A DNA stretch of 64,000 nt from Podarcis vaucheri (taxonomy: Eukaryota), in the NCBI GenBank assembly GCA_965113315.1, contig OZ220368.1; one strand, given 5' to 3'. The notes beneath the pieces are model-generated. The model saw nothing but the letters and a program-made list of their open reading frames with translations, had not been told where the DNA came from and did no database searches. The translations under genes and the position numbers were made by a program. Of this stretch, positions 1 to 64,000 are shown piece after piece; position 1 is the first letter of the stretch, and every line of letters begins with the position of its first letter.

Positions 1-937
1 AATAGAATTTAAATAATGACTTGACAAACAGAATACAGCAGAGTGCATGCAAGAATGTTATCACGTACCATTGGAATATATTTCCTATATGTATGTTCAT
101 GGGCATCTCTCTTTTAATTATGGCAGTAACCACACAGGCACAGTGGATCCTGGAAGACTTAATTTTTGCTGTATCAGAAACTTGTATTTGCCTGGGGCAG
201 ATAACTGTTGCTTCCAAAGGGCAATCTGCGTTAATATGCACAATTAATTTGCTTGTAGTGGAAATCGCTACATAAACTAGTCCTGGTCCACAAGTGGTAA
301 ACAACTGCACTTTTTTGTGAGGTGGCCATGAACTCTCCTGGCATAATACGTTGAGAAACTTGAGCTGGCTCCTAAAATCTGGGCCAAGTAGTTTGGCATC
401 TAGCCAAGGAACACTTCGTTTTGATCCTCTTTAGATCCTCAAGTATTCTGGACAGCTAGAAATTAACAGTTCTTTGATTTGTAGCTCAGTGGATGATACA
501 GTTGCTGGGTCACTGGTTTGTGTTAAAGTAATCCCACTTGGATATAAATTTTTGGTCTCATTGTATTTAAAGAGGGGTGCAAATATAGAATGAATGTTGT
601 ATATTTATTCTTTGTGCACATGAATTTCTTCAGCTCTTGCAGTTTAACAAGTGAGATTTATTTGATAGTACTTCTCTACAAGCCTGAAGTCTGGGCTGAC
701 TTGCAGAAATATTGCACTACAGTATGTGGTGTTTAGCAGTTAGAAATCTACTACATGAGAACTCTTTTTATAGTAGAAATACAGGGAGAGAGGAGAACCT
801 TGAATTACTTCATGCCACCACCTGCTGGCAAAAACTAACCATGTTAATTGAAATCTAGTCTCAGTTATCAGTTGTTTTGTCTGCACTACCTCTTTCCAGT
901 TGTCATTTCCTCCTCTTTTGGTGTATGCTGTGCTTTA

Positions 938-1580
938 GGGAAGGGTCATAGCTCAGTAGCAGAGCACACGTGTTGCATGCTAAAGGGCCCAGGTTCAATC
1001 CCTGGCTTGTCTAAGTAGGGCTGAGAATGTCCCTTGGCTGAGATGATGGATTTTTCGGAGCTAGCCGACCTGACTGGAAGAGTCCGTGACCAGAAGGAGG
1101 AGGATTACCAGGAAGAATTGACGAAATTTAAAGACTATTTAGTTAAATATGTTAAGTTAAATTAATTGGAAAGGCTTGCAAATACCAGATAGGCTTAGGA
1201 CTTAAATATGTAATGTGATAAATTACTATGTTGAAATTTAGATTGGGAAAGAAAGAAGGATGTTAAGTGACTAAGTTAATTTTATGAGAATATAGGTTTT
1301 GGAAAACCTTTAAAATGATATACACTGAAATTCAACCAAGGGGATACGAGGAAGTCGCTTAACAATGTTAATAAGATTAGTTTTAATAAGGTTAGGATTT
1401 ATGATTGTTTGTTTATTTGTTTGTGTGTTTAAACATTTTGTGGAAAACTAATTAAAAAAACTTGGAAAAAATAGAGAATGTCCCTTGGCTGAAACCCTGG
1501 AGAGTCACTGACAGTCAGTGTTAACAATACTGAGCTAGATGGACCAAAGGTCTGACTCAGCCTTGACAGTTTCCTGTGCA
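938..1580 (+). mobile_element. tRNA-derived SINE interrupted by an L1-like insertion
   Basis: A box tagctcagtagcagagc, B box ggttcaatcc; body resumes after 1473; related degenerate copies near 5800, 13320 and 31625. Confidence 0.7.
1042..1473 (+). mobile_element. 5'-truncated L1-like LINE 3' end
   Basis: 19-bp TSD gagaatgtcccttggctga (1023-1041 and 1474-1492); short ORF end MMDFSELADLTGRVRDQKEEDYQEE.TKFKDYL resembling an L1 ORF2 C-terminus; AT-rich 3'UTR and A-rich end. Confidence 0.75.
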
Positions 1581-2109
1581 TTAATGAAAAACGGGTCAAG
1601 AAGGTGGTTTCTAAACATATCCCAAATGGGGTCCCTAAGACTGTTGGGTGGCACCTTGTATGCCCTTCTACCAGCAACTGAGGCAGCCTAGCTTGTGCCA
1701 AACATATTGCTCTGCTTTCCTTTGGACCACATCAGTGAGGCCGGGGGAGGGGGTCTTGTCCGTCTGGGCAGCTCAGGACCTCCATACACACTGGAAAGTT
1801 ACTTCTGTACTGCTAACACAGCAGTTTGTCTTCACCCCTGGACGCACACTCCATTGTCTCTCGAGATAGATGGATGCCAACAAGGAGGATGTCCAGGAGT
1901 TATTGGGGATGCATTCACCTACCAATCTTAAAGTTAATAGATTATTTACTTTTATGATTGTTTGGTTTGAGTTAGTATATCATTAATACAGTTGGAGGAA
2001 CTTACATTTGCCCCACTAAATCCAAGAAGAAATTCCTCACCTGTCTGTACTTTGAAGTTTAACTGTGGTTCTTTTCTTCTCTTTTTAATTTTTTTAAATA
2101 TATTTTCAG

Positions 2110-2256
2110 TATATCAACTGTGGTAACCTAGAACAGCTGTTGGATGGTAATCAACACCTGCCTTGGACAGTAAGGGTGAAGCTGGCACTGGACATTGCTC
2201 TGGGACTCACTTACCTTCACTATAAAGGCATTTTCCATCGGGATCTGACATCCAAG
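2110..2256 (+). CDS. TESK2: TESK2 coding exon ([11 protein letters not shown]...HRDLTSK)
   Basis: ttttcag acceptor, gtac donor, 49 codons of kinase domain. Confidence 0.95.
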
Positions 2257-5200
2257 GTACCATGCGTCTCTATCAAATGAAACCATTTGGCAATAGATGT
2301 GTATTACTTAGTGAACTACAAACAATCTTGCGTAGTTTTACTTTTCTCCAGCCCCACTCAGTGCCTCAAACTGTAAAACTGTTACGTAAAATGTCACTTT
2401 AAAAGATTGTGAAAAAACACTGAAAACATAGTTTAGTGGATTAAACTTTCCCAGAACAACTCATGTTGTGTAGATGTCTGAGAAGAAACTAACCTGAAGT
2501 AGAGGTCACAAATAAATGAGTTAGGATTATGTTCCTGGGAAGGTGGTTGCACAACTTCTTTAATTTGTTCGCAGCAAGTTATTCAAACTTTTAGTTCCCA
2601 AAGCCTAGGGATCCAGCTGCTACACATTTTATAATATAAAACTACAAAAAGATGCAGACATACAGACTTGTCTCTGTGTCGCACCCTACTTTCTTAAAGG
2701 TTTATTGCTGTATATTTAAATGTTCCCCATAACTTCAGATACATTCAACATTGTTCTACAGGTGACCTAAACTGCTACAGAGCAACACTAAGCTGGTAGT
2801 AGTTTTACTCCAGCAACTGTTCAACTGATGCATAAAACAGGGCTACAAATAATTGCATAAACTTTGCTTTTCAAGATGCCGTGTCATTATGACTATTTAA
2901 CATTGCAGCTAGTAATACGAAAATCATTTCTTTCCTTATAAATGTCCCATTGTAATTGCAAACTGGTGAGGAAAGCAATCAGAAATTTATCACCTTGACA
3001 ATTATCTGTTGTTTTGGCACTAATTCATAAACAACACTATTATAAACAGCTAATGATTAAAAAATAGTGATAGTGGTTTTTTAAATGTGCCATAGGTAAA
3101 ATGCCGAGTTACGATGAAGGTTCTCATACCAAAACTGCAAATGACCAGCTGGGATACACTTTAATAGTCTGCCAACTCTGGGGAGATGGGACAAAATGGA
3201 ATAAAGAGTTACTGTCTCTGTTCTTGGGAAGCAAAGCATCCCAAATGCCACATCTTCTGTTTATATGAGTATTTCCAGACTTCAGTATACTGATTTTTGT
3301 AACTGAACTGTGGTCTTTTTTAAACTAATTCAAATGGAGGGCAAATATTAACAGGTGGTATACTTATGGCTGAAGAGTTGTGTGAGCCTTGAAAGTAATT
3401 AGGTTATGCCTGAAACACTAAGATGAGAAGCTTTAGTACAACAGCACTTAGGCTGCATTGATATCACTTAATAGTGTAAAATTGTTTGGTGTTACAATAT
3501 TGGTGAGCAAATCATAATTCCTGTTAGTGTTGCCTGTGGTTTCACTCTATCTTACTATTTAAGTGATTGAGATACAAACGATGAATTCTCCCGTTTGAAT
3601 CAGCCCTGAACTCACTAGGTAGCCTTAAAAAAGCTACATCCTCTCAATGTTGACCCCTCTCCCCACTTGTACTATGATGATATCTACCTTTATAGATAGT
3701 TAGAATTACAACACTATAATGTATTCATATGTGCAACCTTTTTGAACCCTTTAAATCAGGGGCAGGGAAGCTTTAGCAGCTGGTGGGCCATTTTGGCAGC
3801 TCCCCCATCCCCTGCAGACCAATTTGACAGCTGGGTGGAGCTGTCCACTCAAATTACCAAATTACCTGACTTCAACATGACATCAGATGACGCAGAGTAA
3901 TTATTTACCTGTGTTGCCATGGCTTGAGCCATGCCAGTAGATTAAAGTCATTTGAATCACCTGCTTGAATTCAAGCTGGGAATGCAAAGTAATTGGTTCT
4001 TTCAGCAGCACCAATCCTCACTTGCCAAGGAACAACTGGGAGCACACTCCAAATCATTTGTTGGCTGCTGTGTGTCTACCTGCTGCATACTTGACATCAC
4101 AGGTATGGGGTATAGAATTGTAGAGTTGGAAGGGACCCCACAGGCAATCTGTTCCAACCCTCTGAGAGGCAGGAATCTCACCTTGCAATCCCCCATCCAC
4201 TTTGAAACCAAAGCAGACCTGCTTAGCTTTGCAAATGTACTAGCAGTTCTATTTCCTGGCAGAAAGCCCCATTTAATTCAATAGGATTTTCTTCTGGGTA
4301 GGCGTGGTTAGGATTGCACTGCAAACCTCCTTTGCCAGTATTTATCTGACTTGTTCGTGTTTTCTAGGTAGGATCCTAAGAGGTTTTATATTTAAGCCCA
4401 GCAAAGCCCCTAATGGTTGAACATCTTTACCAGTATCACAAAGGACTTGTGTTGAACAGCTAAAATATTTGCATTTCTCACCATTTCTTCTTTGCTTTTA
4501 AACACAGCCTGAGAGGCATTCTGTGAAGCACAGAAGCTCTGGCTGAGGGTCCAGTTCTTTTCCTCATTTGAAAAATAGTAGCATTTTTGCTTGTATGCTT
4601 TCCAGCCAGATGCACATGCATGAAGCTTACAGGGAGAGACAGACAGCTCAGGGTTTTTTGAGGAAAACATCCTTGTGGACCATTTTGGGATCCTTATCAG
4701 ACTAACGACCAAAGGTTCTTCCCTGCACCCTGGTCTAAATGCAAAATATACTGAGAACACTGTGGAGAATGAGGAGTAGATTTCCATGTTGCCATTATGC
4801 TTCTTGAAAAGCTTTCAAGATTTTCAAGTTTGACAAGCCAGAGTAGTACAAAAGCTCCATAATCCTAAAATTAAAAATCCTAAAATAGAAATACCAATGT
4901 TACTTAAATGGTAACAATTCTACTCATCATATTTTTTTATGCTAGCCTTTTTCCTACCTTCCTTTGATTAATGGAATTGCTATTTAAGCTAGTGAACTTT
5001 ATATTTGGATTTAGATAATTTGCTTGTAAAACCTTCAAGTTGGCAGAAAGGAATAATGAAAAAGGATGAGAAGCAGGAGACAATGAGTTATTGTGAGGAT
5101 GCATTTCTTACCTGTTAATGTTTTTAGATAAATCTGTTTTTCTGAGACAAACTTTTGCAGTGCAAAATTGTCTGAACTCTCTCTTGTTTATATATATATA

Positions 5201-8200
5201 TAGAGAGAGAGAGTTTATATCACACTTTTCAGCATAAATTGAGTCTCTTAAATGACTTCATTTAGCAGACATGGATTTCTTTAGCAATACTGTAAAAGTT
5301 GTATGTAACCATTAAGACAGTAGCAGGATCATATTGTCCCATTTGGCTGTTTTAGCTAATGTGAAGGAAACTGTGGTAACATGCCTGAATATAAAGCAAT
5401 CCTTCTTTGCTTTCAGCAGCACAAAGAAAATTAATGGAAACTGCATTGGGCCTGAACAAGCTATTGCTAGTGGATATCTTTTCTTATGTGAGAAGAAAAT
5501 AAATGTTGAACTTCCTTAGCAGGATTACACTGTGCAAAGCAGATGTTAAGCTCTCTCAACACACAAAAGGAGCTTTATGTTCACTCACATCTGTTTATGT
5601 ATAAACATTTGTTAACTCTTTGGAGCTCAGTTTCAGCTTCTTTAAGTGAAGATTTCAGCCTAAGGAATAACTCAGGTTGTATAAACTTCCAGAATTGTAT
5701 CTCTGGGGAAGTCTCCACAGAGAGATTTGATCATGTATTATTGGACTTTTTTATACATGCAATGTAGCAATACATTCCACAGAATTTGAATCTGCATAAC
5801 GAGGAGCCGTAGCTCAGTGGTGGAGTGCAATATTTGCATACAGAATATTCCATGTTCAATCCTTGGCACCTCCAGCCTGTGAAAAGCCTCTGTGCAAGAC
5901 CAGTCAGGGTAGAGGGTACTGGGCTAGATAAATAGAGCAGTGCTAGTCCCAACCACCATGTTTCAGATGGTGATGGGTGATTGGACATACAAAAAGCGCC
6001 TCTCTCATTTACCTCAGTGGACAGGCAAGATTAAAGTAGGGCAGGTGGCAGTCCTTTAAATATCCTGGACTGAAACATATAGGGTTTTAAAGACAATGAC
6101 TTTGAATTTTGCCTGAAAACAGTATGGTAGCAAACCTGATTTTTTTTTTCCTCAAGGGGAATACAATTCCATCCAAAACCTATTGCTAGACTGTCACTCC
6201 TTACTACTAACTAAGAATTAAATTCATTATAAATACTTATTTTCAGGGATGTTATAGTTGACAGTGAGTATTCTGAGTGAATGTCACCATTGGTTCCCAG
6301 TCTGATTGCCTTCTCTTTATCAAAATAAATATAATTAAAAAGTTTCCCAGAGACCTTCTGTGAAGCTCAATCCAGGGACATATCTATAAGAATTACCCAC
6401 AGTTGCCTTGTAGAGCACAGCTTGGCTAATCAGTGATGTGGGTTTTCTGGAATAATTTTCTGATGTCCTTGTAGTGTTATCTGATTTAGCAGATTGCCCG
6501 TGTTAATTCAGGTCTCAATACATATTAGTATTTGAACTGAAATTTGTTTAGAGAAGAAACTAAATAAAGCACAATTAATATGGCTTAAAATTGGGTTGTT
6601 GTTGTTTTTTAAAAAATCTATATGGGACTTACCTATGTACACATAGATCATAGATCTGTAGAGTTGAAAGAGACCCAAAGGATACCTAGTCCTGCAAATG
6701 CAGGAATTGCAGCTAAAAAATAGCTGACAGGTAGATTTAAACACTTCCAATGAAAGAGAGTCCCTTTCCCTTCTAATGTAGTGCCTTTCCACTGTTGAAC
6801 AGCTCTTACTGTCAGAAAGTTCTTCCTAATGATTAGTTGGAATCTCCTTTCTTGTAATTTGAACCCACTGGTTCAGGTAAAACACGATGCTTTACAAATA
6901 GCATTCTAAAATAAACACAGGAAAAACAGAGGAAGTGGGAGGGAAATGGAGGCAGAGAAGAACATGGTGGTTTCAATTACACACACTTTGACTTAGTTAC
7001 AGTAAGGTATAGTTATTGGGGTGAAGGGGCGGCAAATTTAGAGAGAACAGGAAAAGGGAAGTTTTGAGCAAGATAATGAATAGGAATGAGGTTAGGAGAC
7101 AAACTGTGGGTGGGTGCCATAATGATTGAAAAGGGTATCTCAAGCAGAGTTTGACATGAAGTTATGTTCAAACAAATTCAAAGCAGTTATTCTTATTGGA
7201 ATACTTGTAAAAGTTTGGACAATAAGATATGCCTCCCATGCATTGGTTACATTTAAGGAACAAAATATTGAAGGCTAATGCAGGAAAGCAAATGAATAGC
7301 AACCACTCACTGATCAGCAACGTTTTTTGTTTTTTTGTTTTGTTTTGTTTTGAGAAATACAACTCTGTATTCAGGGCATATAGTTTGAAAGTTCATAAAC
7401 TGTAAGAGAAAGCTTGATTTCATTGTACTATACTAAAAGCTTCTTAAGTAGGTAGAAAAATTACTTGTCATTTGAAGAACCAAAAAAGAACCCTAGCATT
7501 ATCAAATGGCTGCTGCCCAACATATGGTTACTTCTACACCAACTGCTGAATTTTCATCATGGTTTTAACATTGCTGTATGATTAATGTTATCCCTCTAGG
7601 ATTTAGCTGCATTTTGCAGTGAACAAATAGTTTACCACAAGCAAGCTGAATGAATGCATTCTTTGACGAGAGATAACAAAGGCCATAATTGAGAAGCTTT
7701 AGTGTGTGTTGGGTTGGCCTGATTCAGTTGACCTTGTGCAATTTTTTAAAACTCAAAGTGAGCTGTGTGTGCTATAACTGATCCAGGTTAAAATAAAATA
7801 AATATTAATTGGGACCTAGGAATCAAGCAGGAATCTCTGTGTGTCCATGAGAGAAGTACAATGAAGATCTGAGACCTCTCCCTTCCTCCCCCTCCCCCTC
7901 CCCCTCCCCTTTCCTATCTGCTCTTTTTATGAGCAGGCAAGTACCTGAATTTATTTGCTGGTTTTGCAGGTTACAACTCAAGAGAAGTCCATAAAGTCAC
8001 TGCTGCCTGCTGTTAACATGGATGTGTGTGTTACGCACAGTGGGCGATGCAGTTGTGCAAGAAATTAAACTGGACAAAACTAAAACAGAACATAACTTTA
8101 CTATACTTTCATTTTATAATGAAAGGCTAACAGTGGCCAGTGCCAGAGGCATCAGTACATTAGAGAGAACAGTACACAGACCAGAATGCTTAATTTCCCC

Positions 8201-11200
8201 CATCTGCTCCTTGTCTTTGACAGTTAAGTATCATTGTAATGATGTGGTCATTGTTCTCCAAATCCATTAAAGACTACAGTTTACAGTCCTAGTTAACCTA
8301 CAAGATTTTGGCTAAGTGAGACTTGACAGTGGCTTGCAGACATTGGAAGCAAGTTATTTTTTAATTTTAAAATAGATTAAATGTATGTTGTGATCTATTT
8401 TAAAAAGCAAAATCCCAAAAATGTTCTGAATTGAAATATCAAATTAATGTTCTACCTGAGATCTTAAAATCAGTAAAAAAAGGGAGGGGGGAGAAAGGAA
8501 TTAACACTGTGCTTAAACTACAGCCTAAATGCAGTGTAAACCTAGAAATTATAATTCATAGTAGTAATAATCCATGAACTGAATCTAGCAATGATTTCGC
8601 TTAAAGATATCAAACAGCACAAGAGCCCAATGTATCATATTTGTTCCTTGTTCTGCTTGGAACTCATTCCTAGATGTGTTTGCTCAGAAATCTTGCTGGG
8701 TTCAGTATGATTTGTTCCCAAATGTGAATAGAATTTCCAGCCTTATGGTGCGGTTGAATACTTGTTGAGAATTCCAACTGTGTTCAAGGGGGATTGCTCC
8801 CTAATAAGCATGTTTAAGAGTGGAGCCTTAGGCTGCAATCCAATACATAATTACCTGGGAGTAAGCCTCCTGAATGTAATGCGGCTTACGTCTGACTCAG
8901 CAAGCATAGAATCGCACTCCTAGTTTCTCTAGCCTCCCAAATGTTCCTGTGCTATTGGGTAATTATTCAGGTAACTGTTGCATATTTAGAATTGGGGTGG
9001 ACATTCTTTTTCCCAGTCAAATTGTATAGTAAACCAGAACAGATTGCTAAAAAAAATGAGCAGTAGCTTTGGCTGATCTTCAGATCAGTCATATCTGGAG
9101 ATTGCAGAAGCCAGAGTTTTAGTAGGTATATTTGCCTAGGACTGTATAACTAGTCCTCAAATACATACACTTGGCTGCCTATTGGCCACCAGGCCAATTT
9201 CAGAGTTTTATTTCTGACACACAAACCCCTAAATGGCATAATAGGGGCCTGATTATCTGAAGAAACACCCCATATTGTTCTGGCCAGGCTTTGTGGTTGG
9301 AGGCTCCTCTGGCAGTGCCATTGCTGACTGAAGTCACAAGATGACGCACCAGAGGGTCTTGGCAATAGCACTCCATTTGTGGTACATTCGCTCCCCTCAG
9401 AACTTCACCTGGTGCATACTTGTCTATATTTATGCACCAGCTAATGACTTCTCTCTTCAGCCAGGCCTCTTAAATTTGTGGTGCATGTGCCTGCATTACA
9501 ATGAGAGGTGTTCCTTGTAATACCTGACAGATGGATTAGTTACTATGATTAATGGTTTGTTAGTTGATTGTATATTTAATTTTGTGAGCTGTCTCGAGAT
9601 CGCTTCTGATGAAGGGTGGGATACCATATAACACACACTCTTACTTGCATTGCTTCCTAGTTTTAAGTTTTTAATGGGATTCAAATGTGGACCACACTAA
9701 TCCCCCTCTTCTTTTCATTCAGAACTGTTTGATAAAGCATGATGAGAATGGATATTCTGCTATAGTTGGTGACTTTGGCTTAGCAGAGAAAATCCCCGAC
9801 TTCAGGTAAGTAGCATTTTCGGCATGAATCAAAATGAGGAATATTACTGCAAACATAAAATATGGGGGAAATCCTCAGCCGTGGGAATAAAATGGCAAAG
9901 AAATTTAAAGGTACAGTCTGAAAATTCAGTAAAGCTTTTAATCTGTCAAACAAGTAGTGACCATTCACAGCAGCAGATATTGGTTATAAGTTATTTAACA
10001 GAATCAACTTCTCATTGCTAATACCTGTAGTGGGAGAGAGAACCATTTTGTATATTCAAACAGAATTAAACTTGCCAAACAGGGCAAACAAAATCAAATA
10101 TAGTTATTAGTTCTAATTCTTCTATTTCATGCTAGATTTCCCTTTGAATTTCTTCTAATAGAGAGTGACAGCTTTCAGATCAGCAGCAACCTGCAAAACC
10201 AAAGCTGAAGAAGAACAGGACTGTATTCCACCTGTTTGCAATTATTGGCTTTTTTTAGCCCACCTATTTATATTTTCTCTCTTGTATGCCCCAGTGTGTA
10301 TATGTATCTGTCAAGTGAGGATAACAGTCCCAGCAGCAACTTATGAAATGGACTCCAGACCATGAAAGCTTATGCCATAATAAATTGGTTAGACTTTAAG
10401 GTGCTATAAGCCTCTTTGTTTTAGCTGCAATAGACTAAGACTGAAGTTGCTCTGGGAGTTTTTACCAGGAGTTTGCATAGTGGCTAAATGAGGTCATCTC
10501 CTAAAAAAGATAGATGTTGGTGCTCACCTTGACATGCACGTTTTGATCCTCAGTGTTTGCTCAGTGATGAATATAAGTACTTTGCACATGCTCAGGTATA
10601 TCTTCCTTTACACGATCCGCATTTGAGTTCTCACACTGAAATCAGTTCCTGAAAGTTCCGTACAGTTCTTTCAGATATCATCATGCCACTTAGAAACCTT
10701 TCTCCTTGCCTTCCTGTTTTTCATTTTCTTTTTTAAAAAAGATTTCAAAATGGTTTAACTGCTGTGTAAGGTACCATGAATACTAATGAGTGGGGTTCTG
10801 TAAAATGACTATTTTAGTGACTATTTTGACCCTGAACATGCTTCAAGCAGTTATGCAAATCAGTATTGTCATATTCTTCCCATTGGATAAGTGATCCATT
10901 AATGAACTGAACTAGAACAGTTTGGGTGAAACAAAATTAAACTAAAAAATGTACTGACTCAACACAGCTGCTCTATAAATATGGAAATGAATTATTTCAA
11001 TTTCCAGGAAGCGTCCCATCATGCTTCCTAAGTAGAATACTTTTCTGAATTGTCTAGGGAGAAACTTCTGAATAGTCTGATTTGTCATGGGATATTTTGT
11101 TCAAGATAATGATTATCTGCTATTGAATGGTGTTCTGAAGTGTCAACTGCTGCCTGTTAATGATATCTGAAGACTTGCTCTAAAGAGCCTAGAATATGAA

Positions 11201-14200
11201 GAGGCCTTTCAGAAGAAAGGACAGAAGCTCTTTTGGCTTGCACTGGTACTCTGGCCGCTTCACACTTCACCTCTGCTCTCTCCATCACCTTCTGTTGTCT
11301 AGACAAATAGAATCAATGTGAATGGCAAGAGAACAGCTTGTACTTGTTCCCATGCTGAAAGTGAAAGGAGTTGCAAAGAAATGCTTAATTTGCCAGCTTC
11401 TAACCACCTCTCTCTTCAAATGTTTAAAGTGAGAAACTACCAGTGGTGGGCTCTCCTTACTGGATGGCACCTGAAGTGCTGAGAGATGAGCCATATAATG
11501 AAAAGGTTGGTCTTCTTTAATTATACATTAGTTAATAGATACTGGGTTGCTGGTTGCCTGGCATAGTTGGGGGTGGGGGACTTGTGAGCATCTGTAGCTT
11601 TAAAGCTGTTCTAACATGATAGTAATTAATACGTTTAGCTGAATGGGTCCTACATAGAAAATTCAATTGGAATCTGCTCCTTCCTGAACATGATTTCAGA
11701 GTTCTGTGGATTACTATAGATCCCATTTGAATGGAACAACAGCACTTTTTATTTCATTAAGTGGAATAAATATCCAAGGTTTCTGTTTTTCTTAATTTTC
11801 AGAGTAGCAAAAAATTGGTTTCTCAACCTTTACAGTTTTATTATGGCAATAAATGCTTCTAGATAAGCAAGTAAAAAGCAGCACAGCATAAATCATATGA
11901 AACCCTGTGCCTGCAAGTACCTAGCTGAATTATCTCATATGATAGGTATGATATGCTATAGGGGAGGTTGTTTTCTCTAGTCATATACATGCTGTTTTGT
12001 TTTGAATATTGCACAGCAATGTGTTATGTACTTTCTCTTTCCTGTGAGTAGTATTTTCTATAGCTCTAAATACATTTGGTAATTGTTTGGATGAGCTCTC
12101 TCTCCCAATTAATACTGCAACATTTTCTGATTTTCCTTGTTTGGAGTGGGCAGTGGGATACATGTACATTAGATGTACATTATTTTTTAGCACACCACAT
12201 TTTTGTCCAGGCTCTCCCAGACTGAGCTTAAATATGTTCTTCTGGTTTGCAACAAAAGCCAGTTTTGCACAGTACTGATTAGCTGGCCTCAACCACAGTC
12301 ACATCTTCTCAGAGCAGTTTTAAGAGTCAATAAAGGTTAGCCATTTTTTAAAAAAGTGTAGTAAATATACACTTGATCATATAACAATACAAATTGGGCA
12401 GCCTACCTGAAGCATGGAAGGGAAAGGGAAACAGCCAATTGGACCTTGATCTGGGGCTTGCACACATGCATTGAGCAGCAGAGATGGGGAAGCGGAGATC
12501 ACCTCAAAGTTGAAAAGTCCACATTGAGCCCTGTTTACAGGTACATCTCTGGGTTCTAAGATACCTGTTCAATGAACGTGCTTTTATGCATTATCCCTTA
12601 GTAGAAGGAAGTGAGACTGCCACTCTGCAGGCCTAGGTTTTAATTGCTTGACCTAGAACTTTGGCAAATGTTGGAAAGTAAAAAACATGAACACCATAGA
12701 GGATACTTTTGTCATGTGAATGGGGACGGGAGACCCTACCAGATCAGGCAGCATAGGAGTGCTTGTAATAAAGTTGTGGTCATGTTTTCTTTCTCCCCCT
12801 CCACCCCTCCTCAGGCGGATGTATTCTCGTATGGCATCATTCTTTGTGAGATTATAGCAAGGATCCAGGCAGATCCAGACTATCTCCCTCGCACAGAGGT
12901 AAGCAGAGTGCATTAACAAGGACTGGAAAGGGAAGAATCCTCAAGAATTTCGCTGGGTCATTAATGTTTGCAGAGTTGCTGAACACATGATGAATGACTG
13001 CTGTATAAGTCTTCTAAGAAAGCATTCATCCTCTGCTACAGTAGCATGCAGAGACTGGCACTAACCCCTTCTCTCCACTCCTTCCCCATTTAAAGCACAT
13101 AATTATACTTTGCAGGTGAGTGCTATATCAGGAATTAGTCATGAGCTTCTATAATATCTGACTGGTATAACCCAAAGCAGGTTATTGATGGTACCTTATT
13201 CACTGAAAGAGGACTATCTGCATAGGAATCCTTCTCTTCTAAATTAGAAATACATTTTGGTATTGGCGAGTTGCCTCACTACCTCAGTGAGCAGGATAAG
13301 AGAGAAGTTGTCATGTCCTATCTTACTTATGCAGAAAGTTCCAGGTTCAACCCCAAGCATCTCCAGTTAAAAAGACTTGGTAGGCACTGATGTGATAGAC
13401 CTCTGCAGGTGACACTTGAGAATTGCTGCTAGCTGAAGTAGATGATGCTTGGCCAAATTGCAAGTAGCCTGACCTGGCTTAAGGCAGCTTCCTATGAAAT
13501 ATTCTCAAACTGAAAGTGTAGAAAATGTCTTCTCTTTGCAAGAGAAGGGGGGACTTTTGAGGCAGTCATCTTGCCTTGGAGAGAACTTATGAAATTACCA
13601 ACTCTTAAAGTAGTCCATGTCAAAGTTATTGCAAAACTAGATGGATTATGATGCAAGTTGAAAGTTTTCCTACTTCATCACAGATATGTTATGCAGTTTA
13701 TGCATTTTAAGCTGTAGATGGCTAAACATTGTACAGTTAGGAATGTCGGGTTATATGAGCTGATAAATTCAGCTCATGTGGCAGAATGTTTAGGAGACAG
13801 TAAGTGTACCTCAGTGTCCATACAAGATCAAGGCACAAACTGAGACAAGAAGAAATTACCCTTTCCCCTTGCCATTGCTCATATCTACATAGGAACCTAG
13901 TGTTAGAGCACTAATAGATGTGATTTGGTGTGTTGCTTGTATGGGGAATAACCTATATATGTAATTCATTGTATTGCTTAAGTAGAGAATTATTATCTGT
14001 AATTCCCTTTCATGCTTTGCCTTGTAACACTGTCTTCATTATTTCCTCATTTCCTCGTCTAGCACATGTTTCCTCCCCGTATCTCTCTTGTGCCTCAATT
14101 GTTAACTTTTACCTTCCTTTTCTTTTTCCACCTCTACTTGCAGAATTTTGGGTTGGATTATGATGCTTTCCAGCACATGGTGGGAGATTGTCCCCCTAAC

Positions 14201-26214: not shown

Positions 26215-26991
26215 CTACTTAGTAGCCCAAGCCAATTTCATCTTCTGGCTGTGAGCTTTGGAGGATTTAGAAAACAAACTTTTCACTATCTGAAGGGGGA
26301 CAGACTTCCCACTGAGGTACACTTTGTTATGGCAGTCCGGCAACCAAGGCCCTTCACTTGAGTCTTTGTGTTCATCATTTTTGAGCATATGGACGTAGGC
26401 AATAATGTAACCTGTCATGAAGGCATCAAAGCCAGCCCGGTGAATACCACCCTCTGAACAGCCAGGCACTGGTGCCACTGGGTTCTGGGTGCCAGACAAA
26501 GCCGTCACTACAGAAGCACACTCTATCTGGACTTCTGGTCCTGATCCTTCAGTCCCTGCTGCCCTTTGTTGTGGCCCATCTTTGGATGGTGATAAAGTGA
26601 TGCCCTCATTGTCTGTGGCACTGGCTTGTTCCTCATCCATCTTGGTATCAGTTGCCGTGTCAGAGCCTAGTTCTCGTTCTACATCCATAGAACTCTCCTC
26701 ATTACTGGATACAGTTTCTGTGCCTGCAGAATCTACAGTAGGAGCAACCATGTTGCTTAAACAGGACTGCTTAGATGGGGGACCGTCTTCCATATTGCAA
26801 GCCGCCTCTCCTTCCTTCTCAGGGCTTCTCAACACAGGTTCCTTTGAGGGCTCTACAAAATTCTTCCGGTGCTTCCACTTCTGCTTCCTTTTCTTCCGCT
26901 TGTCCTCTTTGTGGTTCTCATCTTCATTAATTATTAGGTCAATGTTGTGAGACTGTGAACACTTCAATCCATCTGGGCACCAGCCATAGGC
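26215..26991 (-). CDS. TOE1: TOE1 terminal coding exon
   Basis: ctgcag acceptor; AYGWCP...[11 protein letters not shown]...WATK*. Confidence 0.95.
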   Translation of the reverse strand, partial: AYGWCPDGLKCSQSHNIDLIINEDENHKEDKRKKRKQKWKHRKNFVEPSKEPVLRSPEKEGEAACNMEDGPPSKQSCLSNMVAPTVDSAGTETVSSNEESSMDVERELGSDTATDTKMDEEQASATDNEGITLSPSKDGPQQRAAGTEGSGPEVQIECASVVTALSGTQNPVAPVPGCSEGGIHRAGFDAFMTGYIIAYVHMLKNDEHKDSSEGPWLPDCHNKVYLSGKSVPLQIVKSLFSKSSKAHSQKMKLAWATK

Positions 26992-29900
26992 CTGCAGGGG
27001 AGAGTGAGAATCATTAGCACACTTGAGAAAATATCATTGGATCTTAGATACCCTACAGTAGTGATTCTCAAACTTGGGTCTCCAGCTGTTGTTGGACTAC
27101 AGCTCCCATCATCCCTAGCTAGCAGAACCAGTGGTCAGGGATGATGGGAGTTGTAGTCCAACAGCTGGGGACCCAAATTTGAGAAACGCTGCCCTAGAGC
27201 AACTTTCAACATTAACTTCTGGATATTTATCACATTTGTGAGATTGTGCCATGCTGATTAACCGGAAAATAGCAATATTAAAAGGCTATTCTGGATCATC
27301 CAAACCTCATGCATTACTTGCAGGCTTCTGGGCTGAGCCACTGTTGGGAAAATATACTGGACTAAATGGACCTTTAGCCTGACCCAGCAGGTCTCTTGTG
27401 TTCCCTAGTAAGCTCCCAGATACCCTCATTATTAAAAGTTAGCACCTCTCCATTTTTATCAGAAAGCTGCAGAAAGAGGTACCATGCTTTAAAATTGACC
27501 ATAATAACAGCATAAGCATTTGCCTCCCACTGCCACACACACATCCAGTCCAAGAGCCTGTCTCTCATCCTAGGCAGCTTGCCCTCATAGTCCCTATCTG
27601 AGAATATCCACCACACTGAATGAACCAGTTACAATTTACTATTTGACAAACTTTCAAGATAGAAGGTAGAGAGAAGTAATACTTACAGAAAACGTCTGAC
27701 AGATGGTGACTTTGTTTGCAGGGTCAAGCCCAGACTGGCTGGCATCTGATAGGGAACAGAAGCGATAATCGATGTAGGAAGCTATGCTGTCTGGATAGTT
27801 GCAGAACTCTATGCTGAGGTGCTGCTTTTCTGAATTCTTCAACCTGTAGTTTTCTCGCTTGCTGGAAGGCAAGAATAGCATTAGAACCTGGAACAGAGGC
27901 TGTGTCAGAGCAAGGAGGTCAACTGCCCTTCAGCACAGGCTCCTCTATGTACTCACAGGAAAGCCCCCTGCATGTAGAAAAATGAGCTAAAGCAGAAATA
28001 AGAATATAAAAGATACATAGAAGAGAAGCGCAGACACATGAAAATGCTATCAACACAGCTGCTTGTTCCCCTGACTGCCAGATACCTGGAACACCCTAAC
28101 AGGGTATGAGCATCTTCCCAAACTAGTACTTTTCTCTAAGCAGAAGGCAAACATCTCATTTGATTATTAGAATCAGGGAGTGGAGAAATGGAGAAAAGGG
28201 AAGAGAAAACCTGAGGAGTTGTTTAGTCAGTTCCACACATTTCTACGTTTCTTCTGCTAGTAGCCAAGGACAACATGAAAAACTCTACCCCTTCATTCTG
28301 CTGCCACAGAGAACTTAAGACAGGAGCAATCTTCTACCGCATTAGGCAGACGAGACTGTTGCAGTCTCTTTTTCAAAGAACTTTTGCTTCGTGCCACATT
28401 TTGAAGATACTGAAAACTGAGTGAGAATCCTTCTTGCTGTATTTTAGTGTTTAAAGGCACAGCATGGAATGCGACTGACCCTTCATCTCTTGGGTCCTCT
28501 GCATGTGCCAAAGGAGTAGAGTTTGTGGAGACCATAAATTATGGCTAACTGCCAAGGCCAGTCAAAATTTTGTGGACTGGAATTAAGTAAAATACTTTAC
28601 TCAGAATCCAGGCTCTAGTATCAAATAGGAGATTTCAGTCTCCTAAGCTGTACAAAGAAATGCAACTCATTTTCATTATACATCTTTAGGCACCAGTTGA
28701 AAACTTTCCTCTTCAACCAGGCCTTTGGCTGAATGACACCCGATGCCCTTTAAAATGGGTTGTGGAAGGGGCGATTATTGGTTTGTTTTTGTTGATATTT
28801 CTATCATGTATTTTGTGTCTTTAATATTGTAATTTTATGTTGTGAACCACCCTAAGATCTACAGGTATAGGGCAGAATACAAATTTAGTAATAATAATAA
28901 TTTAAACTTATAAAGAATTTCTGCTGAAAGCTGTAGCAAGAGAACAACCTAAGACAAATGGCAGGCAAGTACATGCATGTGGAGTTATGAGTTTGTAGTG
29001 GAGCCTGGGGTTTAATTGAATCACAATTAAGATTTAACTGAATCACAGTATTTGCCCAAAATGCACATAAATAGAATAACCTATATGGAAAATAACAAAG
29101 TCACTAACTTGATATGGTATTCATACTTCTTGTCCTCCACCCTACACATTCATACCCAAATAAGACCCTTTTCCGGTAAAAATAGAAGAGCAGCAGTCTT
29201 GGACCCAGCAGTTGTGTTCTCCTTACTCAAGCCCAGGAGCAGCATTCAATGATGTATGCCTGCTTACCCAACAGAAATCAGCCTGTGCAATGGAACTTCC
29301 AATTTCTATTCTACCTCCCACACCCATGTGCTCCTAAAACCTGGTCCCTCAAATCTCCAGAGTAGATTTTGGGAATACATGGGGAGGTGAAGGGGGGGAG
29401 GGGAGGGAGGAAAAGCCTTATGTGATCAGGCAAATGTCCACTTGTGCTACGATGGATCTCAGCCCAAGAATCCTTGTCAGGGTGCTTACAGCTTGACCTG
29501 GCAAGAGATACCTACCATTTCTTGTAGGCATACTCCAGGTAAGAAGCCACAAAACGTGCCTCAAACTCGGAAGCATACTTGGTGTCATAGATTCCAGCTG
29601 GGAACATTTCTGAAAGATCAGCAGTGAAGGTGCCCAAATTGTCAGGAAGGTGAGCATAAAAGCACTGGTACAGGAAAACCAAATCAATTAGGCCATTGTG
29701 CAGAATGAGGGGCTTCTTGGCTCGGATCAGTTCCAGGAAAAAAGTACGGACAGTCTGGCTGTGGTTTTCATTTCCCTGTGAGAGAGCAAAGAGGGGATAA
29801 GGTTAGCTGGCCTCATTTCCAAAGCCTGCACTAGTTTCTCTGATATGGGAACAGCCTGGATGAAGATGAGCCTCAGAAGTGTTGGGCGGTCAATGTAGGC

Positions 29901-31992
29901 AAAGGCAGCAGAGGTAAATGCAAAAGAGGGTGGCATTGATCCCCTGGAGTTTCCTCCACCTGTTTTGATGGTACAGGTCTACAGGCCAAATTCTGCCACT
30001 GCTTATGGATTCATGACCCAGGTCCTAGGGCAGAACCACCACACCTAGTTTTCGCTGAGCTACAGCCTGGAAAAGGCAGGATGCCCACCACCACTCTCTC
30101 CTGAACTCTAGGCAGAGATGGTGCTTTATTCATCTACCTGAACTGTCAGATGAAAGTGCAGGACATTTCCCACCCCTTCAGCTCAGACCCTGGTATGTGT
30201 TCCCAGGCTTATTTCTGTGAGGGCAGTTCTCCAGCTCAATGGTGAAACCAGCTCTGCCTGGCTCCAAAGCTTGTTTTAGCAACAGGCAAATCCCAGGTGC
30301 TTCCTTTCTGTGGCTGCTAGCAAACTGACTCTTCCACAGAAGCTCCACAGAACTACTTTGACTAGGTGGTGGCCATGGTGGTGCAGCATCAATTCAGCCC
30401 CATGGCACTGAAGTGTGAAATGCATTATGGGTTGTTAATTGATGTTAATACAGTAAAAATATTTTTTTAAAATACATGTGGATAATTTTGATTAGCAAAA
30501 GAAGTGTGAAATGCAAATGAAGCCAAGCAGGTATTAAGAAAGAAACCAGTTACTTTCTCATTGTGGTCTCACCTCACTTATACCTTACAGTAAAGAGTCC
30601 CCATACCTTGTCATTGCCTCTGTGATAAGGAATGCCCTGAGAATACTGCTTGTTGAAGTCAAAGCCATGTTGCACCAGGAACTGAACTGACTGTGGTTCA
30701 ATGATATAATCCTCCATACAGAGCAGGGTCAGGTTGTAGATCTGGGAGAGGTACGTGTTCTCTGACTGCAAATACAGGCCAGTTCAAAGAAATTGAGAGC
30801 AGCACAGAAAAAGTGCAAACAGTAACATCGTAGAAATCATCAACTACTTCCTTTATTGTCTAAAATCAATACTGGTCACTTTATGCATCACTTTATGCAT
30901 TGAAGACTGAACCTTCAAAATGCCATCCTCTTATAAGCAACACATTCTTAACTAAGCAGTGGAATTAGGGTGAAAGCCAGACAATGAGCACTATACCTTA
31001 TCAGGAAGATGTTTGAAACAAGCAATTCCTAAAGACAAAATGGAGCGTGTTCTGGCAGCACTGCAAACAGATTTGTATCGTTCTTCAATACACCTGTGGG
31101 GAGAAGCTTCAGGCAGCTTAGAAGGAAATTTAGACCACTGAAACATAGCTTCCCTATTGACATGACAAATTTCACCTTCCCATTCAAGATCAAGACCAGC
31201 CTGAATTTCGAAGCATATTAATAGCATGTGGGCCTGTCCCCCACAGCTTGCATATTTCCTGCCCTCAAAGAACTGATTACTCCAAATGGACAAGCACATC
31301 TTAAGCCATCCACACCCACACAGACTCAATGAACTGCTTCCACTGTGAATCCCAATACAGTAGGTCCATTCAACTAGTGTCTGGTATTGAGTCAGGGGAA
31401 ACAAAGACTCCTGAAAGTATCAGCAGACACTCCACACTGCTGTCCATACTCAAGGACCTAATAATTCAGAACAACAAGAATGAGAACATCGTGCTCTCAC
31501 AGAAGCAGCACTTTACTTACTGATTCAATAAACTCTTCCTTGTTCCAAGCCCACTAAGCTCCTATGAACAAAGATAACAATTAGATTTCCACTCCATGGT
31601 AGAATAAGTTATGTAAAATACCGGTAAGTTGTAGCTCAGTGTTGCAGTCTTTCATGTACAAGGTTTAAGGTTTAATCCCTGGTGTCTCCCATGCAAAGAT
31701 GGAAAACTCCTGTCTGAAACCCTGGAAAGCAGTATAAAGAATAGGTAGATAGACCAATGGAAAAATTAAAGAAAATGGCGTCAGCTTTCCCTAGCAAAGA
31801 CAGCAACCCAATTACCAACAAAGTTACAGTCCCTGCCCCTACCCTTTTTGAGAAATCACAAAGAAGGGCAACTCTACCCACCGTGTCAATAGCTATAAAG
31901 CTAGATGTTTTGATGGCCAAGAGCATGGATGGCCAGAGCTCCTTGAAATTATCATTCTGGACATCGATGACTGGTACTTTCAAGGAAGTCAT
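26215..31992 (-). CDS. TOE1: Target of EGR1 protein 1 (CAF1-family DEDD deadenylase); complement(join(26215..26991,27687..27861,29516..29775,30607..30765,30997..31093,31521..31561,31882..31992)), 539 aa
   Basis: [19 protein letters not shown]|[28 protein letters not shown] finger CQTFS|[15 protein letters not shown], basic [23 protein letters not shown]; all introns GT-AG and in frame. Confidence 0.96.
27059..27191. mobile_element. Palindromic hAT MITE
   Basis: Near-complete inverted repeat; 8-bp TSD ccctacag/ccctagag; degenerate relatives near 23225, 49200 and 58430. Confidence 0.8.
27687..27861 (-). CDS. TOE1: TOE1 coding exon (KRENYRLK...ICQTFS)
   Basis: ttccag acceptor, gtaagt donor. 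Confidence 0.93.
29516..29775 (-). CDS. TOE1: TOE1 coding exon ([31 protein letters not shown]...)
   Basis: cacag acceptor, gtaggt donor. Confidence 0.94.
30607..30765 (-). CDS. TOE1: TOE1 coding exon ([16 protein letters not shown]...GNDK)
   Basis: ttgcag acceptor, gtatgg donor. Confidence 0.94.
30997..31093 (-). CDS. TOE1: TOE1 coding exon ([10 protein letters not shown]...LPDK)
   Basis: cacag acceptor, gtatag donor. Confidence 0.94.
31521..31561 (-). CDS. TOE1: TOE1 41-nt coding exon ([14 protein letters not shown])
   Basis: catag acceptor, gtaagt donor; completes the DTE catalytic motif. Confidence 0.92.
31882..31992 (-). CDS. TOE1: TOE1 first coding exon ([12 protein letters not shown]...AIDT); exon starts at 32002
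   Basis: caacag acceptor at 32003-32005, ATG at 31992, gtgggt donor. Confidence 0.9.
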
Positions 31993-32435
31993 CCTTATGC
32001 AGCTGTTGGGACACAAGAGATTAGACATGCATAACTTTTAGAATCCAATGGTTAATTTTGCTTTGGGGATACCAATGACTAATTTAAAAAACCCCAACCC
32101 ACAGATTGCTCCCTGCATATATCAAATAACAACACCTCAGAAAAAAGAGACAACAGGAACCGCTGCTTTATATGGCAAAAAACCCAAGAGCCCCAGGTAT
32201 AGTAAATGCTTCATCTCGTTAAAGCTCAAACCAGAACTAGAACGGGAACAGTAAAAAGTCATCAGTACATGATCCATAACGTGCACGTTATACGTGAGAT
32301 CAAGTTTAAACCTCCGCTCCACCACCATTTCCTGGTCCCTGGCCACTAACTCGTTTAGGAGAATGCACATCGTCTGCACAAGAAACCGCTGAGCACAATA
32401 CCTCCCCCGGAAGGTGCTTTCGAAAGACCTCTTAC

Positions 32436-32520
32436 CTTCGAGAAGTGACACCTGCGAGTTACTTAGACAACCGCCATCTCCCTTGTCGTTCAACTCGCCA
32501 GCTTCCGGCGCGTCCTGCTC
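32436..32520 (-). other. TOE1: Probable non-coding TOE1 exon 1 containing a uORF (MAVV*)
   Basis: CpG-rich; GAAG|gtaaga donor at 32436/32435; GATGGCGG motif; 5' end approximate. Confidence 0.6.
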
Positions 32521-33350
32521 TCTGGGGTCCTTCCTCTAAGGGTGGCGCGTAGGCCTAGCTGTCTTTGCAAGTGCCTTTCGCCGGATCCAAACCCACTCAT
32601 TCTCCCCAGGCCCACAATCTCCTTAGCTCACCCAGCTGTTCACCAGCCCAGCTTTGCATGGCGAAAATGTACTCTGAAAATGATTTCTGGGCTTGGATAG
32701 GGTGGGATGTGTGAGTGTGTAAAAACTAGCCTACTGCACCAAAGTAAAATTCGCATTCATTGCTCTCTGCCCACGATTTGCATGTGGCGTCCGGAAGGTA
32801 GAAGGATAGCAATACTAAGGGCTGGAATCCTAACCCTACGTATCTGGGAGTGAGGCCCATTGAATTATGCAGGACTTACTTCTGAGTAGACATAGTTGCA
32901 ATGTGCTGTAAACTACCCCCTTGTTGTTCCCTACTGTATTCATTCTCACTCACTCGCTTTTGACCACAGCCCCACTTCTAACTTGCAACATCCGCGGTGC
33001 GCTACACTGCAGGGATGTTGTGAATGGATGTTGAAACTGCGCATTCTCTGCACGAAATGTTAGGAACAGCACGGGCGGGTTTTTACTGCCCAATCGCAGT
33101 TAACGCTAAAATCCTAGCTTTTCTGCATTGCCCCTATGGATACATTTCATTTCAACTCTGGACGAAAATGGCGCCAAAAGAAACCAGGAAGTTGGTCGTT
33201 GTGACTCAGTTTTTGTTCCGTCTTTGACGCCGATTGGCTTGATGCTGTCAGCCCCTTTCCTTGCGAGCCTTCCGCTTGCCGGGCTGAGGTTGTGCTTCGG
33301 TTTGATTGGTTCCACGCTAGACGGAAGGAGGTTCTGAGTTGGACGCGCGG
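32500..33350. promoter_or_regulatory. TOE1/MUTYH bidirectional CpG-rich promoter
   Basis: Head-to-head genes; CpG enrichment; YY1-like aaaatggcgcc (~33164), CCAAT boxes (~33090, 33232, 33304), ETS-like ccggaag/caggaagt. Confidence 0.75.
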
Positions 33351-33374
33351 AAAGAAATCAACAAAGAGACGAAG
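33300..33374 (+). other. MUTYH: Probable non-coding MUTYH exon 1
   Basis: GAAG|gtaggg donor just downstream of the CCAAT boxes; 5' end approximate. Confidence 0.5.
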
Positions 33375-33707
33375 GTAGGGATGTTACTCGTGGCCTCTCT
33401 AATAACACCGTTCTGAGTGTGAATGTGCATAGAACACTCCCTAGTGTGCATATTCCTTCGTGCATGTGATATGAGGAGCCGAGCCCTTTGGTTTTACTAC
33501 ACACGCAGCGGATGAGGTTACAGAAACTTGAGGTGGTAGAATGGACCATACCAGTTCAGGCTACGGATGAAGGACCCCGCAATGCTCCCCTATTGGGGAG
33601 CTGGGAGCTTCCTGCAGATAGAAAACTAGCACAATAAGGGAGTGACCCGTGTAGAACTTTTCTCTTTGATGTGTTAAATTTTGTACTTTCAAAGAGTTTT
33701 GCATAGG

Positions 33708-33731
33708 AGATAGATAGATAGATAGATAGAT
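33708..33731 (+). repeat. (GATA)n microsatellite
   Basis: gatagatagatagatagataga. Confidence 0.9.
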
Positions 33732-34036
33732 CTAAAGTGATGCAATCTATTACAGGAACTCAGGATTCATTATCTGTCTATTCTTGTATATGTAGAATAC
33801 ATCTATTAAGGAGTAATAAAGGCAGGTCTCTTATATCACTCTTCAGTTACCCTATAGTTCTGTATATCCATATTGTCAGCATTTATATTCATAGTTCTTA
33901 TTCACATCTTGCCACCTTGGTGGAATACAGGGTACTGTATACTGTGTAGAGTGTTGCACGTTTTGCTAATTTTGGATCTGGAGATGGTGAAGAGAAATAT
34001 AATTTGACAGTGGTACATTCTTTTTCTAGGCTGGCA

Positions 34037-34145
34037 ATGAGCAAACTCCAGTTGGCAACACGCAGCAAGCTAGGAATACAAAGGAACACTGGGAAACAAC
34101 AGAAATCGCTGAAGAAATGTGAAGGAAATACCACACTATACAAAG
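34037..34145 (+). CDS. MUTYH: MUTYH first coding exon ([11 protein letters not shown]...)
   Basis: ttttctag acceptor at 34029, gcaATGa, phase-1 gtgctt donor. Confidence 0.75.
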
Positions 34146-37100
34146 GTGCTTGGGTTACAAAAAGATTTTTTCGTCAGCGTAGGATGAAAGAAAATTGAAA
34201 GGAATTGTTTGAACCTGTTTTCAGGATCAGTTATTTTGTGGTAACAGCTATTGAACTCCCCTCAACTTTTTAGCTGGCTATGCATTCAAAGGCTGAATCA
34301 GAAGCTGAAGTTACAAATATCTCAGATTTAATGCATCACTGATTCCACAAACTGGCTTTGGGATAGATGGAGTTTTCCTTATGAAGGAATTAGAAAATGT
34401 TTAGCGTTGCTTGGCCAACAACACAAAACCTGAAAAGTTGTACCTTCCTTGCCTCCGTTCTTGTAGCATTCTTTGAACCAAATTTATTTGGTGACCTTTT
34501 TTTAAAAAAAAGAAACTTAGTTGAAACTTGTAGAGTCAGAAAAGTTTTCTGTTTTAGGATAGTGTGACATAAGCAGACACGGTGCTTGTTGTCTAGTTTG
34601 CCATCATAGGGGCTCATCTTCCTGCTTTGAATTTGTATGATACAGGGATGTGGAACTTCCAGGCTGGGGTCCAATATGATCCTCCAAGAATCTCTGTCAA
34701 GCCCATAGGACCCTGCCCAGGCCACACAACCTCCTGAGCCCCACTGCTCATAGCCCTGCTTTGCATCCTCCTTAAGTGTTTTTGCTAGCTAGAATGTGTC
34801 CTTGAACTCTGAAAATGCTTCTTGCTTGAGTTAGATGGAACATAGAGAATAATGTGTGAGTGTGTAAAAAAAAGTAGCCTACTACACAAAAGTAAAAATC
34901 CACATTCATTGCTCTCTACTCACATTTGTCTCTAGCCCTGCCCACCATTGGCATGTGGCCCCAAGAAGGTCACACAGAAGGGAATACGGCCCTTGGGCTG
35001 AGAAAGGTTTCCCCAGCCCTGGAAGAATAACATGGACAAAGGAAATATCTGCTGAGGACTTCTGTTTCTGAGGTTAACAGAAAGAGCAGATCTTTGGGGA
35101 ATATTTGTAGAGGGGTATGCCGGTAGGACTGCTGTTCTTCAACTGTCTATCAAATACGTATTCCCCTCTGGCCCAGCACAGGTTTATCCACTGCCGTCTA
35201 CATTTGTACAACCCAATAGAAATTGCCACTGCAAAAATTGTAACTGGCCTCTCTTTGTTGCAGGAGTGCCCAGCCAACAGTCTTCATTCCACACCTTCAG
35301 CAATGCAGCTGAAATCAAAGAGTTTCGGAAGAGGCTGCTCACCTGGTACAACAAATGCAAACGAGATCTTCCTTGGAGGAAATTGGTATGGCATATTGTG
35401 CTGGGCTTCTAGGATGCACAGAAATATCTCGGAAGAGAGAGACAATTGCTTTGCTGTGTCCTGTTCCCTAAAGTCCCCTGTTCACTCTTCTACAGGCTGC
35501 AAGTGAAGATGATGCCGACAGACGAGCATATGCTGGTGAGAGCAAGAACTCTCAGTAATTCTGCTGGGGATTCCTGCCATCTATCTGCATTCAGGGGTGC
35601 TCTAGAGATAAATGCCACAGGCTGCACACAACACTGTGCTAGTGGTAGCTGTAACGTGGTGGTATCAGTTTAACTGCTGAGAAAAATACTTTGAATTGTG
35701 GCTCCTTAGTCCAATTAAGGACATTGGTGTTCTACATTGCTAGAGATCCCCTAGTCAGATCATGGCACTTGACTTTTGGCAGCAGTGTAATATTTAAGGG
35801 GCAAAATAGAACTGCATGCAGAACTCGTTATCTCTAGCTAAACATTCCCCCTGGGATACAAAAAGGTTGCTTAACCTCTTACAATTGCCTTTAAAGTATA
35901 TTGAGCAGCACATCCCCTCCCATTTGCCATGCAGAGCAAGGAAGGTATCAGAATCCCTGATGCACCTGCTTTCTCTTTGTGCCTGCAGTGTGGGTATCAG
36001 AGATAATGCTCCAGCAGACCCAGGTGGCTTCAGTGATCAACTACTACAATCGCTGGATGCAGGTGATGCTGAGATCCTTTTCTCTCTGTGGCATGCTTTG
36101 TTGTGCATTAGCTCCTGAATTCTGGATCTTGTATCCATTGTGCTTTGGAGACCTTGTAAACACATCCCTGTTTTCCTTTTTGATACAGAAATGGCCAACC
36201 TTGCAGGACCTGGCTCAGGCTTCACTAGAGGTAAGAATGAGAATGCAATATTTTGTGTGTGTTCATGCATGAATATTTGAATGGAACATGCAGCTTTGCT
36301 CTCCCCCCCCCCTTAAAAAAAAAAGATTTAAATACATGTTTTTAAAAAATACTGAAATACCCCCAAAAATCCACAAAAATGAAATAGCAAAAAAATAATA
36401 AACTAAGCAAAAGCAAAAATTATTGGTCTGGTCTAATATTTTTTTCTAACTCTTTCTATTTGGAAATAGGAGGTGAATGAGCTATGGGCAGGGCTTGGCT
36501 ACTATTCCCGAGGGAAGCGACTCCAGGAAGGTGCACATAAGGTACTCTATAGACAGTGGGTCAAGACACAAGGCAGTTTTGCAAGAAGATAGTTTCTTTT
36601 ATGTCCTGTGCTTACAGAAAGAAAGATTTTCTAGTAGCCACTTAGGAAAGAACCAGGTGCAAAATAACTAGCTACTGTAGCTATTGTACTAACTAGTCTA
36701 ATTGGGAGTTCAGGTAGGAATAGCAAAGTGTTATTAGATAGCAAGGTGGGAACCCCAAATAGTTTACTTTTGAGGTCCTAAGATGAGTAGCTTCCTAAAA
36801 CTGAGGGTATAGTTTGTAGGAAATGTATATCCCAAATCCCCTAATGTTTGTATCCCACCCTTCCTTCCAAGAGGCAATGGGCAGTATTTTAGTCTCATGA
36901 TATCTTATCACCAGAAAGCCCACCTTCTTCTTAATGTGCTGCTCAGGTTGTGCTATAGAAACACAAAGCTCTGATACTGCTTCAGGATGCAAGGGCATCC
37001 CAATTGTTAGCCCCATCTGCAATGGCAAGTCCTTCTTCAGTGAAAGCCAACCTACTTCTATTGCAGTAGAGCAGAGGGCTAGGAAGGTTCTGCAATAGCT

Positions 37101-40100
37101 TCTTCCAAGGACAGCAGTGCCACATCCTTTGGCCTGGAGGAGCACTGCCCTCACAGGTGTCAGGGAAGAGTTAGAGTTAGAAGATTCCAGTTTCCCAGAG
37201 GGAGAAAGCATTTCCCAAGGGGGGGAGGAGAGCAGTGAATTGAAGAAAAGAGAGCAACAGGGAGGGACCGGCTGTTCCCAGGAAAGGCAAGGGTTAAGTT
37301 CTAGTTCAGATTCGGAGGAGGGGAGATACAAGCCAGCTCTAGCCAGGAGATTAGAAAAAAGAGCGGGAAAGCGAAGGGAAGGGCGCCTTCGCCATTTTGA
37401 GAGTGGCTGGTCATGGAGAAGCAGAGCTCAGAAGGTATCTGAAAGAAGTGACTCTGAGGAGTAATATTTAAGAACCGTTTATAAGATTGTTTTGTTAATA
37501 CGCAATAAAAAGTTATAAAAGAACAAGAAGCGTTTGTGTGGTGATCTGAAGAGGACAACGACCAGTCCTGACAACAGGCTCATCAGATAGAAGTACTTCC
37601 AGGGCTGGTCGTGCATTCCTTTTCCCCTCCTGCTTCAGAGTCCTCAACCTCATCCCCTGAAGAAGGGGAATCTGACTCCAGGATCATGACACCTTAAAGG
37701 GATGTTGGAATTTTAACAGCGTGCCTAAGAACCACCAGAGGTGGTGCTTTTGAGTGACAATGTCCCTGTGTTGCTTCAACTGGTTTATTTTGCAGTTGGT
37801 GTCACAGATGGAAGGACATATGCCCAGGACAGCAGAAGAGCTGCAGAAGCAGTTGCCGGGAGTTGGAAAGTACACTGCAGGAGCTATTGCATCCATAGCG
37901 TTTGGTCAGGTAATGAGGTTGCAGTCTGAGTGGGCAGATTTGCTTTAGGAATCTGCACAAAGGAATATTAGCCAACCTGGCTTTGGAATTCTAAGTACTT
38001 AGTCAATCTAGAGGGCTAGACACTGAGAGCCAGTGTGGTGTAGTGATTAAGAGCGGTAGTCTCGTAATCTGGGGAACCAGGTTCGCGTCTCCGCTCCTCC
38101 ACATGCAGCTGCTGGGTGACCTTGGGCCAGTCACACTTGGGCCAGTGTTTGTTGTTGGGGAGGAAGGGAAAGGAGAATGTTAACTGCTTTGAGACTCCTG
38201 AAGGGGAGTGAAAGGCGGGATATCAAATCCAAACTCCTCTTCTTCTTCTTCTTCTTCTTCTTCTTCTCTCCTTTCCCTTTGCAGCTGATGTTCACTCCTG
38301 TGTTTCCCTTGATGCCCCTAAAAACAGCGAATTGGCTACTAATTCCCTCACTGTTAGTGCTAGAACAAGTAGGAACAAATAGGAAGATCTCAGCCAAGGA
38401 AGTGGTGTGTAATTTAGATTTCTGCTCTGTATGGCATGACTTCATAATCTGTATAAGTGAAAAGAAAGAGTATCAGTACCTTTCTAACCCTGTGACTGGA
38501 AGAAAGACTAAATTGTGGCTAGTCTTGGTCATCAGTCCTAAAGAGTAACTTCCTTTTGTACAATATGAACACAAACCAAACAGAGGTAGTATCTGGCAAG
38601 AGAAACAAATATTAATACAGAATTTAATATGGTCACTAGACATTACTATCTAAGTCACTAAACAATGACTTGTACCTCTGTGCACTCTGCTTCAAACCAA
38701 AGACTTCCTGAACCATACTTGATATCCTAACCACTATGTAATCTCAACTTTCCATGGATTCACAGATTGAATTTGATGCAGGCAGAATGCCCTCTGTGGC
38801 CTAGTTGGGCTCTTCAGTAGCTCTGTCAGCAGCCCTTAATGGAGGCTGGAGCAGAAGTTGTCACAAGTACAGTAACGACTGGGTTGCTGTTTTGTCCAAT
38901 GCATCCAGGTGACCGGTGTGGTGGATGGGAACGTAATTCGGATCTTGTGCCGTACACGAGCCATTGGTGCTGACCCCGCCAATGCATCTGTTGCTGACAG
39001 ACTCTGGTAAGGGAAGGACTGGGGTTGGGATGGTGCAAGCATAGCTTTAGGACCTGAGAGTCAGGAAAGGACAATAGCTTTTGGAAGATAAAAGTATTTT
39101 TTTCCTTCTTCCCCATCAGATATCCAAACTGGAGACAACACATCCTGGCAAAATCTAAACTGTTCACAGCCAGTCCCTAATTGCATGTAGTGGACTTGCA
39201 GTTGGTCTCCCCTTGCTAAGTTTGAACTCTTAAGGTCAAAAATATAGTGAATTAGCAGTTCAATCAGCAAACCAGGAGCTGTACACACACCCAGAGAAGT
39301 TGGGGTGAATAATGCAGTCCTTCACATGTAAGAAAATTCCATTCAAATCAATGGTAGTCCTAACTAAATGTTTGTTGGCTCAAGAGGAAGAGCTAGGTAC
39401 TGTGGAGAGTGACAGAGGGCAGAGAATTTAGAAATGCTGCTCTTCATCTTTGGAAACTCCCCATTACTGATTGCTGAGCTTTTACAGAATGCTGGTTTCT
39501 AAAGCCCACTCTAAAATTAGGGAGTAGGTAGCCACCTCTCTTAAGAAATGCTTCCCTACAGCAGTGTTTCCCAACCGGTGTTCCGCGGCACACTACTGTG
39601 CCGTGAGACGTTGGCTGGTGTGCCGTGGGAGGGAGGCGGGCGAGTCGGGCGGTGAGAGGCGGCGGCGGCGAGGATCCGCGTCGAGCCGGGGGCGGCTCCG
39701 CGGTGGTGGTGCCGAGCGGCGGGGCAGCGTGTGCAAAAGGGAGGAGCGCGAGACAGCGGAGGAGGAGGAGGCCGGCATGTCCGGGCAGCAGCAGCAACAA
39801 CAGCAGCAGCAACTCCCGGCGACGGCTCCTCAAGCCCCGCCGCCGCCCCCTCCTCCGCCCGCTATCGCCGCCACCACCACAACAGCCGCCGCCGCCTCAG
39901 TTGCCGCCGTCCCTCAGTCCCTCGCTCTGCTGCCTCCTCCCACCCCCAAAGCTTGGAGGTTCCCCGGCAAGGGGGAGGGAAAAAACTTTCACTTTCGTGC
40001 GTCCCTCCCAGCGTGACGCTGCGCGCTGACGTCACGGGGCTGTAATGGTGGTGTGCCGCGAGATTTTTTTCATTAAACAGGTGTGCCGTTGCCCAAAAAA

Positions 40101-43100
40101 GGTTGGGAAACACTGCCCTACAGCACAGAGCGACAGCTGGCAGCCCCAGGGAAGTTTTTGTGCAAAACTAGCACCTCTCTCTGTCTCTTTTTTTCACTCT
40201 CAGCTCTCTCCCATCAATGTGGTTGTAGGTCAAGAAAGCTCAGGAGTTGTTTTTTGAGACTGCTGCTTTAGAAAGATTTGTTATGCTTGCTAATGTAGGC
40301 TGCTGTCGTTCTTAGGGCTTTAGCACACACTCTGGTGGACCCATCCTATCCCGGCGACTTTAACCAAGCGATGATGGAATTGGGGGCAACTGTGTGCACT
40401 CCCAAGGGCCCACGGTGCATGGAGTGTCCTGTGAAGCAGCACTGCAGAGCACACCACAAAGTAAGGGAGCTCCTCCTCTATACCCTTTGCTGTTCCGCAT
40501 GCTCTGGTGTTTTGCTGTGGAGTCAGATTATTATTTTCTGTGGGGAAAGAAGAGCCATTTCCTGCAAAGCTCCCTGAACACTCCTTGTACACATACCACA
40601 CAGACATTGTATGGGGGTTCTGCATGTCTACCTGCATGTCTGCTCAGAAGTACTTTGTTCAGTTGTGCTTACTCCTTAGTAAGTGTGTTTAGGAATGCTG
40701 CCATGCACATAAATTCCCTCGGAGTTCGTTCAATTTCATATGGTTGGATTTCCTCCTGAGCAGAAATACAGTCTAACAAAGCCACCTATTGATGCTTCGT
40801 TATAATGTCTTCAGTTAATCATATTCTAAATTGTGGGTCCTTCCTAGTTCCTTTCACATAACCAGGCCCACTTCATCTCTTTTCTTAAAATGTTGCATAT
40901 ACAACACAGATGTGCATCCTATTCTGTCCTTGGGTTTGGTCTTAACTTTGGAATCATGGCTAATGTCAGCATATAGCTTGATGTTAAGACTGAGGAGATG
41001 GGAGTTCTAGAAGAAGCCTCAAGTACTTGCACAGTCCCCCACCTCTCTGTTCGCTGATGGTTGGAACCTTTTCCTGCAGGTGGAAAAAGAGCAGGCAGCC
41101 TCTGCCAAGAAACTGTTTGGAAAACCTGCTTCTAAGTGCCCCTGGGTGCTGGATGTAGAAGAATGTGGTAAGCACATGAGAAGACCTGGCATTACCAGGT
41201 TGGTGGTTTGGAGTTTTTTACAAGTTGAGAAAACTCTCAGATCTCGACCTCCAGCAAATCTCTACCTTCTCTTCCCAATTCCACCAGCAGCCCTTCTTTA
41301 TTCAGGGTAGTAGATGCAAGGAGGGGGAAGAACCACAGCCATCTTCTGTAGCCAGCAAATTAAGCCACCCCCCCCACCAAAAAACAAAACATACTAAATC
41401 CAGATCTGTTTTTAAGGAGCAAACATGGCCTTTTTATTTGAGCAGGCTTTTGTGATGGTTTATGAGAGCATTGCTGTGATGAATGGTTTTTGATGTAAAG
41501 GTAAAGGTAAAGGTACCCCTGCCCGAACGGGCCAGTCTTGCCAGACTCTGGGGTTTGTGCGCCCATCTCACATCTATTGGCCGGGGGCCAGCGCTGTCCG
41601 GAGACACTTCCGGGTCACGTGGCCAGCGTGACAACGCTGCTCTGGCGAGCCAGAGCCGCACACGGAACGCCGTTTACCTTCCCGCTGGTAAGCGGTACCT
41701 ATTTATCTACTTGCCCCCGAGGGTGCTTTCGAACTGCTAGGTTGGCAGGCGCTGGGACCGAGCAGCGGGAGCGCACCCCGCCGCGGGGATTCGAACCGCC
41801 GACCTTTCGATCGGCAAGCCCTAGGCGCTGAGGCTTTAGCCCACAGCGCCACCTGCGTCCCTTGGTTTTTGATGAGGTCTCCATAAAAATAATTATTAAA
41901 ATGCAAACAAACAAACCCACCCTTAATATGTTAATTGCATTTTAATTATCAATCTGGTGTATTTTATGCTTGTATTTGTATGCTGCCTTAAGCTTATGGC
42001 AAATGCATGGCAAAAATTCATTTTTAAACACGTCTGTCCCTAAAAGTTCTCTGGTAGAGAAGCAGAGGAGCACTGGATCCTTCCTCTGAAGTTTCCCCTG
42101 CACTGGAATCTTCCTCTTATTTCCCCTGCAGGTAATTATTGTACCATAGTTGCTCTCTGCTTCTGGTAATCTATTGTTTGAATTGTGTAGGTTTATCTAT
42201 GAGAACCTAGTAAATGACTACACATTGATCTCTTTCACACGTGTGATTACATAGAGTCTATAGATAGATCAGAGATGGGAAACATTTTTTCACCCCAAGT
42301 GCTACATTCTGTAACGAGCAACTAAACGTCTCTATCCTTCAGCCAGGCAAGCAAAATGTATTATCACGGTTCAGGGAACATTCCTGCCAGGCTGAGACAC
42401 TTGAGGAGGCCATGAGAGGCATGGCCTGTGGAGAGGTCCGAGGGTCCAATAGAGAAACCTGGATGACTGGAGGTTTCCCACCCTGGTATAGAGCTATTGA
42501 CTAGACTGGCTCAAATTCAGTTTAGGTGTGCAGTTCATGCTGCATTGAGGAATATATTTATTTATTTGCAGTGAGATTAGAAGTTTCTTGTTTGGTTGTG
42601 AATTGACATTTGTCAGCCTTGCCCCCATGGAATGGGCAGCATTGGTTTAACTCTGGCTTCATTAGCAAGCCAGGCCTTCCTGTCCTAGAACATGCCACCT
42701 CCAGCAAATATGCTTTGCAGACAGTTGCCTGTTGCCAGCAGTTCAGAGCCAGGCATCTCATCTGTTTCATTCTTCCCATTTGTAGCTGCTGCCACCACAG
42801 GAAGCTGCTCCCTCTGCCTGCCTCCTTCAGAGCCATGGGATCCCAGCCTTGGTGTGACCAACTTCCCCAGGAAAACTGCCAAGAAGCAGCCCAGGATCGA
42901 GTGCACAGCCACATGTGTGCTACAGAGAAAGTGCAGTGATGGGAAACCAGAGTACCTTATTGTGCAGAGACCTAGCACAGGTAATGGTCTGAGAAAGGGA
43001 GGCTTACCATGCCTGGAAAATCTGTTGTTACATCTCCAACTCCTGCACCCCACCCACGTCAGTGATCATTCCAATTTTACGTTGAGGCACGTTTATGACT

Positions 43101-46100
43101 TTGAGCTAGTGGTTGCAGAAAACAGATGCCTGCAAGATGAGTCAAGCTTATCTGCCAGTCCATTCCAGGCTGCTATACTAGGTGCCAGGCAAAAACGTTT
43201 CAATATAACCAGGCCTTTGGCTGATTAAGGTTCTATGGTCTTTAAAATGTGATTGTGGGAGGGAGGGTTATTGGTTTGTTTTTGTTTATTATGTATCTTG
43301 TGTTCTCATTTTTTATCTTTATGTTGTGAACCATCCTGTGGTTTTCAGATGAAGGGTGGTATACACATTTAATAAATAGATAGATACTCTGGGCACCCGG
43401 ACCTGTTTCTGTTATTGAACATTTTTTCAGCTGTTAAAAAATTCATGCCACAGTTGAAGTAAAAGAAAACCAGCTGAATTATTTAAGGCATTACTTTCGC
43501 CTGCACTAGTCAAGGGAGAGAGCACTCAGCCCTGACGTAGGCATGTACCTTAGGAGCACTGCTCGTTTACTATGGAAGCAGTGTTTTCTAAATACATGTC
43601 TTGTGTGCCTGATAGAGGGTGGTTATGTTTAAAATATGATATTGACAACACAGTATTTATTTAGAGAATTTCCTAGGTGTTTTGTGTACATTATCCCAGG
43701 AATCTCTGCGACAGCCTTATTAAGTAGATGCATATTATCCCAGGTTTTTAGATATGGCTGAGAATGTGTAACTTTGCCAGAGGATACCAAATTTTTTGTC
43801 CAAGATGATTTTTGGAACCAGGGATTTCTAGCTCATAACTCAGGCTCTTAACTACGATACAATATCAGCTTGTGCTGGTGACGGTACATTTTCTTGCAGG
43901 TCTGTTGGCAGGGCTTTGGGAGTTTCCAAGCCTCCTCCTTGAGTCAGGGCAGGAGAAGCGGCAGAAAGCAGCGCTGGCAGATCATCTCCAGGCCTGGGTT
44001 GGTAGTAATGTGGCAACAAGACGCCTGCAGCATGTTGGAGAGGTACGTTGGACCCCCCTCCCTGCAGAATTGGCCCATTGTTTATACAGTGTCTCTCCAG
44101 CAAGTACCTCCCCTCTCGCCGCCACCTCCCCTTGCATGGGATTTACAACCTACAACCTGGGTGGCATTAGCATCAGAATCTCTGTTGCTATTAACTGCCA
44201 AACAAAACCTTCAGGATGTGTGCCATGCATGAAGCTGGTTTGATGGGGAAGACAGTTGTTCTATTTTGTAACTGACAGATGGAATGTTTTGCAGTTAAAT
44301 AGCTGGCAATGAAATTACTGCCCCCATGAATATCTGGAACAGTATTTGTCAGGATTGAATTAAATTTCACTTCCAGCCATCCAGCCCTCAGATTATTTTT
44401 AGATTATCACTCAGATTATGCCATAGGTGGGAGAGATCATCATGTCTCGCTAGTCAGCTACTGCCCATCTTAAGCTTGGCAGCCCCAAGTGCTGGCCCCC
44501 CACTGTCTGCCTGCTTCAATGGTTGCTTGGAGCTCAGAGTATCACTTGACAAGTGGAGTGAACTACTTGACCCCCAAAGGCGCACTACTCCATTATCTCC
44601 CGAGACAGACGGATGCCAACAGGCTGCATTCCAGCCAAACAAAAGTCAGGTTTTAATATACATACACACACATACTTTCATCCAGGCAGGCCAGGAGCAT
44701 TATTGCACTTCAAGGCCACATTCCAGCCAGGCAAAAACACTTGGAGGAGTATGACTGGGGAGGGGTGTGGAATGGGAAGGAGGCACAACCTAGTGTGAGT
44801 CTCAGCGACTGGGAAGAGAAGTCTGGAGAACTGCAGTCTGCCTCCAGGCCTGCGCCCCTGTCCTAGTCCTAGAGCACAGTCTCTGCTTTCTTCCCTGTCT
44901 TCACTCCCCCAGACAAGTAGGTTATGTACCTACAGCTCCTTGTCCTGAAACAATGAAGGTTGGGAAGGAGAAGCTCCCAGGTCTCCATGCAAAGCCCAGC
45001 CTCCCTCTGTGAGGCTGCAGCTGGGTTTCTTCCTTCCCAAGGAACTTGTCCTTCTTATCTGCCAGAAGGTAGGGAGGGAGGGACATAACGGCATCTCTCA
45101 CCTTCCCTAACCACATCTACATATCGTCACCTCCTTCACCAGGTTCTCCATATCTTCTCCCACATCCGCCAAACATATGTGATCTACTCTTTGAATCTGG
45201 ATAAAGATGAAGGAAACTGGGATGTGGAGTTGGAGCTGCCGGCATCCCGGTGGGTGACCGAAACAGAATTCCACAACTCTGCCATCTCCACAGCCATGAA
45301 GAAGGTACTGAGAATCTAGAGCTTCATTGCTTCAAGTTTCCTAATGGACCCACATGTCAATTTCTCCTGAGAGATGCAGGTGACGCAACAGCGTGGAATG
45401 TTAGCCCCAGCTTCTGGGGAAATGCAAACATTAACTGCAGCTGGAAGTGCGACTGAACATAGCTTTCTAGCAAGGGCCCACTTTTAGCTGCTTCTCTTGT
45501 TACGTGTGCTCTGTCTCCTCTTTCATACTGTCCCTGTGTTTCTGGCTCAAGCAATCAGTGGTTCCAGGAGGCAGCTGATATGTTAAAAACGCCTTTGTAT
45601 GTAAACAGTTGCAACCTGCCCCTTCACATGGAGTCAACACCATGTATTCATTATGGTGCTAGATGTGTTATGTGGACTGTCCTACTTTTCCAGGTCTTGA
45701 AAGCTTATGAAAAGTGGAGCCCTACAGTCAGTACTGCCAAGGTAAGGACATCCATTTGCTAGAGCTGAACAGCTCTTACCTCTCTCTATGCAGCTCCAAT
45801 CATGTTCCTAGAAGTATTATTATTATTAATCCCCGCCCATCTAGCTGGGTTTCCCCAGCCACTCTGGGTGGCTTACAGCGTATCTAAAAACATAATAAAA
45901 ACATCAAGTGTTAGAAACCTCCCAATACAGGGCTGCCTTCAGATGTCTTCTAAAAGTTTTGTACTTCTTTATCTTCTTGACATCTGAAGGGAGGGCGTTC
46001 CACAGGGAACAGCATCTCGCCCCTCTGTCTACTGAGCTCCATCACTGGCCCTGCATGTTGGGAGCCACCAGTTTGAGGCTTGCCAGCTGCACATCCTTCC

Positions 46101-46361
46101 AACCACACTGGGTGGGTCCTGCTGGTTTGTCTCCACCCTTAGAGTGCTTACCAATGTTAGGCCTATAAGCAAGAGGATGGGATTTAGAGGTGGCCACAGT
46201 GCTTTCTCCGTCAAATACATATGCATGTATGTATATACATACAGACTGTCAAGAGGAAACGGGACTTCCTACACACCAGCCAGACCCTGCATGAAGAAGG
46301 TAGTTTTTCCAAGAGGCAACTTTCTCTGGATTCATTTCTTGCAACAAATCCCAGGGACTGA
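34037..46361 (+). CDS. MUTYH: Adenine DNA glycosylase MUTYH; join(34037..34145,35264..35385,35496..35535,35989..36062,36189..36230,36470..36541,37796..37909,38909..39006,40316..40460,41080..41167,42786..42980,43900..44042,45143..45304,45694..45741,46245..46361), 522 aa
   Basis: [29 protein letters not shown], HhH motif [24 protein letters not shown], 4Fe-4S motif [30 protein letters not shown] loop, PIP box QLSLDSFL; all joins in frame. Confidence 0.96.
35264..35385 (+). CDS. MUTYH: MUTYH exon (...[21 protein letters not shown])
   Basis: GT-AG bounded, RDLPWR. Confidence 0.93.
35496..35535 (+). CDS. MUTYH: MUTYH exon ([13 protein letters not shown])
   Basis: tacag / gtgag. Confidence 0.92.
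35989..36062 (+). CDS. MUTYH: MUTYH exon ([25 protein letters not shown])
   Basis: Catalytic Glu motif; ctgcag / gtgatg. Confidence 0.95.
36189..36230 (+). CDS. MUTYH: MUTYH exon ([14 protein letters not shown])
   Basis: tacag / gtaag. Confidence 0.94.
36470..36541 (+). CDS. MUTYH: MUTYH exon ([24 protein letters not shown])
   Basis: aatag / gtact. Confidence 0.94.
37158..37573 (+). mobile_element. Solo LTR (Gypsy-like), 416 bp
   Basis: TG...CA ends with inverted termini tgtcagg/cctgaca; 5-bp TSD acagg; AATAAA at ~37504. Confidence 0.85.
37796..37909 (+). CDS. MUTYH: MUTYH exon (helix-hairpin-helix motif)
   Basis: [19 protein letters not shown]; tgcag / gtaat. Confidence 0.95.
38025..38268 (+). 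mobile_element. Squam3-like tRNA-derived SINE with internal deletion
   Basis: gagagccagtgtggtgtagtg head, ggttcg B box, (CTT)n tail; collinear with 55552..55799. Confidence 0.85.
38909..39006 (+). CDS. MUTYH: MUTYH exon ([15 protein letters not shown]...)
   Basis: Catalytic Asp motif; tccag / gtaag. Confidence 0.95.
39562..40115. mobile_element. hAT non-autonomous element carrying a GC-rich, exon-like core (Pack-TIR-like)
   Basis: 15-bp perfect TIR cagtgtttcccaacc/ggttgggaaacactg; 8-bp TSD ccctacag; gtgtgccg subterminal repeats. Confidence 0.9.
40316..40460 (+). CDS. MUTYH: MUTYH exon ([16 protein letters not shown], Fe-S cluster loop)
   Basis: cttag / gtaag; C-x6-C-x2-C-x5-C. Confidence 0.95.
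41080..41167 (+). CDS. MUTYH: MUTYH exon (VEKEQAAS...DVEEC)
   Basis: ctgcag / gtaag; interdomain connector. Confidence 0.92.
41496..41862 (-). mobile_element. Sauria SINE, young full-length copy
   Basis: gggacgcaggtggcgctgtgg head, ggttcgaatcc B box, (ACCTTT)n tail, 12-bp TSD tggtttttgatg; CpGs intact. Confidence 0.92.
42786..42980 (+). CDS. MUTYH: MUTYH exon ([23 protein letters not shown]...VQRPST)
   Basis: tgtag / gtaat. Confidence 0.93.
43900..44042 (+). CDS. MUTYH: MUTYH exon ([11 protein letters not shown]...HVGE)
   Basis: ttgcag / gtacg. Confidence 0.94.
45143..45304 (+). CDS. MUTYH: MUTYH exon ([12 protein letters not shown]...STAMKK)
   Basis: accag / gtact; FSH loop. Confidence 0.94.
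45694..45741 (+). CDS. MUTYH: MUTYH exon ([16 protein letters not shown])
   Basis: ttttccag / gtaag. Confidence 0.88.
46245..46361 (+). CDS. MUTYH: MUTYH terminal exon (TVKRKR...[15 protein letters not shown])
   Basis: tacag acceptor; basic KRKR and PCNA-binding PIP-like QLSLDSFL; TGA. Confidence 0.85.
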   Translation, partial: TVKRKRDFLHTSQTLHEEGSFSKRQLSLDSFLATNPRD

Positions 46362-47126
46362 TGGCAGTCTCTGTGCTCTACCTGACCTCACGTGAGTACA
46401 CCTTATTCAACTCCCAGCAACCTTGTACAATACTTGGAAGCCCCATTGGTGCCTTCTCAATGAGCGTCACTGAAAGGTCTCAAGATTCTCGGCTGGGATG
46501 ACCACACTACCCAGGCTGTGAGGTGTGCCTGCCTGTTGTAAACAGTGCTAAGCTGCATAATCCTACTAGAGTTCGAGCTGTGGGATGAGTCCAGTTGTCT
46601 CATCTGCATTACCATTCAACTGATGTGCCTTATCTTATAGTTCCGGAGATGAGGGACTGATCTCCAGCAAGGATGTGGTCATACTGGAATGAAACACTGT
46701 GGCTGCAATGAGGGCATCATGGGAATGTTGTGACATTAACATTGCCCCCCTCCACCCCAATACATAACACGGGCGCAATTCAAACAAGTGTGGCTGTAGT
46801 GGTTCCTAGGAGGTCAGAGTTTATTGGTGTGCCACACTGCAGTAAAATGGACTTTTTAAAAAAGTATATGAGGCAGGCTGACTGAAAGACTTATTCTCCA
46901 GTGGATGCTAAGCAAAAAGACTCAATGTCTCTTCTGCATCCTCCTTAAATGTTGCTTTCTTAGAGTTAGTTTATTCTCAAGGACAAGTAACTATGCAATT
47001 GCCATTTGCTCACACCCATAGTCAAGTAAGTGTTTTGCTGCTGTACTAGATGCCACAATTGCTGGAGTTCACAGATGAAACTGTTCTTCAGTACATGCAG
47101 TGTCCTGTTTTAATTGTGGGTTTGCT

Positions 47127-47132
47127 AATAAA
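47127..47132 (+). terminator. Candidate MUTYH polyadenylation signal
   Basis: AATAAA followed by T/GT-rich sequence. Confidence 0.5.
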
Positions 47133-49666
47133 ATTTTAATGAATTTTTACTGTGGCGGTTATTTAGTTATGCTTTCTTCTTCTTAACTGATTGTATTATT
47201 CACACTGTAGCATTGAAAATTGGCGCACACAAAAATATATTGTACTAGCATGTTGATACCTGCACAGCCATGTCACTGGCAAGGAACCAAGAAAGTCCCT
47301 TTAAAAGCAAGCATTCAGAAATCTGTTAATACAAAGGTGGAATATTGTGGAGTTTTCAGTTCTTTTCCCACTATTTCTAGTATTTGCCATTTCACATGTG
47401 AAAAAAGCACAATAAATGACTACTCTATAATCTCCCCATTGCTCCCCTGCGACCAAAAGGGGCACATTGGTAACATTTATCAAAAGGGTAACTACCCCGC
47501 CATAAGCAATTTGGAAAATATGCTATTAGGCATGTCCTTTTTGTAAAGTACAGCTAAGTAGCAGTATCTGTTCCCCAAGATGAAGAAACAGCAAGTTCAT
47601 AAAAGCTCAGCCACACAGTGAGCAAACACATAAATAAGACCTTGTTCGTTGCATAATGTTGATAAGAATCAGATTCTAAATATTCTAAACTCAGAAGGGA
47701 ATTAATACAGAGAAGCATGTAACAATGTGTTCTATTACAGAACTACAAAGAAATATTTAAAGTTAACACAATTGTGTTTTTAATGCAAATATAACAAAAA
47801 ATAGTCTCAACTGATATTAATATTTTTTTAAAAAGATCAACCCTGAGTTAAACACATATATCTTTATTACTATAAGTATTTCACATGCCCAAATAAATAT
47901 CCAAACAAGACTGACAATTGAAAGATGTTTAAAACTTAACACAATTGTAACAAAAAATTAAGCAAGTTTACTAAAGAAATAAGCTGTTCTTCAACTGACT
48001 AGCTGGCCAAATTGAAATAGTAAAACATATTACCAACTAGACTTAAAACAGAAAAAATGTTATTATACCCAACACGTAAAAGAACATTATACTTCAGTGT
48101 TATAATTTAAATAATAAGTTATAAATAAATCTTATAATTTAAATTGTTGTTAATAAACATAATGTTTTGCTGTGATCTCATCACAAATATACTTGAGACA
48201 GAAACCATTCAAGTAACAGTTTTTTAAAAGAGCTTCAGCACATAGTTTTGTACTGAAGAAGATGGATTTCATACTATTGAAGAACACCGTTTCCTGTTCT
48301 GGGACAATGTTGGGCAAGCATCAACCTGATACTACTCCTTTCCATGTTTCTTAGTCTTTGCCTCTGCAGCCCCAGATCTACAAGGAATTAAGAGCCAGAT
48401 TTCTATGCTTTCTGTTTGTCTCGCTTGTTCCAGCAGTGAAGCTTGTTGCTAAAGATGCAGAATAGAGAAGCCCTGTTCTAGGAGTATTGACCACACTTGT
48501 TTGCAGGCAAGATGCAGTATTCCAATGCCCACCTAGCAAAAATGTCTTCTCTGTCAGAGCTCAGGAGACTTTAATGAATTGACTAAATACTTCGCCCTCC
48601 ACATAATTACTTGGAACAGTGGTATCAGTAATTAAGCAGCATAACAAGGTAGCTGCCTTTGGAGATGTAGGCTCACCTGATAATTATTCACCCTTCTAGT
48701 TTTCAATATGGTGCAAGGCAAATTCTATCCCTCTTATAGGAGCCCAAACCTTGACACTGTCTCATCATCCAGTTCTGTGTGCAGCTGTTTTGGATCTACA
48801 GAACCACAAGAGTTCCCAGCTAGTCCTTACTGTGCTGCTAGTCAGGAAGCGGCCAAGTTGCACAGCAGGAATAGTTAGCAAACCATCTTGCATTCATGTG
48901 TCCAATTAACTATTATTCTATAGTGTGTAAATCGGTAGAAACAGCATAGGAATTTACTTTCTTTTTTTGGACACTTAACTGGATTATGGAGATAAACTTA
49001 AGCATAAACACTGGTAGAGGCAGAAACAACTTCCTCTTCTGACCTTAAAATGGGAATCGCAATGAATTAAGTCAGTGGGGCAATTCATTTGTTTCAGAAT
49101 CAGGTCCGAAAATAATGGGCTTTGCTGTGGATAAGTTGCCTGTGCAGTACCAGTGCTTGCCCCTTTTTAGGACAGAAATACATGCCGTATCTTGCCTTAC
49201 GGATGGGAACCTGCAGCCCTGCAGATGTTGCTATACTCCCAACACCCAGCATGGCCAGTGGTCAGGGATGATATGAGTTGCAGCTCAACATCGGGAGGGT
49301 CCTTAAAGCCTTTGCATTTTAGCACTAAGAGAAATAAGCGTGTACACACAGGCCTTGAAGTGCAGCTGCCATCACAATGTTTCTTCGCTATGGTTAGAGC
49401 TCCCAACTCAAAATAGATCAGCAATGTGTAAAAAGTTCTGATTAGGTGGGTCATCCAGATCACATGGATACTTTTTACACCAGTGAAAGCAACTCTGGTG
49501 GAGGTGCAGAGCCAGTTTAGGAAGTATGCACATGATCTAGAACTCCTTATGTCATCGATATAACAGGGAAACCAACCCCTTAGGAGCAGGTTTGCAGAAC
49601 TCGCACCATCAGGTTCACATATACACTGAGCACAAGAATGTGTAACGGGGTGTTGGTGCGCATTCT

Positions 49667-50869
49667 TCAAACTTGCTGGTCCATATAGTTTTGTACAGAC
49701 TGCCAGAGAGCACGAATGTTTCCCTCGCCAAAACCTGTGGCCCCACATCGCTCTATAAGCTCCAGGAAGAAAGTATCCTCTGTAAAGAGAGGCTTTGTGA
49801 AGATCTGCATGAGGTATTGCTTCTCACAAAGGCCTCCAGAGCTACCGCTGCCTCCTACGCCAGCGTCCAGAAGGATGCCGTGGTCCTTCAGGAGCTGAAG
49901 ATTTTGCCCAGCTTGCCTTATCTCCTCCACCTTCCTTTTCTCACTGTAGTATGATAAGGGGGGCTTGAAAAAGTTTGCGCCAGATCTGGCCATGGCCGCA
50001 GCGGCTCCTATAATACCTGTGGTGTAGAGTGCCACGTGTTGGATGCCCGATCCACCGTGCTGCTCTAAAAAAGTATCCACCTGGTTCTTCTTTTGATCTG
50101 ACAGAGACTCAGCTAGAATAATTTTACAGTCATTGCAAAGCAGAGTCGGATCGCTTCCATTGGACTGCATGGCAGTAAGACGAAGACCCATACCAGCACC
50201 CTGGATTGTATAGCCATCAGTACCATTGTCTTGCTGGTGGATGGGGAAACGCTGGAATCCCAAACAGTTCTTGTACCAGTCCAACACAGCTTGCGAGCTA
50301 CCTTGGGGGCAAGCATAGGTGATATGGTCAAAATGTGTCACCTGGCCACCCACCTGGACCTTGGGAGCACCCTCCACCATGTGGAAACCAGGTAGGAACG
50401 GTCCGCTGTACCGAGATCTGTCCAGTAGTGTGTGGCTGACGTTGCCTATGATGGATCCCACTACTGAATAAGTGACGTGGCCATTTTCATCTTCCACAGC
50501 TGTGGGAGGGATGAGGATCTGGCATCCTCGTTCCTGTAGGCTTTGGGAGATGCCAGGTACATCTTCTGCCTCAAAGCAAATGTTGGAGGCTGTACTGACG
50601 GCATATTCTAGGTCCACGTCGTACAGAATTCCTTTATCCTTGCGGCAGCCTGAAGATGGCACAGGTGGAGCGTCTCTCTTGGCAGGCTTCAGCCTTTCAT
50701 TGACGAGAAAAATGGCATCCCCTCTTCGGAAAGCCAGCTGCCTGCTCCATTCTGCTACCCGTGCAGCAAACAGCTCGAATCCAAATTGGCGCACCAAGTT
50801 GCTGGCCAGCTGTTGCCCCTCAGGGACGTGGAACCCAATGTGGCACATCCGGTTCAGAAGACCAGGCAT
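49667..50869 (-). CDS. HPDL: 4-hydroxyphenylpyruvate dioxygenase-like protein, single coding exon, 400 aa
   Basis: MPGLLNRMCHIGFHVP...; Fe ligands FDHITY, IQHVAL, FLELIER; C-terminal GFGEGNIRALWQSVQ; synteny. Confidence 0.96.
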   Translation of the reverse strand: MPGLLNRMCHIGFHVPEGQQLASNLVRQFGFELFAARVAEWSRQLAFRRGDAIFLVNERLKPAKRDAPPVPSSGCRKDKGILYDVDLEYAVSTASNICFEAEDVPGISQSLQERGCQILIPPTAVEDENGHVTYSVVGSIIGNVSHTLLDRSRYSGPFLPGFHMVEGAPKVQVGGQVTHFDHITYACPQGSSQAVLDWYKNCLGFQRFPIHQQDNGTDGYTIQGAGMGLRLTAMQSNGSDPTLLCNDCKIILAESLSDQKKNQVDTFLEQHGGSGIQHVALYTTGIIGAAAAMARSGANFFKPPLSYYSEKRKVEEIRQAGQNLQLLKDHGILLDAGVGGSGSSGGLCEKQYLMQIFTKPLFTEDTFFLELIERCGATGFGEGNIRALWQSVQNYMDQQV

Positions 50870-50959
50870 TATGCAGTTCGAAATGGTGGTCAGTGGTAAC
50901 ACAACTTTCGCTGCTAGACCTACAGAAACAGAAAAGAAAGCCAGCTCAGTTGTTGTGGG

Positions 50960-51080
50960 GTGGAGAAGCTCAGTCGGTAGAGCACAATAATCTTGGGGTC
51001 ATGAGTTCGAGTCTCACATTAGGCAAAAGTACCCTGCATTACAGAGGGGGTTGGGCTAGATGACCCTAGTGGTCCCTTCC
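50960..51080 (+). mobile_element. tRNA-derived SINE with CR1-like tail
   Basis: agctcagtcggtagagc A box, gagttcgagtc B box, ctagatgaccc..ggtcccttcc tail. Confidence 0.65.
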
Positions 51081-51329
51081 CTGGATGGGAACAGGGGCCT
51101 GTGCTGTTAGTGCCTCCAGGTTTTGTAGGGGGGCAGGAGGAGGAGGAGGAGGCAGCAGCTCTGTGCCACCTCCCTTCGGCTGACATGTGCCTGAAAAATC
51201 AAAGGAATCCAGGTCAAAGGGGGCGGGGAATCTACTCCTCCCCCAGATATCTCCACGTTTCTCCTTGACTCTCTGCCTAGCTGCAGAGTCTATCTTTTCC
51301 CTCTCTTCCCCCTTTAGATCTTGCCTCAG

Positions 51330-51640
51330 GCCTCCTGAGTGAAAGCTTATCCGCCGTGTGTCTTTGATTCCTCATGCGAAAGTGACTTTCACGTAGCAGG
51401 CAGGCAGGCGCCGGAACTCCTCCTCCCGCCGCTGACTTGAATCTCCCGCAAGGAGGGGCTCCGCAACACGCGGTCGGAAGCGGAAGGCGAGTGTCTCCAA
51501 GGCGCACGTGGAGCTGCGCCAACGTCTTCCACCGGCTCGTAGGTCCTAAGCAAAGGCAATTGCTACGTTTATCAGCCGTTCAGTGGGCTGCGTATACGGG
51601 AGCCGCAATCTCCTTTTCTACAACGCCATTCCCCCTCCGC
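51330..51640 (-). promoter_or_regulatory. CpG-rich HPDL promoter / non-coding first exon region
   Basis: CpG enrichment, cggaag ETS-like sites, cacgtg E-box; lies upstream of the HPDL acceptor at 50920. Confidence 0.6.
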
Positions 51641-51960
51641 CCCCAAAAAAACAACAACCAAGAGCGTTTATTTTACCTTTGTTGTTAACACTGTTTTGTG
51701 CTACAATTATTTTATTTAAAAAATCCCAAGGAATGCTCTTAAAATACATTTCTTTCATACCGCCACCACTGGGTGAGCAGCCTTGTTAAGTATTTGCAGC
51801 GCTTGAAGACTCGCTGTTATTTTTATTTTTGATGTGAGGAGGAGCTTTGCAGTTCAATCCTGAAAGTATTTTTAAGAACAGGCCTTTAGATCGAACCTCC
51901 CCTTTTCACACACTCGTAACAGTTTTAGATTTCAGTGGAAAGGCACATGGAATTGGCATA

Positions 51961-52191
51961 CAGTGGTACTTCGGGTTACATACGCTTCAGGTTACAGACT
52001 CCGCTAACCCAGAAATATTACCTCAGGTTAAGAACTTTGCTTCAGGATGAGAACAGAAATCATGCTCTGGCGGTGCAGCGGCAGCAGGAGGCCCCATTAG
52101 CTAAAGTGGTGCTTCAGGTTAAGAACAGTTTCAGGTTAAATACAGACCTCCAGAACGAATTAAGTACCGTACTTAACCTGAGGTACCACGG
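51961..52191. mobile_element. Tigger-like MITE
   Basis: ta|cagtggtacttcgggtta ... taacctgaggtaccacgg|ta. Confidence 0.75.
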
Positions 52192-53397
52192 TACTTTATG
52201 ATGTTGATGATGGTGACTGATTATTTAATTTTTGTGCTGCTTATTTAAAATATCTCTTAAACGGTTTACAATAAGCTGAAACAGCAACAGCAGACAAAAC
52301 AAAATATTATAAAATACACATAAAAATGTTGCATTAATAGAAAGTTGCCACTATATTTAAATCCATATCAATGCATTTTCCTTCTGACAACACCCTCCCT
52401 CTCAGCACCCAGGGTCAAAACAAACTCTCAGCTCACCAACAAAAGTTTCACAACGAGAAGAGTTCCTGGAAACCTCAGAAATCACCCTAGCCTCAGAAAA
52501 TTGCAGATCCAAAGTGGATGGGACTTCCTCAGGCTGCCCTCAACTGTGTCCCACTCAGCTGCACTCTCTACTCCCAGCTCCAGGTAAAGCAGGTTTGCAT
52601 GTGTCTTTATCAGATCTTGGGAAATACTTTTCTCTCCCTTCAGGGCTTCTAAAGTGGGGTGGGAACTATTGTGAGGGAAAAGAGTGCGTGTGTACTGCTG
52701 GAAAGGTATAGATTTGGAGAAGGCCAATACTTGGGGCGGGGGTTGATTGGAAATGGCCTGTAGGTACTAGTTGTACAGAAACCTGGCAAGGACATAATTT
52801 CTAGGTTCTTACGTTACTCTGCTAGTATGGGATCTGCAGCAGCACCACTCCTGCATGGTACAAGAGTGTATCTTAATGGTTAGCATTGGCACAGGAAGAA
52901 GCTGTGATGTGGGCTTTGTTACTCATGGTCTGGGCTTCTCACTGTTACCCCAGCAATGCAAGAAGGAGCAGCACTGCAGCACTTCCAGCGTTGTTGGGGT
53001 AACATGAGTACGGGGCCTTAAGGGGCAGTCTGGAAGCCATATAATCTGCTCAGGAAATCCTGTTTCAAAATGTATTATACATGACAGCTTCTCTCTTGCA
53101 AGGCAGAGGTGTTCTGTACATGTTCAGAGGAACTCTATTTCACTTGTACCTCACATCACTCAATCAATTCACTTTTATTATCCCCGAAAACTAGTTTTCC
53201 ACCCAGGTTCTCTCATGTCAGTTCACATTCAGTTAAATTTCCTCCAACCCTATAGTTGACTACTCATTGTCAAATCTGTCCTCTCATATACTTTAGAGTA
53301 GGAATATTAGGGAGTTCATGCCTGAATTGGAAACTCAAAGGAACTGTTTTTCATATACTCATGGATATCTCATCATGCTGTACCAGTCCTACTAGTT

Positions 53398-53777
53398 GGA
53401 CGCGGGTGGCACTGTGGTCTAAACCACTGAGCCTCTTGCCAATTTGAAGGTCGGCAGTTTGAATCTGCTCGATGGGGTGAGCTCCTGTTGCTCTGTCCCA
53501 GCTTCTGCCAACCTAGCAGTTCAAATCACACCAGTGCAAATAGATAAATATGTACCGCTGTGGCAGGAAGGTAAACGGTGTTTCCGTGCGCTCTGGCTTT
53601 CATCACAGTGTTGTGTTGCACTAGAAGCAGTTTAGTCATGCTGGTCAAATGACTCGGAAAGTTGTCTGTGGACAAATGCTAGTTCCCTCGGCCTGAAAGT
53701 GAGATGAGCACCACAACCCCCTAGTTGCCTTTGACTGGACTTAACCATCCAGCGGCCCTTTACCTTTTATCTTTACC
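53398..53777 (+). mobile_element. Sauria SINE, older copy
   Basis: ggacgcgggtggcactgtgg head, conserved gccaacctagcagttc core, accttt-like tail. Confidence 0.85.
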
Positions 53778-53893
53778 TACTAATCTTAAAACAATTTTTC
53801 ATCTAAAGCAAAAAGTCAACATATACCACCCGATTACAGTAATGCAAGTTGAGTGGGGACAATTTGTCTCTTTTGGAATCTGTTGCCTGTAAC

Positions 53894-54029
53894 CAGAGCT
53901 TCTTTTCATCCAGAACTCACCGGAACTCAGTTCCAGCATCTTTCAGGCGGACACCGTTGCCATGATAAGAGAACAATGGAGGCATTCATGGTGAGTTCCG
54001 GCACTTCTTTTTCTAGAAAAATAGCACTG
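53894..54029. mobile_element. hAT MITE
   Basis: cagagct...agcactg termini; 8-bp TSD cctgtaac. Confidence 0.8.
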
Positions 54030-55551
54030 CCTGTAACAATTGCTTCCTTTTGCTTTATAGCAATACCAGTAATGTATTCCTCAATGCAACTGAAATCTGC
54101 CAGGATGCAGTCCTGTCTTCTTCCAAGAGCATAATGCTTTCCAGTGTTCCTGGCCTGGTACTGCATGGTATTTCTTCAGTTCCTGAATGTGATGTCTCTG
54201 AATGAAAAACAAGTACCGCTGGGTGTATGGCAGTGGTGAACGCAATTCATGCTGCTCTCAAATTCTTCAAGGACATCTGTGTATCTAGCCCCCAGCCAAG
54301 CACCTCCTCTCTCCCAGCCCCTTCTGGGTGGAGAGACCTTGAATGAGAGATAAAGTATGCCACAGCCAGCCTGGGGATAAGAGAACAGAGCTACAGCAAG
54401 ACTGTCATAGATTGGAGTAGAACAACAGCTGGAGTCACCTGAGAAAAGGCAAAGTATCACCTGGTGGGAATTCTTGGTGCAGACTTGTTGGGAAGGGGGG
54501 TGACAATGTCTATTAAGTTCAATTTCTGCAGTTGGTCGATATAGCTGGTGCTTTGGAGGCTCATGAGAAATATTTATCACAATGAAGTTAGAGCAGAAAG
54601 GTTCCAAACAAGGAAGGTAAAGTTGTGCTACTGCTTCCTAGAACAAAGTCTTGGTGGATTCCTGAGAGGCCCAACATTGGCAAGGTGTCAAATCACCTTT
54701 GACTGAACCACCTTTTGTGGGTGAGACTGTGAGAGGTTTTGAATCTTGCCAAGATAAGCATTATCTGATCTCTGAGTTGTTCCTAATCTACTACTACTAC
54801 TACCACCACCCCAAGGCTGTTTTTCTTGGATGTGGGAAGGTGAGGAGTATATGGGAGGGAATTGCACACAGCCTGTGTGGTGGCAAGCAGAGGATGATGG
54901 GGACGTTGTGACCAGCTTTAGAATGCAAGCGCCTTCTTCTACTGATGGACTCAAAAGCTTGGACCCTGTTCCAGAGGACAATTAGGGGAGGGGAATATCC
55001 TGCCAAGATTTGGTCCAACCAAAGGCGTTGCCTTCCCTGTTTTGCCACTTTCTGGGATCAACAAGGGCTTTCTAAATAACTATTTTTATTGAGCGATTAG
55101 GGTGGTGTGGCTGAATCATGCTGGGTTTCTGTGGCTTGTTTTTACAAGTTTAACAAGGCTTGGGTGTGTGTCCTTTTCTAACCAGTGTATTGGAAAGCAA
55201 CAAGACTCTTGCTGAGATTTCATCCATGTGATTAATATGTGTGGCTCACCAGAACTGTGCAAAACAGGCTGGCTCCCAGAGAGGAGCTTTCACCTGCTTT
55301 GTTACTCCCAGGCTTTTTAGCTCAGTTGGGTAGCTAAGCTGCAATATGTAGCCAGTAACAAATACTGTAGATAATTGTTAAGGAGGCAAGAGCTTAATCA
55401 GTATCCCAAGTTCAGACAACTCACTAAGCCACCCTTCGCTTTGGTGCTGCACCCCACTGAGCTAAAGGGGCCACAGAGGAGCGGCTGTAATCTTTTCCCC
55501 AGCAGACAGTTCACAATAAACTATGGCTTTGCTTAGCATTAGATGTTAAGA

Positions 55552-55799
55552 GAGAGCCAGTGTGGTGTAGTGGTTAAGAGCGGTAGTCACGTAATCTGGG
55601 AAACCGGGTTCGTGTCTCCGCTCCTCCACACGCAGCTGCTGGGTGACCTTGGGCTAGTCACACTTCTGTGAAGTCTCTCAGCCCCACTCACCTCACAGAG
55701 TGTTTGTTGTGGGGGAGGAAGGGAAAGGAGAATGTTAGCCGCTTTGAGACTCCTGAAGGGGAGTGAAAGGCGGGATATCAAATCCAAACTCTTCTTCTT
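55552..55799 (+). mobile_element. Squam3-like SINE, full length
   Basis: tRNA-like head and (CTT)n tail. Confidence 0.88.
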
Positions 55800-56908
55800 A
55801 ATGCAGCCAGAGCTGTAAAAAAAATGTGGGGGAGAAACTAACAGTGATTCTGGACTTTCACTATCCTGCAGAAGGGATGCAAATACATGCTGGAAATTTA
55901 GATTTGCACAGTTAAAGCAAATTAAAGGATTCTGGGCAACAAATCCACTTCACACAAAAACACCAGACTTTTTGCAGTTTGGAAAGTGATGGGGAAATGG
56001 ACTGAAAACATGTGCAATGAGCAAATGACTAATGGGAAGACGTATAAACACCCTGCAAGCAAATCTGAATGGATGCTAATTGTCATATAACTAACTACCC
56101 TGCAAACAAATCAGAATGAATACTCAGCAAAGACTAGCTAAAGTATAACTTTGGTGTAAGCTTTGTGCAAGCAAATCAGGATGAATGTCAATAAACAGGG
56201 GGCTCTGGGTTAGGAATACAGTTTGTTGCGTAAGATGCACATGAGAATTCTCTGCTTTTAGTTTGCTGACAACAGAGGAAGACAGTGCTTTTTCCCCTCT
56301 TTGCTTTTTGAACAGTTCTTAATTTCTAGCAAAACTTATACTGGAGCGTTCATCTATGTAGGAAACATGCCATCACATCATCACCCCTGCTTTGTATTTA
56401 TAAAAGTATAGGGAAAGGGAAACTGCAGTTGTTTAGTAACAAGTGAAAAACATATGCTCAGATGCACACTATTCCTAAATTCTAAGTGCAGGGAGGAAGG
56501 GGAAGCTGCAGCTGCTAAGCAGCATGGGGAATTACTCTGAATATGCTCAGAGGCACACTCTTTATTAATGTTTAACTTTTTGTGCATTCTCTCCCATGGT
56601 TATCTGACTCATATAGTGCCCCACTTGTAAAATGGAGCCAATATCCTTTAAAAGCAATAGGGTGCCTATATGTATCTTAACGTATGTGAATTGCATTGTG
56701 GCCTATGGCTTACCTGATTGCGTTTGTCTGGTTTAGATATTTGCTTGCATTCATTTTTAGATCCCACTTTCTGCTTGAGGCATGTTTCAGTCCAGATTGT
56801 GTTGTCTTTACCATTGTCTGCCAAACCAGAGTGCTTGGCTGCCAGACTCCTTCCTTGGCCCTATCTGCTCATCAAATTATGTTGGGACAACACAGTACTA
56901 GGCATACT

Positions 56909-57045
56909 CAGTGCTTCCCCCCCCCCCAGGGGATACTCAAGGGTACGCAATACCAGCACCTCCTTCTGTTGTTGTTAAAAAGTGTGGCACTTACTGTAAC
57001 AACTTCATGGTACCAGCACCTATGTTTCTAGAAAAAAAAGCACTG
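56909..57045. mobile_element. hAT MITE
   Basis: cagtgctt/aagcactg TIR; 8-bp TSD ggcatact. Confidence 0.82.
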
Positions 57046-57084
57046 GGCATACTGTGTACCATTCAGGTCACCTCCCCTAAAAAT

Positions 57085-57400
57085 ATACTCTGTAGAGTTG
57101 GAAAACTTTCAGAAAAGGCAAGGGCAACTAAAATGATCAAAGGGCTGGTACAACCGTCTTATGAGGAAAGGTTACAACATTTAGGGATTTCCAGATTAGA
57201 AAAAAGGTGTATAAGGTAGGGACATGATAGTGATGTCTACAATGATGCATGGCATGGAGAACGTGGGTGGAGAGAAGCTGTTCTCTGTCTTCCAGAATAT
57301 TAGGCCTTCCAATGAAGCTGAACATTGGAAAATTCAGGGCGGACTAAAAGAAGTACTATATAAGTACTTGCTCTCACAGGATGTGGAGATAGCCACTATT
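57085..57400 (+). mobile_element. CR1 LINE ORF2 3' fragment (3' end continues at ~58175..58425)
   Basis: RATKMIKGL..PSYEERLQHLG..RLEKR resembles the CR1 ORF2 C-terminus; ggtctgatccagcagg...atgttctta tail. Confidence 0.8.
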
Positions 57401-57591
57401 TTGGAGGTGCATCTGGTAAACAAAATGTATTGAGGAGTTAGTGATCTGACACGGTTACCCTTCCTGCCTCTGTTCCTTCCCCCTCCCTTGCTCTTGTTAG
57501 TTGTTTTGATGCTGTGAGAACAGTCTTTAATGTCCTGAGAACTTTGAGAGGAGGTGAAGCCCCACACACAGCTGTCTTCATCAGTTGTGGA

Positions 57592-57808
57592 GAAGAAGAA
57601 GAGTTTGGAGTCTCAAAGCGGCTAACAATCTCCTTTCCCTTCCTCCCCCACAACAAACACTCTGTGAGGTGAGTGGGGCTGAGAGACTTCAAAGAAGTGT
57701 GACTGGCCCAAGGTCACCCAGCAGCTGCATGTGGAGGAGCGGAGACGCGAACCCGGTTGCCCAGACTACGTGACTACCTCTCTTAACCACTACACCACAC
57801 TGGCTCTC
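57592..57808 (-). mobile_element. Squam3-like SINE
   Basis: Reverse complement of 55552..55799 with a deletion before the tail. Confidence 0.85.
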
Positions 57809-58656
57809 AAGGATAATTCCCTGGAGGATAATTCTGGGTGCCTTCTTTGATGCTGGACATTGTTTTGAGAAAGTGAGGCCTTGGGAGGGGGTGGCTATTG
57901 GATGATCTGCACATAGCCAGTCTTGGAAGCCACACAGCTTATCTATAATATCGGACGGTTTGGGCAGAGTTTGTTTGAAGCTCATGCATGGACTGATTGG
58001 CCACAGGGCTGTGCAAACTGAGGGTACCTGGGGGAGTCGCTTCGCCGCTTCTTGGGGGCTTCCAAGTGGCAGATTGAAGTGCTTGCTTGGTACATGTATC
58101 CCTTCTTGCTGTTTTAGAATAAAATCTTTAAACTTCTCGCTCACCTGTGTATTTTGTATTGCTTCTGAATCTCATTTTAAAAGAACCACCTTGCCTTTGG
58201 CAAGACAGGAGGATTAGACAAATTCATGGAGGGCAGGGCTATTCATAACCACTAGATATGATGGATACCTCCACTGTCCGAGACACCTCTGCATGCCAGT
58301 CAATGGGAACCACACATAGAGGGAGTGCTGTGGCACTAGGCATCTGGATGGCCACTGTGAGAACAGGATGCTGGATGAGATGAGCCTTTGGTCTGATCCA
58401 GCAGGTCTCTTCATATGTTCTTAATGACCATGCTGGGAGTTGTACTGCAACAATATCCAGAGGGCCACAGGATAGCAACAACCCTTGCTGTAGCTGAAAT
58501 CCTGGGCAGCTGATATGTGAGTGTGTCTTTAAGCATCCATTACTGTCGCTTTCAAATACAGGGCACTAGGGCATCCATGTAGGACAAGCCTACCTATGTT
58601 TACTAAGAAGAAAGTCTTCTGAGACTAAGAGGCTGCATCTGGCCTGCTGAGGGAAG

Positions 58657-58747
58657 TTTTTTATTAAGAATTTCAACATAACAAATTATCAAAACATATC
58701 ATATTCATTATTTTCCCCCCTTCGAACCCCCCCCCAAAAAAAACTTC
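58657..58747 (-). mobile_element. Very short retroposed insertion (probable L1 3' end)
   Basis: 14-bp TSD cctgctgagggaag (58643-58656 and 58748-58761); ttttttatt start reads AATAAAAAA on the minus strand. Confidence 0.7.
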
Positions 58748-58816
58748 CCTGCTGAGGGAAGATCTTATGGTCTTAAGCTTCTCTCTTCTACTTTAGGCTG
58801 AAGGGAGGTGGCCAGG

Positions 58817-59031
58817 ATGGGCTATTCAGCCCTAGCCACAACAACCTTGCTGCTGCTCCTGGCAATTGCTGCTACGCTGGCAGACGTGGCTGAGAACAGG
58901 ACCCGAATATGCCAGCCTGCACCACTCTGGAAGATCAATGGGGTGGCCCCCATGGCTGGGATGGAGGGCCAAGTGACAGTGGTGGCACTGTTGAAAGCCA
59001 GCTGACAGTTCTGTCTCAAGCAGGCCGCCAG
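58817..59031 (+). CDS. SELENOP2: SELENOP2 first coding exon with the Sec UGA
   Basis: ctttag acceptor at 58796, aggATGg, gtgag donor. Confidence 0.93.
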
Positions 59032-62000
59032 GTGAGTTCATAGAGAAGGTTGCCTGAGTCAGGGGCTGTTAGGTCGCAGCCACACCATACATTTGACGCA
59101 CATGGCTTTCCCCAAAGAGTCATGGGAACCGCAGTTTAAGAGTGCTGGGAACTGTAGCTCTCTGAGGGGGTAAATCACAGTTCCCATAATGCTTTGGGGA
59201 AAGTCACATGCTTTAAAAAGATGGTCTGGATGTGACTAGAAAGTCAGATATGTGTTGGAACCCTGTATCTGGTGTTCAGTGGCAATATCACAGCTTAGGG
59301 ACAAAGGTCACATCTTTGTCCCTAAGCTTTCTACCAGGAAACACAGAACTGAACTGATTGTTTATAAGCTCCAGTTCAGCAATCAAAAATTGAGGCCTGG
59401 GCTACAGCAGGCCAGATATAACATGCATATAGATGGTGGATGCAATTTTCCTGGTGAATTACAGCTCAAGTATAATATGTATCATGTAACTTATTGCTGG
59501 ATCTATGTAGCAGGAACTGCTGTAATGGCAAGTCCAGTGAACTGATAAAGGAAGGGGCCTCCGTCCAGCAGTGCAGGCTCATATCCCACATGGTATGTGC
59601 AGAGGGCAAGGGCTGGAACCTATAATTGTGCACTGCATTTCCTAAACGTTGCTTGTTCTTCCTACCCACCAGCCTTGGCAGCTTGCAGAGGAAGCTGTCA
59701 CTTGAAGGAGTGACCAATGTCAGCTTCATGATTGTGAATGAGAAGACTCCTTTCTCCAGGGCTATGTACTGGGAGCTCAAACGGCATGCCCCAGAGGGAG
59801 TCCCTGTTTACCAGCAGCAGATTCTGGAGCCTGACGTCTGGCAAATTCTAGATGGGGACAAGGATGACTTCCTGATCTATGACAGGTCAGTGCTTAAGGG
59901 AGCAATTCTAACTCCCCACCCACCCAGACTGATAGGGTTTTTGGAGAGTCAGGGCCACTGCTGTGCATAGCAGCCGGGGCAGAAGGGAGGGAAGGCAGAT
60001 CACTGAGCCAGCTTGGAGCTGGTGCAGCAATTGAGCCTGGAAGAAGCCCAGTTCTGGCAGTGGGACCATCTCAGGATCCAATGAACTGCAGGGCGGCTCA
60101 GTCCAGCTCCTTCCTTGGCTGCTGAAAGTCCCTGCTGCCACCAGCAGGGATCCCATCAGCAGCACTAGCGGGGGCAGAAGAGGGTGCTCCGTAGGCAGCT
60201 GCTGGTGGGAGGCCAATGGGGGTCTGCAGGCCTGGGCAGAAGGAAGGAAAGTAAGATATATGGAATTCAGGATTCTTGAATACATTATCAAAAAGTCTGT
60301 TTGAGGACACATCTGGAAAGAAAGGACATACCATGATGTAAATGTTTCTCTTTACCATCATGTCTCACAACTATTGGTGAGAAAAACCAGATTATTCAGG
60401 CCAGGTTAGATTCATTTCCAGTGTAAATTAGTGGATTACAGGCTCTCCTGACACTAACTTTATGTCCATTTGTTTCATGGCTCTCGGGCTTTGCAGGTGC
60501 AGCAGGCTGGCTTTCCACATCCAGCTGCCATACAGTTTTCTGCACTTGCCCTATGTTGAAGCAGCCGTGCGGTACACACACAGCAAAGACTACTGTGGCA
60601 ATTGTTCCTGGTACCCCTCTAACAGCAGCCAGGAGGTAGGGACTTGAATCCCCTCATCAACTTCCTTTTCAACTATTTTATTTAAGCCAGACATTTCCTC
60701 ATTTGCCCATCCTGAACTTCTGCCTGGGAATTCTAGGTTTCTGATCAGATCGGTCTTACAGCAGGAATGTGGGAGGAGAAGGTGGAAGGGAGGGTTTTAT
60801 TATATTGGGCCACTACAGCAAGCAAGGAGAAAGGATGTTGAGATACCACAAAGCAGGAAGTAAACCATCTTGAAATAAAAACCTCAGAAGCAAATTGCAG
60901 GTGGAGACACCAGGTCTGCCGCAGTCACAGATAGTGTAGTGTGGAGGGGTCCAGGAGAACCCAGGTGGGAGGACATGCTAACCCCCCCCCCCACTTTCAG
61001 CTTCTCACACTCCCCCAAGTGCTTTTCTCCCCAGTTGAGTTCAGATACTAAAAGTGAGATTGACTTGGAGAAAGACACTTTGGAACAGAAGCTGTGTGGC
61101 ATCAAGTGCAGGAAAGGTTTGGTTCCCCTCACCCAGGCACCCCTTTTCTCTAAAGTCAACCCCACCTTCCTGTTTTGCACATGGTGGGGCAAGACCTGGA
61201 TCTGCTGCTATCATGTACTGCTTGAGCCTCACCCAGTAGCCATTGTCTGCCCTCAGTTATTGAAAAAAATAAATTAACACCCTTAATTTGTCAGGTTGAA
61301 GTGCTTCCTGTTCCCAATGAATGGGAGCATGTTGTTCCTTGGACAGAAGAAATAATAACTGCTGTCTTGTCCTGTGGTGTCACTTCCTGCCCCATCAGTG
61401 ATCTGAAAGTTCATTCCTCAAGGTGGGATTGCGGGAGGACCCTGATGTATTACCTATTTTAGTTTTTTGCTGCCCCGATAGCCAATGCAGCAAAATATTA
61501 TAAATACCTTTTAAGCCATTTCGACCATAACGAGAGTGAAGTCAAACAGATCTCCTTCCAGGAGTCGGTGCAGGTTTTTCTGATCTGGAGAAATCAAACC
61601 TTCTTCCCTCCCTGCTCTTTTGAGAGAGATATGTACTTGGCTTAAACTCCTGTGCAGCTTTTTGCCTCTCAAACTTTGGGCTTTTAAAAACCATTTCTAC
61701 GCCTAAACATCCAGCATGTTTACTCATTTAAACTTCTATTTTACACATTCTTTAAAACCACTTTTTAAGTGACTGCCAGGCAATCACCATTCTTCACAGC
61801 CAATTTCTCCTGAAAACAGAAAGTAGCAGTTGTTCTGAGCTCAGTTGATTTTGGAAGTTTACATATTTTGTCAAAAAGGGCTGAATTCAGATCACTTCAG
61901 ATATATACATCCATCTTCACTTTAAAAAATGTGTTTCTGTCTTCACCCTAAGCCCATCTGTATACTAGAATCTTTCATTACCTTCACAGGTGAATAAGAC

Positions 62001-62241
62001 AGCAAGTACTAACGTGACGACAACTGAGGCATCTGGACACAAAGAGAAGCACCTGGAAGAACCCAGGTACCATCACGATGAGCCAAGCCAAGAAGCACCT
62101 AACCCCAAGCACACAGCCCATCACTATTCACATCATGGAGGAGTTGGCAACCATAAAGCCTTGGGTTTGAGCAGTACACACCAGCCAGTTCTCCACTCTC
62201 AGAATCGCTCACAGAAGCATCAAACAAGGGAATCCCCATAA
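58817..62241 (+). CDS. SELENOP2: Selenoprotein P2 (SelPb); join(58817..59031,59673..59885,60497..60635,61990..62241), 272 aa, Sec at codon 63
   Basis: Signal peptide; GQVTVVALLKAS-U-QFC (UxxC, TGA 59003-59005); DVWQILDGDKDDFLIYDR|C; LPYSFLHLPYVE; CGNCS; His-rich tail; no Sec-rich C-terminus; SECIS downstream. Confidence 0.93.
59673..59885 (+). CDS. SELENOP2: SELENOP2 coding exon
   Basis: accag / gtcag; NVSFMIVNE...GDKDDFLIYD. Confidence 0.94.
60497..60635 (+). CDS. SELENOP2: SELENOP2 coding exon
   Basis: ttgcag / gtagg; CSRLAFHIQLPYSFL...CGNCS. Confidence 0.93.
61990..62241 (+). CDS. SELENOP2: SELENOP2 terminal His-rich exon
   Basis: cacag acceptor; HHDE...HHYSHH; TAA. Confidence 0.85.
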   Translation: MNKTASTNVTTTEASGHKEKHLEEPRYHHDEPSQEAPNPKHTAHHYSHHGGVGNHKALGLSSTHQPVLHSQNRSQKHQTRESP

Positions 62242-62741
62242 AACATTTAAACTTCAATGTATGCAACACCCAACTGTTAGCCATAAGCATACTTAGCACT
62301 AAGCAAGCTCTTAAGAAGAGCCAGGGGGCAAACTTACATGCATCAGAAGGAAGAAATATGATGGCTCAGTTTTCAGCAGGGGAAGGGAAGTGAATGTTCC
62401 ACTCCCTAATCATTCAAGGTCTCTCAACAGATAGCAGAGGACACAACAAAAACTTTTGTTGTGTCATATATGTGATTGGAAAGTTTAACTGCTTGTCCAC
62501 AATGAGACTTCTATCCTCATTTTGAATCTGTCTCCCAGTTAACCTCATATCCACCAGTTTTGTTCCACCAAGCCTTAAGGTGGTGTTCCTCTTGGGCTCA
62601 GATGGATTTTTAGATACACCCCTTTTCTGTGGTGAGGACTGCCTAAGGAAGCCATCTTGTTTTCCTCAGGAACACAGAGCTGCTATAGTAATCAGCTTCT
62701 TGAGAAGCCAATTTTGACCCCATTTTTGCATTTCCTGCTTT

Positions 62742-62803
62742 TCTGCACTCAATGAAGCATGTGATGTAAACTTTCTGTCACCACATGCTGACACCGTACA
62801 TAA
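62742..62803 (+). promoter_or_regulatory. SECIS element in the SELENOP2 3' UTR
   Basis: ATGA (62752-62755) + AGCATGTG-ATG stem, apical AAA (62768-62770), CAC-CACATGCT + GA (62790-62791): AUGA/AA/GA kink-turn architecture. Confidence 0.88.
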
Positions 62804-63208
62804 AAGCATGTCCTTGGAGATGGAAGGATGGGGATCAGAACTGGTATTAGCAGGAGGGTGACTGACTGTGGCAGAGAAGGATGACTTTGAGCCTAGGGCT
62901 CAAGATTTTGTACATTAAAGTCCATGCACACAAATTACTAGCTTGTAAAAAGACATTTGTTGTATTGCTGGAAGTAAAGAACATTTGCGGTTTGTAGGAA
63001 TGGAAGTGGTGAGACAGAATTAGCCAAGTTTACAGGTATGTTGATAGAGGTATGAAAGACAGAGAAGTCTGAGGTGAGAGTTGAGTTTGTCAGGGCTATG
63101 AGAGCTGAACAAGGGAAGAAAATGCCATTTGTCAGGAAAATTCATGAAAAGGGATGCACTGCTTGCTGATTAAAAGTAGTATAACTGTTTCTGGGAAAGA
63201 ATGTTGGA

Positions 63209-63214
63209 AATAAA
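63209..63214 (+). terminator. Candidate SELENOP2 polyadenylation signal
   Basis: First AATAAA after the SECIS. Confidence 0.45.
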
Positions 63215-64000
63215 TTTTCTGAAATGTTTGAAGTCTTTGCTCACAATACCTTAATGTACAAATGGTGTCATTTATTTCAGACAGTACACAGCATTGTAGA
63301 ACACGTATTCACCTTCAACATTTAAGAGATGTCCCATAGTTTATCTGCATTTTTGGCATACTAAGCAGTCCTTATTGAGAATAGTCCAGGTTCCTGTTAT
63401 TTGTTGAAGGTCAGTGAATTGGTGCATACTGTACAAGTCCTCCACATCCCAGTTTTAGGAAGCTACTGCTACAAATATTTACGGGAGGGTGTAATCTGTC
63501 TTTATTGTATTGTTAATGCTGATATGTATCCACCTATAATCTGTTTATTCCAAAGTAACCCTAGTTAGTAAAGCCAGCTAGACTAGACTGCAAATGGTGG
63601 CAGCTGCCCATAGGTTTATGGCATTTCTTTGAAGGCCTCAATTCCTTTTTATTACATCTCAGCTGGTGGCTAAAGGGACCAATCTTCAATTTACAGGACC
63701 TGCCATAGGTATAACATCTATAATAGCTAGCTCACAATTATAACCCTGCTGATTACACTCACACATGCTGTAGACTGGAGTGAAGAACTTATTTCAGCCC
63801 AAGGGCCACATTTGCTTCTGGGTAGCCTTCTGAGGGCTGCCTGCCAGTGGTGCACAGGGCCAGAGGCAAAAGTGAATGAAGCAACAATGGTTAATTTTAC
63901 CTTTCATACCAGTAGGCTAGTTTCTTCATGCTCACACATTCCTCTCTATTCTTCACCCAGGCAAGCAAGAAGCATGATCAGAATTCAATGAAATAAATGA

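Follow-up and report, generated by a model that had tools for sequence, protein, structure and literature searches.

The TESK2 locus and its orphan lectin exon

The window analysed here is a 64,000-nucleotide stretch of the Podarcis vaucheri genome (assembly GCA_965113315.1, contig OZ220368.1), and positions refer to it unless another contig is named. TESK2 coding exons lie on the plus strand from about -24 kb to +19 kb. Beyond TESK2, Pfam matches mark CAF1 (TOE1-like, minus strand) and NUDIX_4 (MUTYH-like, plus strand), with further glyoxalase-fold- and SelP-like matches; these gene names are read from Pfam. An intronless 443-codon frame at 49670-50998 (minus strand) has glyoxalase-family matches and is presumably HPDL-like, and an exon at 59626-59967 (plus strand) matches the Selenoprotein P N-terminus (E 7e-26). 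One TESK2 intron, bounded by the first two features below, holds a lectin exon in antisense, the nesting that an earlier note on this DNA had described.

2110-2256, plus strand: TESK2 kinase exon that precedes the host intron, ending HRDLTSK
9723-9805 (end approximate), plus strand: TESK2 kinase exon that follows the host intron, starting NCLIK and containing DFG
4482-4652, minus strand: stalk/first CTLD exon copied from a CLEC2D-like gene and truncated at its 5' end, 145 of 171 nt identical to the donor

The minus-strand frame at 4658-4482 is stop-free, has C-x10-C-x16-C spacing and closes at ATG before gtgaga, as the earlier note said. Its assignment to the CLEC2/CD69-type lectins is borne out by a phmmer search of PDB with the ~59-residue peptide, which found 136 distinct sequences at E<=0.01; the top match is an NKG2D construct (6e-16, two domains summed), followed by CLEC2D (3e-10) and then Clr, CLEC2A and CD69. 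The longer database relatives, six in all, are lectins from lacertids; four carry the name CLEC2D-like. The exon resembles the lacertid CLEC2D-like type II genes (CLEC2/CD69 group) in its 71-76% identity to Zootoca and Podarcis proteins and in the same phase-0 exon end. Unlike those genes, it is one truncated exon that stands outside the C10 lectin cluster described below, with no cytoplasmic, TM, WIGL or final exon. The two fragments tested gave no Pfam Lectin_C match, the outcome that the earlier note had offered as grounds for dropping the lectin reading. This is a false negative, because the model match on the full relative P0002 begins only at residue 91; judged from that relative, Lectin_C covers less than half of the orphan exon. 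The exon is thus confirmed as real and CLEC2-like.

In the 123 kb covering all TESK2 coding exons, including sequence upstream of the window, tblastn with six close homologues and a motif scan recovered this single lectin exon and no second one. The WIGL and final exons that the earlier note had looked for in vain at 1-4480 are absent from the whole 123 kb, as are the cytoplasmic and TM exons, and a whole-genome search found no CTLD2/3 match near the orphan exon. The proposal of a nested lectin gene with 3' exons to the left of the window is refuted, since only one exon is present in 123 kb.

Donor gene and anatomy of the insert

In the animal's own genome, 22 of 26 lectin protein matches cluster at C10:116.0-116.9 Mb, and the best of them (74%) lies at C10:116361104-277. 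A DNA search of the genome returned two matches, the window itself and C10:116361005-274; as this search scores the best candidates only, the copy count is a lower bound. The C10 locus belongs to a complete gene with cytoplasmic, TM, CTLD1, CTLD2 (WIGV) and CTLD3 exons. With six close homologues, tblastn recovered its cytoplasmic, CTLD1, CTLD2 and CTLD3 exons, and the TM exon weakly (E 7e-5 to 1e-3). Judged from these predicted exons, the donor CLEC2D-like gene is intact; its lectin cluster lies on a different contig from the window, namely C10, which is longer than 100 Mb and represents another chromosome.

G000:C10:116361282-116361104: donor CTLD1 exon

In the region C10:116.03-116.93 Mb, first CTLD exons of CLEC2/KLR-like type number at least 22, and some of them form near-identical pairs; three weaker lectin-exon matches lie beyond the cluster (C39:34065908, C28:2958478 and C29:33872239). 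The same contig carries an MHC class I cluster ~10 Mb from the lectin genes (26 of 32 MHC matches, at 127.1-130.6 Mb); in Anolis the MHC is placed on chromosome 2 in the available text of PMC9679377. MHC class I matches away from the main cluster were seen at C38:2115988-2116477, C10:40520836-40521230 and C34:25797209-25797481. At C38 and C10:40520836 the alpha1 and alpha2 parts are almost adjacent, resembling an intron-less retrocopy, and some matches beyond the main cluster contain stops.

The copied DNA forms an insert of ~545 nt (4656-4112) in which a single lectin exon is followed by ~230 nt of the adjoining intron and a short CR1-tailed repeat. When 123 kb surrounding the window was compared with 39.6 kb surrounding the donor, the only unique DNA in common was 4652-4112. 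Besides the exon, the insert has two parts:

4254-4481, minus strand: donor intron copied unspliced, 187 of 228 aligned nt identical to the donor intron
4112-4253, minus strand: 5'-truncated SINE-like repeat at the 3' end of the insert, copied with the donor intron

The exon copy lacks the acceptor and the first 2-8 nt of the donor exon and retains its GT donor site. Identity to the donor is 85% in the exon and 82% in the intron, where the donor carries an extra insertion of ~140 nt; a small high-copy hairpin repeat, visible as high depth and loose ends in sequencing runs, lies near 4264-4325 within the copied intron. The copied segment spans no complete intron. A processed pseudogene with the TM exon fused to the CTLD exon was considered and rejected: the upstream DNA is a MITE and the intron is retained.

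The repeat at 4112-4253 is a ~160-nt high-copy interspersed unit with a CR1-type tail; a first look gave 1717 candidates, of which the best 40 were scored. Its middle part may be likened to the internal promoter of 5S rRNA. An Rfam search of the window copy and of a better-kept copy detected no 5S sequence and returned nothing above the gathering score. Among 29 solo copies there was no clear TSD and none above chance. The last ~68 nt (4179-4112) form the CR1-type tail, a 10-bp stem plus ATTCTAT, and the majority line of the repeat has ATTCTATG-type units at its end, after a stem. One of 11 matches to the tail closes a LINE-like fragment whose frame encodes WNRLP...FKQRL; we take this fragment to be the end of CR1 ORF2. 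The available SINEBase description (PMC3531059) contains no match for the repeat. As far as the available texts describe it, CR1 requires a 3' hairpin plus ATTCTRTG (PMC8665684), and SINE tails recruit the enzyme of their partner LINE (PMC3747384).

The repeat in the window is the donor's own copy. It has the identical 5' truncation point and shares with the donor's repeat four changes at 15 comparable sites, a test based on these four sites, while 29 other copies share 0-3 of 18 (mean 1.1). Two of the shared changes, at 4165 and 4145, lie in its 3' half. The window tail retains its 10-bp stem and the donor tail has since lost one arm; the fold of the window tail is no better than that of shuffles (z -0.28), which we count against a CR1 route. 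In the donor the tail is in sense orientation, and the 39.6 kb of donor DNA contains four such tails, three of them in sense. By post hoc arithmetic, the chance that a random breakpoint falls within 10 nt of a tail is about 0.2-1%.

The insert interrupts an older hAT-like MITE, and because it splits this element, the two MITE parts fix both of its junctions:

4733-4740, minus strand: left copy of the probable 8-bp MITE TSD, ATTTAGAC, 6 of 8 letters identical to the right copy
4657-4732, minus strand: left part of the MITE, with the left TIR starting at 4732 (profile model 34-121, E 2e-7)
4653-4659, minus strand: A-run at the 5' junction, where MITE CCCCAAA and donor exon start GGAAAG may share an AAA microhomology
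3757-4110, minus strand: right part of this MITE, with the right TIR at its end (model 148-260, E 2e-15)
3749-3756, minus strand: right copy of the probable 8-bp MITE TSD, ATTTAAAG

The first clue to the MITE was that DNA past 4112 matched an old repeat. Searched as DNA by itself, 4650-4770 matched nothing but its own position, single-copy MITE alignments scored no better than shuffles, and the link surfaced just with a profile: nhmmer with a profile of 31 other MITE copies matched 4727-4651 and 4101-4003, on the same strand and in model order. The right TIR is an inverted terminal match at 3740-3783 (E 0.007), 4110-4100 was aligned by eye to the MITE majority line, and the profile has no match in 2 kb of the donor. 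We take the element to be hAT-like from its CAGGG ends and 8-bp TSD rather than from a library. It spans 4732-3757, and ~13 of its ~440 nt (about 3%) are missing at the insertion site.

At the 3' junction the insert ends at 4112-4111 and the MITE resumes at 4110, 1-2 nt past the ATTCTAT of the tail; the donor has ACCCACA, resembling the CCCCACA of the MITE, a few nt beyond its tail. The AAA and CCCACA-like overlaps are by-eye readings of sequences ~18% diverged, and the A-run varies in length in relatives (2-nt insertion after 4653, run X9). No TSD flanks the insert. These boundaries change how the splice signals listed in the earlier note are read. The strings ttttcctcAA, catttag and cag/gtaaga are all found at the locus. 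The first, described as a decayed phase-1 acceptor, is MITE body (TTTTCCCCAAA), the native acceptor never having been copied, and the alternative catttag acceptor (4734) is the left end/TSD of the MITE.

Drift of the copy and its presence in relatives

When 57 residues were polarised with a Zootoca protein, 10 changes were specific to the copy, two to the donor and one to Zootoca, and two were three-way. The 10 amino-acid changes in the copy compare with two in the donor (binomial p 0.04); the L-to-Q change in LAV, given in the earlier note as a hint of decay, is genuine and specific to the copy. Two residues present in Zootoca and lost in the Podarcis-type donor are retained in the copy, indicating that the copy is old. 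With 10% divergence per lineage (half of the distance measured in the intron), neutral simulation gave a median of 11 changes in the copy (5-95% range 6-16); the frame stayed open in 20-29% of runs, and open with all three core cysteines in 10-15%. The pairwise dN/dS between copy and donor is 0.26, with a dS of 0.46 from just 32 sites and the donor lineage included, and is counted against neutrality. At 4519-4563, 45 nt are identical in copy and donor (shuffle P 0.004), and in relatives the tract of both falls in one common contig; this may reflect chance, constraint on the donor or old ectopic gene conversion.

Eight of 24 listed sequencing runs of relatives were examined; the exon variants counted from them are a lower bound. 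DNA contigs of five related organisms all contain the insert. Organism H carries a 2-nt insertion after 4501 in both of its two samples, a frameshift in one of the five organisms that cover the site. The 2-nt insertion after 4653 occurs in organism E and disrupts the frame from 4734, and organism F has a Ser-to-Arg change at 4542. A 66-nt contig of run X9 (organism E), covering 4534-4577, has copy-type letters and a 1-nt insertion after 4561 and may be a second allele or a further copy. Its loose end after TA at 4577 presumably resembles a DNA-transposon terminus.

Two runs, X15 and X17, were taken as RNA by guess, with uncovered parts left out. The earlier note had suggested looking for minus-strand splice junctions at 4482; the spliced contigs in these two runs are donor-type instead, being donor alleles that continue into the donor's next exon. 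Run X17 (organism J) also has an orthologous contig at 4506-4849 (345 nt, 21 differences, depth 4.98), which reads across the 5' junction and both candidate acceptors without being spliced. The insert is therefore shared with a lizard about 6% diverged.

Origin of the fragment and its meaning

With a little more belief than doubt, we regard the locus as a ~545-nt single-copy fragment, likely non-functional, that was likely made by CR1 reverse transcriptase priming on the tail in the donor's unspliced RNA. In the probable order of events, a short CR1-tailed repeat would have inserted in sense into the donor intron, and a hAT-like MITE into the TESK2 intron. In the germ line, CR1 ORF2 protein would then have bound the tail hairpin in donor pre-mRNA; copying would have run ~545 nt upstream and halted just inside the exon, and a short microhomology would have joined the end with ~13 nt of target deleted and no TSD. 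The copy would since have drifted about 10% per lineage. CR1-tail-primed retro-copying is favoured over gap-filling by the exact end of the insert at a sense CR1 tail, by its 5' truncation, by the absence of a TSD and by the deletion of ~13 nt of target. The earlier note's suggestion of a translocated exon holds, and the donor is now identified; as for its "DNA-level" part, an RNA intermediate would fit the junctions better. CR1 specificity is thought to limit retrocopies of host RNAs (available text of PMC5470649), and a host RNA carrying the tail would presumably escape that limit. An empty orthologous site was seen in none of the DNA runs examined, every one of which carries the insert, and we count this against the CR1 route.

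Filling of a break in the MITE by DNA synthesis that switched templates to the other chromosome's lectin locus, with no RNA step, would leave a dead single-copy Pack-TIR, an origin that we hold possible and rather doubtful. As in the single-copy Pack-TIRs described by Tan et al. (2021; available text of PMC8277862), a host-gene fragment with an identifiable parent lies in a short, degenerate hAT-type element, here with intact ends and a probable 8-bp TSD, is single-copy (a lower bound) and keeps its intron. The small element deletion (~13 of ~440 nt) and the short overlaps that can be read as microhomologies at both joints would also agree, the gap being about 3% of the element against a median of 4.6% in the same text, and the ACCCACA/CCCCACA DNA microhomology could account for the 3' joint too. 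Single-copy Pack-TIRs are, however, mostly intrachromosomal there (59.8%, with 56.9% within 15 kb), whereas the TESK2 insert came from another chromosome. Its 3' end is a sense CR1 tail brought from the donor, which points to reverse transcription, not gap-filling; the DNA route leaves this end unexplained, at that same chance of about 0.2-1%, unless the tail hairpin stalls synthesis. One-sided ectopic recombination, in which a resident repeat copy in the MITE gave homology to the donor's and repair synthesis ran through intron and exon, would draw on the great abundance of the repeat and on a divergence between window and donor copies that seems greater in the tail than across the intron. We judge it improbable: donor-shared changes extend to 4165 and 4145, leaving just 33-53 nt for a crossover, and the resident's 5' part must also have disappeared along with just 13 nt of MITE.

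That the exon still serves as part of a nested or chimeric lectin, through an antisense gene, TOE1 read-through or upkeep by occasional gene conversion from the donor, strikes us as very hard to credit. It would accord with the open frame, the GT donor site and the retained core cysteines, with the low dN/dS and the 45-nt identical tract, with an in-frame AG at 4734 and with TOE1-like exons upstream on the same strand. Against it stand MITE sequence in place of the native phase-1 acceptor, the absence of TM, CTLD2 and CTLD3 exons from the surrounding 123 kb, the frameshift in organism H and the organism E insertion that breaks the 4734 frame, a neutral number of amino-acid changes (10 against 2, at a neutral median of 11) and the unspliced X17 contig. 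There is no new lectin gene at the TESK2 locus, and the exon copy, judged by its sequence, is likely a non-functional, dead relic.

Origin by CR1-tail priming also invites comparison with SVA 5' transductions (available text of PMC3287187), in which upstream host-transcript sequence likewise moved with a non-autonomous element; that text also reports an SVA insertion that is 5'-truncated, lacks a TSD and deleted 11 bp of its target. Unlike SVA, the TESK2 element is a 5'-truncated CR1-tailed repeat with no poly(A), its cargo is an unspliced exon plus intron, and its presumed enzyme is CR1, described in PMC5470649, in the text available, as too sequence-specific for most cellular RNAs. A literature search, mostly at title level and among papers outside subscription, found no description of a lectin fragment at TESK2 and no CR1-tail-primed copies of host pre-mRNA in squamates.

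The orphan exon is of interest for mechanism only, not as a gene. Belief and doubt are evenly balanced for us on a wider proposal, that CR1 LINEs shuffle lizard exons via CR1-type tails in host introns: any intron with a sense tail would let its unspliced upstream exon be retro-copied genome-wide, the TESK2 copy would be a fossil of this process, and some captures that pass for Pack-TIR events would be retro-insertions of the same kind. Neither a retained intron nor a flanking TIR element is proof that a copy arose at the DNA level, and caution is due in reading them so. If the CR1 route is true, ectopic intron-containing copies genome-wide should end at sense CR1 tails. The locus may offer a fully delimited test case for host-exon duplication in CR1-rich reptiles without poly(A)-based retroposition.
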